A stretch of 64,000 nucleotides of DNA from Anaerolineales bacterium (GTDB lineage Bacteria > Chloroflexota > Anaerolineae > UBA1429), in the NCBI GenBank assembly GCA_046538105.1, contig JBKHJO010000005.1, forward strand, positions 916 to 64,915. Reading direction: 5' to 3'. The notes under the pieces are model-generated. The model was not told where the DNA came from. It saw only the letters and a program-made list of their open reading frames with translations, and did not search any database. Numbering within the stretch: the first letter of the stretch is position 1; the number at the start of each line of letters is the position of its first letter. The translations under genes were made by a program, and so were the position numbers. Positions 1 through 64,000 of this stretch are shown piece by piece.

Positions 1-806
1 ATTCGCTGAGCCTGTGCCAGTTCCCTCAGGACCTTGATCTCTGTCTTCCTTTGTCGGGTGAGGTGGGGGATGGTGTCCGGGCAAGTGCTTGTGAGAAAGA
101 GTTCCACATCGTTCTCCACGAGATCGTAGCTAATCTCCAGCCGGCCGCCTCGCATGGATCCCAGTAAAAAGTCAAGGATCTCTAACAAAATCTGTCGTGC
201 GGCGTTCTTTTCCACCATGGCAGTCGGGGATGATGGTGGGGCGTCCACGGAGATGCGAACATCCCTCTCTTCTGCCAGATCCTGTGCCAATGCGATCGCG
301 CCGTCGATGACCTCACTTATGGGAGCATACCTTTCGGATTCGGCTGCCTGTGCGGCACTCAGGCGCAGCAATTCCATACGGTCGAGATCGCTTGGCTCGG
401 CCCGTTTGCCTTTCTCCTCGTTCACCACAGAAGAGGAGCCTACATATTTGTCCCACAGCAGCGTGGCGATGCTTTGCACCGCCTCATTGTATGCCCGATA
501 GTAGGTCCGCCTGCTGATGGCCAGGCGATCCGCGACGGCCTCAGGGGTGAGGCCCTCAAGGTGATGGAGCATCATCACACGATGGCGACGCCATGCGTAA
601 CAGGAGGTGGGGGCATCGGGACCTGGATCCAGTGTCTCGATGGCGTCTATCAGTCTATGATGCAACGTCCAGGCCTTTTCCGTGGGGGTTTGGGCCGAAT
701 CCTCGATTAGGAGGGTGATCAGGGGGCTGGTGCGCAGGGCGACGATGTCGTAGAGATGACTATAGGCTGTCGCCACGTGGGCGGTGAACTTGTCCTTGTC
801 TGGCAT
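1..806 (-). CDS. Partial regulator with a sigma-70 region-4-like helix-turn-helix (3' end lies beyond the window edge)
   Basis: Absent from the ORF track because it runs off the window. The reverse-strand frame is open from ATG at 806 (alternative ATG at 815) to position 1. Translation: MPDKDKFTAHVATAYSHLYDIVALRTSPLITLLIEDS...CYAWRRHRVMMLHHLEGLTPEAVADRLAISRRTYYRAYNEAVQSIATLLWDKY... LEGLTPEAVADRLAISRRTYYR is a typical sigma-70 r4/ECF-type HTH. The C-terminal part (...EKNAARQILLEILDFLLGSMRGGRLEISY...) is unassigned. Confidence 0.55.
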   Translation of the reverse strand, partial: MPDKDKFTAHVATAYSHLYDIVALRTSPLITLLIEDSAQTPTEKAWTLHHRLIDAIETLDPGPDAPTSCYAWRRHRVMMLHHLEGLTPEAVADRLAISRRTYYRAYNEAVQSIATLLWDKYVGSSSVVNEEKGKRAEPSDLDRMELLRLSAAQAAESERYAPISEVIDGAIALAQDLAEERDVRISVDAPPSSPTAMVEKNAARQILLEILDFLLGSMRGGRLEISYDLVENDVELFLTSTCPDTIPHLTRQRKTEIKVLRELAQAQR

Positions 807-1118
807 AAGCAGCATCCCAAGATGGCACAGTTTGGCACAATGATGGCGCTAGGACTATTGATTATGTAAGCGACGGCGTTTGATAATATAAAGTGCAGAG
901 GGGGAATGAACCACACATTACCCATTTTACCTTTTTTGTGGGACGGCGTCAAAGAACCGCAAATCTGTGGCGATATGGTGATGAAAGGGCGCTTCTGTGA
1001 TCGTGTGCGGGCTGGGGTCGTCTTTTGTATCAAGGAAAGGAGGGGAATCGGAGGCTTTCGACGTTTCTCTTGTGACCGTTGTGTAATTCAAAGAGGAATT
1101 TGGAACAGGAGGGAGAGA

Positions 1119-2564
1119 ATGAAATCTGTGATGAGTCGTAGGGAATTGCTTCGCTACTTGACGGCGGGATCGGCTGGGGTAGCACTTGCGGCCTGCCAGC
1201 CAAAGGTTGTGGAGAAGGAGGTGGAAAAGGTAGTAACGAAGGAGGTGGAGAAGGTCGTTAAGGAGGAGGTGGAGGTCGAGAAGGAGGTCACACGCGTCGT
1301 CGAGAAGGAGGTGGAGGCGGCGCCTGAGGAGCAGGTGGAGATACGCATTCACACCAACCAGGGCGATCAATGGTATGGCTGGATGAAGGAGGCCTGGGAT
1401 AATAATGTGGCCGGTTGGTGCAGCGAACATCCCAACATCACTCTAGAATTCGAGCCTGTGGCCGGTTGGACCGCTGATTATTTTCCCAAGATATTCACCC
1501 ACGTGGCCGCAGGTACCCTGGGCGATATCGTTTGGTATCCTCCGCGCCACCGTAACCATATCAGTTGGGGCATAGAGTATGATATCGTCCGCGATCTGAT
1601 GCCCCTGGTCGAGGCGGATGGTTATGATCTTGGTCAGTTCTATCCGGGCGTCGTCGAATCGTCCAGTTGGGAGGGGGAGTTCTTCTGGATGCCCATCACC
1701 TCCGAGCCCTCCTGCCCCGTGATCGCCTACAATGTGGATATGGTTGAGGAAATGGGACTGCCCGAGCCCCAGAATGACTGGGATTACATGCAGTTGACCG
1801 ATTGGGCGGTAGAGGGGACGACGGACAAAGTATGGGGATATCATGTGGGCCACATGAGTCCGGCTCCCATCGCCTGCACACCGCAGTATCGCCAGTTTGG
1901 AGCCAAGATGGTCTCCGATGATGGAAAGACGGTATTGCCCGATGACGCCTCCAAGGAGGCCGTGGCGAGGGTTCTACAGTGGCGTCACGATCTGATCTAT
2001 GACCACGGAACCATGCCGGAGCCAGACCCTGAGTTCGATGCGGGTGATGTATTTGTAGCCGAAAGGATACTTTCCTTCACCATCTGGCCCGTTTTCATCA
2101 ACCGCCTGCCCGCTACGCTTGTTGGGGACAAGTTTGATGTGGGCTTTTTCTACGCGCCGCTCGATGAGCAGGGCGCAGAGCGTCGCAATATGCTGAACGA
2201 ACACGTACACGGGCTCACGACTGCCTCGGAGCATCCCGAGGAAGGGTTCGAGTATCTTAAATGGCATTCGAGCCTGGAGTTCTGTGTGCAGGGTTTGCTC
2301 TCGGGCAAGGGGGCTCCCGTGGGACGGCCTGATTTGTTCGAGGATGAGCGGGCTCTCAAGATCTTTCCTGGCCTAGAACTCCTTGAGCCGATCATGGCCG
2401 AGATCGAACCCGATTTCTTTGTGGGTAACTTTCGCGGTGAGGAATTCGACAGTGAATGGATTGCTCAGACTGATCTGCTCCTGTTGGACAAGATCAGTGC
2501 CGAGGAAGCGGTTGATAAGATGGTGGAGAACTGTCAGGCTGTGTTGGATAAGGAGCCGGCTTAG
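1119..2564 (+). CDS. ABC transporter extracellular solute-binding lipoprotein (family 1, sugar type)
   Basis: Internal ATG at 1119 (codon 72 of ORF 906..2564) is preceded by GGAGGGAGAG. MKSVMSRRELLRYLTAGSAGVALAAC reads as a Tat-like signal plus lipobox Cys. The body resembles sugar SBPs. Two MalF/MalG-type permease genes follow. Confidence 0.85.
   Translation: MKSVMSRRELLRYLTAGSAGVALAACQPKVVEKEVEKVVTKEVEKVVKEEVEVEKEVTRVVEKEVEAAPEEQVEIRIHTNQGDQWYGWMKEAWDNNVAGWCSEHPNITLEFEPVAGWTADYFPKIFTHVAAGTLGDIVWYPPRHRNHISWGIEYDIVRDLMPLVEADGYDLGQFYPGVVESSSWEGEFFWMPITSEPSCPVIAYNVDMVEEMGLPEPQNDWDYMQLTDWAVEGTTDKVWGYHVGHMSPAPIACTPQYRQFGAKMVSDDGKTVLPDDASKEAVARVLQWRHDLIYDHGTMPEPDPEFDAGDVFVAERILSFTIWPVFINRLPATLVGDKFDVGFFYAPLDEQGAERRNMLNEHVHGLTTASEHPEEGFEYLKWHSSLEFCVQGLLSGKGAPVGRPDLFEDERALKIFPGLELLEPIMAEIEPDFFVGNFRGEEFDSEWIAQTDLLLLDKISAEEAVDKMVENCQAVLDKEPA
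1206..1316 (+). repeat. Low-complexity V/E/K linker (VVEKEVEKVVTKEVEKVVKEEVEVEKEVTRVVEKEVE) encoded by imperfect GAAGGAGGTGGA-type tandem repeats
   Basis: Seen directly in residues 30-66 of the SBP, just after the lipobox Cys. The DNA is a run of GGAGGTGGAGAAGG-like units. Confidence 0.8.
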
Positions 2565-2692
2565 ATCCCTGTTTTGGTATGCGCAGTCGGAAGGTGCCCG
2601 TATTCGGGCACCTTCCGAGGAGTGAGTTGTTTGCAGGATACTCCATGCTTTACTTGGATTGATGCATTTGAGAGAAAGGAGGGGAGAGGCAG

Positions 2693-3640
2693 ATGGCTTC
2701 TTCTGCAACTGTGGAGGCCCTGCGTTTGAAGGAGCAAGGGATGTCTGCACGGGAGCGCAGGCAGGCGCTCTATGGCTATGCTTTCCTGTCGCCATGGCTC
2801 ATTGGCTTTTTTGTTTTCACAGCCTTTCCCATTTTGGGGTCCATAGCCCTGAGTTTCACTCGATATAGCGTTCTGCGCCCTCCTGGAATCATCGGGCTGA
2901 AGAACTTTCGGCATGCCCTGCTTGGAGGAGATGATCTGATGTGGCCCTCCATCGGGCGTTCCTTTTATTTTGCGCTGTTGGCGGTGCCCACCGGCTTGGC
3001 GGCTTCATTGATTCTGGCGGTGCTGCTGAACCAGAATCTGCAGTTGGTGAGCATATGGCGTACCTTTTATTTTCTTCCCACCTTGACCCCGTCAGTGGCC
3101 GCGGCTTACATATGGAGTTGGTTGTTGAACTCCCAGATAGGCGTTTTTAAGATGTTCTTTGATTTTATGGGGATTCCTATGCCCAACTGGCTGGGCAGCA
3201 TGGAGTGGGCGATTCCCTCCCTGGTCATGATCAACCTGTGGGTCACGGCGGGAGGTGCGTCGATGATCATCTTTCTCGCAGGACTTCAGGATATTCCCAT
3301 CGAACTCGTAGAGGCGGCCGAGATCGATGGGGCAGGACGATGGCACAAGTTCTGGAACATCACCTTGCCCCTGCTGAGTCCCGTCATCTTTTTCAATATG
3401 ATTATGGGCGTCATTGGAGCCTTGCAAGTCTTTGACATAGCCTTTGTCGCGACGGCGGGCGGACCGTCGTACGCCACGTGGTTTATCTCGCTGCATATCT
3501 ATCGCACGGCTTTCATGCACTTTGACATGGGCTATGCTGCCGCTCTAGCCTGGATCCTTGCTGTCATCATCATCACGTTGACCATGTTGCAGTTTCGCCT
3601 GTCCGAGCGATGGGTATTCTATCAGGGGGAGGTACGATGA
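2693..3640 (+). CDS. ABC sugar transporter permease (MalF/UgpA-like)
   Basis: RRQALYGYAFLSPWLIGFFVFTAFPILGSIALSFT N-terminus, multiple TM segments and an EAA-type loop (VEAAEIDGAGRWHKFWNITLPLLSP). Alternative start at 2741. Confidence 0.85.
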   Translation: MASSATVEALRLKEQGMSARERRQALYGYAFLSPWLIGFFVFTAFPILGSIALSFTRYSVLRPPGIIGLKNFRHALLGGDDLMWPSIGRSFYFALLAVPTGLAASLILAVLLNQNLQLVSIWRTFYFLPTLTPSVAAAYIWSWLLNSQIGVFKMFFDFMGIPMPNWLGSMEWAIPSLVMINLWVTAGGASMIIFLAGLQDIPIELVEAAEIDGAGRWHKFWNITLPLLSPVIFFNMIMGVIGALQVFDIAFVATAGGPSYATWFISLHIYRTAFMHFDMGYAAALAWILAVIIITLTMLQFRLSERWVFYQGEVR

Positions 3641-4554
3641 TGGTCACAGAAGCGGAGAGGGTACAGAGTTTGTCCCAGGAGACGGAGGCAAGCATCCTCG
3701 ACAGGGTCAGGGTGGACAGGATCCTTCTCTATATGGTGGTGGCTTTGGGCAGTGCCATCTTTATGTTTCCTTTTATGTGGGCTCTTATCAGTTCAGGGAA
3801 GAGCGCCCAAGAGATCGCCACCTATCCTCCCACCTGGTGGCCCAAGGAGATGCTGTTCGTCAGGAACTACACTGAACTTTTTATGGAAAATCCCTTTCTC
3901 CTCTGGCTCTGGAACTCGACGGTGGTGACGGCATTTAACCTGTTGGGCACCGTCATCTCGGCCTCGATTGTGGCCTATGCCTTTGCCCGCTTTAAATTTC
4001 CAGGGCGGGATATCTGGTTCTTTATCATGCTCTCGACGATGATGATCCCTTTTTATGTGACACTTGTTCCCACTTATCTTATCTTTCATGCGTTCGGATG
4101 GATTGACACCTTTAAACCACTTTGGGTGCCAGCCTGGTTCGGGGGCGGGGCGTTCAACATCTTTTTGTTGCGCCAGTTTTACCTGGGTATCCCCCTGGAT
4201 CTGGATGAGGCGGCAGAGATCGATGGCGCGGGCCCCGTGCGCATCTTTCTGACCGTCATGTTGCCCCTTTCCAAACCGGCCATAGGGACGGTAGCGGCTT
4301 TGGGATTCATCTCTACCTGGAGCAATTTCATGGGGCCTTTGATCTATCTTAACGATCCCGAAAAGATGACGGCCACACTGGGTTTGCGGTACTTTGCCTT
4401 AGGTACCACGAGCGCACAGTTGTCTGCGGGCCCCCCAAAAGATCATTTGTTGATGGCTGCCAGTATCGTGGTCGCCCTGCCCTGTCTGATACTCTTCTTC
4501 TTCGCGCAGAGATACTTTATTCAGGGTATCGCCACGACGGGGATAAAAGGATAG
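3637..4554 (+). CDS. ABC sugar transporter permease (MalG/UgpE-like)
   Basis: The ATG at 3637 overlaps the upstream stop (ATGA). EAA loop DEAAEIDGAGPVRIFLTVMLPLSKPA. Six predicted TM stretches. Confidence 0.85.
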   Translation: MMVTEAERVQSLSQETEASILDRVRVDRILLYMVVALGSAIFMFPFMWALISSGKSAQEIATYPPTWWPKEMLFVRNYTELFMENPFLLWLWNSTVVTAFNLLGTVISASIVAYAFARFKFPGRDIWFFIMLSTMMIPFYVTLVPTYLIFHAFGWIDTFKPLWVPAWFGGGAFNIFLLRQFYLGIPLDLDEAAEIDGAGPVRIFLTVMLPLSKPAIGTVAALGFISTWSNFMGPLIYLNDPEKMTATLGLRYFALGTTSAQLSAGPPKDHLLMAASIVVALPCLILFFFAQRYFIQGIATTGIKG

Positions 4555-4625
4555 AAGTATCCTGCTGGAGAGGAAGCGTGGTTGGTCAGAGATTGCTCAT
4601 GACCAGCCACGCTTTTCTTATATCG

Positions 4626-5219
4626 CTACACCCGGACGAGGTACTTGCTGGCCGCCCAGAGGTAAACGCCGTCGATGGAGACCTGGGTCCATTGCAGGCC
4701 GCTGCCCCATCGCGTGGCGCCCGTGGGTCGCAGGACGGTGCCATAGGGCACGATGCGTCGCGTATAGTACCCGAGGCCGGGGCCGGATCGCAGGCGCAGA
4801 CCGGCACTGGCGACGACCTTTACGCCGCCTTCGTCCGAGGGAGCACCTCCGCCGTAATTTGCCAAATAGGTACCAGCGCAGAATCCCTCATAGGTGTATC
4901 CCCAGCGGCGGACGCGGACAAACGTCCAGGGGATGCCCTGTCGCCAGACGGGTCCCCCTGCCGGATAGACCGTCTCCCCGTTTCTCAATACGAGGATGAT
5001 GCGGTCGCTCAGGCTGGGACCCTCTCGCAGGCGAAGGCCATACGCTGCCCTTACCGTTGTCGGTGTCCCCTCGATGGGTGGGGCAGCCACCGTGGGTGGT
5101 GCGTCTCCATCGCCGTCTGGTGGGACGGGTGGGGCCGCCTGCACACTCAACGGCGCCAGGAGCAGTGCCACCACAAGCGCGACGACGGCCAGGATATGTG
5201 TAGATCTCTGTCTGTTCAT
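4626..5219 (-). CDS. Secreted protein with two SH3b-like repeats
   Basis: Signal peptide MNRQRSTHILAVVALVVALLLAPLSVQA. Two similar units follow: LRLREGPSLSDRIILVLRNGETVY... and LRLRSGPGLGYYTRRIVPYGTVL...W.QV. No catalytic domain is evident. Confidence 0.6.
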   Translation of the reverse strand: MNRQRSTHILAVVALVVALLLAPLSVQAAPPVPPDGDGDAPPTVAAPPIEGTPTTVRAAYGLRLREGPSLSDRIILVLRNGETVYPAGGPVWRQGIPWTFVRVRRWGYTYEGFCAGTYLANYGGGAPSDEGGVKVVASAGLRLRSGPGLGYYTRRIVPYGTVLRPTGATRWGSGLQWTQVSIDGVYLWAASKYLVRV

Positions 5220-5432
5220 CTCCCTCTCCTTTCTCTATCGCAGAGATGGCACCTATGGTAGATTTTGCGTTCTTCCAGGCGCTCGAGTTCTTTTATCAGT
5301 ATAGGATGGCTTTCTCTGCTCTACACTGTCCAGTATAGCATCTTGTTATGAGATGTGCAACATCTTTTTGAGTTTTTCGGAGTTGATGCTCTGATTCACA
5401 TTGTCCGTGAGACTGAACTCGTTGGGAAATGC

Positions 5433-5461
5433 TTGCGCCCTATCCCTCTCCGTGCTAGAAT
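5433..5461 (+). promoter_or_regulatory. Candidate sigma-70 promoter (TTGCGC-17-TGcTAGAAT, extended -10) for the sulfatase gene
   Basis: Hexamers read directly from the sequence, about 36 nt upstream of the GTG start at 5497. Confidence 0.3.
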
Positions 5462-5496
5462 GATTGAGGTAGCGGGATTATGGGGGGACGAGATTC

Positions 5497-6930
5497 GTGG
5501 CTGAGAAGAGACCGAACATATTGTGGATCTGTACCGATCAGCAACGCTACGATACCATTCATGCGCTGGGGAACGGGCACATCCGCACACCCAATCTGGA
5601 TCGCCTGATCGCGGAGGGGGCGGCGTTCACGAGTGCCTATTGTCAGAGTCCCGTCTGTACGCCGAGTCGGGCCTCGTTTTTAACGGGGCGTTATCCGAGT
5701 ACGGTGCACGTGAATCGCAACGGTAATGCGTACTTTCCCGAGGATGTGGAATTGATTACCAGGAGGCTGGCCGACGTGGGTTACGATTGTGGTCTGGCAG
5801 GAAAACTGCATCTTTCGGCCGCTGATGGCCGGGTGGAGGTGCGGCCGGACGATGGATATCGGCTGTTTCGCTGGAGTCACCATCCCAAACCCGAGGATTA
5901 CTGGCCAACAGAGAAACACGATTATCAGAAGTGGCTTTCTGACGAGGGTATCGATTGGGACGAAGCCTATGGGGGCGAGACGCCCGATGGCTCGGCGTTG
6001 CAGGGAAGTTATAGGCCTGGCATAGATGCCGCCCATCATCAGACCACATGGTGCGCCGAGGAGGCCATCGCCTTTATGGAAAAGGAGCGGGAAGGCCCCT
6101 GGCTTATGAGCGTGAATCCTTTCGATCCTCATCCTCCTTTTGATCCCCCTGCCAAGTATTTGGAGCGCATGGATGTGGAGGCCATGCCCTTGCCCCTCTT
6201 CCGCCTGGAAGAGCTGGAGAGCCAACTCGATTTTCAAGATATCGATCATCAGACGGAATTGCCCCGTTCCCCCTATGACTATGACGCGCGGCTGATGGTG
6301 GCGGCGTATTATGCCCAGATAGAGTTGATCGATCGGCAGGTGGGGCGCATGCTGGATGCCCTGGAGGCATCTGGGCAGCGGGATAATACCATTGTCATCT
6401 TTATGAGCGATCACGGCGAGATGCTGGGAGACCACGGGTTGTTGCTCAAGGGATGTCGCTTTTACGAAGGCGCGGTGCATGTTCCCCTGGTGATCTCCTG
6501 GCCGGGGCATTTCAAGGAGGGGCTGCGGAGCGAGGCGCTTGTGGAGTTGACGGATATCGTTCCCACCCTTTATGAGGCGTTATCCCTGAACGTACCCGAG
6601 AATGTCCGGGGGGTATCCCTGCTGCCCATTCTTGTGGGACAACACAATCCGGGCATCCACCGTGATGCGGTACGTTGCGAGTACCACGATGCGCTGGCGC
6701 GACCCCATGCCAGCCATGCCAATATGCTTTTCGATGGTCGCTACAAGTTGATCGTCTACCATGGTCATGAGGTGGGCGAATTGTACGATCTTGAAGAGGA
6801 CCCCCAAGAGTTCTACAATCTATGGGAGGATGTCGAGTTCAAGGATCTGAAATACGAACTGATAAAAGATCTTTTTGACAGGGTCATGTTGGCTACAGAT
6901 CTTGGACAGCCCCGGGTGGGGCGGTTCTAG
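5497..6930 (+). CDS. Cys-type sulfatase (arylsulfatase A family)
   Basis: PNILWICTDQQRYD metal-site motif and the formylglycine signature C-T-P-S-R in SPVCTPSRASFLTGRYP. Later IVIFMSDHGEMLGDHG. Confidence 0.85.
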   Translation: MAEKRPNILWICTDQQRYDTIHALGNGHIRTPNLDRLIAEGAAFTSAYCQSPVCTPSRASFLTGRYPSTVHVNRNGNAYFPEDVELITRRLADVGYDCGLAGKLHLSAADGRVEVRPDDGYRLFRWSHHPKPEDYWPTEKHDYQKWLSDEGIDWDEAYGGETPDGSALQGSYRPGIDAAHHQTTWCAEEAIAFMEKEREGPWLMSVNPFDPHPPFDPPAKYLERMDVEAMPLPLFRLEELESQLDFQDIDHQTELPRSPYDYDARLMVAAYYAQIELIDRQVGRMLDALEASGQRDNTIVIFMSDHGEMLGDHGLLLKGCRFYEGAVHVPLVISWPGHFKEGLRSEALVELTDIVPTLYEALSLNVPENVRGVSLLPILVGQHNPGIHRDAVRCEYHDALARPHASHANMLFDGRYKLIVYHGHEVGELYDLEEDPQEFYNLWEDVEFKDLKYELIKDLFDRVMLATDLGQPRVGRF

Positions 6931-6990
6931 GCTGAGATTGTTTGGTTCGGTCTATGGTGTGTGAGCATCTATATCATATGGAGGGAAACG

Positions 6991-7746
6991 ATGTATATTG
7001 ACGCAGATTGTCATATTTCCGCGCGTGAGGACGGTAACGGTATAGGCATTGACGAACTGCTTTCTCAACTGGACCAAGTGGGGGTGGAAAGGGCCGTTTG
7101 TTGGCCCATGGTCTCCTATACCCGAGAGATGGCGGCTGATAATGAGACCATCTACGAGGGGATGAAGGCATATCCCGAACGGATCATCGGTTTTGGGGGC
7201 GTCAATCCCCTGCTCGGCTTGGAAAAGGCCGAGGACGAATTGCGGCGATGCATAGAGGTATATGGTTTCAAGGGAGTGAAGCTCAACGGGGCCCGGGATG
7301 GCTATTATATCGACGATCCCCAGTTGAGCCTTCCCCTTGTGGAGATGATCGCTGATGCCGGTCTCGTACTGGCGTTCCATTGTGGTTCCAACGATTTTGA
7401 GAAGACACATCCCTTTCGCATTGCCAAAATATCAGAGACCTATCCCGATCTGCCCATCATGGTGATCCATATGGGCGGTGCGGGTCAGCCACACCTGCAC
7501 GATGCGACCATCGAATTTGCCAAAGAGTATCCCCAATGGTATCTGGTCGATTCCGAGGCCGATTATCGCAAGGTCATCGAAGCCGTGGATGTTTTGGGTG
7601 CCGACCGCGTCTGCTATGGGAGCGATACGCCCTTTTGTCCCATGCGCTTCGAGTGGGGCATCAGGCAGGTGATATATCAGGATCTGGGGGAAAAAGAAAA
7701 AGCCCAGGTGCTTGGTGCTAATATGGCTGACCTGTTCGAGTTGTAG
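6991..7746 (+). CDS. Amidohydrolase-2 family metal-dependent hydrolase
   Basis: The ATG at 6991 follows GGAGGG. MYIDADCHIS (H-x-H-like start), ...VIHMGG..., ...VCYGSDTPF, typical of the PF04909-type TIM-barrel hydrolases. Confidence 0.7.
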   Translation: MYIDADCHISAREDGNGIGIDELLSQLDQVGVERAVCWPMVSYTREMAADNETIYEGMKAYPERIIGFGGVNPLLGLEKAEDELRRCIEVYGFKGVKLNGARDGYYIDDPQLSLPLVEMIADAGLVLAFHCGSNDFEKTHPFRIAKISETYPDLPIMVIHMGGAGQPHLHDATIEFAKEYPQWYLVDSEADYRKVIEAVDVLGADRVCYGSDTPFCPMRFEWGIRQVIYQDLGEKEKAQVLGANMADLFEL

Positions 7747-7835
7747 GTTTTTTCTACCGATGGGGATATCCTGCCGCGAGGATATCCCCATTGCCATGTG
7801 GTATCTTGTTCTTTGTGTGTGAGGGAATGACGAAC

Positions 7836-8822
7836 ATGCTTTTGGTGGCCGATATCGGGGCGACGAAAACCAATCTGGCGATCTTTTCTCAGGGAGATGG
7901 CCCCCGGAATCCCCTGGCCGAGGCCTCTTTTCCCAGTGAGGGTTATGAGGGGCTGGAGGACGTGGTGCGCGAATTCCTGCAGGATGTCGATCTTTCAGTG
8001 GATAGAGCCTGTATCGGGGTGGCGGGGCCCGTGATCGATGGGCGTGCACAGGGTACCAACCTGCCCTCCTGGACCATCGACGAGACGGAGGTAAAGAAGG
8101 CGTTGAATCTGTCCTGGGTTCGCGTGTTGAACGATCTTGAGGTGACGGCCAATGCGATACCCATTTTGAACGAGGAGGACGTGGAAGTACTGAACGCGGG
8201 ACGGCCTGTACCTCATGGTCCCATAGGAGTGGTCGCTCCTGGTACCGGGCTTGGAGAAGGTTTTCTTGTGTGGGACGGCTCTCGATATCGAGCCTATGCC
8301 TCCGAGGGGGGACACACCGATTTCGGGCCCAACAGTACACAGGAGAGGGGATTGCTCGCGCATCTGTATGAGCGGTTTGGTCACGTAAGTTATGAGAGGG
8401 TCTGCTCGGGGATGGGCGTCTCCAATATCTATGAGTATCTAAAAGTCAGCGGATATGCCAGCGAACCCGCATGGATGACCAAGTATCTTGAGGGTGTCGA
8501 GGATCGAACGCCTATCATCGTCGAGACGGCCATGGATCCCGAAAAAGAATGTGTCCTCTGCTCAACGGCGCTGGAGATGTTCGTTTCGATTCTGGGAGCC
8601 GAGGCGGGCAACCTTGGCCTCAAACTCATGGCTACCGGCGGTGTCTATTTGGGGGGAGGTATCCCGCCGCGCATTCTGCCCGCCCTGAAGGGGAATACGT
8701 TTATGGAGGGATTCTTGAACAAGGGGCGTATGAGATACGTGGTGGAAAAGATTCCCGCGTATGTCATTCTAACTCCCGATGCACCCCTCTGGGGGGCGGC
8801 GTATTACGGCCTTGAGATGTGA
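7836..8822 (+). CDS. glk: Glucokinase (Glk family)
   Basis: MLLVADIGATKTNLAIFS, IGVAGPV, APGTGLGEGFL, EGGHTDFGP, GHVSYERVCSGMG and GGVYLGGGI all parallel E. coli Glk. Alternative start at 7827. Confidence 0.85.
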   Translation: MLLVADIGATKTNLAIFSQGDGPRNPLAEASFPSEGYEGLEDVVREFLQDVDLSVDRACIGVAGPVIDGRAQGTNLPSWTIDETEVKKALNLSWVRVLNDLEVTANAIPILNEEDVEVLNAGRPVPHGPIGVVAPGTGLGEGFLVWDGSRYRAYASEGGHTDFGPNSTQERGLLAHLYERFGHVSYERVCSGMGVSNIYEYLKVSGYASEPAWMTKYLEGVEDRTPIIVETAMDPEKECVLCSTALEMFVSILGAEAGNLGLKLMATGGVYLGGGIPPRILPALKGNTFMEGFLNKGRMRYVVEKIPAYVILTPDAPLWGAAYYGLEM

Positions 8823-8865
8823 GGGTGTCCATTGAGGAGTTTAGTGTGTTGTAGGAGGCGGAAGA

Positions 8866-10896
8866 GTGAAGGATTGGTGGGAAGGGTATCCCTGGCGTCT
8901 GATTCAGACAAACCTGCGCGAGATCGATATGCTGGATATAGACGCCCAGCGTTTCGTGATGGATCTACAGACTTTTCAGGCTACCGTTGTGCTTCTGAAT
9001 ACGGGGGGCATCATTGCCAGTTACCCGACCGATTTACCCTTTCATTTTCAGAGCCCGTTCTTGGAGGGAGATAGTCTTCGGGAGATTATCTCTACCTGCC
9101 ACGCGGCGGACATCAAGGTGCTTGCCCGTACGGACTTTTCCAAGGTTCGCCGTGAGATATACGAGATGCATCCAGAGTGGGCATACAAGAGTCCGGAAGG
9201 AGAGATAGTCGATTACAATGGCGATGTGCATGTCTGTCTTAATGGTGACTATCAGCAAAAGTATGTCTTTGACATCATGGAGGAGATGCTGACCGCCCTG
9301 GATGTGGATGGCGTCTTTTTCAATATGGCTGGTTATCAGGTCAGGGATTACAGCGGCAACTATTATGGGATCTGCCACTGTGAGAGTTGTCGAGAGGCAT
9401 TTGCTGAGATGTTTGGGGCTCCGTTGCCTGCTGCGGAAGATATGAGCGATCCTCTATTTCGCAAGTACCTGGTCTTTAAGAAACGTACGCTCGAGAATTA
9501 CCAGGAGAGAGTCTATCGGTTTATACAAGATCTAAACACGGATCTGTGTATTGCGAACCATCATCGCGTGACTGGGAGAGGCTTTGTGCGGCAAGAGGCG
9601 AACACGGCCATGGAGCGTCCCCTGCCACGCTGGCAGTACAATGCCTCTGATAACACCAAGTGGGTCGTCGCTTCCTACCCTGATATGGTTCCCAGCACCA
9701 CGACCGTCGACTTTATTGATTTCCCCTATCGGCACGTGGCCGTCTCGCCACACCAACAGAAATTGCGCCTGGCACAGAATCTGGCCAACGGTGGTGTTCT
9801 CGACTACTATCTCATTGGTCGCCTCGACAACCATGAGGATAGATCGGGATACGAGGCCGTCAGGGAGATGTTTCACTATCACGCAGCCCATGAGGAGGAA
9901 TACGATGGTCTACGGCCCAAGGCCAGCATCGCCCTGCTAAAAGGGAAGGATGGTAGCGCCTCCGAGTTCCGAGGTTGGTTCCGTTTTCTCGTCGAGAACC
10001 ATTTTCTGTTCGATACGCTGATGATCGACGCGGCCCTTGAGGTACCCTGGAACAAGTATGAGGCCATTATTCTGCCGGATTACGAGTCCCTGGATATGGA
10101 TGTGATAGGCGCGTTGGATGCTTTTGTTCGGGCTGGTGGTACGGTCATCTCGGTGGGGAAGAGCGGTTTTCGTGACGGATATTATGAGCCACGAGACGCG
10201 TTTCCGCTGGAGTGCTTGGGAATCAAGGAGATAAAAACCGTTCGTGATGATATGCGATCCTCCTACTTCAAATTGGATGACAAGAAGGGATTTGATCACT
10301 TTGCCGGGACGGATCTGATCTATATGGATGGGTATTATGTTTATGCCGAATATACCGAGGGAGTGAAGGGATACTTTCGGTTGATTCCTCCTCACGATTT
10401 TGGGCCTCCTGAGCGGTGCTACTATACCACGATTACGGGTCATCCTGCCTTTACCGTCAATCACTATGGTGCGGGCGTGGGGATTTATATCCCCTGGACT
10501 CCCGGAAGCCTTTTTTATCAGCAGGGGCATACCAACACGTTCGATTTTGTGGCCGATTTGCTGGAAAGTGTGGCTGGGCTTGTACCCGTTGGCGGTGACA
10601 TCTCACCCATGGTGGAGATCACGCTACTGGAAGAGGAAAAAGGAGAATATCAGCTTCTTCATCTGGTCAATGGGTCGGGACATTTTGGAACTACTTTTTT
10701 CGCCCCGAGTGTCATGGAGAATATCAGGATATTTCTTCCATTTTCGTATGATGGGACTGTTTTGGTGAGAAGTTTAGTGTATGACGAGATATATGATGTG
10801 GATCTGGAGGAAGATAAACTTGTGATACATATACCGTACTTGGAACTTTTTGACGCTCTCAAGATTCATCCACCGGCTACCAGGCTTTCAAGATGA
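8866..10896 (+). CDS. Putative glycoside hydrolase (GHL6-like N-terminal barrel plus GH42-type middle/trimerisation domain)
   Basis: N-terminus WWEGYPWRLIQTNLREIDM. CHCESC Cys cluster. KYEAIILPDYESLDMDVIGALDAFVRAGGTVISVG resembles the GH42M GATase-like domain. Confidence 0.6.
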   Translation: MKDWWEGYPWRLIQTNLREIDMLDIDAQRFVMDLQTFQATVVLLNTGGIIASYPTDLPFHFQSPFLEGDSLREIISTCHAADIKVLARTDFSKVRREIYEMHPEWAYKSPEGEIVDYNGDVHVCLNGDYQQKYVFDIMEEMLTALDVDGVFFNMAGYQVRDYSGNYYGICHCESCREAFAEMFGAPLPAAEDMSDPLFRKYLVFKKRTLENYQERVYRFIQDLNTDLCIANHHRVTGRGFVRQEANTAMERPLPRWQYNASDNTKWVVASYPDMVPSTTTVDFIDFPYRHVAVSPHQQKLRLAQNLANGGVLDYYLIGRLDNHEDRSGYEAVREMFHYHAAHEEEYDGLRPKASIALLKGKDGSASEFRGWFRFLVENHFLFDTLMIDAALEVPWNKYEAIILPDYESLDMDVIGALDAFVRAGGTVISVGKSGFRDGYYEPRDAFPLECLGIKEIKTVRDDMRSSYFKLDDKKGFDHFAGTDLIYMDGYYVYAEYTEGVKGYFRLIPPHDFGPPERCYYTTITGHPAFTVNHYGAGVGIYIPWTPGSLFYQQGHTNTFDFVADLLESVAGLVPVGGDISPMVEITLLEEEKGEYQLLHLVNGSGHFGTTFFAPSVMENIRIFLPFSYDGTVLVRSLVYDEIYDVDLEEDKLVIHIPYLELFDALKIHPPATRLSR

Positions 10897-11381
10897 TTCC
10901 TGTGATTTCCGTCGTTGGCTGGCATGATGTGGGAAAGACGGCGTTCATCGTGGCTTTGATTGCCGAGTTAAAGCGTCGCGGCCTTCGGGTGGCTACCATA
11001 AAGCATACGCGAGGTTCTTTTGATGTTGATAAGGAAGGTACAGATACATGGCGGCATGCTCAGGCCGGAAGTGATATAGTAGTGATATCTGGGCCATCAA
11101 AGGTGGCCTTTATTGAGCATCGAGAGAGCGAGTTGTCTCTGGACGATGTCGTCGCCCGTTTGCCATCGAGCATCGATCTCGTGATTACCGAAGGGTACAA
11201 AGGAGAGGACAAACCCAAGATAGAGATCACCTCTAGGGAATGTGTAGGAGAGCGAATCGTCTCTCCCGAAGAGTTGATCACTCTGGTTAAGGCAGGGGAG
11301 ATGGACAATGGCGAGGCTTTTTCGCCCGATGTGATGGAAAAGGTTCTGAGATCTCTGGAGCAAAAGGGAATCATCAAGTAG
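10893..11381 (+). CDS. mobB: Molybdopterin-guanine dinucleotide biosynthesis adapter protein MobB
   Basis: MIPVISVVGWHDVGKTAFIVALIAELKRRGLRVATIKHT...DLVITEGYK. The ATGA overlaps the upstream stop. Confidence 0.8.
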   Translation: MIPVISVVGWHDVGKTAFIVALIAELKRRGLRVATIKHTRGSFDVDKEGTDTWRHAQAGSDIVVISGPSKVAFIEHRESELSLDDVVARLPSSIDLVITEGYKGEDKPKIEITSRECVGERIVSPEELITLVKAGEMDNGEAFSPDVMEKVLRSLEQKGIIK

Positions 11382-11575
11382 CGGAGGTTCGGGTATATTT
11401 TGTTCGTATAGTGGTAAACAGGTCGTGGAGCAATAAATGCGGATTATTCTTAAAGGGATGTAAATACTATACGAAGAAGACAGTCCCTGTATCCATACAT
11501 GTGAGCAGCCATCGCTGTGTAGCGAAAAAGGAAGGGCAGAGGAATGCTTTTACAAAGGGAAAGACTTTGACTCTG

Positions 11576-12625
11576 TTAGCGCCGATGAAGAGGAGGGCGG
11601 CTCAAAGGTCTGTGTGTCAAGGAGAAGAGGAGAATAAAAACGAGACCCGCCATACCGACAAGGACAACAAGTTTTAAAAAACGGGAGGGAGCCAACAGGG
11701 CAATGACCCCAAGCAGGGCGGTGACAATATAGTAGCCGATCACGATCTGTCGTTGGGAGTATCCTGCGTCCCGCAGACGAAAGTGCAAGTGTCCCCGATC
11801 TCCTTCAGTCAAGGATTCGTCTCGCTTCCAACGAGAATAAATCTGCCAGAATACATCCAGGATAGGTAGCCAGAGCAAAAGCAACACAGAAGCCACCTTG
11901 GCCCCAGCGACGATGGATAAAGCGCCGATGGCATAACCCAGCACGTGTGCTCCTCCGCCCAGAAAAATACGGGCAGGATTAAAGTTGTAGGGTATAAACC
12001 CCAAACAACAGCCAAGGAGAGCCAGAGGCAAGAGCGACACGCTATATTGATGTAGGCGAAGCATATGTATAAAGAGCACAAATGCCGAGATGCCCACCAC
12101 GCCCGTCGCCAGTCCATCCAGGCCATCGAGCATATTGACCGTGGCACTCATCCCGACAAGCCACAGGATTGTAATGGGTACCATAAGATACCAATTTACC
12201 TGTATCTGACCATTGGTAAACGGGTTATTAAAGACTTCGATAAAGACTTTGAACCGGATAGCCACCAGAGCAGCCAACAACAAGCCTATAAACTGAGATG
12301 TGGCCCCCAGTTCTACGTAATCGTCTATCAGGCCCACTAACCAGACAATTCCCATGCCGACCAACACGCCGATCAGGCGTGTAACTTCCAGGGGATCGTT
12401 GCGAGGAATGCCCACAAGCAGGGGAAAGAGCGCAGCAATAAGAAAGGCTGGATAGATAAAAAGACCGCCCAGACGGACCACACGGCCTTTGTGTTGTCGG
12501 CGTCCGCCGGGCGTATCCACAATATCCAGCCGCTTTCCCAACCAGATTGCCCACGGTGTGAGAAGCGCAACCAGAGCGGTAGAAAGCCCGAACACAGCGG
12601 GAAAGAGTAGCGGAGATATTCTCAT
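11576..12625 (-). CDS. Glycosyltransferase family 4 polyprenyl-phosphate sugar-1-phosphate transferase (WecA/TagO/MraY-like)
   Basis: About ten TM segments. LDIVDTPGGRRQHKG, GLIDDYVEL and NMLDGLDGLA are motifs of the MraY/WecA family. Confidence 0.8.
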   Translation of the reverse strand: MRISPLLFPAVFGLSTALVALLTPWAIWLGKRLDIVDTPGGRRQHKGRVVRLGGLFIYPAFLIAALFPLLVGIPRNDPLEVTRLIGVLVGMGIVWLVGLIDDYVELGATSQFIGLLLAALVAIRFKVFIEVFNNPFTNGQIQVNWYLMVPITILWLVGMSATVNMLDGLDGLATGVVGISAFVLFIHMLRLHQYSVSLLPLALLGCCLGFIPYNFNPARIFLGGGAHVLGYAIGALSIVAGAKVASVLLLLWLPILDVFWQIYSRWKRDESLTEGDRGHLHFRLRDAGYSQRQIVIGYYIVTALLGVIALLAPSRFLKLVVLVGMAGLVFILLFSLTHRPLSRPPLHRR

Positions 12626-12690
12626 GAGATCATAATTTCTCTGCCATCTCAGAAATTAAGGCGGGCAGCATATATAGCACCCAGAGATCG

Positions 12691-12730
12691 AAAACAAAGA
12701 AAGGGATGGCATATACACCATCCCTTTCTC
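12691..12730 (-). terminator. Rho-independent terminator after porB
   Basis: Stem GAAAGGGATGG / CCATCCCTTTC with an 8-nt loop. On the minus strand it is followed by TTTGTTTTCG. It lies about 25 nt past the porB stop. Confidence 0.5.
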
Positions 12731-12755
12731 CCAACTTGTAGAGAGGATCCTGGCT

Positions 12756-13691
12756 CTAGTTAGCCTCCTCTTTCAGCAACTGTTCCCACTCTTGATCCAC
12801 CTTCTCCTGAATTTCCTCAAGGATCCACTTGTTGGCCGGACGGAAGAGATGGCGAAAACGTCCTTGGGTCTCGAACCATTGCTCGACGGGCTTTTTCTCC
12901 CGCGGCTTGTAGGTGATATGTGTCTCGCCATTTTCTACTTCATATAGCGGCCAATAGCAGGTATCAGCAGCCAGCTCAGAAATCTCCATGGTCTTCTCGC
13001 TGCTGTGGCGCCAACCACGGGGGCAGGGGGACAATACATTTAGAACGGCAGGGCCATCCCCATTGACGGCTTTTTTCACTTTTGTCATCAGATCACGGTA
13101 GTTATGAGGCGCCGTCTGCGCCACGTAGCGGATGTCGTGCGCGGCCATGATGCGCGTCCACGGTTTGCGCCACTGTATCTTGCCAGGAACTACACTCCCC
13201 GCGGGGGACGTCGTGGTGTGCGCGCCACGAGGCGTCGCACTGGAACGCTGGATACCCGTGTTCATATAGGCCTCGTTGTTGAGGCAGACATAGACAAAGT
13301 CATGGCCTCTCTCAAGGGCTCCAGAGATGAACTGCAGGCCTATATCGTAACTGGCACCATCACCACCAATGGCTACAAACTTTATATCTTGATCCTCAGG
13401 GATCCTGCCCGTACGCTTTAGTGCCTTGTAGGCCGCTTCCACACCAGAGATGGTGGTGGAAGCATTCTCGAACGCGGTATGAATCCAGGGTACCCGCCAT
13501 GAAGTATAGGGATAGATAGAGGTAGAAACCTCTAAACAACCAGTCGCTGTAGAGAGAACGACGGGGTCATCGATTGCGTGGAGCATTTGACGGATGATCG
13601 TCGGCTCGGCGCATCCCGCACACAGACGATGGCCGGGTGCGAGTTTTTCTTCTTTACCAGCAATATCTCGTAATCTTATTCTCTCGGCCAT
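12756..13691 (-). CDS. porB: Pyruvate/2-oxoacid:ferredoxin oxidoreductase beta (TPP-binding) subunit
   Basis: Start MAERIRLRDIAGKEEKLAPGHRLCAGCAEP at codon 35 of the listed ORF, with a GGAG upstream. GGDGASYDIG TPP motif. Confidence 0.85.
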   Translation of the reverse strand: MAERIRLRDIAGKEEKLAPGHRLCAGCAEPTIIRQMLHAIDDPVVLSTATGCLEVSTSIYPYTSWRVPWIHTAFENASTTISGVEAAYKALKRTGRIPEDQDIKFVAIGGDGASYDIGLQFISGALERGHDFVYVCLNNEAYMNTGIQRSSATPRGAHTTTSPAGSVVPGKIQWRKPWTRIMAAHDIRYVAQTAPHNYRDLMTKVKKAVNGDGPAVLNVLSPCPRGWRHSSEKTMEISELAADTCYWPLYEVENGETHITYKPREKKPVEQWFETQGRFRHLFRPANKWILEEIQEKVDQEWEQLLKEEAN

Positions 13692-13764
13692 TATTTTTCT
13701 CCTCGTTTGCTTTATGTTATCGCCAAATCCCCCCCGTTCAAAAGGGGAGATCGACAAACCGATT

Positions 13765-14961
13765 CTACTCGCGCAAGCCCAAGTACCGCACAATGTCCCC
13801 GCGATCGCCCTCTGCCGCTACGGTCTGCAGATCGTCGTACACAGACTCTATCATCGGCGGTGTGGTATCGCGTCCACCCAGGCCATAGATATAGTTCACG
13901 ATGTTGAGATCTGAGATTCCCTCATTGAAAAGCGCCGACGTAATGTCCTCAAATAGAGGCCCCATGCCACGGAATGTACCAAAGGAGATGGAACGATCGA
14001 GCACAGCCACTGCTTTGCAATCCTTGATAGCCTCTACGATATGCTGGCCAGGGAAGGGACGATAAACGCGAGGTTTTAGGATCCCAACCTTCATCCCTTC
14101 ACCCCGAAGATTCCGGGCGACGGTACGTGCCGTACCTGCCGTAGAACTCAAAACGATTATGGCATAGTCCGCATCATCCATTTCATAGGCATCGATGATG
14201 GGCTGGGGACGACCCGAGAGCTCCTCATACTCTTTGCTGACACTCTCGATTATTTCCATAGCGTTGTTCAGCGCCTCGGTCTGCTGGCGCTTGTGCTCAA
14301 AGTAGTAGTCAGTAAAGTCCCACGCTCCCATCGTCTTTGGATTATCGACATCGAGCAGATAAACGTCAGGATCATAATCGCCAACAAACTCGCTGACTGC
14401 CTCGTCTGGTAAAATACCCACTCGTTCCACACCATGGCCGGTGATAAAACCGTCCTGGCAACTCATGGCGGGGGTGCCAAGGCCCTCGTGCTCAGCGATG
14501 CGCAACGCCTTGATCGTATTATCGTACGCTTCTTGTCCCGACTCTGCATACAGCTGGATCCATCCCGCCTCACGCGCACCCATGCTGTCCGAATGGTCAC
14601 AGTGGATATTCAGGGGGCTGGACAGCGAACGGTTGATGATCGACAGGACGATGGGCAACCGCATTCCCGAGGCGATATAGAGCATCTCCCACATCAGGGC
14701 CAACCCATTAGCAGCTGTGGCGGTCATAACACGAGCCCCGCCAGCCGAGGCACCGACGCAGGCACTCATGGCCGCGTGTTCGCTTTCCACGGGGATAAAC
14801 TCGGTATGTACAAGCCCGTCGGCAACATACTCGGAGAACTGCTGCACCACGGGCGTCTGCGGCGTGATCGGATAGGCGGCGACCACATCCGGATCTATTT
14901 GAAGCATTGCCCGAGAGACCGATTCGGCCCCATCCAAAGGCATATACGTGCTTTCTACCAT
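13765..14961 (-). CDS. porA: Pyruvate:ferredoxin oxidoreductase alpha subunit
   Basis: GAESVSRAMLQIDPDVVAAYPITPQT...EFIPVESEHAAMSACVGASAGGARVMTATAANGLALM. Confidence 0.9.
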   Translation of the reverse strand: MVESTYMPLDGAESVSRAMLQIDPDVVAAYPITPQTPVVQQFSEYVADGLVHTEFIPVESEHAAMSACVGASAGGARVMTATAANGLALMWEMLYIASGMRLPIVLSIINRSLSSPLNIHCDHSDSMGAREAGWIQLYAESGQEAYDNTIKALRIAEHEGLGTPAMSCQDGFITGHGVERVGILPDEAVSEFVGDYDPDVYLLDVDNPKTMGAWDFTDYYFEHKRQQTEALNNAMEIIESVSKEYEELSGRPQPIIDAYEMDDADYAIIVLSSTAGTARTVARNLRGEGMKVGILKPRVYRPFPGQHIVEAIKDCKAVAVLDRSISFGTFRGMGPLFEDITSALFNEGISDLNIVNYIYGLGGRDTTPPMIESVYDDLQTVAAEGDRGDIVRYLGLRE

Positions 14962-15002
14962 GTTATTTCCCTCCCAAAAGGTATCAGGTATTTGGTCTAT
15001 TC

Positions 15003-15356
15003 CTATTCAGAGTCCGATTCTGGAACCATATGAATGACTGAACCACTCTGTTCATCGGTGAAAGCGTGGGGTTCTTTGATGCTTACGGGGCACACTTGGG
15101 AGCAGATACCACACCCCTTACAGTGATCATAGTCTATGCCCTGCATCTGTCCATCCTCCACGAGGATGGACGAGTCGGGGCACATGATCCAGCACGTCAT
15201 ACAATGCACACACTGTTCCGAATCCCAAACGGGTCGCATACTTCGCCAGGAGCCTGTATTATACGTTACGGAATTTCCACTATCGTAGACAACCCCGCCC
15301 TCATTTGCCTTCTTCCACGAAAGGTCCAAACGAGGAGCCATTTGCTCTGCCATCAA
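15003..15356 (-). CDS. porD: Pyruvate:ferredoxin oxidoreductase delta subunit (2x[4Fe-4S] ferredoxin)
   Basis: CVHCMTCWIMCP and CKGCGICSQVCP cluster motifs. Confidence 0.85.
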   Translation of the reverse strand: MMAEQMAPRLDLSWKKANEGGVVYDSGNSVTYNTGSWRSMRPVWDSEQCVHCMTCWIMCPDSSILVEDGQMQGIDYDHCKGCGICSQVCPVSIKEPHAFTDEQSGSVIHMVPESDSE

Positions 15357-15406
15357 TAACCTCCTACAGACAATTGATATCTAATCTTTGTACCAACTCA
15401 GCGTAT

Positions 15407-15979
15407 TTATCCCTGTACACACTCGTCGTAGGCGCGCCGCAAGGTACGTACGTTAGCCTCGACGATCTCCTCGCGCAACCTCTCCCCCAAGGTCTCGCGT
15501 ACTATTTCGACGATATTATCGAGTTCCAGAGTGTCCGTTGCTTTGGCAAACACCGAGATCATCATAGTGCTGGGAATATCTCGCCTGATCTCCTCCATGG
15601 CAATCTCGGATGCGTCTACACACCAAACACTGCCTCCCTGAAAGTCCAACGTCTCGCGGATCTCTGAAGGGGTCTGTTCCGTGTTCATGATGACCGTACC
15701 GTCTGGCTTGACACCCTCCGTTAATTCCACTACGCCGATGAGATTGGGATTTACTACAATGACCACATCCGGCTCCAAAATGGGGGAGTGGACTTCTATA
15801 GGTTCATCGCTGATGCGCGTGTAAGCCTTGATGGGGGCCCCCATACGCTCCGCCCCATATTCCGGAAAGGCTTGGAAATACCTGCCCGTGTGCATGGCTG
15901 CTTCGCCCAAAAGTTCCCCCGCCGTCACTACGCCCTGACCTCCACGTCCATGCCAGCGAACCTCGATCATTTGGCTCAT
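15407..15979 (-). CDS. porG: Pyruvate:ferredoxin oxidoreductase gamma subunit
   Basis: IEVRWHGRGGQGVVTAGELLGEAAMHTGRYFQAFPEYGAERMGAP. Confidence 0.9.
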   Translation of the reverse strand: MSQMIEVRWHGRGGQGVVTAGELLGEAAMHTGRYFQAFPEYGAERMGAPIKAYTRISDEPIEVHSPILEPDVVIVVNPNLIGVVELTEGVKPDGTVIMNTEQTPSEIRETLDFQGGSVWCVDASEIAMEEIRRDIPSTMMISVFAKATDTLELDNIVEIVRETLGERLREEIVEANVRTLRRAYDECVQG

Positions 15980-16084
15980 CCTTGATACCTCCCTCTTGCC
16001 TTATAGAAATAGATCACCATATCATGCATCCAGAGGCGTTGTGTACGAGACATCGCACTCCAGACTACCTGCCAGAATAGCACA

Positions 16085-16600
16085 TCACTCAAAAGTCATG
16101 ATGGAAAAGATATCATAATTTTTCAACTTCTCTCGTCCCCTGAGAAAGGCAAGCTCTATCAGGAAAGCGATTCCCGTAACTTTACCACCTAACCTTTCTA
16201 TCAGAGCCACCGCTGCTTCTGCAGATCCACCGGTGGCTAAAAGATCGTCAACGAGCAATACATTTTCTCCAGATCCTATGGCGTCCGCATGCATTTCGAG
16301 GATATTCGTTCCATACTCGAGGCTATATTCCACACTGATCTTCTCCCGGGGCAGTTTCTCCGGCTTACGAATGGGTACAAAGCCGCATCCCAACTGATAA
16401 GCGACGGGGGCACCAAAAATAAAACCACGAGATTCAATAGCCACGACCTGAGCGATCTCCTTATCCTCAAATTCCGCCACGATCAAGTCTACAGCCTCTC
16501 TGAAAGCGTCGGGCGATGAAAGTAGGGGGGTGATGTCTTTGAAAAGTACCCCCTCGATGGGGAAATCGGGTACGTCAGGGATAAACTCCATAAGGTTCAT
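16085..16600 (-). CDS. apt: Adenine phosphoribosyltransferase
   Basis: IPDVPDFPIEGVLFKDITPLL, ESRGFIFG and the PRPP motif VLLVDDLLATGGSA. Confidence 0.9.
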   Translation of the reverse strand: MNLMEFIPDVPDFPIEGVLFKDITPLLSSPDAFREAVDLIVAEFEDKEIAQVVAIESRGFIFGAPVAYQLGCGFVPIRKPEKLPREKISVEYSLEYGTNILEMHADAIGSGENVLLVDDLLATGGSAEAAVALIERLGGKVTGIAFLIELAFLRGREKLKNYDIFSIMTFE

Positions 16601-16714
16601 ATTGATGTATTATCTCCTTGCTCACACTTCTGCTCCACACTCAACACTCCCATTCTAGCACCTCTTGTTTTCCATTGTCAAAGATGAGGAATCACCTTTT
16701 CCCACGCTTTCCAA

Positions 16715-18205
16715 TCATCGATCCTGAATCCTTCTGGGATAGGGGCGATACCATCCCTCTCGACCAAAGGCCGTGGTTTGGGATAGATCGCTGGTATAAA
16801 CACGCCGGTCGTGGAAACCGTCGTTTATGGAACGCATCAAAGTTTGTGTGAGGGCCATATCAAGGTTCCGGAGAATCTGTCTGCAGTCACCATCGTCTAT
16901 TAGGTTTTTCTGTTCTTTGGGATCATCATAAAGGTTAAACAGCAGTTCTTCTCCCGTATCGTATTTGGCCAGCCGCCACTCGCCATCATATATCATCCAA
17001 CCTCCCTGCAAAACGCCCATGATGTATTCTCGAGGGTTTCGTTCCTCAATGCCAAGAGCCGGTAACGGTGTGGAATCCAGATAATCGGGAACCTGACAGC
17101 CCCCAAGATGGAGCATCGTGGCAGTAACATCGCCAAGGGTTACGAGTTCCTGGTTCGTTGTCGGGCCATCGGCCCAGGGGATGTACATGAGCAGGGGGAC
17201 ATGACAACTCGCCTCAAAGAATGTCCCCTTGCCGATCAGATCGTGATCTCCCAGATAATCGCCATGATCGGAAGAGAAGATGATGATTGTGTTATCCAGC
17301 AAATCCTTCTCGCGTAGTGCATCGAGTATCTGGCCTATCTCATAATCTATCTGTTTGACCAATCCCGCATAGTGAGCGCGGACCTTTTTCTTCTGTGCCA
17401 TAGTGAACTCGGAATAATCGACACCATTCCAGGGGAGGCGATTACCTTCGATGTTTTGTTGTCTGAGTTGAGGGGCATCTCCCTCGACTTTGGGGGCTGG
17501 CTCGGGCATATCTGCAGGGGCAAAGGGCTCCAGGAACTCTGGCGAGGGATCATAGGGGCAGTGGGGACCAGGGAACCCTACCATCATGGCAAAGGGCCCC
17601 TCGTTACCGTACTCGCGGATAAAACGACACGATTCCTGCCCCACAAAGTGATCCACAGAATATTCCCAGGGAATCTTGTTGATAATAGCGCCCTTATTCT
17701 CAAAGTAGCCCTCGTGCTCTTTTCCATGCAGTTTTCGATAGCCATGGGCTCTGAGAAAGTGATGATAGTCATCCCGTATGTGGATCCAGCGCTTATCCTC
17801 CGCAATGACGCGATACTGAAACCCCAGTCGCAGATCCCACGGGTAAAAGTGCATCTTTCCTATAGCCGCTGTATAGTATCCGCTCCCACTCAATATTTCC
17901 GGCCAGGTAGAGAGACCGCATTCGCGATAGTCCGCGCGCAGAAACTGGCCGTTGCTCAGAACCCCCGTTCTTGCTGCATTCATACCAGTTAACAGAGAGA
18001 CGCGCGCAGGAACGCAAAGGGGATGTGGTGAATAAGCATTGCTGAACAAAACGCCCCTCTCCATGAGGCTATCGATATGGGGCGTATCGATGAAAGAAGC
18101 GTCATAACAACTCAAAAAGTCGGCGCGCAACTGATCCGGCATAATAAAAATGAGATTTGGTTTTTGGGGCACTTTTACCTCCTCCTCCCTGTTTCGGGGG
18201 CTCAT
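16715..18205 (-). CDS. Cys-type sulfatase
   Basis: PNLIFIMPDQLRAD and C-V-P-A-R in HPLCVPARVSLLTGM. Preferred start is MSPRNREEEV at 18205, 1 nt after the upstream stop (alternative 18232). The rest of the listed 586-aa ORF overlaps the upstream gene. Confidence 0.8.
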   Translation of the reverse strand: MSPRNREEEVKVPQKPNLIFIMPDQLRADFLSCYDASFIDTPHIDSLMERGVLFSNAYSPHPLCVPARVSLLTGMNAARTGVLSNGQFLRADYRECGLSTWPEILSGSGYYTAAIGKMHFYPWDLRLGFQYRVIAEDKRWIHIRDDYHHFLRAHGYRKLHGKEHEGYFENKGAIINKIPWEYSVDHFVGQESCRFIREYGNEGPFAMMVGFPGPHCPYDPSPEFLEPFAPADMPEPAPKVEGDAPQLRQQNIEGNRLPWNGVDYSEFTMAQKKKVRAHYAGLVKQIDYEIGQILDALREKDLLDNTIIIFSSDHGDYLGDHDLIGKGTFFEASCHVPLLMYIPWADGPTTNQELVTLGDVTATMLHLGGCQVPDYLDSTPLPALGIEERNPREYIMGVLQGGWMIYDGEWRLAKYDTGEELLFNLYDDPKEQKNLIDDGDCRQILRNLDMALTQTLMRSINDGFHDRRVYTSDLSQTTAFGREGWYRPYPRRIQDR

Positions 18206-18206
18206 A

Positions 18207-19943
18207 CTATTTGGCCTCTGACGGGGATTCATTCCCTTTCTCTTCAGAGATTCTCTCTTTGGCATCCCGCAGATCATCGTAGACGCTGAACCATTCTGCA
18301 AGTTCTGCCTGGCGCCTTTGCATCTCTCTTTGCCGTTGCGCCTCGCGAAAGGCCTCAAGGCGACGAAATATCTCGTTCTGTACATCGTGGGGGTTCGGGA
18401 CTCGGTTGAATGTGAAACTCCCCGCACCAGCGGTTTGTATGACAACATCCCCATAGTCAAAGGCCGCTGCCACAAAACTGGGGATTTCCAGACTTACATG
18501 CTGGATCATTCCCAAACTGGCCTCACGTCGCTCCTCCGACACAAAGAGGGGACGCTTATCAATATCCACAATCCGATCGTTCGTCACGATGTAAAGATCA
18601 TTGCCCCAATCGACCATGTTCCACCAGAGCAGCCCTACGAGAAAGATGGTGACGGGAACCAACATGAACGGATAATAGGGATATAACTTTGTCACCAAGG
18701 GTTGCGGAATACCAAAAAAGCCCAGGAGCATCGCCACACTCACGATGAAGCACCAAAAAAGAGGGGCAATGGTCTCCCGGATGAGAAATATCCAGTGTTT
18801 TCTCCATGTGGTGGCCTCTTCAGTCTGCATTCGCGTGCGTGGGATGAGGCCATGCTCTGCCATCCAGGTGAGAAAGTGTGTGATCGGTCCAGGTTGCACT
18901 TGTATCACCGCAGACCCGTTAGTGTGGCCACTATCTTCCAGGCCGCCTCCTTCAGCCACGGCCTCGGAACCCTCCAACCCCAAATGGCGTGCCAGAGTAT
19001 CACGTACGACCTGGCGCTGTTCGGCGTGGCGCGTGGCCTGAGCGCGGGCCATCTCTTCCCAGAGAGCCTCTCTTGCTTCTTCGGGCTTGGGAATGTGGTC
19101 GAACCGTATAGTACCGACGTCGGCGGCCGTTTCGATGACCAAGTCGCCGTAATTCAGCATCTGTCCCACAAAGTCGCGTACTATCCGAAAATCCTGTATT
19201 CGCGCCAGGGGGGCGGCATTTCGTGATTCGTAGAGAAAGGCAACCTGTTCGCGATGGACGACTCTTTGGTTGGAAGCGACAAAGTAATCATTGCGCCAGT
19301 CGACCCAGTGCCAAAGAAAGCTCAAAGCATAGAACGCGGATAGGAGGGAAAACGGGATGGCCGGATTCGGGCTGGGCGTAATCCGCATCCTCAACCAGAA
19401 CAGGATTGCAAAGGAAAGGAGCACGACAAGAGTGCTCACCATCATGGAGCGCACAAACATAATCCAGTGCCTACGGGTATGATATATTATCACTTCCCCA
19501 GGGCCTAACCAGGTATAGTGGGGAGCCTGCAATTTCTCCCTTATATCCGGTCGGACGGTCAACTGTTGGGATAGGCCTTCGTATCTCGAAAGCAGCCCTT
19601 GAAACTCGGGGCGCGTCAGCATCCAAATGCGCATTTCTGTTTTGGCAGTGACGGTGGCATCCCGGGGCTCGCTCAAAAAGAGGGCGGTGGTACCAAAGTA
19701 ATCACCGCGCCGCATCATATTTACGGGACGTTGGAGACCGTCTTCGTCCACCCGGTGGACGGCAGCCTCTCCCTGGCGGATGAGGAAAAAGATACTCCCC
19801 AAGTCCGCCTGGTGGGTCAGTGCAGTCCCCGCCGGAATCACACGCTCTTCACCCGCGTTGGCAACTAACGCAAGATAGTGTTCCGAAAGTTGCTCAAAAA
19901 GGGGGATCCTAGAAAGCTCTTCTACCAGGCTCATCTGTGGCAT
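18207..19943 (-). CDS. Membrane protein: N-terminal cyclic-nucleotide-binding domain plus two TM-hairpin/bPH_2 (YdbS/YdbT-like) modules
   Basis: cNMP fold: IPLFEQLSEHYL...FFLIRQGEAAV...RRGDYFGTTALF...RDATVTA. Two units of the form (TM-TM)-YFVASNQRVVHRE...NYGDLVIETA and (TM-TM)-LYIVTNDRIVDID...DYGDVVIQTA. Confidence 0.75.
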   Translation of the reverse strand: MPQMSLVEELSRIPLFEQLSEHYLALVANAGEERVIPAGTALTHQADLGSIFFLIRQGEAAVHRVDEDGLQRPVNMMRRGDYFGTTALFLSEPRDATVTAKTEMRIWMLTRPEFQGLLSRYEGLSQQLTVRPDIREKLQAPHYTWLGPGEVIIYHTRRHWIMFVRSMMVSTLVVLLSFAILFWLRMRITPSPNPAIPFSLLSAFYALSFLWHWVDWRNDYFVASNQRVVHREQVAFLYESRNAAPLARIQDFRIVRDFVGQMLNYGDLVIETAADVGTIRFDHIPKPEEAREALWEEMARAQATRHAEQRQVVRDTLARHLGLEGSEAVAEGGGLEDSGHTNGSAVIQVQPGPITHFLTWMAEHGLIPRTRMQTEEATTWRKHWIFLIRETIAPLFWCFIVSVAMLLGFFGIPQPLVTKLYPYYPFMLVPVTIFLVGLLWWNMVDWGNDLYIVTNDRIVDIDKRPLFVSEERREASLGMIQHVSLEIPSFVAAAFDYGDVVIQTAGAGSFTFNRVPNPHDVQNEIFRRLEAFREAQRQREMQRRQAELAEWFSVYDDLRDAKERISEEKGNESPSEAK

Positions 19944-20123
19944 TTATATTCCCCGTCCACTGTAACACGGTTATTCTAACAGAATATGGCCATCTCTACA
20001 ATCCGTAGTCGCATGCCTCGTTCATTCGTATTCTCTATCTCTCGGTTGCCAGATGGCAAGTCCCAAAACTCCTGTAAAAACGGCGACGTGAAGTAGCCGC
20101 CCGATGTCATGGGATCGATTTGT

Positions 20124-20152
20124 TTGTGGGCGTGGGGCAGGTATGGTAGAAT
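20124..20152 (+). promoter_or_regulatory. Candidate promoter (TTGTGG-17-TGgTAGAAT) for the LuxR-Kelch operon
   Basis: Hexamers read directly, about 27 nt upstream of the ATG at 20179. Confidence 0.3.
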
Positions 20153-20178
20153 GCTGGATGATGTGTAGAGAGGAAACT

Positions 20179-21519
20179 ATGAGCAGCGAATCTCCAGATG
20201 AACTGAGCGCGCGGGAAAAGGAGATACTGGAGCTGGTCGCCACGGGAGCGACGAACCGGCAGATTGCCACCAGGTTGACCATCAGTGTCAATACAGTCAA
20301 AACACATCTTCGCAACATCTTTACCAAACTCTCCGTCGAGTCTCGGACGGAGGCAGCGTTGTGGGCTGTAAAGTATGGTGTGGTCGAGGTTGAACAGGAG
20401 GGCGTTCCTTTAACACATAAAGAGAACGCGCAAAAGGAGCTGATCGGTTGGGAGTCGGAAAGGCAGTGGCCTCTGCGTATAGGTCAATACCTGGCTCTGG
20501 GTATTTCACTCCTCTTTGTGTTTTTTGTAACCCTTTGGCCAGGCGGTGTTCAAGGAACGGAGGATACGGAAAGCCCCTTTGTGGACCTTCCCGGAGTGAC
20601 GGAGACGGATATTTCTTTGGGTTCCTCTTCGCGGTGGCGGTTAAAGACCCAGTTGCCCACATCCCGCGGGCGTTTTGCTCAAGCACAGATAGGAGAGAAG
20701 ATATTTGTTATCAGCGGATCAGATAATCAGGGATGGAGTGCGGCAGTCGAAGTATACGATGTGATACAGGATAGCTGGGAACGAAAGCGTGATAAGCCCA
20801 CGCCTGTGGCCAACATAGGGGCTGTGTCTATAGATGGCTTGATCTACGTTCCAGGGGGGCTGGATGCATCGAACCAGGTGCGGGATATCCTTGAGGTCTA
20901 TGATCCAGAGGCCGATACGTGGCATGCGTTGACACCCCTGCCGACGCCCCTTTGCGCCTATGCCATCGCTCCTTTTGAAGATGGCTTTTATCTCTTTGGT
21001 GGTTGGAATGGTAATGCATATCTGTCCTCAGTATACTATTATGATGTGTCTTCCGGAACCTGGCATGAAGAAAGGCCCATGAAGACAGCAAAAGCGTTTG
21101 TCGCAGCCGCCACGTTAAAAGATCGGATCTATCTTGTGGGAGGATACGATGGTTCTCAGGAATTCAGTTCGTGCCATTCCTATGATCCCTCGCTCGCTGT
21201 AGAGGGAGGCGACCCATGGCAGGAACATGCCCCCATGAGTATTGCACGGGCGGGACACGCCGTGACGGCGTCCCAAGAGGGGCTTTACGTCGTTGGGGGA
21301 GGATTAAAAACTCCTTTTTCATACAATGAACGCTATGATCTGGGGAACAATGCCTGGTCCAGTTTTGAGAGCCCCATTCTCGATCGCTGGCGTACTTTGG
21401 GAGTTTCGACCATTAACCAAAGGGACGGCACCCATCTTTACGCCGTCGGAGGCTGGAATGGAAAGTATCTTGACGTTGTGGAAACCTATCAAACATCTTT
21501 TCGAGTGTACCTGCCATAG
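20179..21519 (+). CDS. Membrane-anchored LuxR-family HTH regulator with C-terminal Kelch-repeat propeller
   Basis: ATG at 20179 after AGAGAGGAAAC. LSAREKEILELVATGATNRQIATRLTISVNTVKTHLRNIFTKL (LuxR/GerE HTH). TM segment YLALGISLLFVFFVTLW. About 5-6 Kelch units (IYVPGG...W, FYLFGGWNG...W, IYLVGGYDG, LYVVGGG, LYAVGGWNG). Confidence 0.7.
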   Translation: MSSESPDELSAREKEILELVATGATNRQIATRLTISVNTVKTHLRNIFTKLSVESRTEAALWAVKYGVVEVEQEGVPLTHKENAQKELIGWESERQWPLRIGQYLALGISLLFVFFVTLWPGGVQGTEDTESPFVDLPGVTETDISLGSSSRWRLKTQLPTSRGRFAQAQIGEKIFVISGSDNQGWSAAVEVYDVIQDSWERKRDKPTPVANIGAVSIDGLIYVPGGLDASNQVRDILEVYDPEADTWHALTPLPTPLCAYAIAPFEDGFYLFGGWNGNAYLSSVYYYDVSSGTWHEERPMKTAKAFVAAATLKDRIYLVGGYDGSQEFSSCHSYDPSLAVEGGDPWQEHAPMSIARAGHAVTASQEGLYVVGGGLKTPFSYNERYDLGNNAWSSFESPILDRWRTLGVSTINQRDGTHLYAVGGWNGKYLDVVETYQTSFRVYLP

Positions 21520-21535
21520 AAGGGGATAGAGCGCC

Positions 21536-21970
21536 ATGTCTGAGAGTAATGTCTATGAAGCTGACGCGACACTGGTTCAGGGGCTACAATTTGTGGGACG
21601 AGGTGTCGAATCGGGGATTGCTGTAGTTTTGGACGGTGCGGAAGAACATGGCGGGTTGGAAAGCGGCATACGTCCCATGGAGTCTCTGCTCATCAGTCTG
21701 GCCGGTTGTACGGGCATGGACGTCATATCCATCCTGCGCAAAAAGCGCCAGGAGGTGGCGGATTTTCGTGTGGAGGCAAAAGGAGTCCAGGCGGAGGAAC
21801 ATCCCAGGCGTTATGAGCGGATCATCCTGCATTATATCGTCCGGGGTCGCGACGTATCGGAGAAAGCCGTGGCTCGCTCTATTGAGTTATCGCTGAACAA
21901 GTATTGCGGCGTGACGGCCAGTCTCAATAGCGAGATCGATTACGAGTATACAATAGAAGCGTGGAATTGA
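21536..21970 (+). CDS. OsmC/Ohr-family peroxiredoxin-like protein
   Basis: MESLLISLAGCTGMDV...SLNKYCGV, the two conserved Cys contexts of OsmC. Confidence 0.8.
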   Translation: MSESNVYEADATLVQGLQFVGRGVESGIAVVLDGAEEHGGLESGIRPMESLLISLAGCTGMDVISILRKKRQEVADFRVEAKGVQAEEHPRRYERIILHYIVRGRDVSEKAVARSIELSLNKYCGVTASLNSEIDYEYTIEAWN

Positions 21971-23382
21971 TGACCTCAACATACGATATCGTCATCATCG
22001 GAGCGGGACCTGGCGGATATGTGGCTGCCATCCGCGCCGCTCAGCGGGGGGCAAAGGTGGCCCTGGTGGATAAAGAGGGGATAGGGGGTACCTGTCTGAA
22101 TTATGGGTGCATTTCCACCAAAGCTCTGGTACGCGACGCGGAGCTCTATCGCGACGCCACTTCTGGAAGATACTGTGTGGCGGCAGAGGAATCGTTCCGT
22201 CTCGATTTTGCACGTCTCATGGAGCGTAAGCGTGAGGTTGTGGATACCCTCGTCAGCGGTGTCAAGCGATTACTAGATGATTACCGCGTGCAGATATTTC
22301 TCGGTCATGCACGTATCAGGCGTCCGGGATTGGTGGAGGTTTCCGGGCAAGAAGAGGATACACGGTCCCTGTCCTGCCACAATATTATCATTGCCACCGG
22401 CGCTACACCTTCCGGACTGTCCATTCCTGGTACCGATTTGCCTGGTGTTGTCGCCTCGAGGGAACTTTTGTGTATCGACAGCCTGCCCGAACGGTTGCTG
22501 ATCCTGGGAGGGGGAAGTGTGGGGGTCGAGTTTGCCTGCATCTTTCAGGCTCTGGGCACAGATGTCTCTCTTCTGGAACTCAAAAGCCTTGTCCAGGATA
22601 TGGAGCCACAGATCAGTAAAAGATTACGCGCCCATATGATACGCCAGGGTATATCCGTCGCCATTGGCGCTAACCCTAAGACGATAAGCATCAACGATGA
22701 CGGTTCGCTGCGGGTAGAATATGAGCAAAATGATGAAAAGACGTTTGCTGAAGGAGATGTTGTCCTCCTGGCTACCGGACGTCGGCCCAATACGGAGGCA
22801 TTGGGACTGGAAACGGTGGGCGTCGACACCAATGGACCGGTCATCAAGGTGAATGAATGGTTGCAGACCAGTGTACCAAACATATACGCCATCGGCGACT
22901 GCACCGGTGGGTATATGTTTGCCCATGTGGCTTCCTACGAGGCGGAGGTCGCCGTGGAAAACATTCTGGGAGAAAAGCGCGAGGCCGATTATCGTGTGGT
23001 GCCGACGTGTATTTTCACCATGCCCGAGATCGCCGGGGTGGGGATGACCGAGGAAGCCGCGGACGAGGCTGGATTGCCATATACGGTGACCCGTTTCCCC
23101 TTTCGAGCAAATGGGCGGGCATTGGCCGTGGGGGAGGCAGATGGCCAGATACGTATGCTCTGTGAGAAGACCCCCGCCGGAGAGGGAGGGAAGGTGCTTG
23201 GGGTGCATATCATCGGGCCTCATGCGGGCGATCTGATAGCCGAAGCTGCTCTCGCCATGCGCCTTGGAGCCACGGCCGAGGATATCGCACAGACGATTCA
23301 TGCGCATCCAACGATGCCTGAGGCGATGATGGAAGCCGCCATGGCTCATTACCTGGGCGCCATTCACTTTAAGCAAAGATAG
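21970..23382 (+). CDS. lpdA: Dihydrolipoyl dehydrogenase
   Basis: YDIVIIGAGPGGYVAAIRAAQ, redox-active GGTCLNYGCISTKAL and C-terminal HAHPTMPE. The ATG overlaps the osmC stop (TGATG). Confidence 0.9.
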   Translation: MTSTYDIVIIGAGPGGYVAAIRAAQRGAKVALVDKEGIGGTCLNYGCISTKALVRDAELYRDATSGRYCVAAEESFRLDFARLMERKREVVDTLVSGVKRLLDDYRVQIFLGHARIRRPGLVEVSGQEEDTRSLSCHNIIIATGATPSGLSIPGTDLPGVVASRELLCIDSLPERLLILGGGSVGVEFACIFQALGTDVSLLELKSLVQDMEPQISKRLRAHMIRQGISVAIGANPKTISINDDGSLRVEYEQNDEKTFAEGDVVLLATGRRPNTEALGLETVGVDTNGPVIKVNEWLQTSVPNIYAIGDCTGGYMFAHVASYEAEVAVENILGEKREADYRVVPTCIFTMPEIAGVGMTEEAADEAGLPYTVTRFPFRANGRALAVGEADGQIRMLCEKTPAGEGGKVLGVHIIGPHAGDLIAEAALAMRLGATAEDIAQTIHAHPTMPEAMMEAAMAHYLGAIHFKQR

Positions 23383-23403
23383 AGAGGGAACGACACTGGC
23401 AAT

Positions 23404-23688
23404 ATGATCATCGGAGTGTGTACGTTGGAGTTGCAGATCTATGGAAGCGCATCATTAAAGCAAAAACGCCGGGTGGTGCAGTCGGTGCTGGATAGGGTGC
23501 GCAACGAGTTCAACGTCTCTACGGCCGAGGTGGATCACCAGGATAGTTGGCAACTTGCTACCCTGGCCTTTGCCTGTGTGGCCTCGGATGGGGGGTACGT
23601 GCAGGGGTTACTGCAGCGCGTCGTGGACTTTGTGGATAGTAAAAGGTTTAATCTGGTTCTTTTAGATTATCGGATCGAGTTGTTCTAG
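23404..23688 (+). CDS. DUF503 (YlxP-like) protein
   Basis: MIIGVCTLELQIYGSASLKQKRRVVQSVLDRVRNEFNVSTAEV matches the DUF503 pattern as I remember it. Confidence 0.7.
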   Translation: MIIGVCTLELQIYGSASLKQKRRVVQSVLDRVRNEFNVSTAEVDHQDSWQLATLAFACVASDGGYVQGLLQRVVDFVDSKRFNLVLLDYRIELF

Positions 23689-23731
23689 AACCGTCTAGCA
23701 TGACGTGGGGACGATACAAAAGGGGAGAAGC

Positions 23732-24019
23732 ATGGTATTTCGAATCCTGGCCATCGCAAGAGATTGCTCAATCCTACTTTTGGGGATAGAGATCTTTATC
23801 CTGCTGTTATTACCCATTTTCACTCTCTGGTATGTGACCCATTGGCTGAAGGATTTCATACCGCAGATGACCCATACCTTGGAGGATGTGAAAGGGGGAT
23901 GGATCCGTGTGCTTTCTTATATCCACCTCGCCTTGGCACATATCAGAGCGCCGTTCTTGTGGATAGCAAGCAAGCGCGAGGGGCTAAAGGTATTTTTATC
24001 ATGGATGAAATCCGCCTGA
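23732..24019 (+). CDS. Small hypothetical membrane protein
   Basis: ATG after AAAGGGGAGAAGC. One or two hydrophobic helices (ILLLGIEIFILLLLPIFTLWYV). No family recognised. Confidence 0.4.
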   Translation: MVFRILAIARDCSILLLGIEIFILLLLPIFTLWYVTHWLKDFIPQMTHTLEDVKGGWIRVLSYIHLALAHIRAPFLWIASKREGLKVFLSWMKSA

Positions 24020-24231
24020 CGAAAACAAGGAGGCTGGCTGTGCAGAGAAGTAAAAAGTACATCGTAGAGGGTGCTGTATTGGGTGCTGTATTGGGCATGG
24101 TGGTGGGCTGGTTATATAGCCGTCGCCTTGACGATGTTAACGACGAGGAGGTGAAAGAGATAGATACGAAACGCGTGATGCGTCTCGTATGGTCGGGACT
24201 CGGCCTTGTGAGAGAAATAGCCGAGTTGTAA
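24001..24231 (+). CDS. Small hypothetical single-TM protein
   Basis: Internal ATG of ORF 23764..24231. VEGAVLGAVLGMVVGWLY helix. No family recognised. Confidence 0.3.
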   Translation: MDEIRLTKTRRLAVQRSKKYIVEGAVLGAVLGMVVGWLYSRRLDDVNDEEVKEIDTKRVMRLVWSGLGLVREIAEL

Positions 24232-24351
24232 CATAACTTCAGACCAAAAGGTATTGTAATAAGGATAGCAAGCGAGGTCGTGCTATCCGCGTTCTCCCTT
24301 TTCGAAGGCCTCGTTTATATATGTGGTTCGTACTTTTTTTCACAAGGATAT

Positions 24352-24379
24352 TTGACGTGGGCATCACGCCAGATATAAT
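24352..24379 (+). promoter_or_regulatory. Near-consensus sigma-70 promoter (TTGACG-16-TATAAT) upstream of nfnAB
   Basis: Read directly from the sequence, about 48 nt upstream of the GTG start at 24427. Confidence 0.45.
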
Positions 24380-24426
24380 TTTATGCTAGTGTGATTTTTC
24401 AGATTCGTTTGTTAGGAGGCGTTTTT

Positions 24427-25269
24427 GTGTATCGTATTTTGAAAAAAGAGGTTCTGACGCCTGTGGCAAAACTGTACGCCATAGAGGCGCCAGAGATTGC
24501 CCAAAAAGCGCAGGCTGGGCATTTTGTGATTTTGCGTGTTAATGAACCGGGAGAACGTATTCCTCTCACGATTGCGGATTATGATCGCGAGGAAGGCACG
24601 GTGACCATCGTCGTTCAGGAGGTGGGCAAGACGACCAAATTGTTGGGAACGTTGGAGGAGGGGGATAGTCTGGCCAGTTTTGCTGGTCCGCTGGGCACAC
24701 CTACGGAAATTGAGAATTATGGTACGACCCTCGTCGTTGGCGGGGGATTAGGTATCGCTCCCATCTATCCCATATGTCGCGCCCTGCGCGAGGCGGGAAA
24801 TACGGTCATCGGCATCATTGGCGCGCGGAGTGGCGACCTCCTCTTCTGGGAAGAAGAATTGAGCAGCGTGACGGATGAACTGATCGTCTGCACCGACGAT
24901 GGGAGCTACGGGCGGGGAGCCTTGGTTACCGTACCTATGAAGGAACTCATGGAATCCGACAGGGAGATCGATCGTGTCTGGGCAATCGGCCCGGCTATCA
25001 TGATGAAGTTCGCTGCCCTTACCACGCAGCCGTATGGCGTCAAGACGATCGTAAGCCTGAACTCTATCATGGTCGATGGTACTGGGATGTGTGGCTCCTG
25101 CCGCGTGTCCGTTGGGGGACGCACACGCTTTGCTTGTGTGGATGGTCCCGAGTTCGATGGGCATGAGGTGGATTGGGATCTGCTTTTGAGTCGCCAGCGA
25201 ATATATACGGACATGGAAACGGTGGCATTGGAACAGTACGAACGCGAACTGGCTAACGTGCGCGCATAG
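24427..25269 (+). CDS. nfnA: NfnA-type ferredoxin:NADP oxidoreductase small subunit (sulfide dehydrogenase SudB / PyrK-like; FAD plus [2Fe-2S])
   Basis: GTG at 24427, 7 nt after AGGAGG. YRILKKEVLTPVAKLYAIEAPEIAQKAQAGHFVILRV...RIPLTIADYD. C-terminal CGSCRV...C cluster. Confidence 0.75.
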   Translation: MYRILKKEVLTPVAKLYAIEAPEIAQKAQAGHFVILRVNEPGERIPLTIADYDREEGTVTIVVQEVGKTTKLLGTLEEGDSLASFAGPLGTPTEIENYGTTLVVGGGLGIAPIYPICRALREAGNTVIGIIGARSGDLLFWEEELSSVTDELIVCTDDGSYGRGALVTVPMKELMESDREIDRVWAIGPAIMMKFAALTTQPYGVKTIVSLNSIMVDGTGMCGSCRVSVGGRTRFACVDGPEFDGHEVDWDLLLSRQRIYTDMETVALEQYERELANVRA

Positions 25270-25284
25270 GAGATAATATAAAGT

Positions 25285-26718
25285 ATGGCAAAAGCCAATA
25301 AAAAAAGGATCCCGCGTCAGGAAATGCCCAAGCAGGATCCAGAAGAGAGAGTAAACAACTTTGACGAAGTACCCCTTGGTTTTACCATGGAACTGGCCGT
25401 TACCGAGGCTAACCGCTGCATTCAGTGCAAGCGGCCAGCCTGTGTTACAGGCTGCCCCGTACAGGTACGAATCCCCGAGTTCATCAAAGCGCTTCGTGAG
25501 GGGGAGATGGAAGAGGCCGCCGATATTCTAAAGGATACCAATAGTCTGCCCGCCGTCTGCGGCCGTGTTTGTCCTCAAGAAACCCAATGTGAGGAAAAGT
25601 GTGTGCTGGGGCGGCGGGGTGAGCCGGTGGCCATCGGGCGATTGGAACGTTTTGTGGCCGATTGGGAGCGAGAGCATCTCGAGACCGATAAAGGTATTTC
25701 GCGAGAGAGCAATGGCAAACGGGTGGCCGTTATCGGGTCTGGCCCGGCAGGACTTACCGCCGGAGGTGACCTGGCCAAGCGGGGCTATGATGTGGATATC
25801 CTCGAGTCCTTGCACAAACCGGGGGGCGTTCTGGTGTATGGAATCCCCGAGTTCAGGCTGCCCAAGGATATCGTGGCTGCTGAGATCGATTATGTGAAAA
25901 GCCTGGGTGTTGACATAAAGACAGATACGGTAGTGGGCAAATTATACACATTGGATGAACTCCTGGAAGAATACGAGGCCATCTTTTTGGCCACGGGAGC
26001 CGGCCTTCCCATCATCATACATATGCCCGGCGAGAACTTTAATGGTGTTTACTCGGCCAACGAGTTGCTGACGCGCACCAATCTGATGAAGGGTTATCTC
26101 TTTCCCGAATGGGACACGCCGGTCAAGGTGGGGGACAAAGTGGCCGTCATCGGCGCGGGCAACGTGGCCATGGATTCTGCCCGATGTTCCCTGCGTCTGG
26201 GAGCCGAGGAAGTGCATATCGTCTATCGCCGCTCGCGCAGCGAGGCGCCGGCCCGCGAAGAGGAGATAGAGAATGCCGAAGCCGAGGATATCAGATTTGA
26301 CTTTTTAACTAATCCCATCGAGATCTACGGCGATGAGGAGGGATCGGTGACGGGGATGCGCTGCGTGCGCATGGAACTGGGAGAGCCCGACGAGAGCGGA
26401 CGCCCACGTCCTATCCCCATCGAGGGCTCCGAGTTCGACATGGAGGTCGATACCGTAGTAATGGCCATAGGTACCCGTCCCAATCCGCTGGTCTTTACCG
26501 ATGCGGAAGATCTGGAGCGTACCCGCTGGGGCACGGTCGTCGCAGATGAGGAGACCGGCCGCACCAAGGTAGAGGGCGTCTGGGCCGGCGGCGATATCGT
26601 GACCGGGGCGGCCACGGTGATAAGCGCCATGGGTGCAGGTCGCGTGGCTGCAGAGGATATGCACCGATACCTTCAGAATGGGGCAGAAGAACCGTGGTGG
26701 CCTGAGGAAAAAAAGTAG
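25285..26718 (+). CDS. nfnB: NfnB-type subunit (glutamate synthase small-chain-like NADPH oxidoreductase)
   Basis: CIQCKRPACVTGCP, CGRVCPQETQCEEKC, VAVIGSGPAGLTAGGDLAKRG and VAVIGAGNVAMDSAR. Confidence 0.8.
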   Translation: MAKANKKRIPRQEMPKQDPEERVNNFDEVPLGFTMELAVTEANRCIQCKRPACVTGCPVQVRIPEFIKALREGEMEEAADILKDTNSLPAVCGRVCPQETQCEEKCVLGRRGEPVAIGRLERFVADWEREHLETDKGISRESNGKRVAVIGSGPAGLTAGGDLAKRGYDVDILESLHKPGGVLVYGIPEFRLPKDIVAAEIDYVKSLGVDIKTDTVVGKLYTLDELLEEYEAIFLATGAGLPIIIHMPGENFNGVYSANELLTRTNLMKGYLFPEWDTPVKVGDKVAVIGAGNVAMDSARCSLRLGAEEVHIVYRRSRSEAPAREEEIENAEAEDIRFDFLTNPIEIYGDEEGSVTGMRCVRMELGEPDESGRPRPIPIEGSEFDMEVDTVVMAIGTRPNPLVFTDAEDLERTRWGTVVADEETGRTKVEGVWAGGDIVTGAATVISAMGAGRVAAEDMHRYLQNGAEEPWWPEEKK

Positions 26719-26814
26719 CCACCATGACCGCCCTTTTCCATTAGGTTAGGTACGGGCTTGGGCTTTGCAAACCCGTATAACACACAGGAAAGGCTTGAAA
26801 GAGGGAGAAGTATC

Positions 26815-27561
26815 ATGACAGAAAAGATCCGCGTCACGGTGTGGAATGAGTACCGCCATGAAAAGACTCATAGGGAGGTAGCGGAGGTATATCCTGAGGG
26901 CATTCATGGACAGATCGCCGCTTTCCTCGGGGCGCAGAAGGATATCGAGACACATACGGCCACCCTGGACGAACCGGAGCATGGTCTGACGGAGGAAATC
27001 CTGAACAATACGGACGTGCTGACGTGGTGGGGGCACATGGCCCATGGGGAAGTCGAGGATGAGGTCGTGGACCGCGTACAGAAGCGGGTACTTGATGGCA
27101 TGGGATTGATCGTCCTCCACTCGGCTCATTTTTCCAGGATATTCAAGCGCTTGATGGGCACCAACTGCAGCCTCAAGTGGCGAGAGGTGGGGGAGCGGGA
27201 ACGAATGTGGGTGGTGGATCCGGCTCATCCCATCGTTCAAGGCTTGGGCGAGTATTTTGAGATTCCCCATGTCGAAATGTACGGTGAGTTCTTTGATATT
27301 CCACAGCCCGATGCTCTGGTCTTTGTCAGCTGGTTTCAGGGGGGAGAGGTATTTCGTAGTGGAGCCGCTTACCATCGCGGCAAGGGCAAAGTGTTCTACT
27401 TTCGTCCTGGCCATGAAACATTTCCCATCTACTATCAAGAGGAAGTGCAGCGGGTTATGATCAACGCTGTCCGTTGGGCGGCACCCGTGAGTGGGCCCTA
27501 TACAGATCTCCGCGATTGTCAACAGTACGAGCCTCTCGAAGAGTTCAAGGTGGAGGAATGA
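26815..27561 (+). CDS. ThuA-like (trehalose utilisation) GATase-fold protein
   Basis: ATG after [23 protein letters not shown]...[10 protein letters not shown]...[12 protein letters not shown]. Confidence 0.7.
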
Positions 27562-27608
27562 ACTGACCGTCTCATTTCCCTCGACGGGGGCATGTTTAGG
27601 ACGACCGA

Positions 27609-27641
27609 GGGCGCATCGCAGTAATCGCGATGCGCCCTTTT
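27609..27641 (+). terminator. Rho-independent terminator between the convergent thuA-like and bshA genes
   Basis: GGGCGCATCGC-AGTAATC-GCGATGCGCCC followed by TTTT. Confidence 0.55.
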
Positions 27642-27654
27642 GGAATTTCCAAGA

Positions 27655-28794
27655 TTATTCGCCACTATCGGAGGTCGATTTTCCCAGGAGGCGCTCGTAC
27701 AGACCTTCGTACTGAGGAATGATGTCATGGTAATCGAACAAGGCCGATGCCCGCTTGCGGGCTCCTTTACAAAGTCTCTCATATAGAGCGTGATCTGTGA
27801 GCAATGTGATGGCATCCTCGGCCATGGCCTTTGTATCTCCTACGCTTTCCAGGAATCCTGTCTCGCCATGCTGCACCACCTCGCGTAATCCCCCAACATC
27901 GCTGGCGATGACGGGTACGCCGCTGGCCATGGCTTCCAGGGCTGCCAGACCAAATCCTTCCAGTTGGCTTGGCAGCAGGAATAGGTCGGCCGTCTTTAAC
28001 AGGGATGCGACTTCCTCAGTCACGCCTGTAAAACGCACACGATCGGAAATGCCCAGTTCCAGGGCCTTTTGCAGCGCATGGCAGGTGTCGGGACCATCGC
28101 CGACCATAATCAACCGGGCATCCACCTTCTCCGCTACGTACGAAAAGATCTCGATCACGTCCACCACCCGCTTGACTGCGCGAAAGTTAGAGATGTGCAT
28201 GAGGGTTCGCTGTCCGGGTGAGTCCGCGGGTGGAACGCATGAGGGAATATGGGCCTCATGCCTATCCAGATCCACGAAATTGTAGATGACCTCTATCTCC
28301 TTTTCGACCTGAAATTGGCGGTATGCCTCTTCTTTGAGAAAATGGGAAACCGTGGTGACGGCATCCGACTGTTCTAGGGCAAGTTTTGTGACGGGGAGAA
28401 AGGCGGGATGGCTACCCACTTCTGTCACGTCGGTGCCATGGAGGGTAGTCACTACCTTGAGGTCAAGTTCCGAGGCGATCTGCTTCACCAACAAGGCAGC
28501 CGGCGCAAAGGGGATGGCATAATGGACATGCAAAAGTTGCAAGTTTTTCATGCGGGCCACGGTGACTATCTTGGACGCCAGTGCCAGAGTGTGGGGAAAG
28601 TTTTGAAGAAGAGGATATTCTACAACTTCTACCTCGTGAAAACTAACCCCAGCGGGCGGACGGGAAAGACGCAAGGGAGCCGCGTAGCTTATAAAGGCTA
28701 CCTGATGTCCCCTTTCGGCTAGGTGCTTACCCAACTCTGTAGCCACGATGCCGCTGCCACCATGTGTCGGATAACAGATAATTCCTATACGCAT
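27655..28794 (-). CDS. bshA: N-acetyl-alpha-D-glucosaminyl L-malate synthase BshA (GT4)
   Basis: MRIGIICYPTHGGSGIVATELGKHLAERGHQVAFIS parallels the Bacillus BshA N-terminus. GT4 E-x7-E region PSQLEGFGLAALEAMASGVPVIAS. It sits in an operon with bshB and bshC. Confidence 0.8.
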   Translation of the reverse strand: MRIGIICYPTHGGSGIVATELGKHLAERGHQVAFISYAAPLRLSRPPAGVSFHEVEVVEYPLLQNFPHTLALASKIVTVARMKNLQLLHVHYAIPFAPAALLVKQIASELDLKVVTTLHGTDVTEVGSHPAFLPVTKLALEQSDAVTTVSHFLKEEAYRQFQVEKEIEVIYNFVDLDRHEAHIPSCVPPADSPGQRTLMHISNFRAVKRVVDVIEIFSYVAEKVDARLIMVGDGPDTCHALQKALELGISDRVRFTGVTEEVASLLKTADLFLLPSQLEGFGLAALEAMASGVPVIASDVGGLREVVQHGETGFLESVGDTKAMAEDAITLLTDHALYERLCKGARKRASALFDYHDIIPQYEGLYERLLGKSTSDSGE

Positions 28795-28826
28795 CTTTTC
28801 TCCCTTGTAACTGGTAAAATTCGCGG

Positions 28827-29543
28827 TTAAAACGAAGAAAACGTCATTCCCAGAGGGTCAGGGGCTTCCAGTACCCCACGAATCAAGAACCCTTCACCGT
28901 ACTTTTTGCCGACGAGCGAGCCGTAATACGCCATACGGTGTCTGAGAGACCAATTGTACCCACGGGACGTCAGACGGGTCTGTTTATAGAAATCATCGTC
29001 GGGCCTGAATTGTGAGGAATAGGCATATATGGCCTCCATCTTTTGTTCGTACTGTTCGCTGATGTCCACAATGAAGGTGGGCTCGAATTCATCCCAGGCC
29101 ATATAATAGGCGAGGCGTTTGGGGCGAAAACTCTCCCGTCCTGTTCTGTACCGCGTGAGTCCGGCAAGAAAAATCCCTTCATAGACCAATGTGCTCGTAT
29201 GGTAGTGGTCGGGATGTCTGTCCTCATAGTAGGGCAGAAAGACGAATTCTGGTCGATATTTGCGCACCATGCGGGCTACCTTGTCCTTTGCCTCTTTGGT
29301 GGTGTGTATATGCCCATCTTCCAAACGTAAATTCTCGCGTGTCTCGCCGCCTATGATTTGCAGGGCCTTTGCTGCTTCCTGCCGGCGCGTTTCCACTGTG
29401 CCCCGCGTAGCCAACTCTCCCCGTGTCATATCTACCAGCACGACAGAGTACCCCATGGAGACCAGTTTTATCAGGGTACCGCCGCATCCCAACTCGATGT
29501 CGTCAGGATGTGCGCCAAAGGCCATGACATCAATCTCTGGCAT
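28827..29543 (-). CDS. bshB: N-acetyl-alpha-D-glucosaminyl L-malate deacetylase BshB (LmbE family)
   Basis: Start MPEIDVMAFGAHPDDIELGCGG at codon 51 of the listed ORF, after GGAGGAAAAGG. ...PYYEDRHPDHYH. Overlaps the bshC stop by 14 nt. Confidence 0.85.
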   Translation of the reverse strand: MPEIDVMAFGAHPDDIELGCGGTLIKLVSMGYSVVLVDMTRGELATRGTVETRRQEAAKALQIIGGETRENLRLEDGHIHTTKEAKDKVARMVRKYRPEFVFLPYYEDRHPDHYHTSTLVYEGIFLAGLTRYRTGRESFRPKRLAYYMAWDEFEPTFIVDISEQYEQKMEAIYAYSSQFRPDDDFYKQTRLTSRGYNWSLRHRMAYYGSLVGKKYGEGFLIRGVLEAPDPLGMTFSSF

Positions 29544-31110
29544 CCTTTTCCTCCACAACAAGGATATGATGACGAAAGTCATCGAGAGCGCCAGCCGTCG
29601 CGAGTTCATCGACCAAGCCGAGTCCGTGAATGTTCGTGAAATGGGGCAGGGGCAGCACGCGCTCCTGCAGGCGATCGCGGGGAAGGACGACATTTTGTAG
29701 GACGTGTATCTCTCCCTTGGACAGCCCCTTCTGGCTCATGAGAGCGCGTGTGCTGCTCTCCTCCAGTTTGTTGATGCCGCGCAGTGCGTTGTTCACCGCC
29801 CATTCCCAACTCCTGGTCATGCTGGGATCGATGTCTTTGACGTATGGTCTCAGCGGCGCGAACGCCTTCTCTACCTGCTCTCGGGCCACGCCAAAGAGAT
29901 CAGTTCCGGACTCAAAAGTGAACTCATTCAGTACGTCGCTGGGGTCGGGTTCCCGCGTCAGGAGCTGCTTTGGTGTGATGCCATAGCGTTCCATGTTATC
30001 CCGCTCGCTTCCGCGAACGAGGGTGTAGCTCTTGCGGGGGAAGAAAAGCGGCTGAGGAATATCGAACAGGTCGTAAAGGGGTTTGAGCATGGCGTGATAC
30101 GTTATCTCGCCGGGGCCCAATACGCTAACCACGATAGGCAGGATGGCATCGGCAAAAAGGGGACGCAGGGCCGCATCGGTTGAATAACGTTCGGGATGGG
30201 AACTGGCCTTGTCCACGTGCACCGCGGGCTCCTGTACCCGCACGCGATTGCCCTGAGCGTCAAAAGTGAAGGGACGACCGGCATCTTCTACAGGAAGTAG
30301 AACCTCATAGTCGGCAGCGGCCAAGTCCTTGGCGACTCCTTGCAGACGATACGTCATTTCCTTCGTCCTTTTTAGAGCGGCCTGAAAGATATGGGCTCCG
30401 AGGGGTCGCAGGATGCGCGGTTCGACGATGACGAGTCCATAGTCAGCAAAGAGTGATGACCATAGCCTGCCGTGCCAGGTACAGTAATCCTCTCCCTCTT
30501 GGGGTGCAAAACGGTCCCTTGTGGCCGCATGGTGTGTGCCGGGAGTTAATCTGTCAAAGTACGTTTGGAAGGCGTCTTCTATTTCCTCTGTAATTCCCAG
30601 ATCGGCGATGGGGCTCCCTTGCTTATCCCAGGAAAAGTCTAACTGTCCCATCTCCCCATCAGGCTGAAAATAGTAGACGTGATTGATCTCGTCAAAATCA
30701 TGGTCCTCGGTGGCCATCCAGAACATGGGCACTGTATGGACAGGAAGGGTCTGGTTGAGATGAGCGGCCAGGCGGATCGTGCTGATGATCTTGTAGGTAG
30801 TGTACATGGGTCCGCCCAAGAAGCCCACCTGTTGACCCGCTATTACACAAAATGTGGAAGGTTGCTGCAGTGAACGGATATTGGTAAGGGCTTGCTCACC
30901 AGCTCCCAGTTGCCGATTGTAGCGCAACAACTGTTCCACGAGTTCCCTGCGAGGATAGTCGTAAGCCTCTCGATGCGTCAATGCGGCCTCGTAATCCGTC
31001 GGCTCATGTGTAAAAAAACTGCTGGCCTTCCCTTTTCCCTCAACATAGTCGAGATAGAATTTACGTCTGAGCCGTTGAGGGATCTCTTCCCAATCGACAT
31101 CGACAATCAT
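29530..31110 (-). CDS. bshC: Bacillithiol biosynthesis cysteine-adding enzyme BshC
   Basis: CVIAGQQVGFLGGPMYTTYKIISTIRLA, PMFWMATEDHDFDEINHV and RPLFADAILPIVVSVLGPGEITYHAMLKPLY parallel B. subtilis YllA/BshC motifs. Confidence 0.85.
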   Translation of the reverse strand: MIVDVDWEEIPQRLRRKFYLDYVEGKGKASSFFTHEPTDYEAALTHREAYDYPRRELVEQLLRYNRQLGAGEQALTNIRSLQQPSTFCVIAGQQVGFLGGPMYTTYKIISTIRLAAHLNQTLPVHTVPMFWMATEDHDFDEINHVYYFQPDGEMGQLDFSWDKQGSPIADLGITEEIEDAFQTYFDRLTPGTHHAATRDRFAPQEGEDYCTWHGRLWSSLFADYGLVIVEPRILRPLGAHIFQAALKRTKEMTYRLQGVAKDLAAADYEVLLPVEDAGRPFTFDAQGNRVRVQEPAVHVDKASSHPERYSTDAALRPLFADAILPIVVSVLGPGEITYHAMLKPLYDLFDIPQPLFFPRKSYTLVRGSERDNMERYGITPKQLLTREPDPSDVLNEFTFESGTDLFGVAREQVEKAFAPLRPYVKDIDPSMTRSWEWAVNNALRGINKLEESSTRALMSQKGLSKGEIHVLQNVVLPRDRLQERVLPLPHFTNIHGLGLVDELATAGALDDFRHHILVVEEKDARD

Positions 31111-31874
31111 GCCCCTCCTTCTTTCTTTGTTATGATAACAAGTCGCGGACTGTCCGGAGAAAAATCCTCTCCATCAAGGGATCCATACGGATGAATCTCT
31201 GCGAATCCAGCATTTCGCAGCATAATCAACATCTCGGATGGAGAATATAGGCGGACGGATTCGTGAAAGACACTCTGTTCGCCGCTGCGGCTCACAAAGA
31301 GCGTGTCCTTTTCCACACGGCGCCCGCGTTGGGTCAGGCAACGCACATTTCGGACATAGCCAACGCGACGCTGACCTTCATCGCAGGCAACAAGATCTTG
31401 GATAACCCGATCACGGTTCAGATAATCGATAAGAAACTTGCCACCTGGTTTGAGAGCGCAGTACACTTCGCAAAGCGCGGCTGCATTCTCCTCGTCTTCT
31501 GCAAAATAGCCAAAGGAGGTGAAAAGCGATAGCACGGTGGAAAAGTGCTCCCTGTACGGTATGGAACGCATATCCCCTTGCACCAGTTCTACGTCGCTTT
31601 GGCAACCTTCCTCTCTTTCGGACACGAGGTCCCTTGCTGCCACTCTTAACAGTGCTTCTGATAGATCCAAGCCGACAAGATCTGTGAACTGCAGATCGCG
31701 AAAGACACCTAGGTAGCGACCGGCGCCACAGCCCAAATCGAGAAGGGGTTCATCCCTGGGGGGACTGAGAAGTCTCACAATCTTCTGAGCATTCTCCTTG
31801 GCCTCTTCTGCGTCCCTATGAGCGTAAAGCTGCAAATATGGCAATCCAAAACTCTCCTCGTACCATGGGTTCAT
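31107..31874 (-). CDS. Class I SAM-dependent methyltransferase
   Basis: Start [10 protein letters not shown] at codon 12 of the listed ORF. ATGA overlaps at both ends. Motif [12 protein letters not shown]. Confidence 0.75.
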
Positions 31875-32512
31875 GCTATACCATGCTGCCGTTTGTAATC
31901 GTCCCAATTTTCTTTCAGGTCAACGAACGATGAAAAGTCGGATCGAAGGATAAAGGGATTGTTCTCCTTTTCCTCTCCGATGGTGGACTGAGGAGAGGTG
32001 CCATAGTCGTGTCCCGGAAACACCCTCGTGTCCTCTGGAAGGGTCATGAGTTTCTGATGCAAGGAGACATATTCGGCCTTTGCTCCTTGGCCCAAGTCTG
32101 TGCCTCCTACCTTTCCCACAAACAGGGTATCCCCCGTAAAGACCGCATCGCCGACGTACAGACATATAGAATCGGGAGTGTGTCCCGGCGTGTGAAGAAT
32201 CTCTATCTCCAGGTCTCCCAGAGGAAAGGTGGCGCCATCCACCACCTTTTTCCCCGTACGAGGATCCTTATCCTGCCACTGCAGGGCGTCCACACCTGTT
32301 AACACTGCCATCGTCTCGTTACCGTTTGCGTGATCGGCATGTCCATGCGTGTTAAAAACATAGACGATGTCATGATCATGCTCACGGGCATAATCGGCGA
32401 TCTTTTCCGCAGAATAGGAGGGATCGATCACCGCTGCCTTTTTTGTGTTCGGATCGGCGACGAGATAGCCAAAGTTTCGATCTCCACCCACACGAAATTG
32501 CTTGATAAACAT
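31871..32512 (-). CDS. MBL-fold metallo-hydrolase (glyoxalase II / hydroxyacylglutathione hydrolase-like)
   Basis: Start [10 protein letters not shown] after [23 protein letters not shown] (H-x-H-x-D-H), HTPGHTPDS and FPGHDYG. Confidence 0.8.
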
Positions 32513-32773
32513 CTCTTCTCCCCTGTTCAGGTGTGATGAAATATCGTACTTTCGATACACGCCTAATTATTGTACTTCTTTGTTAAGTAACTCGCAATTC
32601 TCGGTTTATAATCTGCGATGTCATATTTTGCGAGAGATCATGATATGGAAGGTGGACACAGGACAAGATGCCCGGTATCCCATGTGACAAGCCTGTAACG
32701 TCGCGCGTCGCCTATTACGGGAATGCCGGACACCCAAAGTCTTGGTCCGAACGGTATGTTATTTATTCCTATC

Positions 32774-34123
32774 CTATTCCTGGAATTGGGGCATCCAGGG
32801 CAGAAGTGCCTCGAACATCTCTTCCACCATCACTTCTATCTTATCCAGGGATAGTGTGGAGGCCGTCAGTGGATCCAGGGCCACGGCCTGGAAAAGGGCC
32901 TCTCGATCTCCCTCCAGTGCCGCCTTGACGGCCAGTTCCTGTACGCTGATGTTGGAGCGGTTCAGGCCAGCGAGTTGGGGAGGTAGATCCCCCACGTGAC
33001 AGGGATGGATACCCAGAGCGTCGACCAAGCAGGGCACTTCCACGACACAGTCCGGTGGGAGATTGGTAATCAGATCTGTATTGGGCACGTTGCCGTTGAT
33101 GCGTATCATACGGTCCGTCTCACAGGCTTCAATGATACGCGAACTATACTCGGTGCTACGTTTCATGGGGATCGGTTCCTTGCCCTGGGCCTTGCGGGCG
33201 ATCTCTTCCACCCGTTGCTCCCTGCGGCTGGCGCTCGATTGTTCCTTCATCCGCTCCTCACGGCGTATCAGAGCGTATGCTTCCATCAACTCGGGCGTGC
33301 GCCGGAAATAAGGCACATACTCGGACATATGATGGGTGGATTCGGTAACATAGTAACTAAAGCGTCGAAAGATCTCGCGGCGCACCGTGTCCCGCGCCCA
33401 GGAGCGTCGATCCTGGCTGGCGATCTCCTCGCCCTTGTCACCACCGGCTGCGTCCCATGCATCTAGACGTTCGCGCAGTAGGGGATAGACATCCTCGTGA
33501 TTTCGCTCCAGCCGCAAGAACCAGGCCATATGGTTGATCCCTGCCACCCAGTAGGAGAGTTCTTCGTAAGGAATATCCATATACTGGGCCAGCCGCTCCG
33601 AAGTGCCCTGCACACTGTGACAGAGTCCCACGTTGCGAATGCTCGTTGCCTCGTTCAGCGCCCAACATAACATAGCCATGGGATTGCTATGGTTGAGCAG
33701 CAGGGCGTCAGGACAAAGTTCCTCCATATCGCGGCAGATAGCGACGATGAGGGGGATGTGGCATTGCCCGTAAAATATGCCACCCGGACCCACCGTATCG
33801 CCTACGGCCTGATCGATGCCATATTTGAGAGGAATACTGATGTCCAGGTTGGTTGCCTCCATACCGCCCACACGAAAGGTAGTTACCACATAGTCTGCTC
33901 CCTCCAATGCTCGACGCCGCTCTGTGGTGGCCTCGATCGTGGTGGGGAGCCCTTCCTGTTCCACCAGTTGTTGAGCAAAAGCCTCTATTCGATCCAGGGC
34001 CTCGCGATCGATATCCACATAGACGATGGTGCCCTCCCTCAGTTCGGGCACACAGAGGATGTCGGTAGTCAGCCGGCTGGAAAAGACCATGCTTCCTGCA
34101 CCGATGATGACGATTTTTGCCAT
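32774..34123 (-). CDS. Glycoside hydrolase family 4 (NAD/Mn-dependent alpha-glucosidase/alpha-galactosidase type)
   Basis: MAKIVIIGAGSMVFS, NHSNPM, VGLCHSVQG and AGINHMAWFL. Confidence 0.85.
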   Translation of the reverse strand: MAKIVIIGAGSMVFSSRLTTDILCVPELREGTIVYVDIDREALDRIEAFAQQLVEQEGLPTTIEATTERRRALEGADYVVTTFRVGGMEATNLDISIPLKYGIDQAVGDTVGPGGIFYGQCHIPLIVAICRDMEELCPDALLLNHSNPMAMLCWALNEATSIRNVGLCHSVQGTSERLAQYMDIPYEELSYWVAGINHMAWFLRLERNHEDVYPLLRERLDAWDAAGGDKGEEIASQDRRSWARDTVRREIFRRFSYYVTESTHHMSEYVPYFRRTPELMEAYALIRREERMKEQSSASRREQRVEEIARKAQGKEPIPMKRSTEYSSRIIEACETDRMIRINGNVPNTDLITNLPPDCVVEVPCLVDALGIHPCHVGDLPPQLAGLNRSNISVQELAVKAALEGDREALFQAVALDPLTASTLSLDKIEVMVEEMFEALLPWMPQFQE

Positions 34124-34217
34124 GATTTCCTTCTCCTTTATATCGGGTTATGTTGTGAGAAACAAAAAGGGGTGTTGCTAAACCGCTATAAGCGACGCCC
34201 ATTGATGCTGCAATGCC

Positions 34218-37200
34218 CTATTCGCGCTGTACCCGCACCTGTCCCATGAGCCCCCAGGATTTGAGCACATAGTCGGGTGTATAGGTCTCATCGGTGCGCC
34301 GGAAGGAGCGCCAGTCCGTCCACGGCTCGCGTCCCGTAGCCAGGTGCAGGGGGCCCAACATATTCCGTGGACTGCTCACCACCTCTATGCCGAGCGCGTT
34401 TTCTCCGGGCAGCAGATGGTCGGTGATATCCAGGCCGTTCGCCGAGGCCCATGGGATATGGCCAGCCAGCCTCCCGTTGACATGTACGGCCACATCCACC
34501 GCCTCATAGTCGCCCAGGTAAACGCGCACACGTTCACCTTTTTTCGGTGTATAATCTATGATATCCCGATAGACCATACTGCCAGCATAATGAGGATAGC
34601 CCTGTGTGGTCCAATCGCCAAAATGGAGAGTATCAGGTTCGGCAACGATGGCGCGGTCGATGCTGACGCCAAAGTCTCCCAGTAGGTAACAGTCCTCCAG
34701 TTCCATATGGTTGGTATAGTCACAATGGAGGATCAGCACGTTTTCGCCTTTTTTCAGGGTGGGCAATCTCACCTGGTGGAAGCCACGATCCAGATACCAT
34801 CCTACAGATTCGTTGGATACGGACTCTCCGTTAAGCGATATATCGAACCACGAGGCACCTTCCACCAGGAGATAGACAGTCTCCTCAGGCACCTCCTCCA
34901 CTTCAAAGGAGAAGCGCAGAGCCACCGGCGTCCCATCATTCGGATGGGGTTCCAGGGCCCACTTGTAGCGCTGGGGTAGCCCGTTGTAGTAATTCTGCCG
35001 CATATCCAGGCGCTCACGGATCTGGCTCTGCGCTCGCCATACTTCTTGCGTCTTCGACCAGGCGCCGTCATTCTCCATGTGGGATGTGCTAGGCCCATTC
35101 CCTGGGAGAATCGCTTCGCGATTCTCCATGCGATACTGGCACATGTCCAGGATCAAGAGATTGGGATCGGTACGCGTAAAAGCACATTCGGGACCGATAA
35201 GATAAGCATCGGTCACTCGCCGCATCTGCCGGAAGGATTTCTTCACTTTTTTGGCAGTCGCTACGCCTTCAGCCGCAGGATCGACAACATACAGGTGCGA
35301 GCCTGCGGGGCCGAAATGGGCGTCAAAGGAAAGCATACCATCCGCTTTGTCGCCAGCAATGCCCATTATCTCTCCTGTCAGAGGATCCCACTCTTCTACG
35401 CGGCCCTTTCCCTGGAGAGAGACCTTTATATCGTATCCGTTGTTTCTATCCCCATTGAAGATAAAATAGATGAATTTATCCCCAAACCGTCGCTGCATAT
35501 AAAGTAGTGGGGTTGCTTCCTGTGCATGTATGTTTTGTAGACTCACGCGGCGGGGCAGGGTCGCCTCCAAGGCATTTTGCAGTTGCGACACCTCGGACAG
35601 GACCACCAGACTCGATGCCGCTTTTTCTTGCAGTGCCCCCCACTCGTTCGCCAGTCGCTTGCTGGGCTCGGCTTCCACCATGGTGGGCAGGGGGTCAAAA
35701 GCGATGACGCGGCCGCCTGCCTCCAAAAAGGCCTCCAGCATATCGAGAGTGGGTTGCAGGATGGTATCAGTCCCGGGCGGAATGACCACTACCTTGTACG
35801 ACGCCTGTCCTACTGTAAACATATCCTTGTCCACATGGGCCTCCGTGGACATAATCTGCTCGTCGCCGAAATCAAAATCATAGTGGGTAGCCAATAGGGC
35901 ACGGACGAAATCGCTCAGATCCTCACCATAGGCATCCACCGCCTGCACACTCTCTTCGCCCTCGCACAGCATGGACCAGGCTGTGGCGATGGGATGCAGC
36001 AGCAGCACGTCCCGGACGGCGTCCCCCTGGGTCAGCATATAGCCCACGCGGGCGAAATAATCCTCCACGACATCATTGTACTTCCACCAGGTAGTGTTAT
36101 AGTTGAAGGACGGCGGATAGTCTCGCTTGCGGCACCCCCGCAGCGTATAGAGTGCCAGATGCTGGCAACGCAGGTTTACGCCTAACACATATTGCCAGTC
36201 GCCTACCCATTTCTGCCCTTCGAAGGTGAACTCCCAACTTGAGCATCCGTATGTTTCCGAGAGCACCCGTTCGCGTCCCATCTGGCTAGCTACGCTGGAA
36301 CATTGTTTGATGGTCAGGAATTCGTGATTCTGTTCCGTAAGCATATCGATGCCGGGCACGTGCTGATATCGATAGTGGGGCATGATGGCGCCGCCACGCA
36401 GAATCCCCAAGCCTAACTCGTTCTCGCAGAGATAGTGTCCTGTAAAGGCCAGACCGTGCTCCTCACACCACTCGCCCAATTGTTTCGAGTAGGCTTCTGT
36501 AAAGCGCTCGCTGATGGTATACCAATAGTCGTGGCGCGCCCTGGCTGCTTCCTCTGTATGTGTGGCATTCTCTCTACAGTCGTCGTAAAATAGCCAGGGG
36601 ACTGTATTCAACAGGTCACAGCCACGCCTGCTTTCAAAATAGGCTGGTAATTCGTCAGTCCAGGGGAGGGCGCGTCGCCCCGAGCGTACCTCTACGGCAA
36701 AGACGTTGGGCTCGTCAGTAAAGATACCTGGAACCGCTTTGCCGAATTGGTCACCGACCTCTTTTCGATAGGCCTCATAGGTGATATCGAGGAAGGCGGC
36801 CACGGCGTCGGGATTCAGGTTATCAGCATAGGCGTCATCGTTGAACCATTCGCTGGGCCCCGAGACCTCGCGTCGGAAGATGAGGTACGTCTCGTCTGGG
36901 CCGAGATCGGTCGGCATGTCGGGGTCCAGGCGGTCCAGTGATATCAGCGCATCGCCTTCCACGACGGCCTTGAACACGGCCAGGATATCCTCATCTTCCT
37001 CTGGCTCCTCGCTGGATTCCTCCACTGTCAACACTTTGGCGCGATAGGCATCGCCGCCCCGCGCGGGAACCAGCCCGCCGGCCGCACCCGAGGGCCAGCG
37101 ATCCTCGTCGTAAAGCCAGGCCCCCATACCCTCTCGGTCTGCCACTTGTACCGTTTCCCTTATACATTCTGTCCAGTGAGGGCCCATGTACACCGTCTCC

Positions 37201-37367
37201 AGCCCATCGCGAGAGTGCATAAAAAAGCCACCCATGCCATGGGCTTTCATGTCTTGCACCTGGCGGACGAGTTCCTTCACTTCCAATTTATCGTTCCAGG
37301 ACCAGAAAGGAGCCCCCCTCATATCCAGTGGGGGGTCCAGGAACCCTTTTCGTAATTTATCTTTCAT
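34218..37367 (-). CDS. Large (1049 aa) glycoside-hydrolase-like protein, family uncertain (GH106-like or GH2 sugar-binding-like)
   Basis: Long uninterrupted ORF. N-terminus RGAPFWSWNDKLEVKELVRQVQDMKAHGMGGFFMHSR is typical of large glycosidases of this type. The family assignment is from memory only. Confidence 0.5.
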   Translation of the reverse strand: MKDKLRKGFLDPPLDMRGAPFWSWNDKLEVKELVRQVQDMKAHGMGGFFMHSRDGLETVYMGPHWTECIRETVQVADREGMGAWLYDEDRWPSGAAGGLVPARGGDAYRAKVLTVEESSEEPEEDEDILAVFKAVVEGDALISLDRLDPDMPTDLGPDETYLIFRREVSGPSEWFNDDAYADNLNPDAVAAFLDITYEAYRKEVGDQFGKAVPGIFTDEPNVFAVEVRSGRRALPWTDELPAYFESRRGCDLLNTVPWLFYDDCRENATHTEEAARARHDYWYTISERFTEAYSKQLGEWCEEHGLAFTGHYLCENELGLGILRGGAIMPHYRYQHVPGIDMLTEQNHEFLTIKQCSSVASQMGRERVLSETYGCSSWEFTFEGQKWVGDWQYVLGVNLRCQHLALYTLRGCRKRDYPPSFNYNTTWWKYNDVVEDYFARVGYMLTQGDAVRDVLLLHPIATAWSMLCEGEESVQAVDAYGEDLSDFVRALLATHYDFDFGDEQIMSTEAHVDKDMFTVGQASYKVVVIPPGTDTILQPTLDMLEAFLEAGGRVIAFDPLPTMVEAEPSKRLANEWGALQEKAASSLVVLSEVSQLQNALEATLPRRVSLQNIHAQEATPLLYMQRRFGDKFIYFIFNGDRNNGYDIKVSLQGKGRVEEWDPLTGEIMGIAGDKADGMLSFDAHFGPAGSHLYVVDPAAEGVATAKKVKKSFRQMRRVTDAYLIGPECAFTRTDPNLLILDMCQYRMENREAILPGNGPSTSHMENDGAWSKTQEVWRAQSQIRERLDMRQNYYNGLPQRYKWALEPHPNDGTPVALRFSFEVEEVPEETVYLLVEGASWFDISLNGESVSNESVGWYLDRGFHQVRLPTLKKGENVLILHCDYTNHMELEDCYLLGDFGVSIDRAIVAEPDTLHFGDWTTQGYPHYAGSMVYRDIIDYTPKKGERVRVYLGDYEAVDVAVHVNGRLAGHIPWASANGLDITDHLLPGENALGIEVVSSPRNMLGPLHLATGREPWTDWRSFRRTDETYTPDYVLKSWGLMGQVRVQRE

Positions 37368-37422
37368 CAGTTTGTTCTCCTTGTGATGCTAAATCTATTG
37401 CTCGCGAGGTCAAAGCCCTTTA

Positions 37423-38220
37423 TCATACTTTTTCCGCGACGACCTCGTTTTTCAGCACACCGATACCATCGATCTCTATCTCCACGATATCGCCGGCTTT
37501 GAGGAACACGGGAGGCGTGCGCGCAAATCCCACCCCCGAAGGTGTCCCCGTCATGATGACGGTACCGGGCAAGAGCGTCATGCAATCGGAGAGATAGGAG
37601 ACGAGTTCCCGGCAGGAAAAGATCAAATCATTGGTGTTCGATTCTTGCATCACCGTGCCGTTCAGGCGCGTGTGGATGTCAGCCTCGTCGGGATCTATTT
37701 CCGTCTCGATCCAGGGGCCGAGGGGAGCAAAGGTATCGAAGGACTTGCCCCGCGCCCATTGCACATCCAGACGAATCTGACAGTCGCGGGCGCTGACATC
37801 GTTGCCACACGTATATCCCAGGACATAATCCGGGGCCTCTTCCTCGCTTACGTGTTTGGCCTCTTTGCCTATGACGATGGTCAGTTCACACTCATAGTCC
37901 ACCTCGTTGGGCGCCATGCTGGGAAGGACGATAACATCCTCAGGACCGCAGACAGCGGTTGTGGCCTTGAAAAAGATAACTGGCCGCTCTGGCAGATTCA
38001 TGCCACTTTCCTCCGCATGGCCCACATAGTTCAAGCCGATAGCGATCACGTTGGGTGGATCGACCGGAGGGAGGAGAGTGACAGTCTCTTCATCCACCTT
38101 CTTGCCTGTCGGATGCCAATCTCCAAAGATGTCCCCCGCGACGAGATCGAATCTTCCTTCGCCATCGGGGACGCCGTATCGTACTGCTTCTTCTGTCGAG
38201 AAGCGGGCAATTTTGACCAT
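37423..38220 (-). CDS. Fumarylacetoacetate hydrolase (FAH) family protein
   Basis: IGLNYVGHAEESG...PVIFFKATTAVCGP...VDYECELTIVIGK...GTPSGVG. Confidence 0.85.
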   Translation of the reverse strand: MVKIARFSTEEAVRYGVPDGEGRFDLVAGDIFGDWHPTGKKVDEETVTLLPPVDPPNVIAIGLNYVGHAEESGMNLPERPVIFFKATTAVCGPEDVIVLPSMAPNEVDYECELTIVIGKEAKHVSEEEAPDYVLGYTCGNDVSARDCQIRLDVQWARGKSFDTFAPLGPWIETEIDPDEADIHTRLNGTVMQESNTNDLIFSCRELVSYLSDCMTLLPGTVIMTGTPSGVGFARTPPVFLKAGDIVEIEIDGIGVLKNEVVAEKV

Positions 38221-38393
38221 TGGTAGTTACTCCTGTATATGTTATAATTGGATATTCGAAAGGATTGTAGACGTCTTGGGAAAAAAGATCAAGAGGTGGT
38301 CATCTCATCCAGTAATCTTAATCTTTCCATCCCCTTCCGTATCCGGCAAGCGCTGAGGCTTGGGGGCTGGTTCATAAAGGAGGCTTGAGCGAT

Positions 38394-40352
38394 ATGGTGA
38401 AAGAATATGGTGGTTGGGCCGGCCGCATCCTGCAGGTGGATTTGACGACGGGAGAACTTGTGTATCATCACACTCTCGATTATGCCCTGGACTATATAGG
38501 CGGGCGGGGCATAGGCGCTGCCTTGGCTTGGGAGTTGTTGCAGCCAGGAATTGGCCCTTTTGATCCTCAGAATCCCTTGATGTTTCTCAACGGTCCTCTG
38601 GCCGGAACGGGTGCTCCCGCTGCGGGTCGTACCACCATATGTTCGTTGACCCCTCAGGGATATCCCTATTCCTGGTTCTCGCGGGCAAGTATGGGAGGAG
38701 ACCTGAGCCATCATCTCAAATATGCAGGCTATGATGGTCTCGTGTTTATGGGCAAGGCCGCAGTCCCGACCCTCTTTGTGCTATCTGACGACCAAGCAAA
38801 ACTGGTCGAGGCACAGGATCTATGGGGAATGGACATTATAGAGACTCAGCACGTTTTGCGGGAACGCTGGGGCTCCGAGATGCAAGTCGCGACCATCGGT
38901 CCCGCAGGAGAGAATCTCTCTCGCATCGCCTCCATCGGTACTAATGCGGGCTCGGCGGCAGGCCAGGGCGGATTTGGCGCCGTCATGGGAGCCAAGAACT
39001 TGAAGGCGTTGGTAGTACATGGTACCGGAAGACCCATTATCGCTGATAAAGAGGGTTTTCGCTCTTTTGCGCGTAGAGTGGCACAGGAATACGTGCAGGA
39101 TAACCGTAACCGTCCCCAGCGAGGAAGGGGAAAAAGTGCCTACAATGCCAAACGAAACCGCTGCAGTGCCGGATGTCTGATGGGCTGTGGTACCCATTAT
39201 GAAGATGTCCCTGGAACTGTTTTCCCTGATACCGAGTACAGCGGCATTGTACAATGCACGGCGGGCCGCTTCTCTGGTGCTGAGGATCATTACTGGGATC
39301 TGGGATTCGAAGCCGGCTTTGAACTCAATATGCTGGCTAACAGATGGGGCATCAACCACTGGGACCTGATGAAAGGCCTTTTCCCCTGGATCGGTATGTG
39401 CCATCGGGCTGGTCTGATGGAAGAGATAGGGGGCAGGCCCATAGAGCGAGATGAACCCGAGTTCTGGTATGACATATTAAAGGCCATCGCCACCCACAAA
39501 GGCCCCATAGCGGAAATAGTTGCCGATGGAGGGAGACGCGCCATCGCACGCACAGGGTGCCTGCCGGATGAAGCGCGTCAACTTTACACGGCCTGGGGAT
39601 ACGCAAATCACTGGGATGGTCGCGGACCTCGTGGAAACAGAATAACGTATCCTTTCTGGCTGGCGAGTGCTCTTTTGTGGATGATCGATACCCGCGACCC
39701 CATGGGCAGCACTCACGGGTATGTACAGGATATGACCAGAATCAGCCCTTTTGGAGAGGATGTGCTCAATTGGGAACAACTGCAGGGGCTTGGAGAGCGC
39801 ATCTATGGCACCTCCGCAGCCATGGATCCCCTGAGTGACTATGAGGGCAAGGCAGAACCCGCTCTGTGGCATGCCAGACGCTCCTTGATCAAGGATAGCC
39901 TTCCACTCTGTGATCGCACGTTCCCTCGCCTTTTCACTTCCCTTACCGACGACGGGCTGCCCCGGACGAATGGGATAGAAGGCCCCGACTTTGAGGCCCA
40001 TTTTTACAAATTGGCAACTGGACACGAGATTGAACCCGAAGAATTGGAGCAGGCCGCCGAACGGGCCCTTACCCTGGAACGCCTCGAGCAACTTCGCGAC
40101 TTTGGGCGTACGCGCGAAACTGACGACGATATCCTGGACTTTTTCTGTGATACCCTCGAGGAATATACCAATCCACTCCTTGAAGAGAGAAAACGCGCTG
40201 AACATGGGCCTTTGACCGAACTCGCAACTTCTTTCTATGCCCTGCGCGGATGGGATACGGATACGGGTATTCCCTCAAAAGAACAATTAAAGCGCCTGAA
40301 TTTAGGGCATACTATAAAAGTCTTGGAACAATATGGAACAAAGATCACATAA
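38394..40352 (+). CDS. Aldehyde:ferredoxin oxidoreductase family (tungsto/molybdopterin) enzyme
   Basis: ATG about 10 nt after AAAGGAGG. GWAGRILQVDLTTGE...IGGRGIGAALAWE...IGPAGENLSRIASI...GGFGAVMGAKNLKALVVHG. Confidence 0.85.
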   Translation: MVKEYGGWAGRILQVDLTTGELVYHHTLDYALDYIGGRGIGAALAWELLQPGIGPFDPQNPLMFLNGPLAGTGAPAAGRTTICSLTPQGYPYSWFSRASMGGDLSHHLKYAGYDGLVFMGKAAVPTLFVLSDDQAKLVEAQDLWGMDIIETQHVLRERWGSEMQVATIGPAGENLSRIASIGTNAGSAAGQGGFGAVMGAKNLKALVVHGTGRPIIADKEGFRSFARRVAQEYVQDNRNRPQRGRGKSAYNAKRNRCSAGCLMGCGTHYEDVPGTVFPDTEYSGIVQCTAGRFSGAEDHYWDLGFEAGFELNMLANRWGINHWDLMKGLFPWIGMCHRAGLMEEIGGRPIERDEPEFWYDILKAIATHKGPIAEIVADGGRRAIARTGCLPDEARQLYTAWGYANHWDGRGPRGNRITYPFWLASALLWMIDTRDPMGSTHGYVQDMTRISPFGEDVLNWEQLQGLGERIYGTSAAMDPLSDYEGKAEPALWHARRSLIKDSLPLCDRTFPRLFTSLTDDGLPRTNGIEGPDFEAHFYKLATGHEIEPEELEQAAERALTLERLEQLRDFGRTRETDDDILDFFCDTLEEYTNPLLEERKRAEHGPLTELATSFYALRGWDTDTGIPSKEQLKRLNLGHTIKVLEQYGTKIT

Positions 40353-40449
40353 AAGCGAGTGTCAACGTGGAATATACGCGGCTTAATATGCCCTCGGGTT
40401 CTCCAGTATTTCATAGAGTTATCTTGCGTATCGACTAGGGGGTGAGACG

Positions 40450-41748
40450 ATGGCGCGCGCTGAAAGTGGAATACTTCGCTACGAGACAACGCTGAACCCA
40501 GAGGCCAGAGAACGTATTCGGGAGATTGGCAGGGCCGATCTTCTTGTAGGGATTCCCAGCTATCGTAACGGGCGCACTATTGGTAAGGTATTGGAGGTGG
40601 TGACGGAGGGTATCGCCACATACCTCCGCGATAAACGCGTCGTATTGATGAACGCGGACGGGGACTCGACGGATAATACAGTTAGCAAAGTCCGGGAGAC
40701 AAAGACGCCTGCCAATGTGAAAAAGTTGTGCATCGTCTACAAAGGAAAATCGGGCAAGGGTCTGGCTGTTCGTTCTATCTTTGAAGCCGCCGCCTGTTTG
40801 GAAACCAAGGCGTGTCTGGTAGTCGAGGCTCGTGCGCCAGGCATTCGTCCCGAGTGGCTTCCCTGGCTCATTGAGCCTGTACTGGCTGGCGATGACGTCG
40901 CTTTTGCCTGCTATAATAAAAGTGCGTATGCGGCCTCTTTTGTGGATAACCTCTTTTATCCCTTTTTGCGGGTTTTCTTGAACGCTGATCTCCGTGAGCC
41001 ATTGTGTAGCGAGTTCTGCATCAGGACGGCGCTGGGAGAGGAATTGGCGGGAAAGGACGTATGGGAAACTGACGTGGCGCAATTTGGCGTGAATGTCTGG
41101 ATCGCCATTCAGGCTCTGGTGGAGGGCTGGGACATCTCACAGGTCGCTTTGGGGTTCAGGGGCGATCCCAGTGGTGATCCTGGCGATATGTTGGACGCCC
41201 GATTCGACCACGCAGTAGGCACGCTATTCCGGCTTTTGACGGTGCACGAGGAACTATGGCGTAACGGACCACCTCATCGCCACCTTCCTTTTCGTCGCGT
41301 CAGGAACCTTGACGTTACGCCGCCTTGCAGGGATTGCGTCGGCGATCTCATGTATGGGATGCGCGAGGGATGGGAGATATATGGAAAAGATTGGGAGGCA
41401 ATTCTATCTCCTGAAACTTTTGCTAGAGTTTTAAATCTGCTGGCCCTGGATGTAGAGGATTTTGTCTTTCCCGAAACCCTTTGGGGCAATGTGATCATGG
41501 AGTTCGCCATGAGCCACAATAGGGGTGATGGGGATCCGGATAGAATAGTCAAGTCTCTCCTTCCTCTCTTCTATGGAAGAACGGCTACCTATGTAAGGCA
41601 AACTATGGAGTTGACGTTAGCCGAGCGTGAGGCTGTTGTACAAAGGGTGCTGTCCGCCTTTTCGGCATTGAAATCTTCCTTTATTCGTCAATGGAGTGAA
41701 TACGATTCTTGGTTTGATACGGATTCGGGATTCTGGCTCGGCGCGTGA
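40450..41748 (+). CDS. GT-A-fold glycosyltransferase-like protein (mannosyl/glucosyl-glycerate-synthase-like)
   Basis: LLVGIPSYRNGRTIGKVLEVV...LMNADGDSTDNT...GKSGKGLAV resembles the N-terminal half of GT-A enzymes. The C-terminal half is unassigned. Confidence 0.45.
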   Translation: MARAESGILRYETTLNPEARERIREIGRADLLVGIPSYRNGRTIGKVLEVVTEGIATYLRDKRVVLMNADGDSTDNTVSKVRETKTPANVKKLCIVYKGKSGKGLAVRSIFEAAACLETKACLVVEARAPGIRPEWLPWLIEPVLAGDDVAFACYNKSAYAASFVDNLFYPFLRVFLNADLREPLCSEFCIRTALGEELAGKDVWETDVAQFGVNVWIAIQALVEGWDISQVALGFRGDPSGDPGDMLDARFDHAVGTLFRLLTVHEELWRNGPPHRHLPFRRVRNLDVTPPCRDCVGDLMYGMREGWEIYGKDWEAILSPETFARVLNLLALDVEDFVFPETLWGNVIMEFAMSHNRGDGDPDRIVKSLLPLFYGRTATYVRQTMELTLAEREAVVQRVLSAFSALKSSFIRQWSEYDSWFDTDSGFWLGA

Positions 41749-41968
41749 TTTATCCTTTTGCCGCTCGACCAGTCATCGTTTGTAGAGGGATTGAGGGATA
41801 GAGGTCGCTGTATTATATGAGATAATCGACATAATCTTTACCTCATCCGACGTATCTGTGTGTCTACACCAGAGTGGGGGAGGTCACCGACACTTGGAGC
41901 ATAAGGCAGTTGCTCGGAGTTGGATAAGAATACTAAGGATTTTAGAATGAGTAGCGGCAAGAGGATGT

Positions 41969-42006
41969 AAAAAGGCCTGGCTGCAAGTTAGCAGCCAGGC
42001 CTTTTT
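41969..42006. terminator. Bidirectional rho-independent terminator between the GT-A-like gene and ssrA
   Basis: AAAAA-GGCCTGGCTGC-AAGTTA-GCAGCCAGGCC-TTTTT. Perfect 11-bp stem flanked by an A-tract and a T-tract. Confidence 0.6.
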
Positions 42007-42017
42007 ATGAATCCCTG

Positions 42018-42413
42018 TGGAGATGGCGGGAATCGAACCCGCGTCCAAAAAGTTCGGCCAGAGACATCTACAGGCTTAGTCGATCCACGTTATCTCATAG
42101 ATCCGATTTTGCTCGACAAAACCCGTAATCTACCAGCCGACAAAGAGTCTTTGGTCGGCGATATCGGCGTCTCCCCGACCGCAGCCCGATTTAGCCGTCG
42201 CCCGTTACTTTTCTCTCGGGCTAAGAAAAAGTAAGGACGTGATCGACGCTTCTTGGCCGATCAGGCTCTTGCTTTAGCTGGTGCTACGCAGCTAGAGCGT
42301 AAGCCGGAGTATAAGTGTCTTCGGCACTTAAAAGTTTGCCTCTGATTTACGAGGATGAGGCACCTCGACCTGCAGTCCCTAACCAGCCCTTTCTGTCGAA
42401 TCCTGTCATCCCC
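42018..42413 (-). ncRNA. ssrA: tmRNA (transfer-messenger RNA), ~396 nt; tag reading frame c(42284..42325) encodes AEDTYTPAYALAA-stop
   Basis: The minus strand starts GGGGAUGACAGGAUUCGACAGAAAGGG and ends GGACGCGGGUUCGAUUCCCGCCAUCUCCA (tRNA-Ala-like acceptor/T-arm; CCA not encoded). Internal ...UUUUAAGU GCC GAA GAC ACU UAU ACU CCG GCU UAC GCU CUA GCU GCG UAG. smpB lies 1.2 kb away. Confidence 0.9.
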
Positions 42414-42425
42414 AATACGAAAATA

Positions 42426-42454
42426 AGTATAACATACTTGGCGCATTATGGCAA
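42426..42454 (-). promoter_or_regulatory. Candidate ssrA promoter (TTGCCA-17-TATACT)
   Basis: Hexamers read on the minus strand. The -10 lies about 13 nt upstream of the mature 5' end, consistent with a short processed leader. Confidence 0.4.
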
Positions 42455-42630
42455 ACGCGGCTTCTGCCAACACTATGGCGGATTTTGCCCGTGTTCTACC
42501 ACCCAAAACCTAGCCGTGGCACAGGCACACAACTGGCAAAGGAGAGTGCCTTACAGGTGTCCTGGCTTTCATCCTAGGGCATCTCGAATTATAATTTAGC
42601 GGATGAATTAGTCGAGGAGGTGTAGGCATC

Positions 42631-43503
42631 ATGCGAGAGGTAAAAGTGGGAATTATTGGTGGTAGCGGTCTGTACGCGATGGGGGGATTGACCAATGTGG
42701 AAAAGTTAACCGTGAACACTCCCTTTGGTGCTCCTAGTGACAACCTTATCTTGGGTGATATGGATGGTGTGCCCGTCGCTTTCTTGCCCCGACATGGTGA
42801 GGGACATCGAATCGGTCCCAGTGAATTGCCCGCTCGCGCCAATGTATGGGCTATGAAGTCGCTGGGAGTAACCCACCTTCTTTCTGTCAGCGCTGTAGGC
42901 AGCCTGCGTGAGCATCTCGCGCCCCGCGATGCTGTCGTGCCCGATCAGATTCTGGACCGCACCAAAGGGATACGTCCTGCTACATTCTTTGGGGATGGGC
43001 TTGTAGCACATATCGCCTTTGCTGAACCCTATTGTCCAGAACTCTGTGGCATCGTATACGACGTGGCCGTCGAGTTGGGGGTTGCTACGGTCCACAAAGG
43101 AGGCACTATGATCGTCATGGAGGGGCCGCAGTTTTCGACCAAGGCCGAATCCAACTTTTATCGGCAAATTGGAGGAGATATCATCGGTATGACGGCTCTA
43201 CCCGAAGCCAAGCTGGCTCGAGAGGCCGAGATATGCTACTGCACCCTGGCTATGATAACCGACTATGACTGCTGGCACGACTCGGAGGAGGCGGTCACAG
43301 TGGATATGGTCGTAGAGAATATGCAGGCCAATGCGGATGCCAGTAGGGCGATCGTCAAAGCAGCAATTCACCGCATTGTCGAAGCGGATCGGGAGTGCGA
43401 GTGTGCGCGGGCTCTGGAGGATGCCATCATAACCAGCCAGGATGCTATATCAGAAGAAAGAAAGCAAACTCTCGACCTGCTCATCGGAAAGTACTTGGAT
43501 TGA
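42631..43503 (+). CDS. mtnP: S-methyl-5'-thioadenosine phosphorylase
   Basis: VKVGIIGGSGLY...TPFGAPSD...VAFLPRHGEGHRIGPSELPARANVWAMKSLGV...GMTALPEAKLAREAEICY. Confidence 0.9.
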   Translation: MREVKVGIIGGSGLYAMGGLTNVEKLTVNTPFGAPSDNLILGDMDGVPVAFLPRHGEGHRIGPSELPARANVWAMKSLGVTHLLSVSAVGSLREHLAPRDAVVPDQILDRTKGIRPATFFGDGLVAHIAFAEPYCPELCGIVYDVAVELGVATVHKGGTMIVMEGPQFSTKAESNFYRQIGGDIIGMTALPEAKLAREAEICYCTLAMITDYDCWHDSEEAVTVDMVVENMQANADASRAIVKAAIHRIVEADRECECARALEDAIITSQDAISEERKQTLDLLIGKYLD

Positions 43504-43513
43504 GGCAAAAGAC

Positions 43514-43539
43514 AAGGGGAGCATCTTCATGCTCCCCTT
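43514..43539. terminator. Hairpin between convergent mtnP and smpB (possible bidirectional terminator)
   Basis: AAGGGGAGCAT-CTTC-ATGCTCCCCTT. The T-tract is weak. Confidence 0.4.
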
Positions 43540-43566
43540 GCATGTAGCGACGCAAACCGTGTCTTC

Positions 43567-44049
43567 TCAGTATTTTCCTTCCCGCTCCGCACGCCGGATC
43601 GCACGTTCTATGGCCCGTTTCGATTCTCGTTCGCGAATGGCACGTCGCTTGTCATATGCTCGCTTGCCCTTGGCGAGGCCGATCTCGACCTTTGCTATAT
43701 CGTTCTTGAGATAGAGTTTTAGAGGGACGATGGTATACCCTTTCCGTTCCGCACGTCCAAGCCAGCGGTCAATCTCCCGCTTATGCATGAGAAGTTTTCT
43801 GTCACGCTTGGGATCGTGATTTTCATAACTGGCCTGATCATATCCGGCGATGTGGCTGCCCACCAACCATGCTTCTCCATTGCGGATCGTGACATAGGCA
43901 TCCCGCAGGCTCACGCGCCCCGCACGAACGGATTTTATCTCCGAGCCCTTTAGCACGATGCCGGCTTCCAGTGTGTCCTCGATGAAATAATCATGAAATG
44001 CCTTGCGATTGCGAGAGACAACGCGAACCCCCTTTTGTTTCCTTGCCAT
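43567..44049 (-). CDS. smpB: SsrA-binding protein SmpB
   Basis: NRKAFHDYFIEDTLEAGIVLKGSEIKSVRAGRVSLRDAYV...KRDRKLLMHKREI. Confidence 0.95.
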   Translation of the reverse strand: MARKQKGVRVVSRNRKAFHDYFIEDTLEAGIVLKGSEIKSVRAGRVSLRDAYVTIRNGEAWLVGSHIAGYDQASYENHDPKRDRKLLMHKREIDRWLGRAERKGYTIVPLKLYLKNDIAKVEIGLAKGKRAYDKRRAIRERESKRAIERAIRRAEREGKY

Positions 44050-45315
44050 CTATGAATCCTCCTCTTCCATCAAGTACTCTACAGCGCGGTCGAGTTGGGG
44101 ATCTCTTTCCTCGGCACTATCCTCAGCAGTCAACGATACCTGGATATCGGGCATGATTCCTTCACCATCCAGATTCTGGCCATCTGGCAAATACCATCTG
44201 GCCACTGTGACACGAATGCTCGAACCATCCTGCAGCGTATGAGTGTTCTGGACGGAGCCTTTACCAAAGGTCTGTTCTCCTATCAGAATCCCCCTATCGT
44301 TATCGCGAATACTTCCGGCAACGATCTCGGATGCGCTGGCGCTGCCCCCGTCGATGAGGACGACGAGAGGAATCTCCGTTGCTATCCCTGCCTCTTTTAC
44401 GCGGTACTCTTTTTCCCCTTTTCCCCGCTGCTGCTCCGTGAGCAGCAGGGTGCCTTTGGGGAGAAATTCGCTGGCCACGTCCACTGCCTCATTCAAATAG
44501 CCGCCGGGATTGGCGCGTAGATCGAACACCAATCCTTTAGGATCTTCTCGTAAAAGATCTTTCAGAGCGTCGTGCATGCGCTCCTTGGAGGCGGCGTTGA
44601 ACTCGGTCAGGCGCAGATAGGCCACATCCTCTATCATACGGGACTCGACAGTGGGGAGATCGACTTTTTCCCGTCTTACGCGCACGACGAACGGCTCCGG
44701 TTCCCCCTCTCTTTTGACGAGCAGTTCGACAGTGGTCCCCTTGGGGCCGCGAATCAAGCTGATGGCCTCCAGGATATCCTTGCCTTCCAGAGGCTCGCCG
44801 TCTACGGAAAGGATCGTGTCGCCCGCCTGTAGTCCGGCCGTCAATGCCGGACTCTCGGGCAGGGGACGAACGATAACGAGTTCTCCGTCGCGCATTTCGA
44901 CGGTAGCCCCAATTCCTTCAAACGATCCCCGCATATCCTCCTGGCTGATCTTTGCCTCCAGAGGTCTCACAAAGCGCGTGTTGCGATCTCCCACGGAGGA
45001 GACAAGCCCCTCTGCAGCGCCCCATATTGCCTCTTCCACATCAAGTGCCTGAGGATTCACATACTCTCGCTCGAGAATATCCCATGCCTCCCAGAGAATT
45101 TCCCCACGTTCTTTGGGAGATACGTTCATTTCCCGTTGTGAGTCGGGTGGCACCGCACTTCTCACAAATTGACGGATCTCGGGACCAAAGAACCACATGG
45201 AAGCCACCCCGCCGCCAAAGCCAGCCAGCAGCAGAGAGACAAGAATAAGGAGAATCAACAGGCCGCGCCAGAATCCCAGACCGTTTTCTTCTCTACTATC
45301 GTTACCATTTATCAT
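44050..45315 (-). CDS. S41 family carboxyl-terminal processing protease (PDZ-containing)
   Basis: N-terminal TM. PDZ GLQAGDTILSVDGEPL. Catalytic region LVVLIDGGSASASEIVAG...GEQTFGKGSVQ. Confidence 0.85.
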   Translation of the reverse strand: MINGNDSREENGLGFWRGLLILLILVSLLLAGFGGGVASMWFFGPEIRQFVRSAVPPDSQREMNVSPKERGEILWEAWDILEREYVNPQALDVEEAIWGAAEGLVSSVGDRNTRFVRPLEAKISQEDMRGSFEGIGATVEMRDGELVIVRPLPESPALTAGLQAGDTILSVDGEPLEGKDILEAISLIRGPKGTTVELLVKREGEPEPFVVRVRREKVDLPTVESRMIEDVAYLRLTEFNAASKERMHDALKDLLREDPKGLVFDLRANPGGYLNEAVDVASEFLPKGTLLLTEQQRGKGEKEYRVKEAGIATEIPLVVLIDGGSASASEIVAGSIRDNDRGILIGEQTFGKGSVQNTHTLQDGSSIRVTVARWYLPDGQNLDGEGIMPDIQVSLTAEDSAEERDPQLDRAVEYLMEEEDS

Positions 45316-45423
45316 GGTATGAGTTATCCTATCGCCCTTCCATTAAAAACTTGAGCCCATACATAAGAAATTATAACATGTCTTCCTGAAAACCCCAATC
45401 TTCCGGATAATAAAAGAAAAGAC

Positions 45424-47688
45424 TTATTCGTATCGTAGCGCCTCGACGGGGCTGAACAGCGTGGCCCGCCACGCTGGATACAATCCACCCAAAATCCCCA
45501 TGCCTACACAAAAAGCCATCGATTTCAGGAGGACGCCGGGCGTCATCACCAACATTTCGCTGTATATGCCAAGGGAGGACATGCCGCGGAGAATCCTTAT
45601 GATGACAAAGGAAACGATAACACTGACTCCACCACTGGCAAGAGTCAGAAGCAGCGACTCGCTCAGGATCTGGCGCAACACCATGGTCTTGCGCCAACCA
45701 ATGGCACGCAGAATGCCGATCTCGCGTGTCCGTTCATAGACGCTCATGATCATGGTATTCATCAGGGCGACGGACCCTATAAAGGCGGCCATCACAAAGA
45801 TGGCCCCTATGCTTTGGTTCATCATCTCCATGTCGGGCAAGTTCTCGGTGAATTCGGCACTTTTGGAGAAGAGAAGTTCAGGATATTGTGCGGAGAGCCT
45901 CTCTAATATAGCATCGGTTTCTTGCGGATTCTCTAATTTTATTTCCATAAGCATAACCTGGTGCGGTTTGTTGAGCAGGCGTTGGGCTTCGCCAAGGGAG
46001 ATGATGGCTCCATTGTCCTCGATACCGCTCTTTGTCTCCACTATCCCCACGACAGTGAATGTGGTCCCCAGCATCGCGATGCGATCGCCGGGACTCTTTT
46101 TCAACTGTGAGGCTGCCCGCCATCCCAAAAGGCATTGACGTCGCCCCTCTATTAATCGGCCTTCTCTCAGAATATGCGGGGTAAAGTAGGGATCGTTTCG
46201 TGCGCGCGCTGTGATCATCAGGAACGATGATCCTCCGGGCAGGGTTACGGCGCCAATTATCACGCCGTTCACATACTCTACCTCGGGGAGAGCCTCCACG
46301 CGCCTTAGCGTGCGTTCTTCGATGACACTAAGCGAGGTATCAGGTTGATCGGCTTCCACGGCGGTTATCTCCGCATTTGATATCATGCTGTTAAAACTTT
46401 CTATGGCCCCCTCGCCAAGACTTCCTATCAATATCATGGCCATCACACCAATGCTGATTCCCAGTAATGTAAGACCAGTACGTGTCTGCTGTCGAAAAAG
46501 GTTCTTGAGCGCCATACCACCCAATCGACCTCTGAAGGTGTGCCGCGAGGGTGATCCTGCCTCAGCGCTTAGGGCCTCCACCGGCGTCGATCTGGCCGCC
46601 CGCCAGGCTGGATAGAGACCCCCGATAGCCCCGAGAATCAGAGCAGCGAGAAAGGCCTGAAGCATCAATTTCGCAGGAACCTTACTTTGGGTGAATCCCG
46701 TCAGGGTTGGCGCACGCGCCGCCAGCCAGGTCAGTGCGGCGCCCAATCCTATGCCCAAAATTCCTCCCACAAGGGCGAGGAGAAATGATTCTCCCAATAT
46801 CATCTGCATGATGTGTCCCCGTCGCCAGCCAATGGCCCTGAGAACTCCTATTTCCTGGGTTCGTTCAAAGATGCTCATCAGCATGGTGTTCATCATACCC
46901 ACACCGCCCACAATGGCGGCGATGAGGGCTATCCCCCAGGCGTATACGTCCAGCAGTTCCAACATATCCAACATCATGCCACCCACTTGGGTCCCGGCCA
47001 CTTCTACGTCTGGGGGAAGAATACGTGCCAACCTGCTCTTGAACTGCTCTGCGTGTTCCGGATGTTGAAGCTGTAGACCAAGATACATGATCTGCCGGGG
47101 CATTCCGGCAAGTGCCTGGGCATGTTCAAGGGCCACCACGCCGCCGGCATCCTCAAGGCCGATTCCCGTCTCATAGATGCCCACAACGTGAAATGCAGTT
47201 TTCCCCAGGAATACGGTATCGCCGATTGCCTTATTCAGACTGTCCGCCGCTGTTTTCCCCAGGAGTATCGGCTTGCCCCTACGCCGGCTGCGGGGATCCG
47301 CGTCGGCTAAAGGAACTCCCTCGATGATCTTAAAGTGTCTGATGCCGATCTCATCCGGCTCGTATCCGAAAACGATGAACATGGGCCGTTCTGAAGCCAG
47401 CACCATGGTATATAGCATGCCATAGGCGTCTTTGATCTCTGGTAGGGAACGCAGGCGATCAATCAGGCTTTCATCGAACCCCGTTCCCAGTGTGATGGCC
47501 TGTCCTTCACTTTGAACGGCCTGTATCGTGATATCCGCCCCCGTCCGCTGGGTGATCTCCAGATAGTTGGCCACGATGCCGCGCGACAGGGCTACCAGGG
47601 AGACGATGGCAGCGATTCCCACAGTGATACCGAGGAGGGTGAGGAGGGTACGTGTCTTTCGCCGCAGGAGATTGCGGATCAGCAGCAT
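45424..47688 (-). CDS. ABC transporter permease with duplicated FtsX/MacB-type domains
   Basis: Two repeats of the (TM - large extracytoplasmic domain - 3 TM) unit. IFERTQEIGVLRAIGW and VYERTREIGILRAIGW. Confidence 0.85.
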   Translation of the reverse strand: MLLIRNLLRRKTRTLLTLLGITVGIAAIVSLVALSRGIVANYLEITQRTGADITIQAVQSEGQAITLGTGFDESLIDRLRSLPEIKDAYGMLYTMVLASERPMFIVFGYEPDEIGIRHFKIIEGVPLADADPRSRRRGKPILLGKTAADSLNKAIGDTVFLGKTAFHVVGIYETGIGLEDAGGVVALEHAQALAGMPRQIMYLGLQLQHPEHAEQFKSRLARILPPDVEVAGTQVGGMMLDMLELLDVYAWGIALIAAIVGGVGMMNTMLMSIFERTQEIGVLRAIGWRRGHIMQMILGESFLLALVGGILGIGLGAALTWLAARAPTLTGFTQSKVPAKLMLQAFLAALILGAIGGLYPAWRAARSTPVEALSAEAGSPSRHTFRGRLGGMALKNLFRQQTRTGLTLLGISIGVMAMILIGSLGEGAIESFNSMISNAEITAVEADQPDTSLSVIEERTLRRVEALPEVEYVNGVIIGAVTLPGGSSFLMITARARNDPYFTPHILREGRLIEGRRQCLLGWRAASQLKKSPGDRIAMLGTTFTVVGIVETKSGIEDNGAIISLGEAQRLLNKPHQVMLMEIKLENPQETDAILERLSAQYPELLFSKSAEFTENLPDMEMMNQSIGAIFVMAAFIGSVALMNTMIMSVYERTREIGILRAIGWRKTMVLRQILSESLLLTLASGGVSVIVSFVIIRILRGMSSLGIYSEMLVMTPGVLLKSMAFCVGMGILGGLYPAWRATLFSPVEALRYE

Positions 47689-47717
47689 ATTGCTAACCTA
47701 TAAAGGAATAAGGGTGA

Positions 47718-48566
47718 TCATGTCAGATCTGCCAGCAGGTCAGCGAGCTGATCTGCCGTACGCGTCAACCGGCCATCGCGTACAAAAGGAAACGTTTTCA
47801 ATGTCTCTATGTCCTTTTGCATAAGGAGTTCGCCTAACGTTGAATGTGCCAGGTCTCGCAAATCCTCTGTGAGGGGATCGCGAACCATATGTTCGTTGAC
47901 TATTTGCCCGTCGTGCATGGTCAGAATACGCTCGGCTGTCCGCGCCACATAGCGGTCGTGTGTCACCAGTAATAATGTTGTCCCTCGTTCCTGATTAAGC
48001 CTTATCAGCAGATCCATGAGTTCGTTGCCGCTGACGCTGTCCAGGTTACCCGTAGGCTCATCGGCGAGTACCAGACTTGGTTCGTTCACCAGAGCGCGAG
48101 CGATAGCCACGCGTTGGCGTTGTCCCCCTGATAGTTGGTTGGGAAGGTGATCTCGGCGCGCTGCCAGACCTACCAGCTCGAGCATGGTACTGGCCCGTTC
48201 ATGGCGCTCTCTTCTGTTCAATCCCTGCCCCCGAAGGGGCGTCTCAACATTCTCCAGCGCCGTCAGCGTGGGGATCAGATTGTACATTTGAAACACGAAC
48301 CCCACCGTTTGTGAACGAAAGCGATCTACATCTTTGATTGTGGAGAGATCCTGTCCCTCAATATACACTGTGCCCGCTGTGGGAGTGTCCAGCGCTCCCA
48401 TCATGTTCAAGAGTGTCGATTTCCCGCTGCCCGAGGCCCCCATAACGGCCAGCATCTCCCCCTCATAGATGTCGAACGTCACATTGTCCAGAGCCCGTAC
48501 CTCGACCCCGCCGCCATATATCTTTGTAAGATTCTCGATCTGAACCAGAACTCTTCTCTCGTTCAT
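47718..48566 (-). CDS. ABC transporter ATP-binding protein (MacB/LolD type)
   Basis: Walker [10 protein letters not shown], signature [15 protein letters not shown] and Walker [13 protein letters not shown]. Has a ~55-aa C-terminal extension. Confidence 0.9.
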
Positions 48567-48576
48567 GGGTATTCGT

Positions 48577-49905
48577 TCAATTCACCTCGATATCTACAAA
48601 GGCTGTCATTCCCCAGCGCAATCGTGGATCCATTTCGTCGAGGTCTATGATTACCTGGTAGGTTATGCCACCTGCTGTGGTATCTGCCTTCAGGTCGATC
48701 CTCTGCACTGTGCCCTCCAGACGTACGTCGGGCAAAGCATCAAAAGTTAGGTCCGCGCTCTGACCTTCATCAACTCGGGCTACGTCGATCTCGTCGAGGT
48801 CCGTCGTTTTGATCTGAAATCGTTCAAGGTCTCCCAGAGATATGATGGGTGTCCCTGCTATGACACTCTCTCCCAGGTCGAGCTCGATCCTGGCCACCGT
48901 GCCTGCGAATGGTGCACGAAGGACCGTTTCCGCTAGGGCGATTTTGGCCCTTTCAACGGCTGCCTCCGCTTGCGCTACCCCTGCCTCTGCCACGCGAACC
49001 TGTTCTTCGCGCGCCGGGGCCCGCGCCAGGGCTAGATCGGCCCGTGCCTGTTCTAGTTGACGTTCGCCTGTTGACACTTCCTGCTGCGCCATCCTCTCCT
49101 GTACCCTTGCGGCCTCGACGCTTGCTTGGGCCTGAGCGACTCGGGCTTCTGCTGCGTCGATATCCTCAATTGATGCGCCGGAGGCCAGAATACGATGCTG
49201 TAGTTCGGCGATGGTCACGGCGTTTTCCGCTGCCATGACCTGTCCCTCTGCTGCCTCATAACTGCCAACCTGATAGCCCGGAGTGCCTTTTCTGCCTCCT
49301 ATGGCATCCCGTTGCCCCTGATAACCATATAATTGGGCCTTTGCCTGCTCAACGGTTTGTTGCGCGACTTCCAGTTCATCGGCCGTGGGGCCGGCTTTCA
49401 GACCGTGTAAAAAAGCCTCCGCTTGCGCGAGGGACGCTTGTGCCGACTTTACGTTGATCTCGGCCTGTTCGACGCTTATCTCGGCGTGACGTTTGTTTTC
49501 CTCAGCCACATGGACTGCCGCCTCCGCCACCTCGGTCTGCTCCGTTCTGGGGCCGGCTTTGGTCAGCGCAAGATCTCGACGTGCTGTGGAGAGCGCGGCT
49601 TCTGCCTCTGCCAAAGCGGCTTCGAATTGGGACGCGTCCAGATGGGCCAGGATTTGGTCCTTGGTGACCTCTTCTCCCTGCTCTACCGCTACTTCTGTCA
49701 CCCGCCCTCCAGTGCTGAAGGCTAATTCTGTTTTTATGGCGGGCACCACCTTACCTGTCGCGGAAACGATACCGCGGCCCATCTGCGTTGAAGGAATAGT
49801 AGGGGAGGGCTCTGAAGGAGATCCGATCGGGGACTGGCAGGCCACCAGCAGGATAGGACCAAGGCAGAGCGACAATAATAGAAAGAATCTTACTCGACTA
49901 TGCAT
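48577..49905 (-). CDS. HlyD/MacA-family periplasmic adaptor lipoprotein
   Basis: Lipobox LLVAC, long Ala/Glu-rich coiled coil and a C-terminal beta-barrel segment. Confidence 0.8.
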   Translation of the reverse strand: MHSRVRFFLLLSLCLGPILLVACQSPIGSPSEPSPTIPSTQMGRGIVSATGKVVPAIKTELAFSTGGRVTEVAVEQGEEVTKDQILAHLDASQFEAALAEAEAALSTARRDLALTKAGPRTEQTEVAEAAVHVAEENKRHAEISVEQAEINVKSAQASLAQAEAFLHGLKAGPTADELEVAQQTVEQAKAQLYGYQGQRDAIGGRKGTPGYQVGSYEAAEGQVMAAENAVTIAELQHRILASGASIEDIDAAEARVAQAQASVEAARVQERMAQQEVSTGERQLEQARADLALARAPAREEQVRVAEAGVAQAEAAVERAKIALAETVLRAPFAGTVARIELDLGESVIAGTPIISLGDLERFQIKTTDLDEIDVARVDEGQSADLTFDALPDVRLEGTVQRIDLKADTTAGGITYQVIIDLDEMDPRLRWGMTAFVDIEVN

Positions 49906-50013
49906 TCGACTCCATCCATCATCTCAAGAGAAGAGTACTTGATTTTAGCACATCAAAAGAAAATCAAAAAACATAACAGATATGGCGCATATTTAAGATA
50001 CTAAACATAAATA

Positions 50014-51090
50014 TTATCGGTCGCCTGCTTCGCTGGGATCAAGTCCATAAGTCTCTAGCATGTCTGCCAGTCTCTCCTCGTCCGTCTCCCATGCATAGAC
50101 TGTGCGCGTGGTGTCAGGATGCTCATGCCCGAGTAGGGCGGCGACCCATTCCAGGGGCATGCCCTCGTCCAGGAGGTCCTGGGCGCGACGGTGACGTAAA
50201 GAGTGGGGGGAGGTGTTTTCATACAGTCCCTCGGCACGTGCGGCCTTTTTTATCAAGAGCCAGGCGTGACTTGGAGTGATGGCTGTGCCTTTATCGCGCC
50301 CATGAGAGACGAATAGGGGGGCATAGACACTGTCCTTCCGTTCGCGTACATACGATTGCAATAGTTGACGCGTCTCCTTGGAGAGAAACACAGTACGGGG
50401 CTTGCCATTTTTCGTCTCTACGAGGCGCACTTTTTCGGCCCGTCCATCGAGTACGTCCTCCCGCGTAAGAGCGAGGGCTTCACTGATCCGGGCCCCAGTA
50501 TCGTAAAGAAAGGCTACCAGGGCACGATTGCGTAAAAGGACGAGTCGTTGCATTCCCCTTTTCTTGGGGAGCGGTTTCTCTATATAATGCGTCAACATCT
50601 TCATGACGTCAGGGTCGATTTTTCGCTGCCTATAGCCCTGGCGTTTTCTTCCACGCGTGCCCTTGATACGGCGGAGCATCCGATCATAGGATACGTCTTC
50701 GGGAAGCAGTTCATGTAGATCGAGCCAGTTCATGAGGTGCTTGGCGGCTACCAGATAGGTACGGGTGGTGCGGCTTCCCCGAGCGCTCTCGTTTCCTCTG
50801 GCCTCTGCACGGGGATCGGGATAGGCTTCACGGAGCCAGTGGTTAAAGGCGGATAATGTCTCTTCGCTGATTCGATCGAGCGGGTAGGGGGCCAGGGCCT
50901 CCGCGGCCTCATCGTCTTCCTCGGACAGATGGAGGAAGCGAATAAAGGCCTTTACACCATAAAAGTAGGTCTGCTTGGTAAGTGGGCTGAGTTCCAGATC
51001 CTTCAACATGCCATCGGCGGCCTGATTAACCGTTGTCATGGAGGAGGGGGATATCACTTCGTCGGTGGGGTGGTGGGCCAGAGATTCCAT
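50014..51090 (-). CDS. Tyrosine recombinase / phage-type integrase (XerC/D-like)
   Basis: FLYDTGARISEALAL (Arg I), HSLRHRRAQDLL (H-x-x-R) and LLGHEHPDTTRTVYAW (His, catalytic Tyr). Confidence 0.85.
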   Translation of the reverse strand: MESLAHHPTDEVISPSSMTTVNQAADGMLKDLELSPLTKQTYFYGVKAFIRFLHLSEEDDEAAEALAPYPLDRISEETLSAFNHWLREAYPDPRAEARGNESARGSRTTRTYLVAAKHLMNWLDLHELLPEDVSYDRMLRRIKGTRGRKRQGYRQRKIDPDVMKMLTHYIEKPLPKKRGMQRLVLLRNRALVAFLYDTGARISEALALTREDVLDGRAEKVRLVETKNGKPRTVFLSKETRQLLQSYVRERKDSVYAPLFVSHGRDKGTAITPSHAWLLIKKAARAEGLYENTSPHSLRHRRAQDLLDEGMPLEWVAALLGHEHPDTTRTVYAWETDEERLADMLETYGLDPSEAGDR

Positions 51091-51748
51091 GGCAGAACTC
51101 CCTTTGAAAGTATATGATTTATTCTTTAATAAATACTATATAGTACATGTCCCATGATAGAGGTATTCTACGTATCTGTCAACTCCTTCGTGTCGCTGGA
51201 AGCGTACGGAGATTGTGCAGCAATTCTCCCCAGATTCAGTTTCAGTCACGTGAGATGGTCGGACTTGTCCGGCGATGTGCTCCACCACATATCTCCGGGC
51301 CTCCGCGACCGTGGAATGTCGCCATATCGTTCTGGAAGATCGAATGAAAATACTGGCGTTCTCGTCGTAGCATCCGTGCTTTTGCTGTCACGAAGGACAG
51401 GCTGTAAATCGGTTTCAATAACAGTATGCATGCTTTGATCTTACTAAATCGTAAACTTCTAGCAGAGTTCGGACTTCAAAGGTCAAAGGCACTTCCGACG
51501 GCCCCTCGATATCCTACGCGGTTCCCCTGCTCAAACTATTATGTCCAACACAGTGACTCATAAGATCTATTGGTGGTATCATTTCGTATAGCGTTAACTT
51601 CTACATTAAAGAAAGCAGCAGTATGATGTGTGGCAATGGTTTAATTTCTATACGAAATAACTATAACTCTCCCGCCGTCGGCTTGAGGCGCAAGAGCCTT
51701 TATAGTACAATGGAATTATGAGAGGATCGGAAAGGAGTTAAAAGCATC

Positions 51749-52078
51749 ATGACAGGTATTTTAGAAGCAATCAAGGGATTATTCCAAAGCGGTCCAGGAG
51801 GTGCAGATGCCCGGGACCCCAACGCCATATATCTCTATTTCAAATGTGCCAGATGCGGGACCGTCGTCCCTATACGCGTCGATAAACGACACGATCTCAA
51901 CCGCGAAGAGGGCCCGGGAACCTTTTTGCTGAAAAAAGAGGTCATGGACGACAACTGCTTTCAACTCATGCAGGCCACAATATGGCTGGACAACGGCTAC
52001 AATGTGGTTTCTGCTGACGTTAGCAATGGCGAACTGATCTCCGAAGAGGAATATAACACCACGGAACAGCAGGATTAA
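51749..52078 (+). CDS. Hypothetical small protein with a CxxC motif
   Basis: ATG about 10 nt after AAAGGAG. A possible TTGAGG-17-TACAAT promoter sits at 51683..51711. YFKCARCGTVVPIRV. No family recognised. Confidence 0.45.
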   Translation: MTGILEAIKGLFQSGPGGADARDPNAIYLYFKCARCGTVVPIRVDKRHDLNREEGPGTFLLKKEVMDDNCFQLMQATIWLDNGYNVVSADVSNGELISEEEYNTTEQQD

Positions 52079-52103
52079 ACGGGCTCGTCAGCGACGATAC
52101 CCC

Positions 52104-52685
52104 TTATCCTCCCGCCTCATGCGTCAATATGATGGCCTGCGCGATCTCTTTCATGGGCTTGCGCGTGTTCATGGACATCTTCTGAATGCGCCGAAAAGCC
52201 TCGGCCTCCGAAAGATCCTGCCGATCCATGAGGATCCCTTTGGCCCTGTCTAACAACTTCCGTGTCTCCAGTTGATCCTGTAAATCGTCAACTTCTTTCT
52301 CGAGTTCACGAAACTCTGCAAACCGTGTCAACGCCAGTTCTATAGCCGGTGACAGATCATCTTCTTTTATCGGCTTGACAAGATAGCCCACGACGCCCGC
52401 TTCCCTCGCGCGCTCCACAAGATCTCGCTGACTAAAGGCCGTCAACAAAACCACCGGAGCGATCCGTTCCTCCGTAAGTATCCGCGCTGCCTCTATGCCA
52501 TCCATATCAGGCATCTTGATGTCCATAAGCACTACATCGGGACGCAATTCGCGCGCCAGATTCACAGCACTCCGTCCGTCTCCCGCTTCGCCCACCACGA
52601 GATATCCTAGGTTGTTGAGCATTTCCCGTAAATCCATACAGATGACTGATTCGTCATCCGCGATTATGACACGTACACGCTCCAA
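52104..52685 (-). CDS. Response regulator with ANTAR RNA-binding output domain (PdtaR/EutV-like)
   Basis: REC domain: IIADDE...DVVLMDIKMPDMDG...LTAF...VKP. ANTAR domain: RKLLDRAKGILMDRQDLSEAEAFRRIQKMSMNTRKPMKEIAQAII. Confidence 0.9.
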   Translation of the reverse strand: MERVRVIIADDESVICMDLREMLNNLGYLVVGEAGDGRSAVNLARELRPDVVLMDIKMPDMDGIEAARILTEERIAPVVLLTAFSQRDLVERAREAGVVGYLVKPIKEDDLSPAIELALTRFAEFRELEKEVDDLQDQLETRKLLDRAKGILMDRQDLSEAEAFRRIQKMSMNTRKPMKEIAQAIILTHEAGG

Positions 52686-52709
52686 CTCCTCACCCCCTTG
52701 AAATTGGCA

Positions 52710-54197
52710 CTAGCCAGACTTATCAAACTCTATGGTGGCCCTTGTGCCCACTGTGCTACTTAACTTGAACTGGCCACCAAGGTCCCTCTCAACCATACGC
52801 TGGACCATGTTTAAGCCCAGATGGGCATCTCTTTCCAGATCAAATTCCGATCCCAGGCCCCGCCCGCTATCCGATACCACCAGTGTCACCTTCTCACCAT
52901 GATCGATAAACTCCACATCCACACTACCCGCATCCCTATCCACCATACCATGCTCTATGGCATTCTGCACTAACTCATTGATGATCAACGCACATCGTGT
53001 AGCGCGTTCAGCAGAAAGCCAGATGTCGGGACCTTTGACCACCAAGGTGATGGCCTTATCTGGACCAATCAGACTTTCTCTGGTCTGGTTGACGATACGG
53101 CGGGCAATATCCTGAACGTTTATTGTGCCTTGTGCATTGCTTGAGAGAAAGTCATGGACCACCGCCACACTCAAAATCCGATTTACGCTTTCCTCCAGCG
53201 CTATCCTCGTCTCTTCGCTAGCAGCACGACGCGCCTGCAGTCGCATGATGGACGCGATCACCTGCAGGTTGTTCTTTACCCGATGATGAACCTCGCGCAC
53301 CATGGCCGTTTTGCTCTCGATCTCGCGCTGTGTCTCAAGCGCCTCCGTAGCATCGTGACAAAGTACAAGAACACCTTTAGGTTGGAGATCCTTTTCTTCC
53401 AAACTAAACAAGCGCTCGAACATCGAAGAGGGACGACGAACGCGAATGGGCAAAGCTTTCCGCACCCAGATAGATTCTCCCTCTTCTGTCTCTCGCTCGA
53501 TGCACCTGCCTGTTTCTACCGCTTCCCGAACCAGTTCCTCGTCGACCGTCGCGATCTCACCAATCGGACGGTTGAGTAGGCTATCACGATAGCCCAGATG
53601 ACGATATAACTCTGCAGCAATTCCACTCACGTACTTTATAAAGCCTCGACTATCAATATATACTATACCATCATGCTCACCAAAGGAAGAGAGCGAATCT
53701 GCACCACGAACGTCACCATGCAAGACCATGGTGATGAAATCGCAAAGGGCACTCTGGAAAGCCTTGTTCCGTCTGCGATGCCGCTCATGAGCCAGCCAAT
53801 AAGCGTCTTTGACCATAGCCGCGATGATGGCATCATCTTCCCCATAGACCGGAAAGACCTGTCGCGCCACGGTCGCCCCATTAATATCCACCGTATGAAC
53901 CTTGCGAGGCTTTACATTGCCCCGCAAAGCCTGAAGGACTTGAGGATACGCCTCCTCTCCCACAGACATGCCAATGTACGAGTCCTCATATAGGGGAGAA
54001 GAAGAATGAGGACGCCACTGGCCTATTATAAGGGCTTCCCCTTCCCCAACGGCGCAAAATAGAAGCAGATCGGCTCGACACAAGTCGGACAGGATAGGCA
54101 TATCCTTCCCTATCTTGCGCAACAAATCCTTATCATCTTTTTGAAGATCAACCTTAGGAAAAGCATTATCCGCAAACACAGTAGTATTATAACACAT
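52710..54197 (-). CDS. Sensor histidine kinase, HisKA_2/HWE type with GAF/PAS-like N-terminal sensor (PdtaS-like)
   Basis: H-box EVHHRVKNNLQVIASIMRLQ. N-box INELVQNAIEHG. G-boxes VSDSGRGL and GLGLNMV. No TM segments. Confidence 0.8.
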   Translation of the reverse strand: MCYNTTVFADNAFPKVDLQKDDKDLLRKIGKDMPILSDLCRADLLLFCAVGEGEALIIGQWRPHSSSPLYEDSYIGMSVGEEAYPQVLQALRGNVKPRKVHTVDINGATVARQVFPVYGEDDAIIAAMVKDAYWLAHERHRRRNKAFQSALCDFITMVLHGDVRGADSLSSFGEHDGIVYIDSRGFIKYVSGIAAELYRHLGYRDSLLNRPIGEIATVDEELVREAVETGRCIERETEEGESIWVRKALPIRVRRPSSMFERLFSLEEKDLQPKGVLVLCHDATEALETQREIESKTAMVREVHHRVKNNLQVIASIMRLQARRAASEETRIALEESVNRILSVAVVHDFLSSNAQGTINVQDIARRIVNQTRESLIGPDKAITLVVKGPDIWLSAERATRCALIINELVQNAIEHGMVDRDAGSVDVEFIDHGEKVTLVVSDSGRGLGSEFDLERDAHLGLNMVQRMVERDLGGQFKLSSTVGTRATIEFDKSG

Positions 54198-54217
54198 GCG
54201 AATATACCAGAAAAAAT

Positions 54218-54410
54218 GCGGTAGAGACCACTGTTGGCTTCCCTGAAAAAGAGCACTGGACGTTCAGTTGCGTCGCACTTTCGTGAGACCTTACAGTAGA
54301 AAAGCATACTCTGCATATAACAAGAGTAAATTGCTGGAACACGTCCATCAAGTGCGACGCAACTCATGGACCTTTTTTCAGTAGAGCCACTGTTAGGTTT
54401 TGGACGGTAG
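54218..54410. repeat. Cluster of direct and inverted repeats in the pdtaS / Gfo-operon divergent intergenic region
   Basis: Direct repeat GTAGAGACCACTGTT (54221-54235) / GTAGAGCCACTGTT (54381-54394). Perfect 14-nt inverted repeat AGTTGCGTCGCACT (54266-54279) / AGTGCGACGCAACT (54351-54364). TGGACGT (54257-54263) / ACGTCCA (54341-54347). CTGAAAAAG (54243-54251) / CTTTTTTCAG (54372-54381). Confidence 0.6.
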
Positions 54411-54441
54411 AATATCGGATGATCTCTTGTCAACACCAGGA

Positions 54442-54470
54442 TTGTCGCTACGCATCGACTTTGATATAAT
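54442..54470 (+). promoter_or_regulatory. Candidate promoter (TTGTCG-17-TATAAT) for the Gfo/TIM-barrel operon
   Basis: Hexamers read directly, about 30 nt upstream of the ATG at 54501. Confidence 0.4.
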
Positions 54471-54500
54471 GAGGCGGCAAGTTGAGAAGCCTTGGAGGAG

Positions 54501-55586
54501 ATGATGCGTTACAATTACGAGTATGAAAAGAGACTGCGTGTGGGCTATATCGGAGCGGGCGAGTATTCGTACCGCACCATACTGCCCTCATTCCGCTATA
54601 GCCCCATAGATCTCGTGGCCCTCGTGGATGCGGATACTGACAGGGGGCTGAGCGTTGCCCGACAGTTTGGGGCACGGCATTTTTATCCCAATCACAAGGC
54701 TATGCTGGCCAAGGAGGAGATGGAGGCCGTCTTTATTGTCGTAGGATTGGATGCCGAAGGTCACTCCCGCTATCCAGAACTGGCCGATGAGGCGCTGCGT
54801 GCGGGATTCCATACCTGGATAGATACGCCTCCCTGTACAAGCGCCGACGACATCACCACATTTACCAACGCCTGTCTCCCTCATCACAAGTACCTTATGA
54901 CCAACTTCAAAAAGATGTTCATGCCCGCCTATGTCAAAGCGGCACAAATCATAGAGGATCCCGAATTCGGTGGCGTGTCAACCTTTTCCATGCGCTATCC
55001 GCTCTCTCTCCCACCGACAGAGGAGCGAGAGGACGATCTGGCCATGATCCCCTTTTTGGAATTTATCCATCCCTACTCCTTGCTTCTTCGCCTGTTCGGC
55101 GAATGTGAAGGGCTTATGTACATGAGAAGTCCTCGAACCGGTGGCGCGGTGATGAATATCCGCTACACATCCGGTGTGGTGGGTACCTTGCACCTGACGG
55201 GCGGGCAATCCCTTAACAGCCCCCTAGAACGTCTGGAGATTGTGGGGGATGATGCCAATCTGCTGGTGGAGAATGGCATCCGACTGCTTTACTACAGGCC
55301 CGGGGGACAACGAGGGGACGGGGAGGAAGAACCAAACCGCCAGACGTCCTTTATTGGCCCAGATGATAACGCCCCTATAATCTGGGAACCCGAATTCTCT
55401 CTTGGACGCCTCTACAACAAGCAGATCTTCCTGCAGGGCTACGTAGGGAGTGTCACCCATTTTGCAGAACGCCTGCTGGCAGAAGAGCCTCCTGTATATG
55501 GGAACCTGGTGGATATGCTTCATGTCATGAACGTCTACGATAACATCCGCCATGGGCAGGAGAATGAATGGATCACGCCACATTAG
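54501..55586 (+). CDS. Gfo/Idh/MocA family NAD(P)-dependent oxidoreductase
   Basis: LRVGYIGAGEYSYRTILPSF...LVALVD...ARQFGA...MLAKEEMEAVFIV. The start is uncertain (54492 TTG, 54501 or 54504 ATG). Confidence 0.8.
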   Translation: MMRYNYEYEKRLRVGYIGAGEYSYRTILPSFRYSPIDLVALVDADTDRGLSVARQFGARHFYPNHKAMLAKEEMEAVFIVVGLDAEGHSRYPELADEALRAGFHTWIDTPPCTSADDITTFTNACLPHHKYLMTNFKKMFMPAYVKAAQIIEDPEFGGVSTFSMRYPLSLPPTEEREDDLAMIPFLEFIHPYSLLLRLFGECEGLMYMRSPRTGGAVMNIRYTSGVVGTLHLTGGQSLNSPLERLEIVGDDANLLVENGIRLLYYRPGGQRGDGEEEPNRQTSFIGPDDNAPIIWEPEFSLGRLYNKQIFLQGYVGSVTHFAERLLAEEPPVYGNLVDMLHVMNVYDNIRHGQENEWITPH

Positions 55587-55617
55587 CCCTTCCCAAATCA
55601 GCGAAAAGGAGAGAACA

Positions 55618-56388
55618 ATGACAGATATAACCATCGGTATCTGCACCAATCCCCACAGAGTACACCAACTACCTTCTGGATATGCCTACTGGGAACCGGC
55701 CGTATCCTCGGCGCTGATTCCTCTGGAAGATAAAGAGCACTATATGGCTCAAAGGGAAGGACTGAGCGCAATCCCCCTCCCTATCCGCGCCTTCAATGCT
55801 TTTGTTCCCAGCGAGGTGCGGCTCGTCGGCGATGGTGTACAGTGGGATCAGGTAGAACTTTATGTAAAACGATCCATCGGGCGGGCAGCCGATCTGGGAG
55901 GCAAGATCATCGTATTTGGTAGCGGCGGCGCACGGGCCGTGCCGGAAGGCTATTCTCGAGAGCGTGCCTGGAAGCAACTCGTCCAGTTCCTGCGCCTCTG
56001 TGCAACCGAGGCGGCAGAGCATGACCTCATGATAGCCATCGAGCCCCTCAATCGCTCCGAGACGAACATCATCAATTCTTACCTCGAAGCCATCAGATTG
56101 GCCCAGGACGTAGATCGGGAGCACGTCCAGGTACTGGCAGATATCTACCACTTTATGATGGAAAACGAACCCTTGGAGCACATCCGGAAAGCGCCGGAGC
56201 GCCTGGTGCACGTTCACCTGGCGGACTCGGGCCGACGACATCCCGGTAGCGGGAGTTATCCACTCCAGGAACTATTTGACATTCTCCGGAAAGTGGGCTA
56301 CGAGGATCGGGCATCTATCGAATGTAGATGGGGAGAGAACTTTTCTCACGAGGCAACACAGGCGTTACATTTCCTGCAGAACCTTTGA
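55618..56388 (+). CDS. Sugar phosphate isomerase/epimerase (xylose isomerase-like TIM barrel)
   Basis: ATG after AAAGGAGAGAAC. GGKIIVFGSGGAR...IAIEPLNRSETN...VLADIYHF...VHVHLAD. Confidence 0.8.
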   Translation: MTDITIGICTNPHRVHQLPSGYAYWEPAVSSALIPLEDKEHYMAQREGLSAIPLPIRAFNAFVPSEVRLVGDGVQWDQVELYVKRSIGRAADLGGKIIVFGSGGARAVPEGYSRERAWKQLVQFLRLCATEAAEHDLMIAIEPLNRSETNIINSYLEAIRLAQDVDREHVQVLADIYHFMMENEPLEHIRKAPERLVHVHLADSGRRHPGSGSYPLQELFDILRKVGYEDRASIECRWGENFSHEATQALHFLQNL

Positions 56389-56467
56389 TAACGACAAAAG
56401 GTCCTCCCTCCCCTGGGCGGGGGCGGGAGGACCACACCGATCCGATCTTTACCAAACTGCTCATGCC

Positions 56468-57856
56468 TCAGACCGCGCCTGTGTGAGAGACCTCATACTT
56501 GCCCTGAACCCCCTTCACAGGCGCTCCCTTGAGAGCGTATAGGGAGCCAAACATCGCCGCCAGCCGCTGGGCTTCCTCGGGATGCTCGTCGATTAAATTG
56601 GTCGTTTCCTGCGGATCCTTCTGGAGATTATACAGTTCATCCGGTTGCCCCTCGGGACGGCGAATATAGCTCCAGACCTTGTCCCGAATGCAGCGGTCCG
56701 GCGCCTCAAAGTAGCCACTGATGATGGCCTTCCGTATCTCGTCGACCTCACCACGAATAAGAGGCATGAGGCTTTTTCCTGGCAAAGCATCCAGGTTATT
56801 CCCCATGCCAATGGCATCGAGCAACGTGGGAAGCACATCATGGAAGGAAGAAAGGGCATCAAGATGTTGCCCGCCATACTGCCCCCTGGGGAATTTGACT
56901 ATAAAGGGTACCTTGAGCAGTTCACTGTACATGCGATCACCCCCCTTGAGGAATTTGCCATGATCGGCCAGGGGATGTCCATGATCGGCGATAAAGATGA
57001 TCAGCGAATCGTCATACATCTCCGCGGATTTCAAGGTCTCTAGAAACTGCCCCACATAGTGATCGACATAGGCACACTCGCCTGCATACAGTCCACGGAT
57101 ATAATCGATCTCTTCCTGACCAAAGTGCGTGGATGCCTGGCCCCCCGGGGGAAGCACACATTTCTTCCCCGAATAATCCGGATCCGTGTACTTGTTAAAT
57201 GTGGCTGGCGGTGTCCAGGGCTCATGAGGATCAAAGGAATCCACCCATAGGAAAAAGGGTCGCTGAGAGATATTGGCCTCGACCCATTCGCCCGCCCGCT
57301 TCATGAGACGCGCACAATAGTGATCCTCGGCCGTTTCAAATTCCTCCACGTTCTTGAGCGCCGTCTTCACGATTCGACGCCATTCGGGAGTATAGGTATC
57401 TTTGCAATAATCATCGAGATTCAGCCGTTTGAGCGGGGCAGACCGATAAGCGTCATACTCCTGTCCTCTGATCCAGTCCCAGACTCTAAACCCACGATGA
57501 AAGTTCATTCCCGGCTTGAAATAATGGTAGCAGTCGGTGAAACAGGCACTCAGGTATCCTTCGTCCGACAGCAACTCGGCCAAAGAGCGATCTTCGGATG
57601 TCAAAGGCTGCCAGGGGCGGTGCACCAATGTGCGTTCCCCCGTCAGCCAACATGTCCTCACCGGGATGGTGGGCAATCCCTCAGGATAGCAATTATCAAA
57701 AACTACACTTTCGCGCGCCAGCGCGTCCAAACATGGTGTCTCACAGGGTGAATCGGAATTGTAAAAGCGCACGTGATCCTGTCGAAAAGAGTCCGCGATG
57801 ATAAAAACAACGTCCGTCGCCTGTCTATCAACCACGATACCCCCTCTCCTTTCCAC
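56468..57856 (-). CDS. Sulfatase-fold (alkaline-phosphatase superfamily) hydrolase with Thr at the nucleophile position
   Basis: VVFIIADSFRQDH...GLPTIPVRTCWLTGE aligns to the C-x-P-x-R signature but reads T-I-P-V-R. Later IIFIADHGHPLADHG. Confidence 0.75.
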   Translation of the reverse strand: MERRGGIVVDRQATDVVFIIADSFRQDHVRFYNSDSPCETPCLDALARESVVFDNCYPEGLPTIPVRTCWLTGERTLVHRPWQPLTSEDRSLAELLSDEGYLSACFTDCYHYFKPGMNFHRGFRVWDWIRGQEYDAYRSAPLKRLNLDDYCKDTYTPEWRRIVKTALKNVEEFETAEDHYCARLMKRAGEWVEANISQRPFFLWVDSFDPHEPWTPPATFNKYTDPDYSGKKCVLPPGGQASTHFGQEEIDYIRGLYAGECAYVDHYVGQFLETLKSAEMYDDSLIIFIADHGHPLADHGKFLKGGDRMYSELLKVPFIVKFPRGQYGGQHLDALSSFHDVLPTLLDAIGMGNNLDALPGKSLMPLIRGEVDEIRKAIISGYFEAPDRCIRDKVWSYIRRPEGQPDELYNLQKDPQETTNLIDEHPEEAQRLAAMFGSLYALKGAPVKGVQGKYEVSHTGAV

Positions 57857-57911
57857 GTCATCTCCGACATCTATTATACGCTACGAAACGGGCCCGCTCA
57901 ACTCAACCATC

Positions 57912-58169
57912 TCAAGAACGGTGACGCCCAAGTCCCGTTATGACGAGTAAAATCACCGCACCAAGAACTGCCACGATGAAACTGCGCATGTTAAATCCAA
58001 ACCGTAATCCCTCGCCCGTTATGATCTGCATCAAGAATCCGCCGATGAACGCGCCGACGATGCCCACCACGATATCGAACAGACATCCCTGACGCCTTTC
58101 CGTGCCCGTGATGATACTTGCCATCCATCCTGCAAGCGCCCCAAAGATAATCCAAGCAAGCAGGCCCAT
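57912..58169 (-). CDS. GlsB/YeaQ/YmgE family stress-response membrane protein
   Basis: MGLLAWIIFGALAGWMASIITG...GIVGAFIGGFL. Confidence 0.85.
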   Translation of the reverse strand: MGLLAWIIFGALAGWMASIITGTERRQGCLFDIVVGIVGAFIGGFLMQIITGEGLRFGFNMRSFIVAVLGAVILLVITGLGRHRS

Positions 58170-58254
58170 AAAATCCCCCTCTCATAGGCCCCAATAATCC
58201 TTCAGTTTCACTCCTTACTCATCATGCGACGCCTGTTCGTCCTGTCCGCTTTGG

Positions 58255-58617
58255 TCACTCTCGACTATGGAAGAGGTCCTCCAAAAAATCGTCGATTTCT
58301 TTCTCCACCGTCCGTCCCAGCGTCTTCCAGTCGCTATCCGGCTCCCTCCCAACGATATCGGCAACACTCTGTCTGACAGAGTGTTCCACATGCGCGCCAA
58401 TCTTTTCCCAGTTGGCCCCCTCTTCCATATTCAGCGTCCTGGCGATCTTTTTACGTGCGGCATCATCGCTCTGGCGCCCGATCTCTTCCCAATCCGCCTC
58501 TTCATCGGCCTCCACGATGCGTGCGGCATCGTGGCGAACCTGCTCCTTGATCTGCTGAAAGATACTGTCCCACCCCCGCACTTTCTCCGCGCTTTCCTGT
58601 CCTCGCTCATTCATCAT
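58255..58617 (-). CDS. Hypothetical acidic protein made of four ~28-aa W-x-x-(I/L)-(G/F) repeats
   Basis: GWDSIFQQIKEQVRHDAARIVE / ADWEEIGRQSDDAARKKIARTL / ANWEKIGAHVEHSVRQSVADIVG / SDWKTLGRTVEKEIDDFLEDLF. Confidence 0.5.
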   Translation of the reverse strand: MMNERGQESAEKVRGWDSIFQQIKEQVRHDAARIVEADEEADWEEIGRQSDDAARKKIARTLNMEEGANWEKIGAHVEHSVRQSVADIVGREPDSDWKTLGRTVEKEIDDFLEDLFHSRE

Positions 58618-58876
58618 CTCTTGCCCTCCATCAACAAGAATCCATCTCTATTGTACTGCATGTTTGTCAAAGAGACAATCAGATCGACAAAACCCAGTCT
58701 GTTGGACGCGTTCACCCAACTGTGTTATGATGATTGGCAGGTAAAAAGGGGCGATCTGGTGCCCACAGGTCGAGTCGTTGCCCATCTTCAACCTTGATCT
58801 GTTAGAGCATTTCTTTGTTCCGGCAACTTGTCCCTCAATTGCCCCATTCAGTCATCATATATGACAGGAGATCCAG

Positions 58877-60793
58877 ATGGATAGCCAAAAGAGCACACTG
58901 AAAGAGACGCGAATAGAGATCATCTACTGTGTCGAATGCAATCTGGGGTCGGAGGCCAGACGTTTGGCAACGGCGATAAAGAATCGCTTCGGCCTCGAAG
59001 CGAAACTGGAGGAAGGCCACGACGGCATCTTTGAGATAAGGATAGACAACCATGTCATGTATAACAATCTAGCCCAGGGAGGACAATTACCAACCGACGA
59101 GGAGATTCTTCAGGAAATTCAACGACGTATGGAGCCACCCTCCAGCATAAAAAGGCAAAGCCTGAAAGTCATGAACCCCATGGGTTACCCCCCGGCGGTG
59201 ACTCAAATCGAGATGGCACCCCGGATCGACACCCTGGAGGGCAAGACTGTGTATCTGGTCGATTGCCGCTTCGATGATGGCGATCTGCTCATGGCCCAGA
59301 TGCAGGCATGGTTTGAGAAACATATGCCCTCTGTGAAAACGGTGCTGCGCAGCAAATCCGGTGTCTATACCGAGGATGATCCAGAACTCTTTGAGGAGAT
59401 CGCCGAAAAAGGTGACGCCCTGGTCTTGGGGGTGGGCCATTGAAGCACATGTGCTCCGGCGGTCGCCGAGCATTCCATCAACATCGAAGACGAATATGGG
59501 ATACCGACGGTATCGATACACACGGACGCCTTTGAGCAGGCGGTCAAGGCTGTGGCCCGTACACACGGTATGCCCCAACAGCGACTTGTCTTTGTCCCCA
59601 TGCCCGTCATGGGCAAGTCGCCGGCAGAGTTAAGGGAGTACATTGAAGGAAACGATCCCGTCACGGGTCAGCCTGTTATGCCCGAGATCGTCGATGCCCT
59701 CACACGCCCCCTGAGTGAGGAGGAGAAAAAAGCCTTTCGATTTGACCGCTCCACTCCCCGCTTTGTGGACCCCGATACCGAGGCAAATCTGCGACGTCTG
59801 TTCGTCGAAAAGGGTTGGACGGACCATTTGCCCATCATCCTCCCTACGGAGGAACGCGTCGACGCCATGCTATCCGGCACAAGCCGTGACCCCCAAGAAA
59901 TAGTGGGCCAGATGCGCCCCACCTCTACGCGCGAGGCGTGGGAATACACCGTCGAAAAAGTGGCGGTGAATGCTGTAATGGCCGGGGCGAGACCAGACTA
60001 TTTCCCCGTCATACTGGCCTTGGCGGCTACCGAGGTTTCTGCCCGTCCCAGCACTACGAGTTCAGCAGCCTGTATGACGGTCGTGAACGGACCAATACGC
60101 CACGAGATCGACATGAACTGTGGCATCGGGGCCATGGGGCCCTACAATCACGCCAATGCAACTATAGGACGAGCCTACGGGTTGCTTTCGCAGAACCTAC
60201 AGGGCGGCTCGGAACCTGGCCTCACCTACCTGGGATCGCAGGGCAATAACTATGCCTATAATAGTGTCACTTTTTGCGAGAATGAGGAACATAGCCCCTG
60301 GACGCCGTTCCACGTCGAACAGGGCTTTGAGACCGAAGAAAGTACGGTCAGCGTCTTCAGCGGCGTGCGCTCCACCGCCTACAATCTTGGCGTGCGGGAG
60401 AAGCACTGGCGCGAACACGTGCGCAACATGCTGCGCGGGATGAATCCTTATCTGCCTCCCACCCTTGTCCTGGACCCCATCACCGCACGGCAATTCATCG
60501 ACCGTGGAGGATTTGACACAAAGGAAAAACTCATCCAGTGGATCCACGACAACGCCAGGATGCCCGCAGGCGTTTATTGGGATCATCAACTGATCCAGAA
60601 TTACGTGTATCCTCGCGCCCTGAATGGGGTGGAGCCCTATGCCACCATGCTTGAGGCTGCCGACGATGAATTGATCTCCGTCTTTCCCAAAGACATGATC
60701 CACATCGTCGTTGTAGGCGGGGAAACAAACGGGTATTGGCGCATTATGGGCTGCAACTATGCAGGAAGTATCTCCATCGACGTGTGGAGGTAG
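58877..60793 (+). CDS. Candidate selenoprotein (638 codons, TGA=Sec at codon 189): Rdx/SelW-like CxxC domain + UGSC-like UxxC domain + unassigned C-terminal domain
   Basis: ORFs 58877..59443 and 59552..60793 share one frame. They are separated only by the TGA at 59441 and 36 open codons. A SECIS-like hairpin follows the TGA. AGGAG lies upstream of the ATG at 58877. IEIIYCVECNLGSEARRLATAIKNRFGLEAKLEEGHDGIFEIRIDN is Rdx-like. LEGKTVYLVDCRFDDGD...ALVLGVGH-U-STC...GIPTVSIHTDAF is UGSC/GrdB-like. Confidence 0.7.
59452..59472 (+). promoter_or_regulatory. SECIS-like stem-loop (UGCUC-C-GGC-[GGUC]-GCC-GAGCA) 8 nt downstream of the in-frame UGA
   Basis: Base pairing read directly: 5 bp, a bulged C, then 3 bp and a GGUC loop at +21..+24 from the U of UGA. 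Confidence 0.6.
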
Positions 60794-61010
60794 TACCCAA
60801 AAGAAGGAACGCGTGAGTGCCAGCCACCCCCTACCTGGCCGGAAAACAACATAACCTTTGGGCTGGGAATGGGTTACAACTATTGCAAAAAGGCCCTCGA
60901 ATCCCACGGTTAGAAGTAGCCTGTAGGATATGATCACGGGATCATCCAGAAGCGTGCCCTTTCATGCAGTGTGTCATCACCAAAAAGATCACAGATAGAG
61001 AGGATACTTG

Positions 61011-62804
61011 ATGGGTAAGGAACCACACGTTTTCAAATTCCTGAGAGACAAGGTCATCATACACTCTAGGGGCAGAATGTGTGAGACCCCCGACGAACTT
61101 TTGACAAGCGCGCCCTTTAGGGAATTCCTCAGAACCGTCCTGCAGCGCCTGGCAAAAAGGAACTCGCGATTCATGGGAATATTTGGCCCCCAGCCTGAGC
61201 CTCCCCCGAAAATAGACGAGGAGTGCATTACGTTGCTGATCCAAACGCTTCAAAATCTGGCCAAACTGGACCGAGACGTAATTCCCAATATCCTGCCCGA
61301 TGCAAGAGTGTTTTTCCGAGATCCAGACCTGTTGAACGACTTTGTGGAATACCTCTATAACGCCTGGCGGGACTATGACCGCTTTATCATCATATCCGGT
61401 CTTCAGGGAGATCAACTGGACGAAAGGCCCTATAGAACATTTAACGAAACCGTGGAACAGCTCACACACCTGGTGCGAGGGACGTATCGTGACATTCAGG
61501 AAAACCTCACTCGACAACATCCTCAGGTCTATCGCCAGGCGCGTGCAGGTGCAGATATTGCCACCATCGTCTCGCAGAGTACCCGTGCCACATCTTGGAT
61601 AGAGGGAACCCCATATAACAAGTTAAAACAAATACCCATCGTTCGACAGGTGTTACTATACCCCCCGCTGGTGCTCGATCCACCAATGAACCGGCGCACG
61701 GGCCGGTTCAGGTGCGTCGATGAAAATCCCCTCCTCCTCGTCGATCCCGCAAGTGACGAGTGGATCTGCTATCCCGCCAAGGTGGGCAGGTTACTGATCC
61801 TGGTCTATATCCATGAAAAGTTTCTCGAACTGGGACTTTCTCTGTGCAACCTGTTCAAGGTCGCCGATGACGAGGATCTGGAAAGACAGCCGGACGCCAT
61901 CTACATGTTCGGTGTGCCCGGCGACGCCCTGGATCATTTTGGAACGCTGCCCACGATCTTCTATGACGATTCCGATAACGGGATGTTGGTCGGCGCTGTC
62001 CCCAACGCCGACCGATTCGGCTATTTTGGCTATCTGAAAAAGATGGTGTTGACGCTGCACAATATCAAGATGATGAAAAGGGACAGATTGCCGTTCCATG
62101 GAGCCCTGGTCAAGATCAGACTGAATAATCAGAACCACACTATCCTCCTCATCGGCGACAGTGGCGCCGGCAAGTCAGAAACTTTGGAGGCGTTCCGTAT
62201 TCTGAGCGAGAATGAGCTCCAGGATATGATTATCATCGCCGATGATATGGGGGCCATCGATATAACCGACGGCGACGCCTTGGGCTATGGCACAGAGATC
62301 GGTGCCTTTATCCGGCTGGACGATCTGCAACCCGGCTACGAGTTCGGCCAGATGGGGCGAGCCATATTTATGAGTCCCTCCAAGACAAATGCCCGCCTGC
62401 TCTTGCCCGTAACTACCTATCCCGACGTCGTACAAGGAAATAGAATCGACCTGATCCTCTATGCCAACAACTATGAAAGCGTGGACAAGAAACACCCCAT
62501 TATAGAGCGATTCGAAACTCCTACAAAAGCCCTCAAGGTATTCAAAGAGGGCAAAGTGATGAGCAAGGGCACCACCACAGCAGAAGGTATCGTACAATCC
62601 TATTTTGCTAACGTCTTTGGCCCTCCACAATATAGGGAATTGCATGATCGGATCGCCCGACGCTATTTTGATCACTTTTTTGCCCATAGCGTATTTGTAG
62701 GACAGATCAGGACGCGCCTGGGAATTCCAGGCTGGGAAACCAAAGGACCGGAAGAGGCAGCAAAGGCCCTGATCAGGTTGATGTTGACCGGCTACCGCTC
62801 CTGA
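61011..62804 (+). CDS. Large protein with a C-terminal HPr-kinase/PEPCK-like P-loop domain; N-terminal ~370 aa unassigned
   Basis: ATG 7 nt after GAGAGGA. LPFHGALVKIRLNNQNHTILLIGDSGAGKSETLEAFRIL...IIIADDMGAID parallels the HprK motif HG-x-L-...-G-x-SG-x-GKSE...DD. Confidence 0.65.
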   Translation: MGKEPHVFKFLRDKVIIHSRGRMCETPDELLTSAPFREFLRTVLQRLAKRNSRFMGIFGPQPEPPPKIDEECITLLIQTLQNLAKLDRDVIPNILPDARVFFRDPDLLNDFVEYLYNAWRDYDRFIIISGLQGDQLDERPYRTFNETVEQLTHLVRGTYRDIQENLTRQHPQVYRQARAGADIATIVSQSTRATSWIEGTPYNKLKQIPIVRQVLLYPPLVLDPPMNRRTGRFRCVDENPLLLVDPASDEWICYPAKVGRLLILVYIHEKFLELGLSLCNLFKVADDEDLERQPDAIYMFGVPGDALDHFGTLPTIFYDDSDNGMLVGAVPNADRFGYFGYLKKMVLTLHNIKMMKRDRLPFHGALVKIRLNNQNHTILLIGDSGAGKSETLEAFRILSENELQDMIIIADDMGAIDITDGDALGYGTEIGAFIRLDDLQPGYEFGQMGRAIFMSPSKTNARLLLPVTTYPDVVQGNRIDLILYANNYESVDKKHPIIERFETPTKALKVFKEGKVMSKGTTTAEGIVQSYFANVFGPPQYRELHDRIARRYFDHFFAHSVFVGQIRTRLGIPGWETKGPEEAAKALIRLMLTGYRS

Positions 62805-62831
62805 TCACAACAACCTTCAGACGCACATCTG

Positions 62832-64000
62832 ATGGAGATGATGATTGTGAAAATGTATACTGAACCGGCACAGGAAATACCCATCAGTCGGGACATTGAT
62901 GCACTTGTCATCGGCGGCGGCCCCGCAGGATTGGCGGCCGCCATTGCCAGTGCCCGCCACGGCGCCCAGACGGTGCTCGTCGAACGCTTTGGCTATCTCG
63001 GTGGCACGGCCACAGCCTCCCTCATGGCTTGTATCAACGGGTTCCGCAACCAGGTGGAACCCGATACCATCCAGACGGTGCGCGGCATCGCCGAGGAGAT
63101 CGTGCTCCGACTCAAGGAACTGGACGGCCTGGGCCAGAGCCCGTATCCACAAAAGTCCTACCCCACCGAACCGGGCCAGATGGAATACAGCTACGCTATC
63201 GACACGGAAAAGTTTAAATATGTCTCGCTAAAGATGTGTGTCGACGCGGGCGTGGATATCATGTTCCACACCTGGTTCTGCGACGGTATCCTGGAGGACG
63301 AAACGCTACAAGGGGTCATCGTGGAAAACAAGTCGGGACGCCAGGCCATGATGGCCCGCACCATAGTGGATGCCACCGGCGACGGCGATGTGGCCGCGCG
63401 CGCGGGCGTTCCTTTTTGGCAGACAGTCCAAGACGAAGCACCAAGGCTCAATGACTCCCTTATGTATCGCATCCAGTTTGGAAAGGAACGCCCTGACCCT
63501 CCCTATGCCTGTGACTTTGGCACTAACGCCGTCGTTTGGGGACCGGGCGTGGGGCCCCTCAACGGCGTGGATGCCGATGACCTCTCTCAGGGCGAGATCG
63601 AGGCCCGGTTGCGCGTCTACGAGGACTGGGCTGCCAAACAAAAGGAGGAACCCCGTCTGGCGGACGCCGAGGTCGTCGCCACGCCGCCGCTCTTGGGTAT
63701 CCGTCAGACACGTTTCATCGAGGGCGAATACAAACTTACTGCCGAGGACGCCATAGAGGGACGTCGCTTTGACGACGTGGTAGCCATCAGTTCCTGTCCC
63801 ATCATCTCCTATTACGGCTACCGTCGCTACTTGGAACATGAGGGGTATGATATCCCCTATCGCTGCCTGGTCCCCAGGCGAGTAGAAAACCTCCTCGTCG
63901 CCGGGCGCTGCATCTCCAGTGAACAGCGACCCTACGAATCACACCGCGCCATGGTACCCATCATGGCCATTGGTCAGGCGGCCGGTCTCGCCGCAGCCCT
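62832..64000 (+). CDS. FAD-dependent oxidoreductase (FAD_oxidored / GidA-like fold), 3' end beyond the window
   Basis: Absent from the ORF track because it runs off the edge. DIDALVIGGGPAGLAAAIASARHGAQTVLVERFGYLGGTAT...IVDATGDGDVAARAG. Possible starts at 62832, 62841, 62847 or 62853. Confidence 0.8.
   Translation, partial: MEMMIVKMYTEPAQEIPISRDIDALVIGGGPAGLAAAIASARHGAQTVLVERFGYLGGTATASLMACINGFRNQVEPDTIQTVRGIAEEIVLRLKELDGLGQSPYPQKSYPTEPGQMEYSYAIDTEKFKYVSLKMCVDAGVDIMFHTWFCDGILEDETLQGVIVENKSGRQAMMARTIVDATGDGDVAARAGVPFWQTVQDEAPRLNDSLMYRIQFGKERPDPPYACDFGTNAVVWGPGVGPLNGVDADDLSQGEIEARLRVYEDWAAKQKEEPRLADAEVVATPPLLGIRQTRFIEGEYKLTAEDAIEGRRFDDVVAISSCPIISYYGYRRYLEHEGYDIPYRCLVPRRVENLLVAGRCISSEQRPYESHRAMVPIMAIGQAAGLAAA

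Follow-up and report, generated by a model that had tools for sequence, protein, structure and literature searches.

Recognition of UGSC as a family of selenoproteins dates back to the mid-2000s. UGSC-containing proteins form an established major family of UxxC selenoproteins with predicted SECIS elements (PMC2398784; PMC13188914), and the Global Ocean Sampling data have yielded a selenoprotein in which UGSC is fused to a domain named Unknown_1 (PMC2398784, Fig. S1A). For the RNA element itself, the SECIS of Escherichia coli fdhF, a SelB-binding hairpin in which U17 was reported to be essential for E. coli SelB, serves here as the architecture for comparison (PMC8659212). In the published model of the bacterial element (bSECIS), the in-frame Sec-UGA lies just upstream of the hairpin, the loop has 3–9 nt and the upper stem 4–16 bp, a G occupies loop position 1 or 2 and is usually followed by G or U, the spacing between UGA and loop is 16–37 nt, and the minimum free energy (MFE) is −7.5 kcal/mol or lower (PMC13188914, Fig. 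2A).

The sequence covered in this study is a 64-kb stretch of DNA (the window), and all coordinates are window positions. Based on the folding, codon and orthologue data described below, we conclude, with a probability of about 0.93, that the segment 59451–59473 is a bacterial SECIS located within the coding sequence of a selenoprotein gene of the UGSC family, at 58877–60793. The features of this locus are as follows.

58866–58870, + strand: Shine-Dalgarno-like AGGAG, read from the letters, 6 nt 5' of the ATG
58877–60793, + strand: complete gene of a probable selenoprotein, 638 codons plus stop, with an in-frame UGA at codon 189
58910–59122, + strand: Rdx/SelW-like domain, residues 12–82 (PF10262, 41.1 bits; cut-off 22.6)
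59168–59641, + strand: UGSC domain, residues 98–255, which holds the predicted Sec codon (PF24696, 100 bits; cut-off 25)
59441–59443, + strand: predicted Sec codon UGA, residue 189, which opens a U-S-T-C redox motif
59450–59452, + strand: TGT, encoding the resolving Cys of UxxC; this residue is invariant in all Sec-type and Cys-type sequences
59451–59473, + strand: probable SECIS hairpin, identified by its MFE structure, the bSECIS criteria and synonymous constraint
59461–59464, + strand: apical GGUC tetraloop, in which G59462 and U59463 (+22 and +23) are the counterparts of G23 and U24 in fdhF
59642–60790, + strand: C-terminal domain, uncharacterised, about 380 aa long and common to long-form UGSC proteins

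The reading frame of the gene is unbroken except for the TGA at 59441, beyond which 449 codons remain open, and the two open reading frames that this triplet separates, of 188 aa (58877–59443) and 413 aa (59552–60793), share one frame. The 638-aa product has a full-length match with 90% amino acid identity, carrying the same TGA, in an Anaerolineae metagenome-assembled genome (MAG; locus L001, JAWLEV01), which is also the only locus whose gene neighbours are syntenic with those of the window. The Rdx domain, to which NF041051 and TIGR02174 give weaker profile matches, carries its CxxC motif near the N terminus in the Cys form, as C18-V-E-C21, and its fusion to UGSC was found only in the window and in L001. 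Since the UGSC domain scores above the cut-off of PF24696 and below that of NF041046 ('UGSC family (seleno)protein'; 75.3 bits against an equivalog cut-off of 125), the protein is a member of the Pfam family and not of the NCBIfam equivalog. The C-terminal domain is 61–89% identical to thousands of database proteins; it gave no Pfam match, and a profile search of the PDB sequences gave no match either. The AlphaFold2 model of a Cys homologue, P0002, is mediocre (pLDDT 74), and a Foldseek comparison of this model with the PDB returned nothing at E ≤ 0.001, only generic flavodoxin-like alpha/beta matches. A thioredoxin-reductase-like Pyr_redox_2 gene adjoins three of eight Cys-type loci, which is not the case in the window.

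The hairpin begins at +11 (the U of UGA being +1), inside the coding region and directly 3' of the in-frame UGA. Its lower stem pairs 59451–59456 with 59468–59473, comprising UGCUC (59452–59456) with GAGCA (59468–59472) and an extra G59451–U59473 pair; G59451 and U59452, with which this stem starts, are at the same time the last two bases of the Cys TGT codon. The apical stem is formed by GGC (59458–59460) and GCC (59465–59467) and closes the GGUC loop at +21 to +24, and a single C is bulged, either 59457 or, equivalently, 59456. This structure is the MFE fold of 59441–59475 (−12.6 kcal/mol, RNAfold), and RNAfold returned the same hairpin within the longer segment 59441–59500; in a 63-nt context the hairpin alone accounts for −9.1 kcal/mol. 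It agrees with all four bSECIS criteria: the loop of 4 nt is carried by 9 bp in total (3 bp, bulge and 6 bp, or 4 bp, bulge and 5 bp), the loop sequence G21-G22-U23-C24 supplies the required G, the spacing of 17 nt (+4 to +20) falls within 16–37 nt, and the MFE lies below the limit of −7.5 kcal/mol. Rfam at its gathering score found no family in the window except tmRNA, and a permissive search at E up to 10 returned nothing relevant over 59441–59473, only noise (CRISPR-DR16, sR7).

The stability of the hairpin is by itself unremarkable and not significant against shuffled sequences (z-score −1.69 for 35 nt, with 9 of 200 shuffles folding as well, and −0.51 for 60 nt). Furthermore, 142 of the 1961 TGA trinucleotides of the window (7.2%) satisfy the loose published bSECIS model. 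A strict, fdhF-like version of it, with a loop of at most 5 nt starting with G followed by G or U, a spacing of 16–20 nt and a stability at least that of the target hairpin, is satisfied by four (0.2%), the target among them. The single sequence is thus suggestive and short of decisive, and it is the comparative sequence data that lift the hairpin far above chance.

Orthologues of this gene fall into a Sec type and a Cys type. The triplet at the Sec codon is TGA, never TAA or TAG, in 88 orthologous loci, the window among them, and TGC in ten Cys-type loci. The TGA loci stem from metagenomes and from MAGs that are labelled as Chloroflexota, Poribacteria, Armatimonadota, Latescibacterota, Spirochaetales and Proteobacteria. 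A distant UGSC gene in locus L010 also has TGA at this codon, in the context GMGC-U-GSC, where the window has GVGH-U-STC. The TGA at 59441 aligns with the first Cys of GVGH-C-STC-AP in the Cys homologues P0002, P0003, P0008, P0075 and P0082, and because it is an in-frame triplet of a UGSC-family gene and coincides with the first Cys of a CxxC motif, the UGA is, as judged from these alignments, in all probability a true recoding site. The 88 TGA loci comprise 86 distinct sequences, 84 of which share the identical apical 10-mer GGCGGUCGCC at +18 to +27; the loop is likewise GGUC in 84 of 86. G22 and U23 show no variation among the 54 distinct Sec-type segments of 42 nt (54/54), and C16 and C17 are likewise invariant in the Sec-type orthologues, the bulged base being always C. 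In the ten Cys-type orthologues, by contrast, the apical 10-mer element is absent (0/10), the codons of the hairpin vary, including the amino acids at codons +8 and +9 (Ala at 8 is replaced by Thr, Ser or Val, and residue 9 by Thr), and the mean folding energy of +10 to +34 is −5.2 kcal/mol vs. −11.8 kcal/mol in the Sec type. The element is therefore conserved in Sec-type and dispensable in Cys-type orthologues, as expected for a SECIS. These results bear out a preliminary description of the locus, which had placed the TGA, both stems, the bulge and the GGUC loop at +21 to +24 with coordinates and bases that are all correct: the hairpin it proposed is the thermodynamically preferred fold of 59441–59500, and its argument that a genuine element should be kept next to TGA and lost next to a Cys codon held on both counts.

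Synonymous constraint was assessed in 85 Sec-type genes with a median pairwise amino acid identity of 72%. Of 248 conserved, degenerate columns, the four with the lowest codon entropy are codons +5, +6, +7 and +8, and the codon window +4 to +8 has a mean of 0.17 bits, compared with a gene mean of 1.14 and with 0.85 for the next lowest non-overlapping window. The synonymous sites +15, +18, +21, +24 and +27 are each fixed in 81–85 of the 86 distinct Sec-type sequences, with the consensus codons GCG CCG GCG GTC GCC, of which the window has GCT in first place. Covariation was counted in two alternative stem registers and with RNAalifold, which supports the apical 4-bp stem only. It is present at one pair, 15–29, which occurs as U-A (3), G-C (11) and G-U (30), with U15 only together with A29; the apical stem lacks covariation because it is invariant. 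The register of the bulge may differ between sequences, the unpaired base being either a 5' C, as in the window, or a 3' pyrimidine, as in the GCG...GYG majority.

Considering that the hairpin lies in codons, it might have no RNA function and be a by-product of the peptide C-A-P-A-V-A-x-H, with another signal directing any Sec insertion. The C-A-P-A-V-A peptide does partly force the pairing: the codons are in part self-complementary, the pairs G19-C26 and C20-G25 arise from two Ala codons, in which the first two bases cannot vary, and G22 and U23 are fixed bases of the Val codon. When the peptide of the window is recoded synonymously, 36% of the recodings keep the topology (a hairpin of 7 bp or more whose loop occupies +21 to +24), and L092 and L095, the only two of the ten Cys-type loci with Ala-Val-Ala, both retain a 3-bp stem capped by GGUC. 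We nevertheless consider this explanation very unlikely. Only 2% of the recodings are as stable as the natural sequence, whose hairpin codons are mostly not the locally preferred synonyms (joint probability from codon usage about 0.001), and the five nearly fixed synonymous sites are the most constrained of the gene. Moreover, the same sites vary in the Cys-type genes, where the peptide drifts too, which suggests that the RNA holds the peptide and not the reverse.

Less likely again is that the TGA is a real stop, so that two separate genes, one for an Rdx-UGSC fragment of 188 aa and one for a protein of 413 aa that begins at GTG 59552, share a frame by chance, and that the hairpin is fortuitous, a weak terminator or a pause site. 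Automatic gene callers do split the orthologues in the same manner, yielding fragments of 425–441 aa (e.g. P0001, P0007, P0028), the loose bSECIS model is passed by chance by 7% of the window's TGAs, and TGA serves as an ordinary stop elsewhere in the window. However, the stretch of 36 codons from the TGA to the GTG is conserved in amino acid sequence and aligns with the central part of the UGSC domain in Cys homologues that have no interruption, the start positions of the called fragments differ and are not conserved, and a stop at this point would cost the protein the second half of both the CxxC motif and the domain; a T-run 3' of the hairpin is also lacking. Least probable of all is a pseudogene, or a sequencing or assembly error for TGC or TGT (Cys), although a single base separates TGA from either codon. 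The same TGA, followed by an intact frame, recurs at the 88 loci, which come from independent assemblies; no other stop triplet takes its place, and a conserved hairpin goes with it.

For the favoured interpretation, a SECIS that acts in UGA recoding, the mechanism can be drawn by analogy with E. coli fdhF. SelB in complex with GTP and Sec-tRNA(Sec) would bind the apical hairpin through the GGUC loop (G22/U23) and the adjoining one-base bulge, and a ribosome arriving at the UGA at 59441 would melt the lower stem, which starts 10 nt past the UGA. The tethered SelB complex could then hand Sec-tRNA(Sec) to the A site, so that the UGA would be read as selenocysteine instead of stop. In the predicted product of 638 residues, the UGSC domain, situated between the N-terminal Rdx (CxxC) domain and the uncharacterised C-terminal domain, would have U189-S-T-C192 as its redox-active selenenylsulfide/selenol-thiol centre. 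Recoding would have to be local, since TGA is the ordinary stop of 18 of the 43 Pfam-supported genes of the window. No selA, selB, selD or tRNA-Sec gene was found in the 64-kb window, nor were SelA, SelB or SelD domains among its roughly 50 open reading frames. Among the 39 window TGAs flanked on each side by 60 or more open codons, a UxxC context occurs at 59441 only. The open frame across TGA 62802, which we considered as another candidate, proved to belong to the next gene, an FAD-dependent oxidoreductase with its own ATG start.

The locus raises no new question about recoding, the mechanism being textbook and a SECIS being expected for a known selenoprotein family such as UGSC. Its immediate consequence concerns annotation: callers break up this gene, and no fewer than 87 orthologues with it, into pieces of 188 aa and about 430 aa, for which a single selenoprotein of 638 residues would be the correct model. 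The contrast between the Sec type and the Cys type further constitutes a clean natural experiment, in which a coding-region SECIS freezes synonymous sites and, apparently, Ala-Val-Ala too, and it could serve as a signature for finding or validating bacterial SECIS elements without an Rfam model. More tentatively, orthologues labelled as belonging to five phyla all share one 12-nt SECIS core, CCGGCGGUCGCC, and one can imagine a wider, joint reading, which we regard as possible but on balance doubtful. According to it, the Rdx/SelW-type CxxC fused to a long-form UGSC, in the window and L001 only, would provide an internal thiol-to-selenol relay serving the C-terminal domain of about 380 aa, and gene plus SECIS would together be a portable recoding module for very different SelB proteins, with the RNA dictating Ala-Val-Ala. 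Were the module indeed portable, gene and SECIS would travel together.

Compared with the UGSC family as described by Zhang and Gladyshev from metagenomic selenoproteomes, the window protein has the same arrangement of UxxC with Sec in first place and CxxC in the Cys homologues, with U-S-T-C as its motif in place of U-G-S-C. It goes beyond that family in the C-terminal domain and, in this lineage only, in the N-terminal Rdx domain. Some long-form homologues already bear the NCBI name 'UGSC family (seleno)protein' (P0021, P0102), and the UGSC/Unknown_1 fusion, in which UGSC is joined to a conserved domain of unknown function, has the general long-form layout of the window protein; unlike in the latter, an Rdx fusion is not mentioned for it in PMC2398784.

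The fdhF element, which follows UGA-140 of the formate dehydrogenase H gene, is intragenic and directly 3' of an in-frame UGA, like the hairpin of the window. The fdhF sequence given in the preliminary description is exact, the 31-mer being present in the fdhF of 5412 of 5426 complete E. coli genomes, and folding confirmed its GGUC loop at +22 to +25, an apical stem of 3 bp and a bulged U. The two elements share the GGUC tetraloop and the 3-bp length of the apical stem, and in each a single pyrimidine is bulged on the 5' side before further pairs follow. Of the textbook match claimed for the window hairpin, the loop sequence and the place of the bulge stand, with the qualification that the bulged base is C at the place equivalent to U17. 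The loop G-U lies at +22/+23 in the window vs. +23/+24 in fdhF, which brings the window element 1 nt nearer the UGA. The apical stems are unrelated in sequence (GGC/GCC vs. GCA/UGC), and the lower stem of the window hairpin, in a further departure from fdhF, starts at +11 and leaves out the UGA. Finally, the host gene encodes a small-thiol-type redox protein in the window and a molybdoenzyme in the case of fdhF, and the cognate SelB would be that of a putative Chloroflexota-like organism rather than of E. coli.

Two open reading frames, of 188 and 413 aa, share a common frame; if its one TGA is read through, the product has 638 residues, with the UGA encoding residue 189, centrally placed in the UGSC domain. 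The elements of this gene are as follows:

58877-59443, open reading frame of 188 aa
59552-60793, open reading frame of 413 aa
6 nt upstream of the selenoprotein ATG, AGGAG, as read from the window sequence
aa 12-82, Rdx/SelW-like domain with a CVEC motif inside (Pfam PF10262, 41 bits vs. a cut-off of 22.6)
aa 98-255, UGSC domain (Pfam PF24696, 100 bits vs. a cut-off of 25)

The product scores 75 bits against NCBIfam NF041046, 'UGSC family (seleno)protein', which is under the equivalog cut-off of 125. Protein search returned >5000 homologues, and full-length ones of ~550 aa (61-66% identical) carry GVGH-C-STC-AP where the window has GVGH-UGA-STC-AP. The nearest matches, at 76-89% identity, are partial proteins (425-441 aa) with variable starts just past the UGA point, as expected if gene callers halted at a Sec codon. 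Since TGA is the normal stop in 18 of the 43 Pfam-supported window genes, the recoding is local and does not reflect a variant genetic code. The C-terminal domain (~380 aa) gave no Pfam match, PDB sequence match or significant fold match, and no Sec machinery genes are encoded within the 64-kb window. Proteins with a UGSC domain make up a recognised family of UxxC selenoproteins that ranks with the most abundant ones in ocean metagenomes, and fusions of such proteins to a domain of unknown function have been reported (PMC2398784; PMC13188914; PMC5029168). The long-form UGSC protein bears an N-terminally fused Rdx/SelW-like CxxC (CVEC) domain only in the window (58877-59122) and in L001 (3001-3282), a syntenic locus from an Anaerolineae MAG; tblastn did not find this domain in the other 97 related loci, L002-L098.

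The SECIS-like hairpin (SECIS, selenocysteine insertion sequence) that the preliminary description placed at 59441-59473 (TGA AGC ACA TGT GCT CCG GCG GTC GCC GAG CAT) is confirmed, with all coordinates correct on re-reading. Both in the window sequence and in the RNAfold minimum free energy (MFE) structure, UGCUC (59452-59456) pairs with GAGCA (59468-59472) and GGC (59458-59460) with GCC (59465-59467), leaving GGUC at 59461-59464, or +21..+24 counting the U of the UGA as +1. One bulge is present as described; its assignment to C59457 is degenerate because G59468 can pair with either C59456 or C59457. The hairpin appears when 59441-59500 is folded and is the MFE structure of 59441-59475 (-12.6 kcal/mol), RNAfold adding a G59451-U59473 pair. 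Dinucleotide shuffling shows this stability to be nothing unusual (z = -1.69 over 35 nt, with 9 of 200 shuffles equally good, and z = -0.51 over 60 nt). The bacterial SECIS consensus model asks for a 3-9 nt apical loop carried by a 4-16 bp stem, for G at loop position 1 or 2 (with G or U usually coming next), for a UGA-to-loop spacing of 16-37 nt and for an MFE <= -7.5 kcal/mol (PMC13188914, Fig. 2A); the window hairpin agrees on all four counts, as its loop has 4 nt and reads GGUC, its stem has 9 bp plus one bulge, the spacing is 17 nt and the MFE is -12.6 kcal/mol. When all 1961 TGA trinucleotides on both strands of the window were scored, 142 (7.2%) satisfied this loose model and four, the target among them, a strict fdhF-like one, so that a single sequence is suggestive, not decisive. 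The window has a single copy of the 10-mer GGCGGTCGCC, and no Rfam family matches the hairpin.

The pairing is partly codon-driven: two Ala codons supply G19-C26 and C20-G25 through their invariable first two positions, and the Val codon likewise dictates G22-U23. Upon 20,000 synonymous recodings of the peptide STCAPAVAEHSINI by the window's own codon usage, the hairpin topology survived in 36%, and only 2% matched the stability of the real sequence (mean -5.8 vs. -12.6 kcal/mol). The joint usage probability of the consensus codons is ~0.001, and among the Pro codons of the window only one is rarer than CCG. We compared loci from a species-representative genome scan (10) and a metagenome scan (80), together with eight fetched Cys-type loci. 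TGA occupies the recoded codon in 88 orthologous loci including the window (Sec-type), plus a distant canonical UGSC gene in L010, and TGC in 10 (Cys-type); TAA or TAG was found in none of the loci compared. The TGA-bearing MAGs are labelled Anaerolineae, Caldilineaceae, Chloroflexota, Poribacteria, Armatimonadota, Latescibacterota, Spirochaetales and Proteobacteria. Among 86 distinct Sec-type sequences, codons +4..+8 from the UGA codon are nearly fixed (GCG 81, CCG 85, GCG 84, GTC 84, GCC 85), while flanking codons vary freely although their residues are equally invariant (His CAC 52/CAT 34; Thr ACC 66/ACG 10/ACA 5/ACT 5; Cys TGC 57/TGT 29). When 85 Sec-type genes (median pairwise aa identity 72%) were aligned by codon, codons +8, +5, +6 and +7 have the four lowest entropies of 248 conserved, degenerate columns, and codons +4..+8 average 0.17 bits vs. 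a gene mean of 1.14 and 0.85 for the next lowest non-overlapping 5-codon window. The ten Cys-type genes diverge here in codons (e.g., Pro CCG 5, CCC 3, CCA 1, CCT 1) and in amino acids (T, S, V or A at residue +8; T at residue +9), and their +10..+34 segments fold to a mean of -5.2 kcal/mol vs. -11.8 in Sec-type genes. None of three outcomes named beforehand as contrary to a SECIS was therefore seen, namely an alternative preferred fold, TGA orthologues lacking a conserved hairpin, or Cys orthologues keeping it. Because only Sec-type genes show the synonymous freeze, and drift of the peptide is seen in Cys-type ones, we argue that the RNA element probably constrains the peptide, rather than the reverse.

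Covariation is thin because the hairpin core does not vary: of 54 distinct 42-nt segments, 53 share the same apical pairs. Pair 15-29 is G-U in 30 of these, G-C in 11, U-A in three and mismatched in 10, with U15 seen only with A29 (window, L001 and the related locus L047). RNAalifold support is limited to the 4-bp apical stem C17-G28 to C20-G25, and an alternative lower-stem register fits the majority sequences about equally well; hence, two bulge geometries appear compatible with the alignment. The two sequence-divergent TGA loci, L007 (1049-1093, Proteobacteria MAG; loop CGUGA) and L010 (3268-3312, Acidimicrobiales MAG, encoding a distant canonical U-G-S-C protein; loop CGUGAU), each form a different hairpin but still have G-U at +22/+23. 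L092 (919-963) and L095 (913-957), the only Cys-type orthologues keeping Ala-Val-Ala after the CxxC motif, retain 3-bp stems capped by GGUC (UGC-GGUC-GCA and CGC-GGUC-GCG), which could be relics of a Sec ancestor, left after a switch from Sec to Cys, or a coincidence imposed by the codons.

Synteny links the window to the L001 contig, JAWLEV010000003, and neighbouring genes share 87-94% aa identity. In three of the eight fetched Cys-type loci a Pyr_redox_2 thioredoxin-reductase-like gene (~305-309 aa) directly adjoins the long-form UGSC gene, with an overlap in two of the loci, and may encode its reductase partner; none lies next to the selenoprotein gene in the window. The coordinates of these genes and of other features, in the window unless a locus is named, are:

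L092 1-542, L093 2226-2835 and L094 2220-2829, thioredoxin-reductase-like genes
61008-62804 (+), 598-aa protein without Pfam match, directly downstream of the selenoprotein gene; 87% identity in L001
62832-64000 (+), FAD-dependent oxidoreductase gene running past the window end
27655-31110 (-), apparent bacillithiol biosynthesis cluster: GT4 glycosyltransferase (BshA-like), PIG-L deacetylase (BshB-like) and BshC
42017-42413 (-), tmRNA gene (tag peptide AEDTYTPAYALAA; Rfam 174 bits), ~1.2 kb from smpB
43567-44049 (-), smpB
5497-6930 (+), 16715-18475 (-) and 56468-57856 (-), three sulfatase-family genes

The oxidoreductase gene continues the frame of its upstream neighbour after a TGA stop, a coincidence, since it has its own ATG. 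The sulfatases, together with several glycoside hydrolases (GH4, GH106-like, GHL6) and an ABC sugar transporter, suggest that the source organism degrades sulfated polysaccharides.

Cumulatively, the comparison of orthologues supports the hairpin as almost certainly a genuine bacterial SECIS in a UGSC-family selenoprotein gene, which will not surprise specialists, is useful for annotation and cleanly illustrates how an RNA element can constrain the sequence that encodes a protein. By analogy with E. coli, SelB-GTP-Sec-tRNA(Sec) would bind the apical loop and bulge, the ribosome would unwind the lower stem, starting 10 nt past the UGA, as the UGA enters the A site, and the tethered complex would decode it as Sec, with Sec189 and Cys192 (U-S-T-C) forming the redox centre of the UGSC domain.

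The E. coli fdhF SECIS given in the preliminary description is exact: of 5426 E. coli genomes, 5412 have this sequence in fdhF, and folding bears out its GGUC cap at +22..+25 on a 3-bp apical stem with a bulged U beneath. Its critical bases are U17, G23 and U24, within a minimal 17-nt element at +15..+31 (review, PMC8659212). The window element has the same layout 1 nt nearer the UGA, with counterparts G22/U23 and an equivalent 17 nt at +14..+30. As to the proposed match to within one nucleotide, the loop sequence is shared, the spacing differs by 1 nt and the bulged base is C, not U; C16 and C17 are invariant across all Sec-type orthologues. From this shared, shifted layout and the C bulge we infer that the predicted window SECIS would work like that of fdhF without being identical to it, specificity presumably lying with the cognate SelB.
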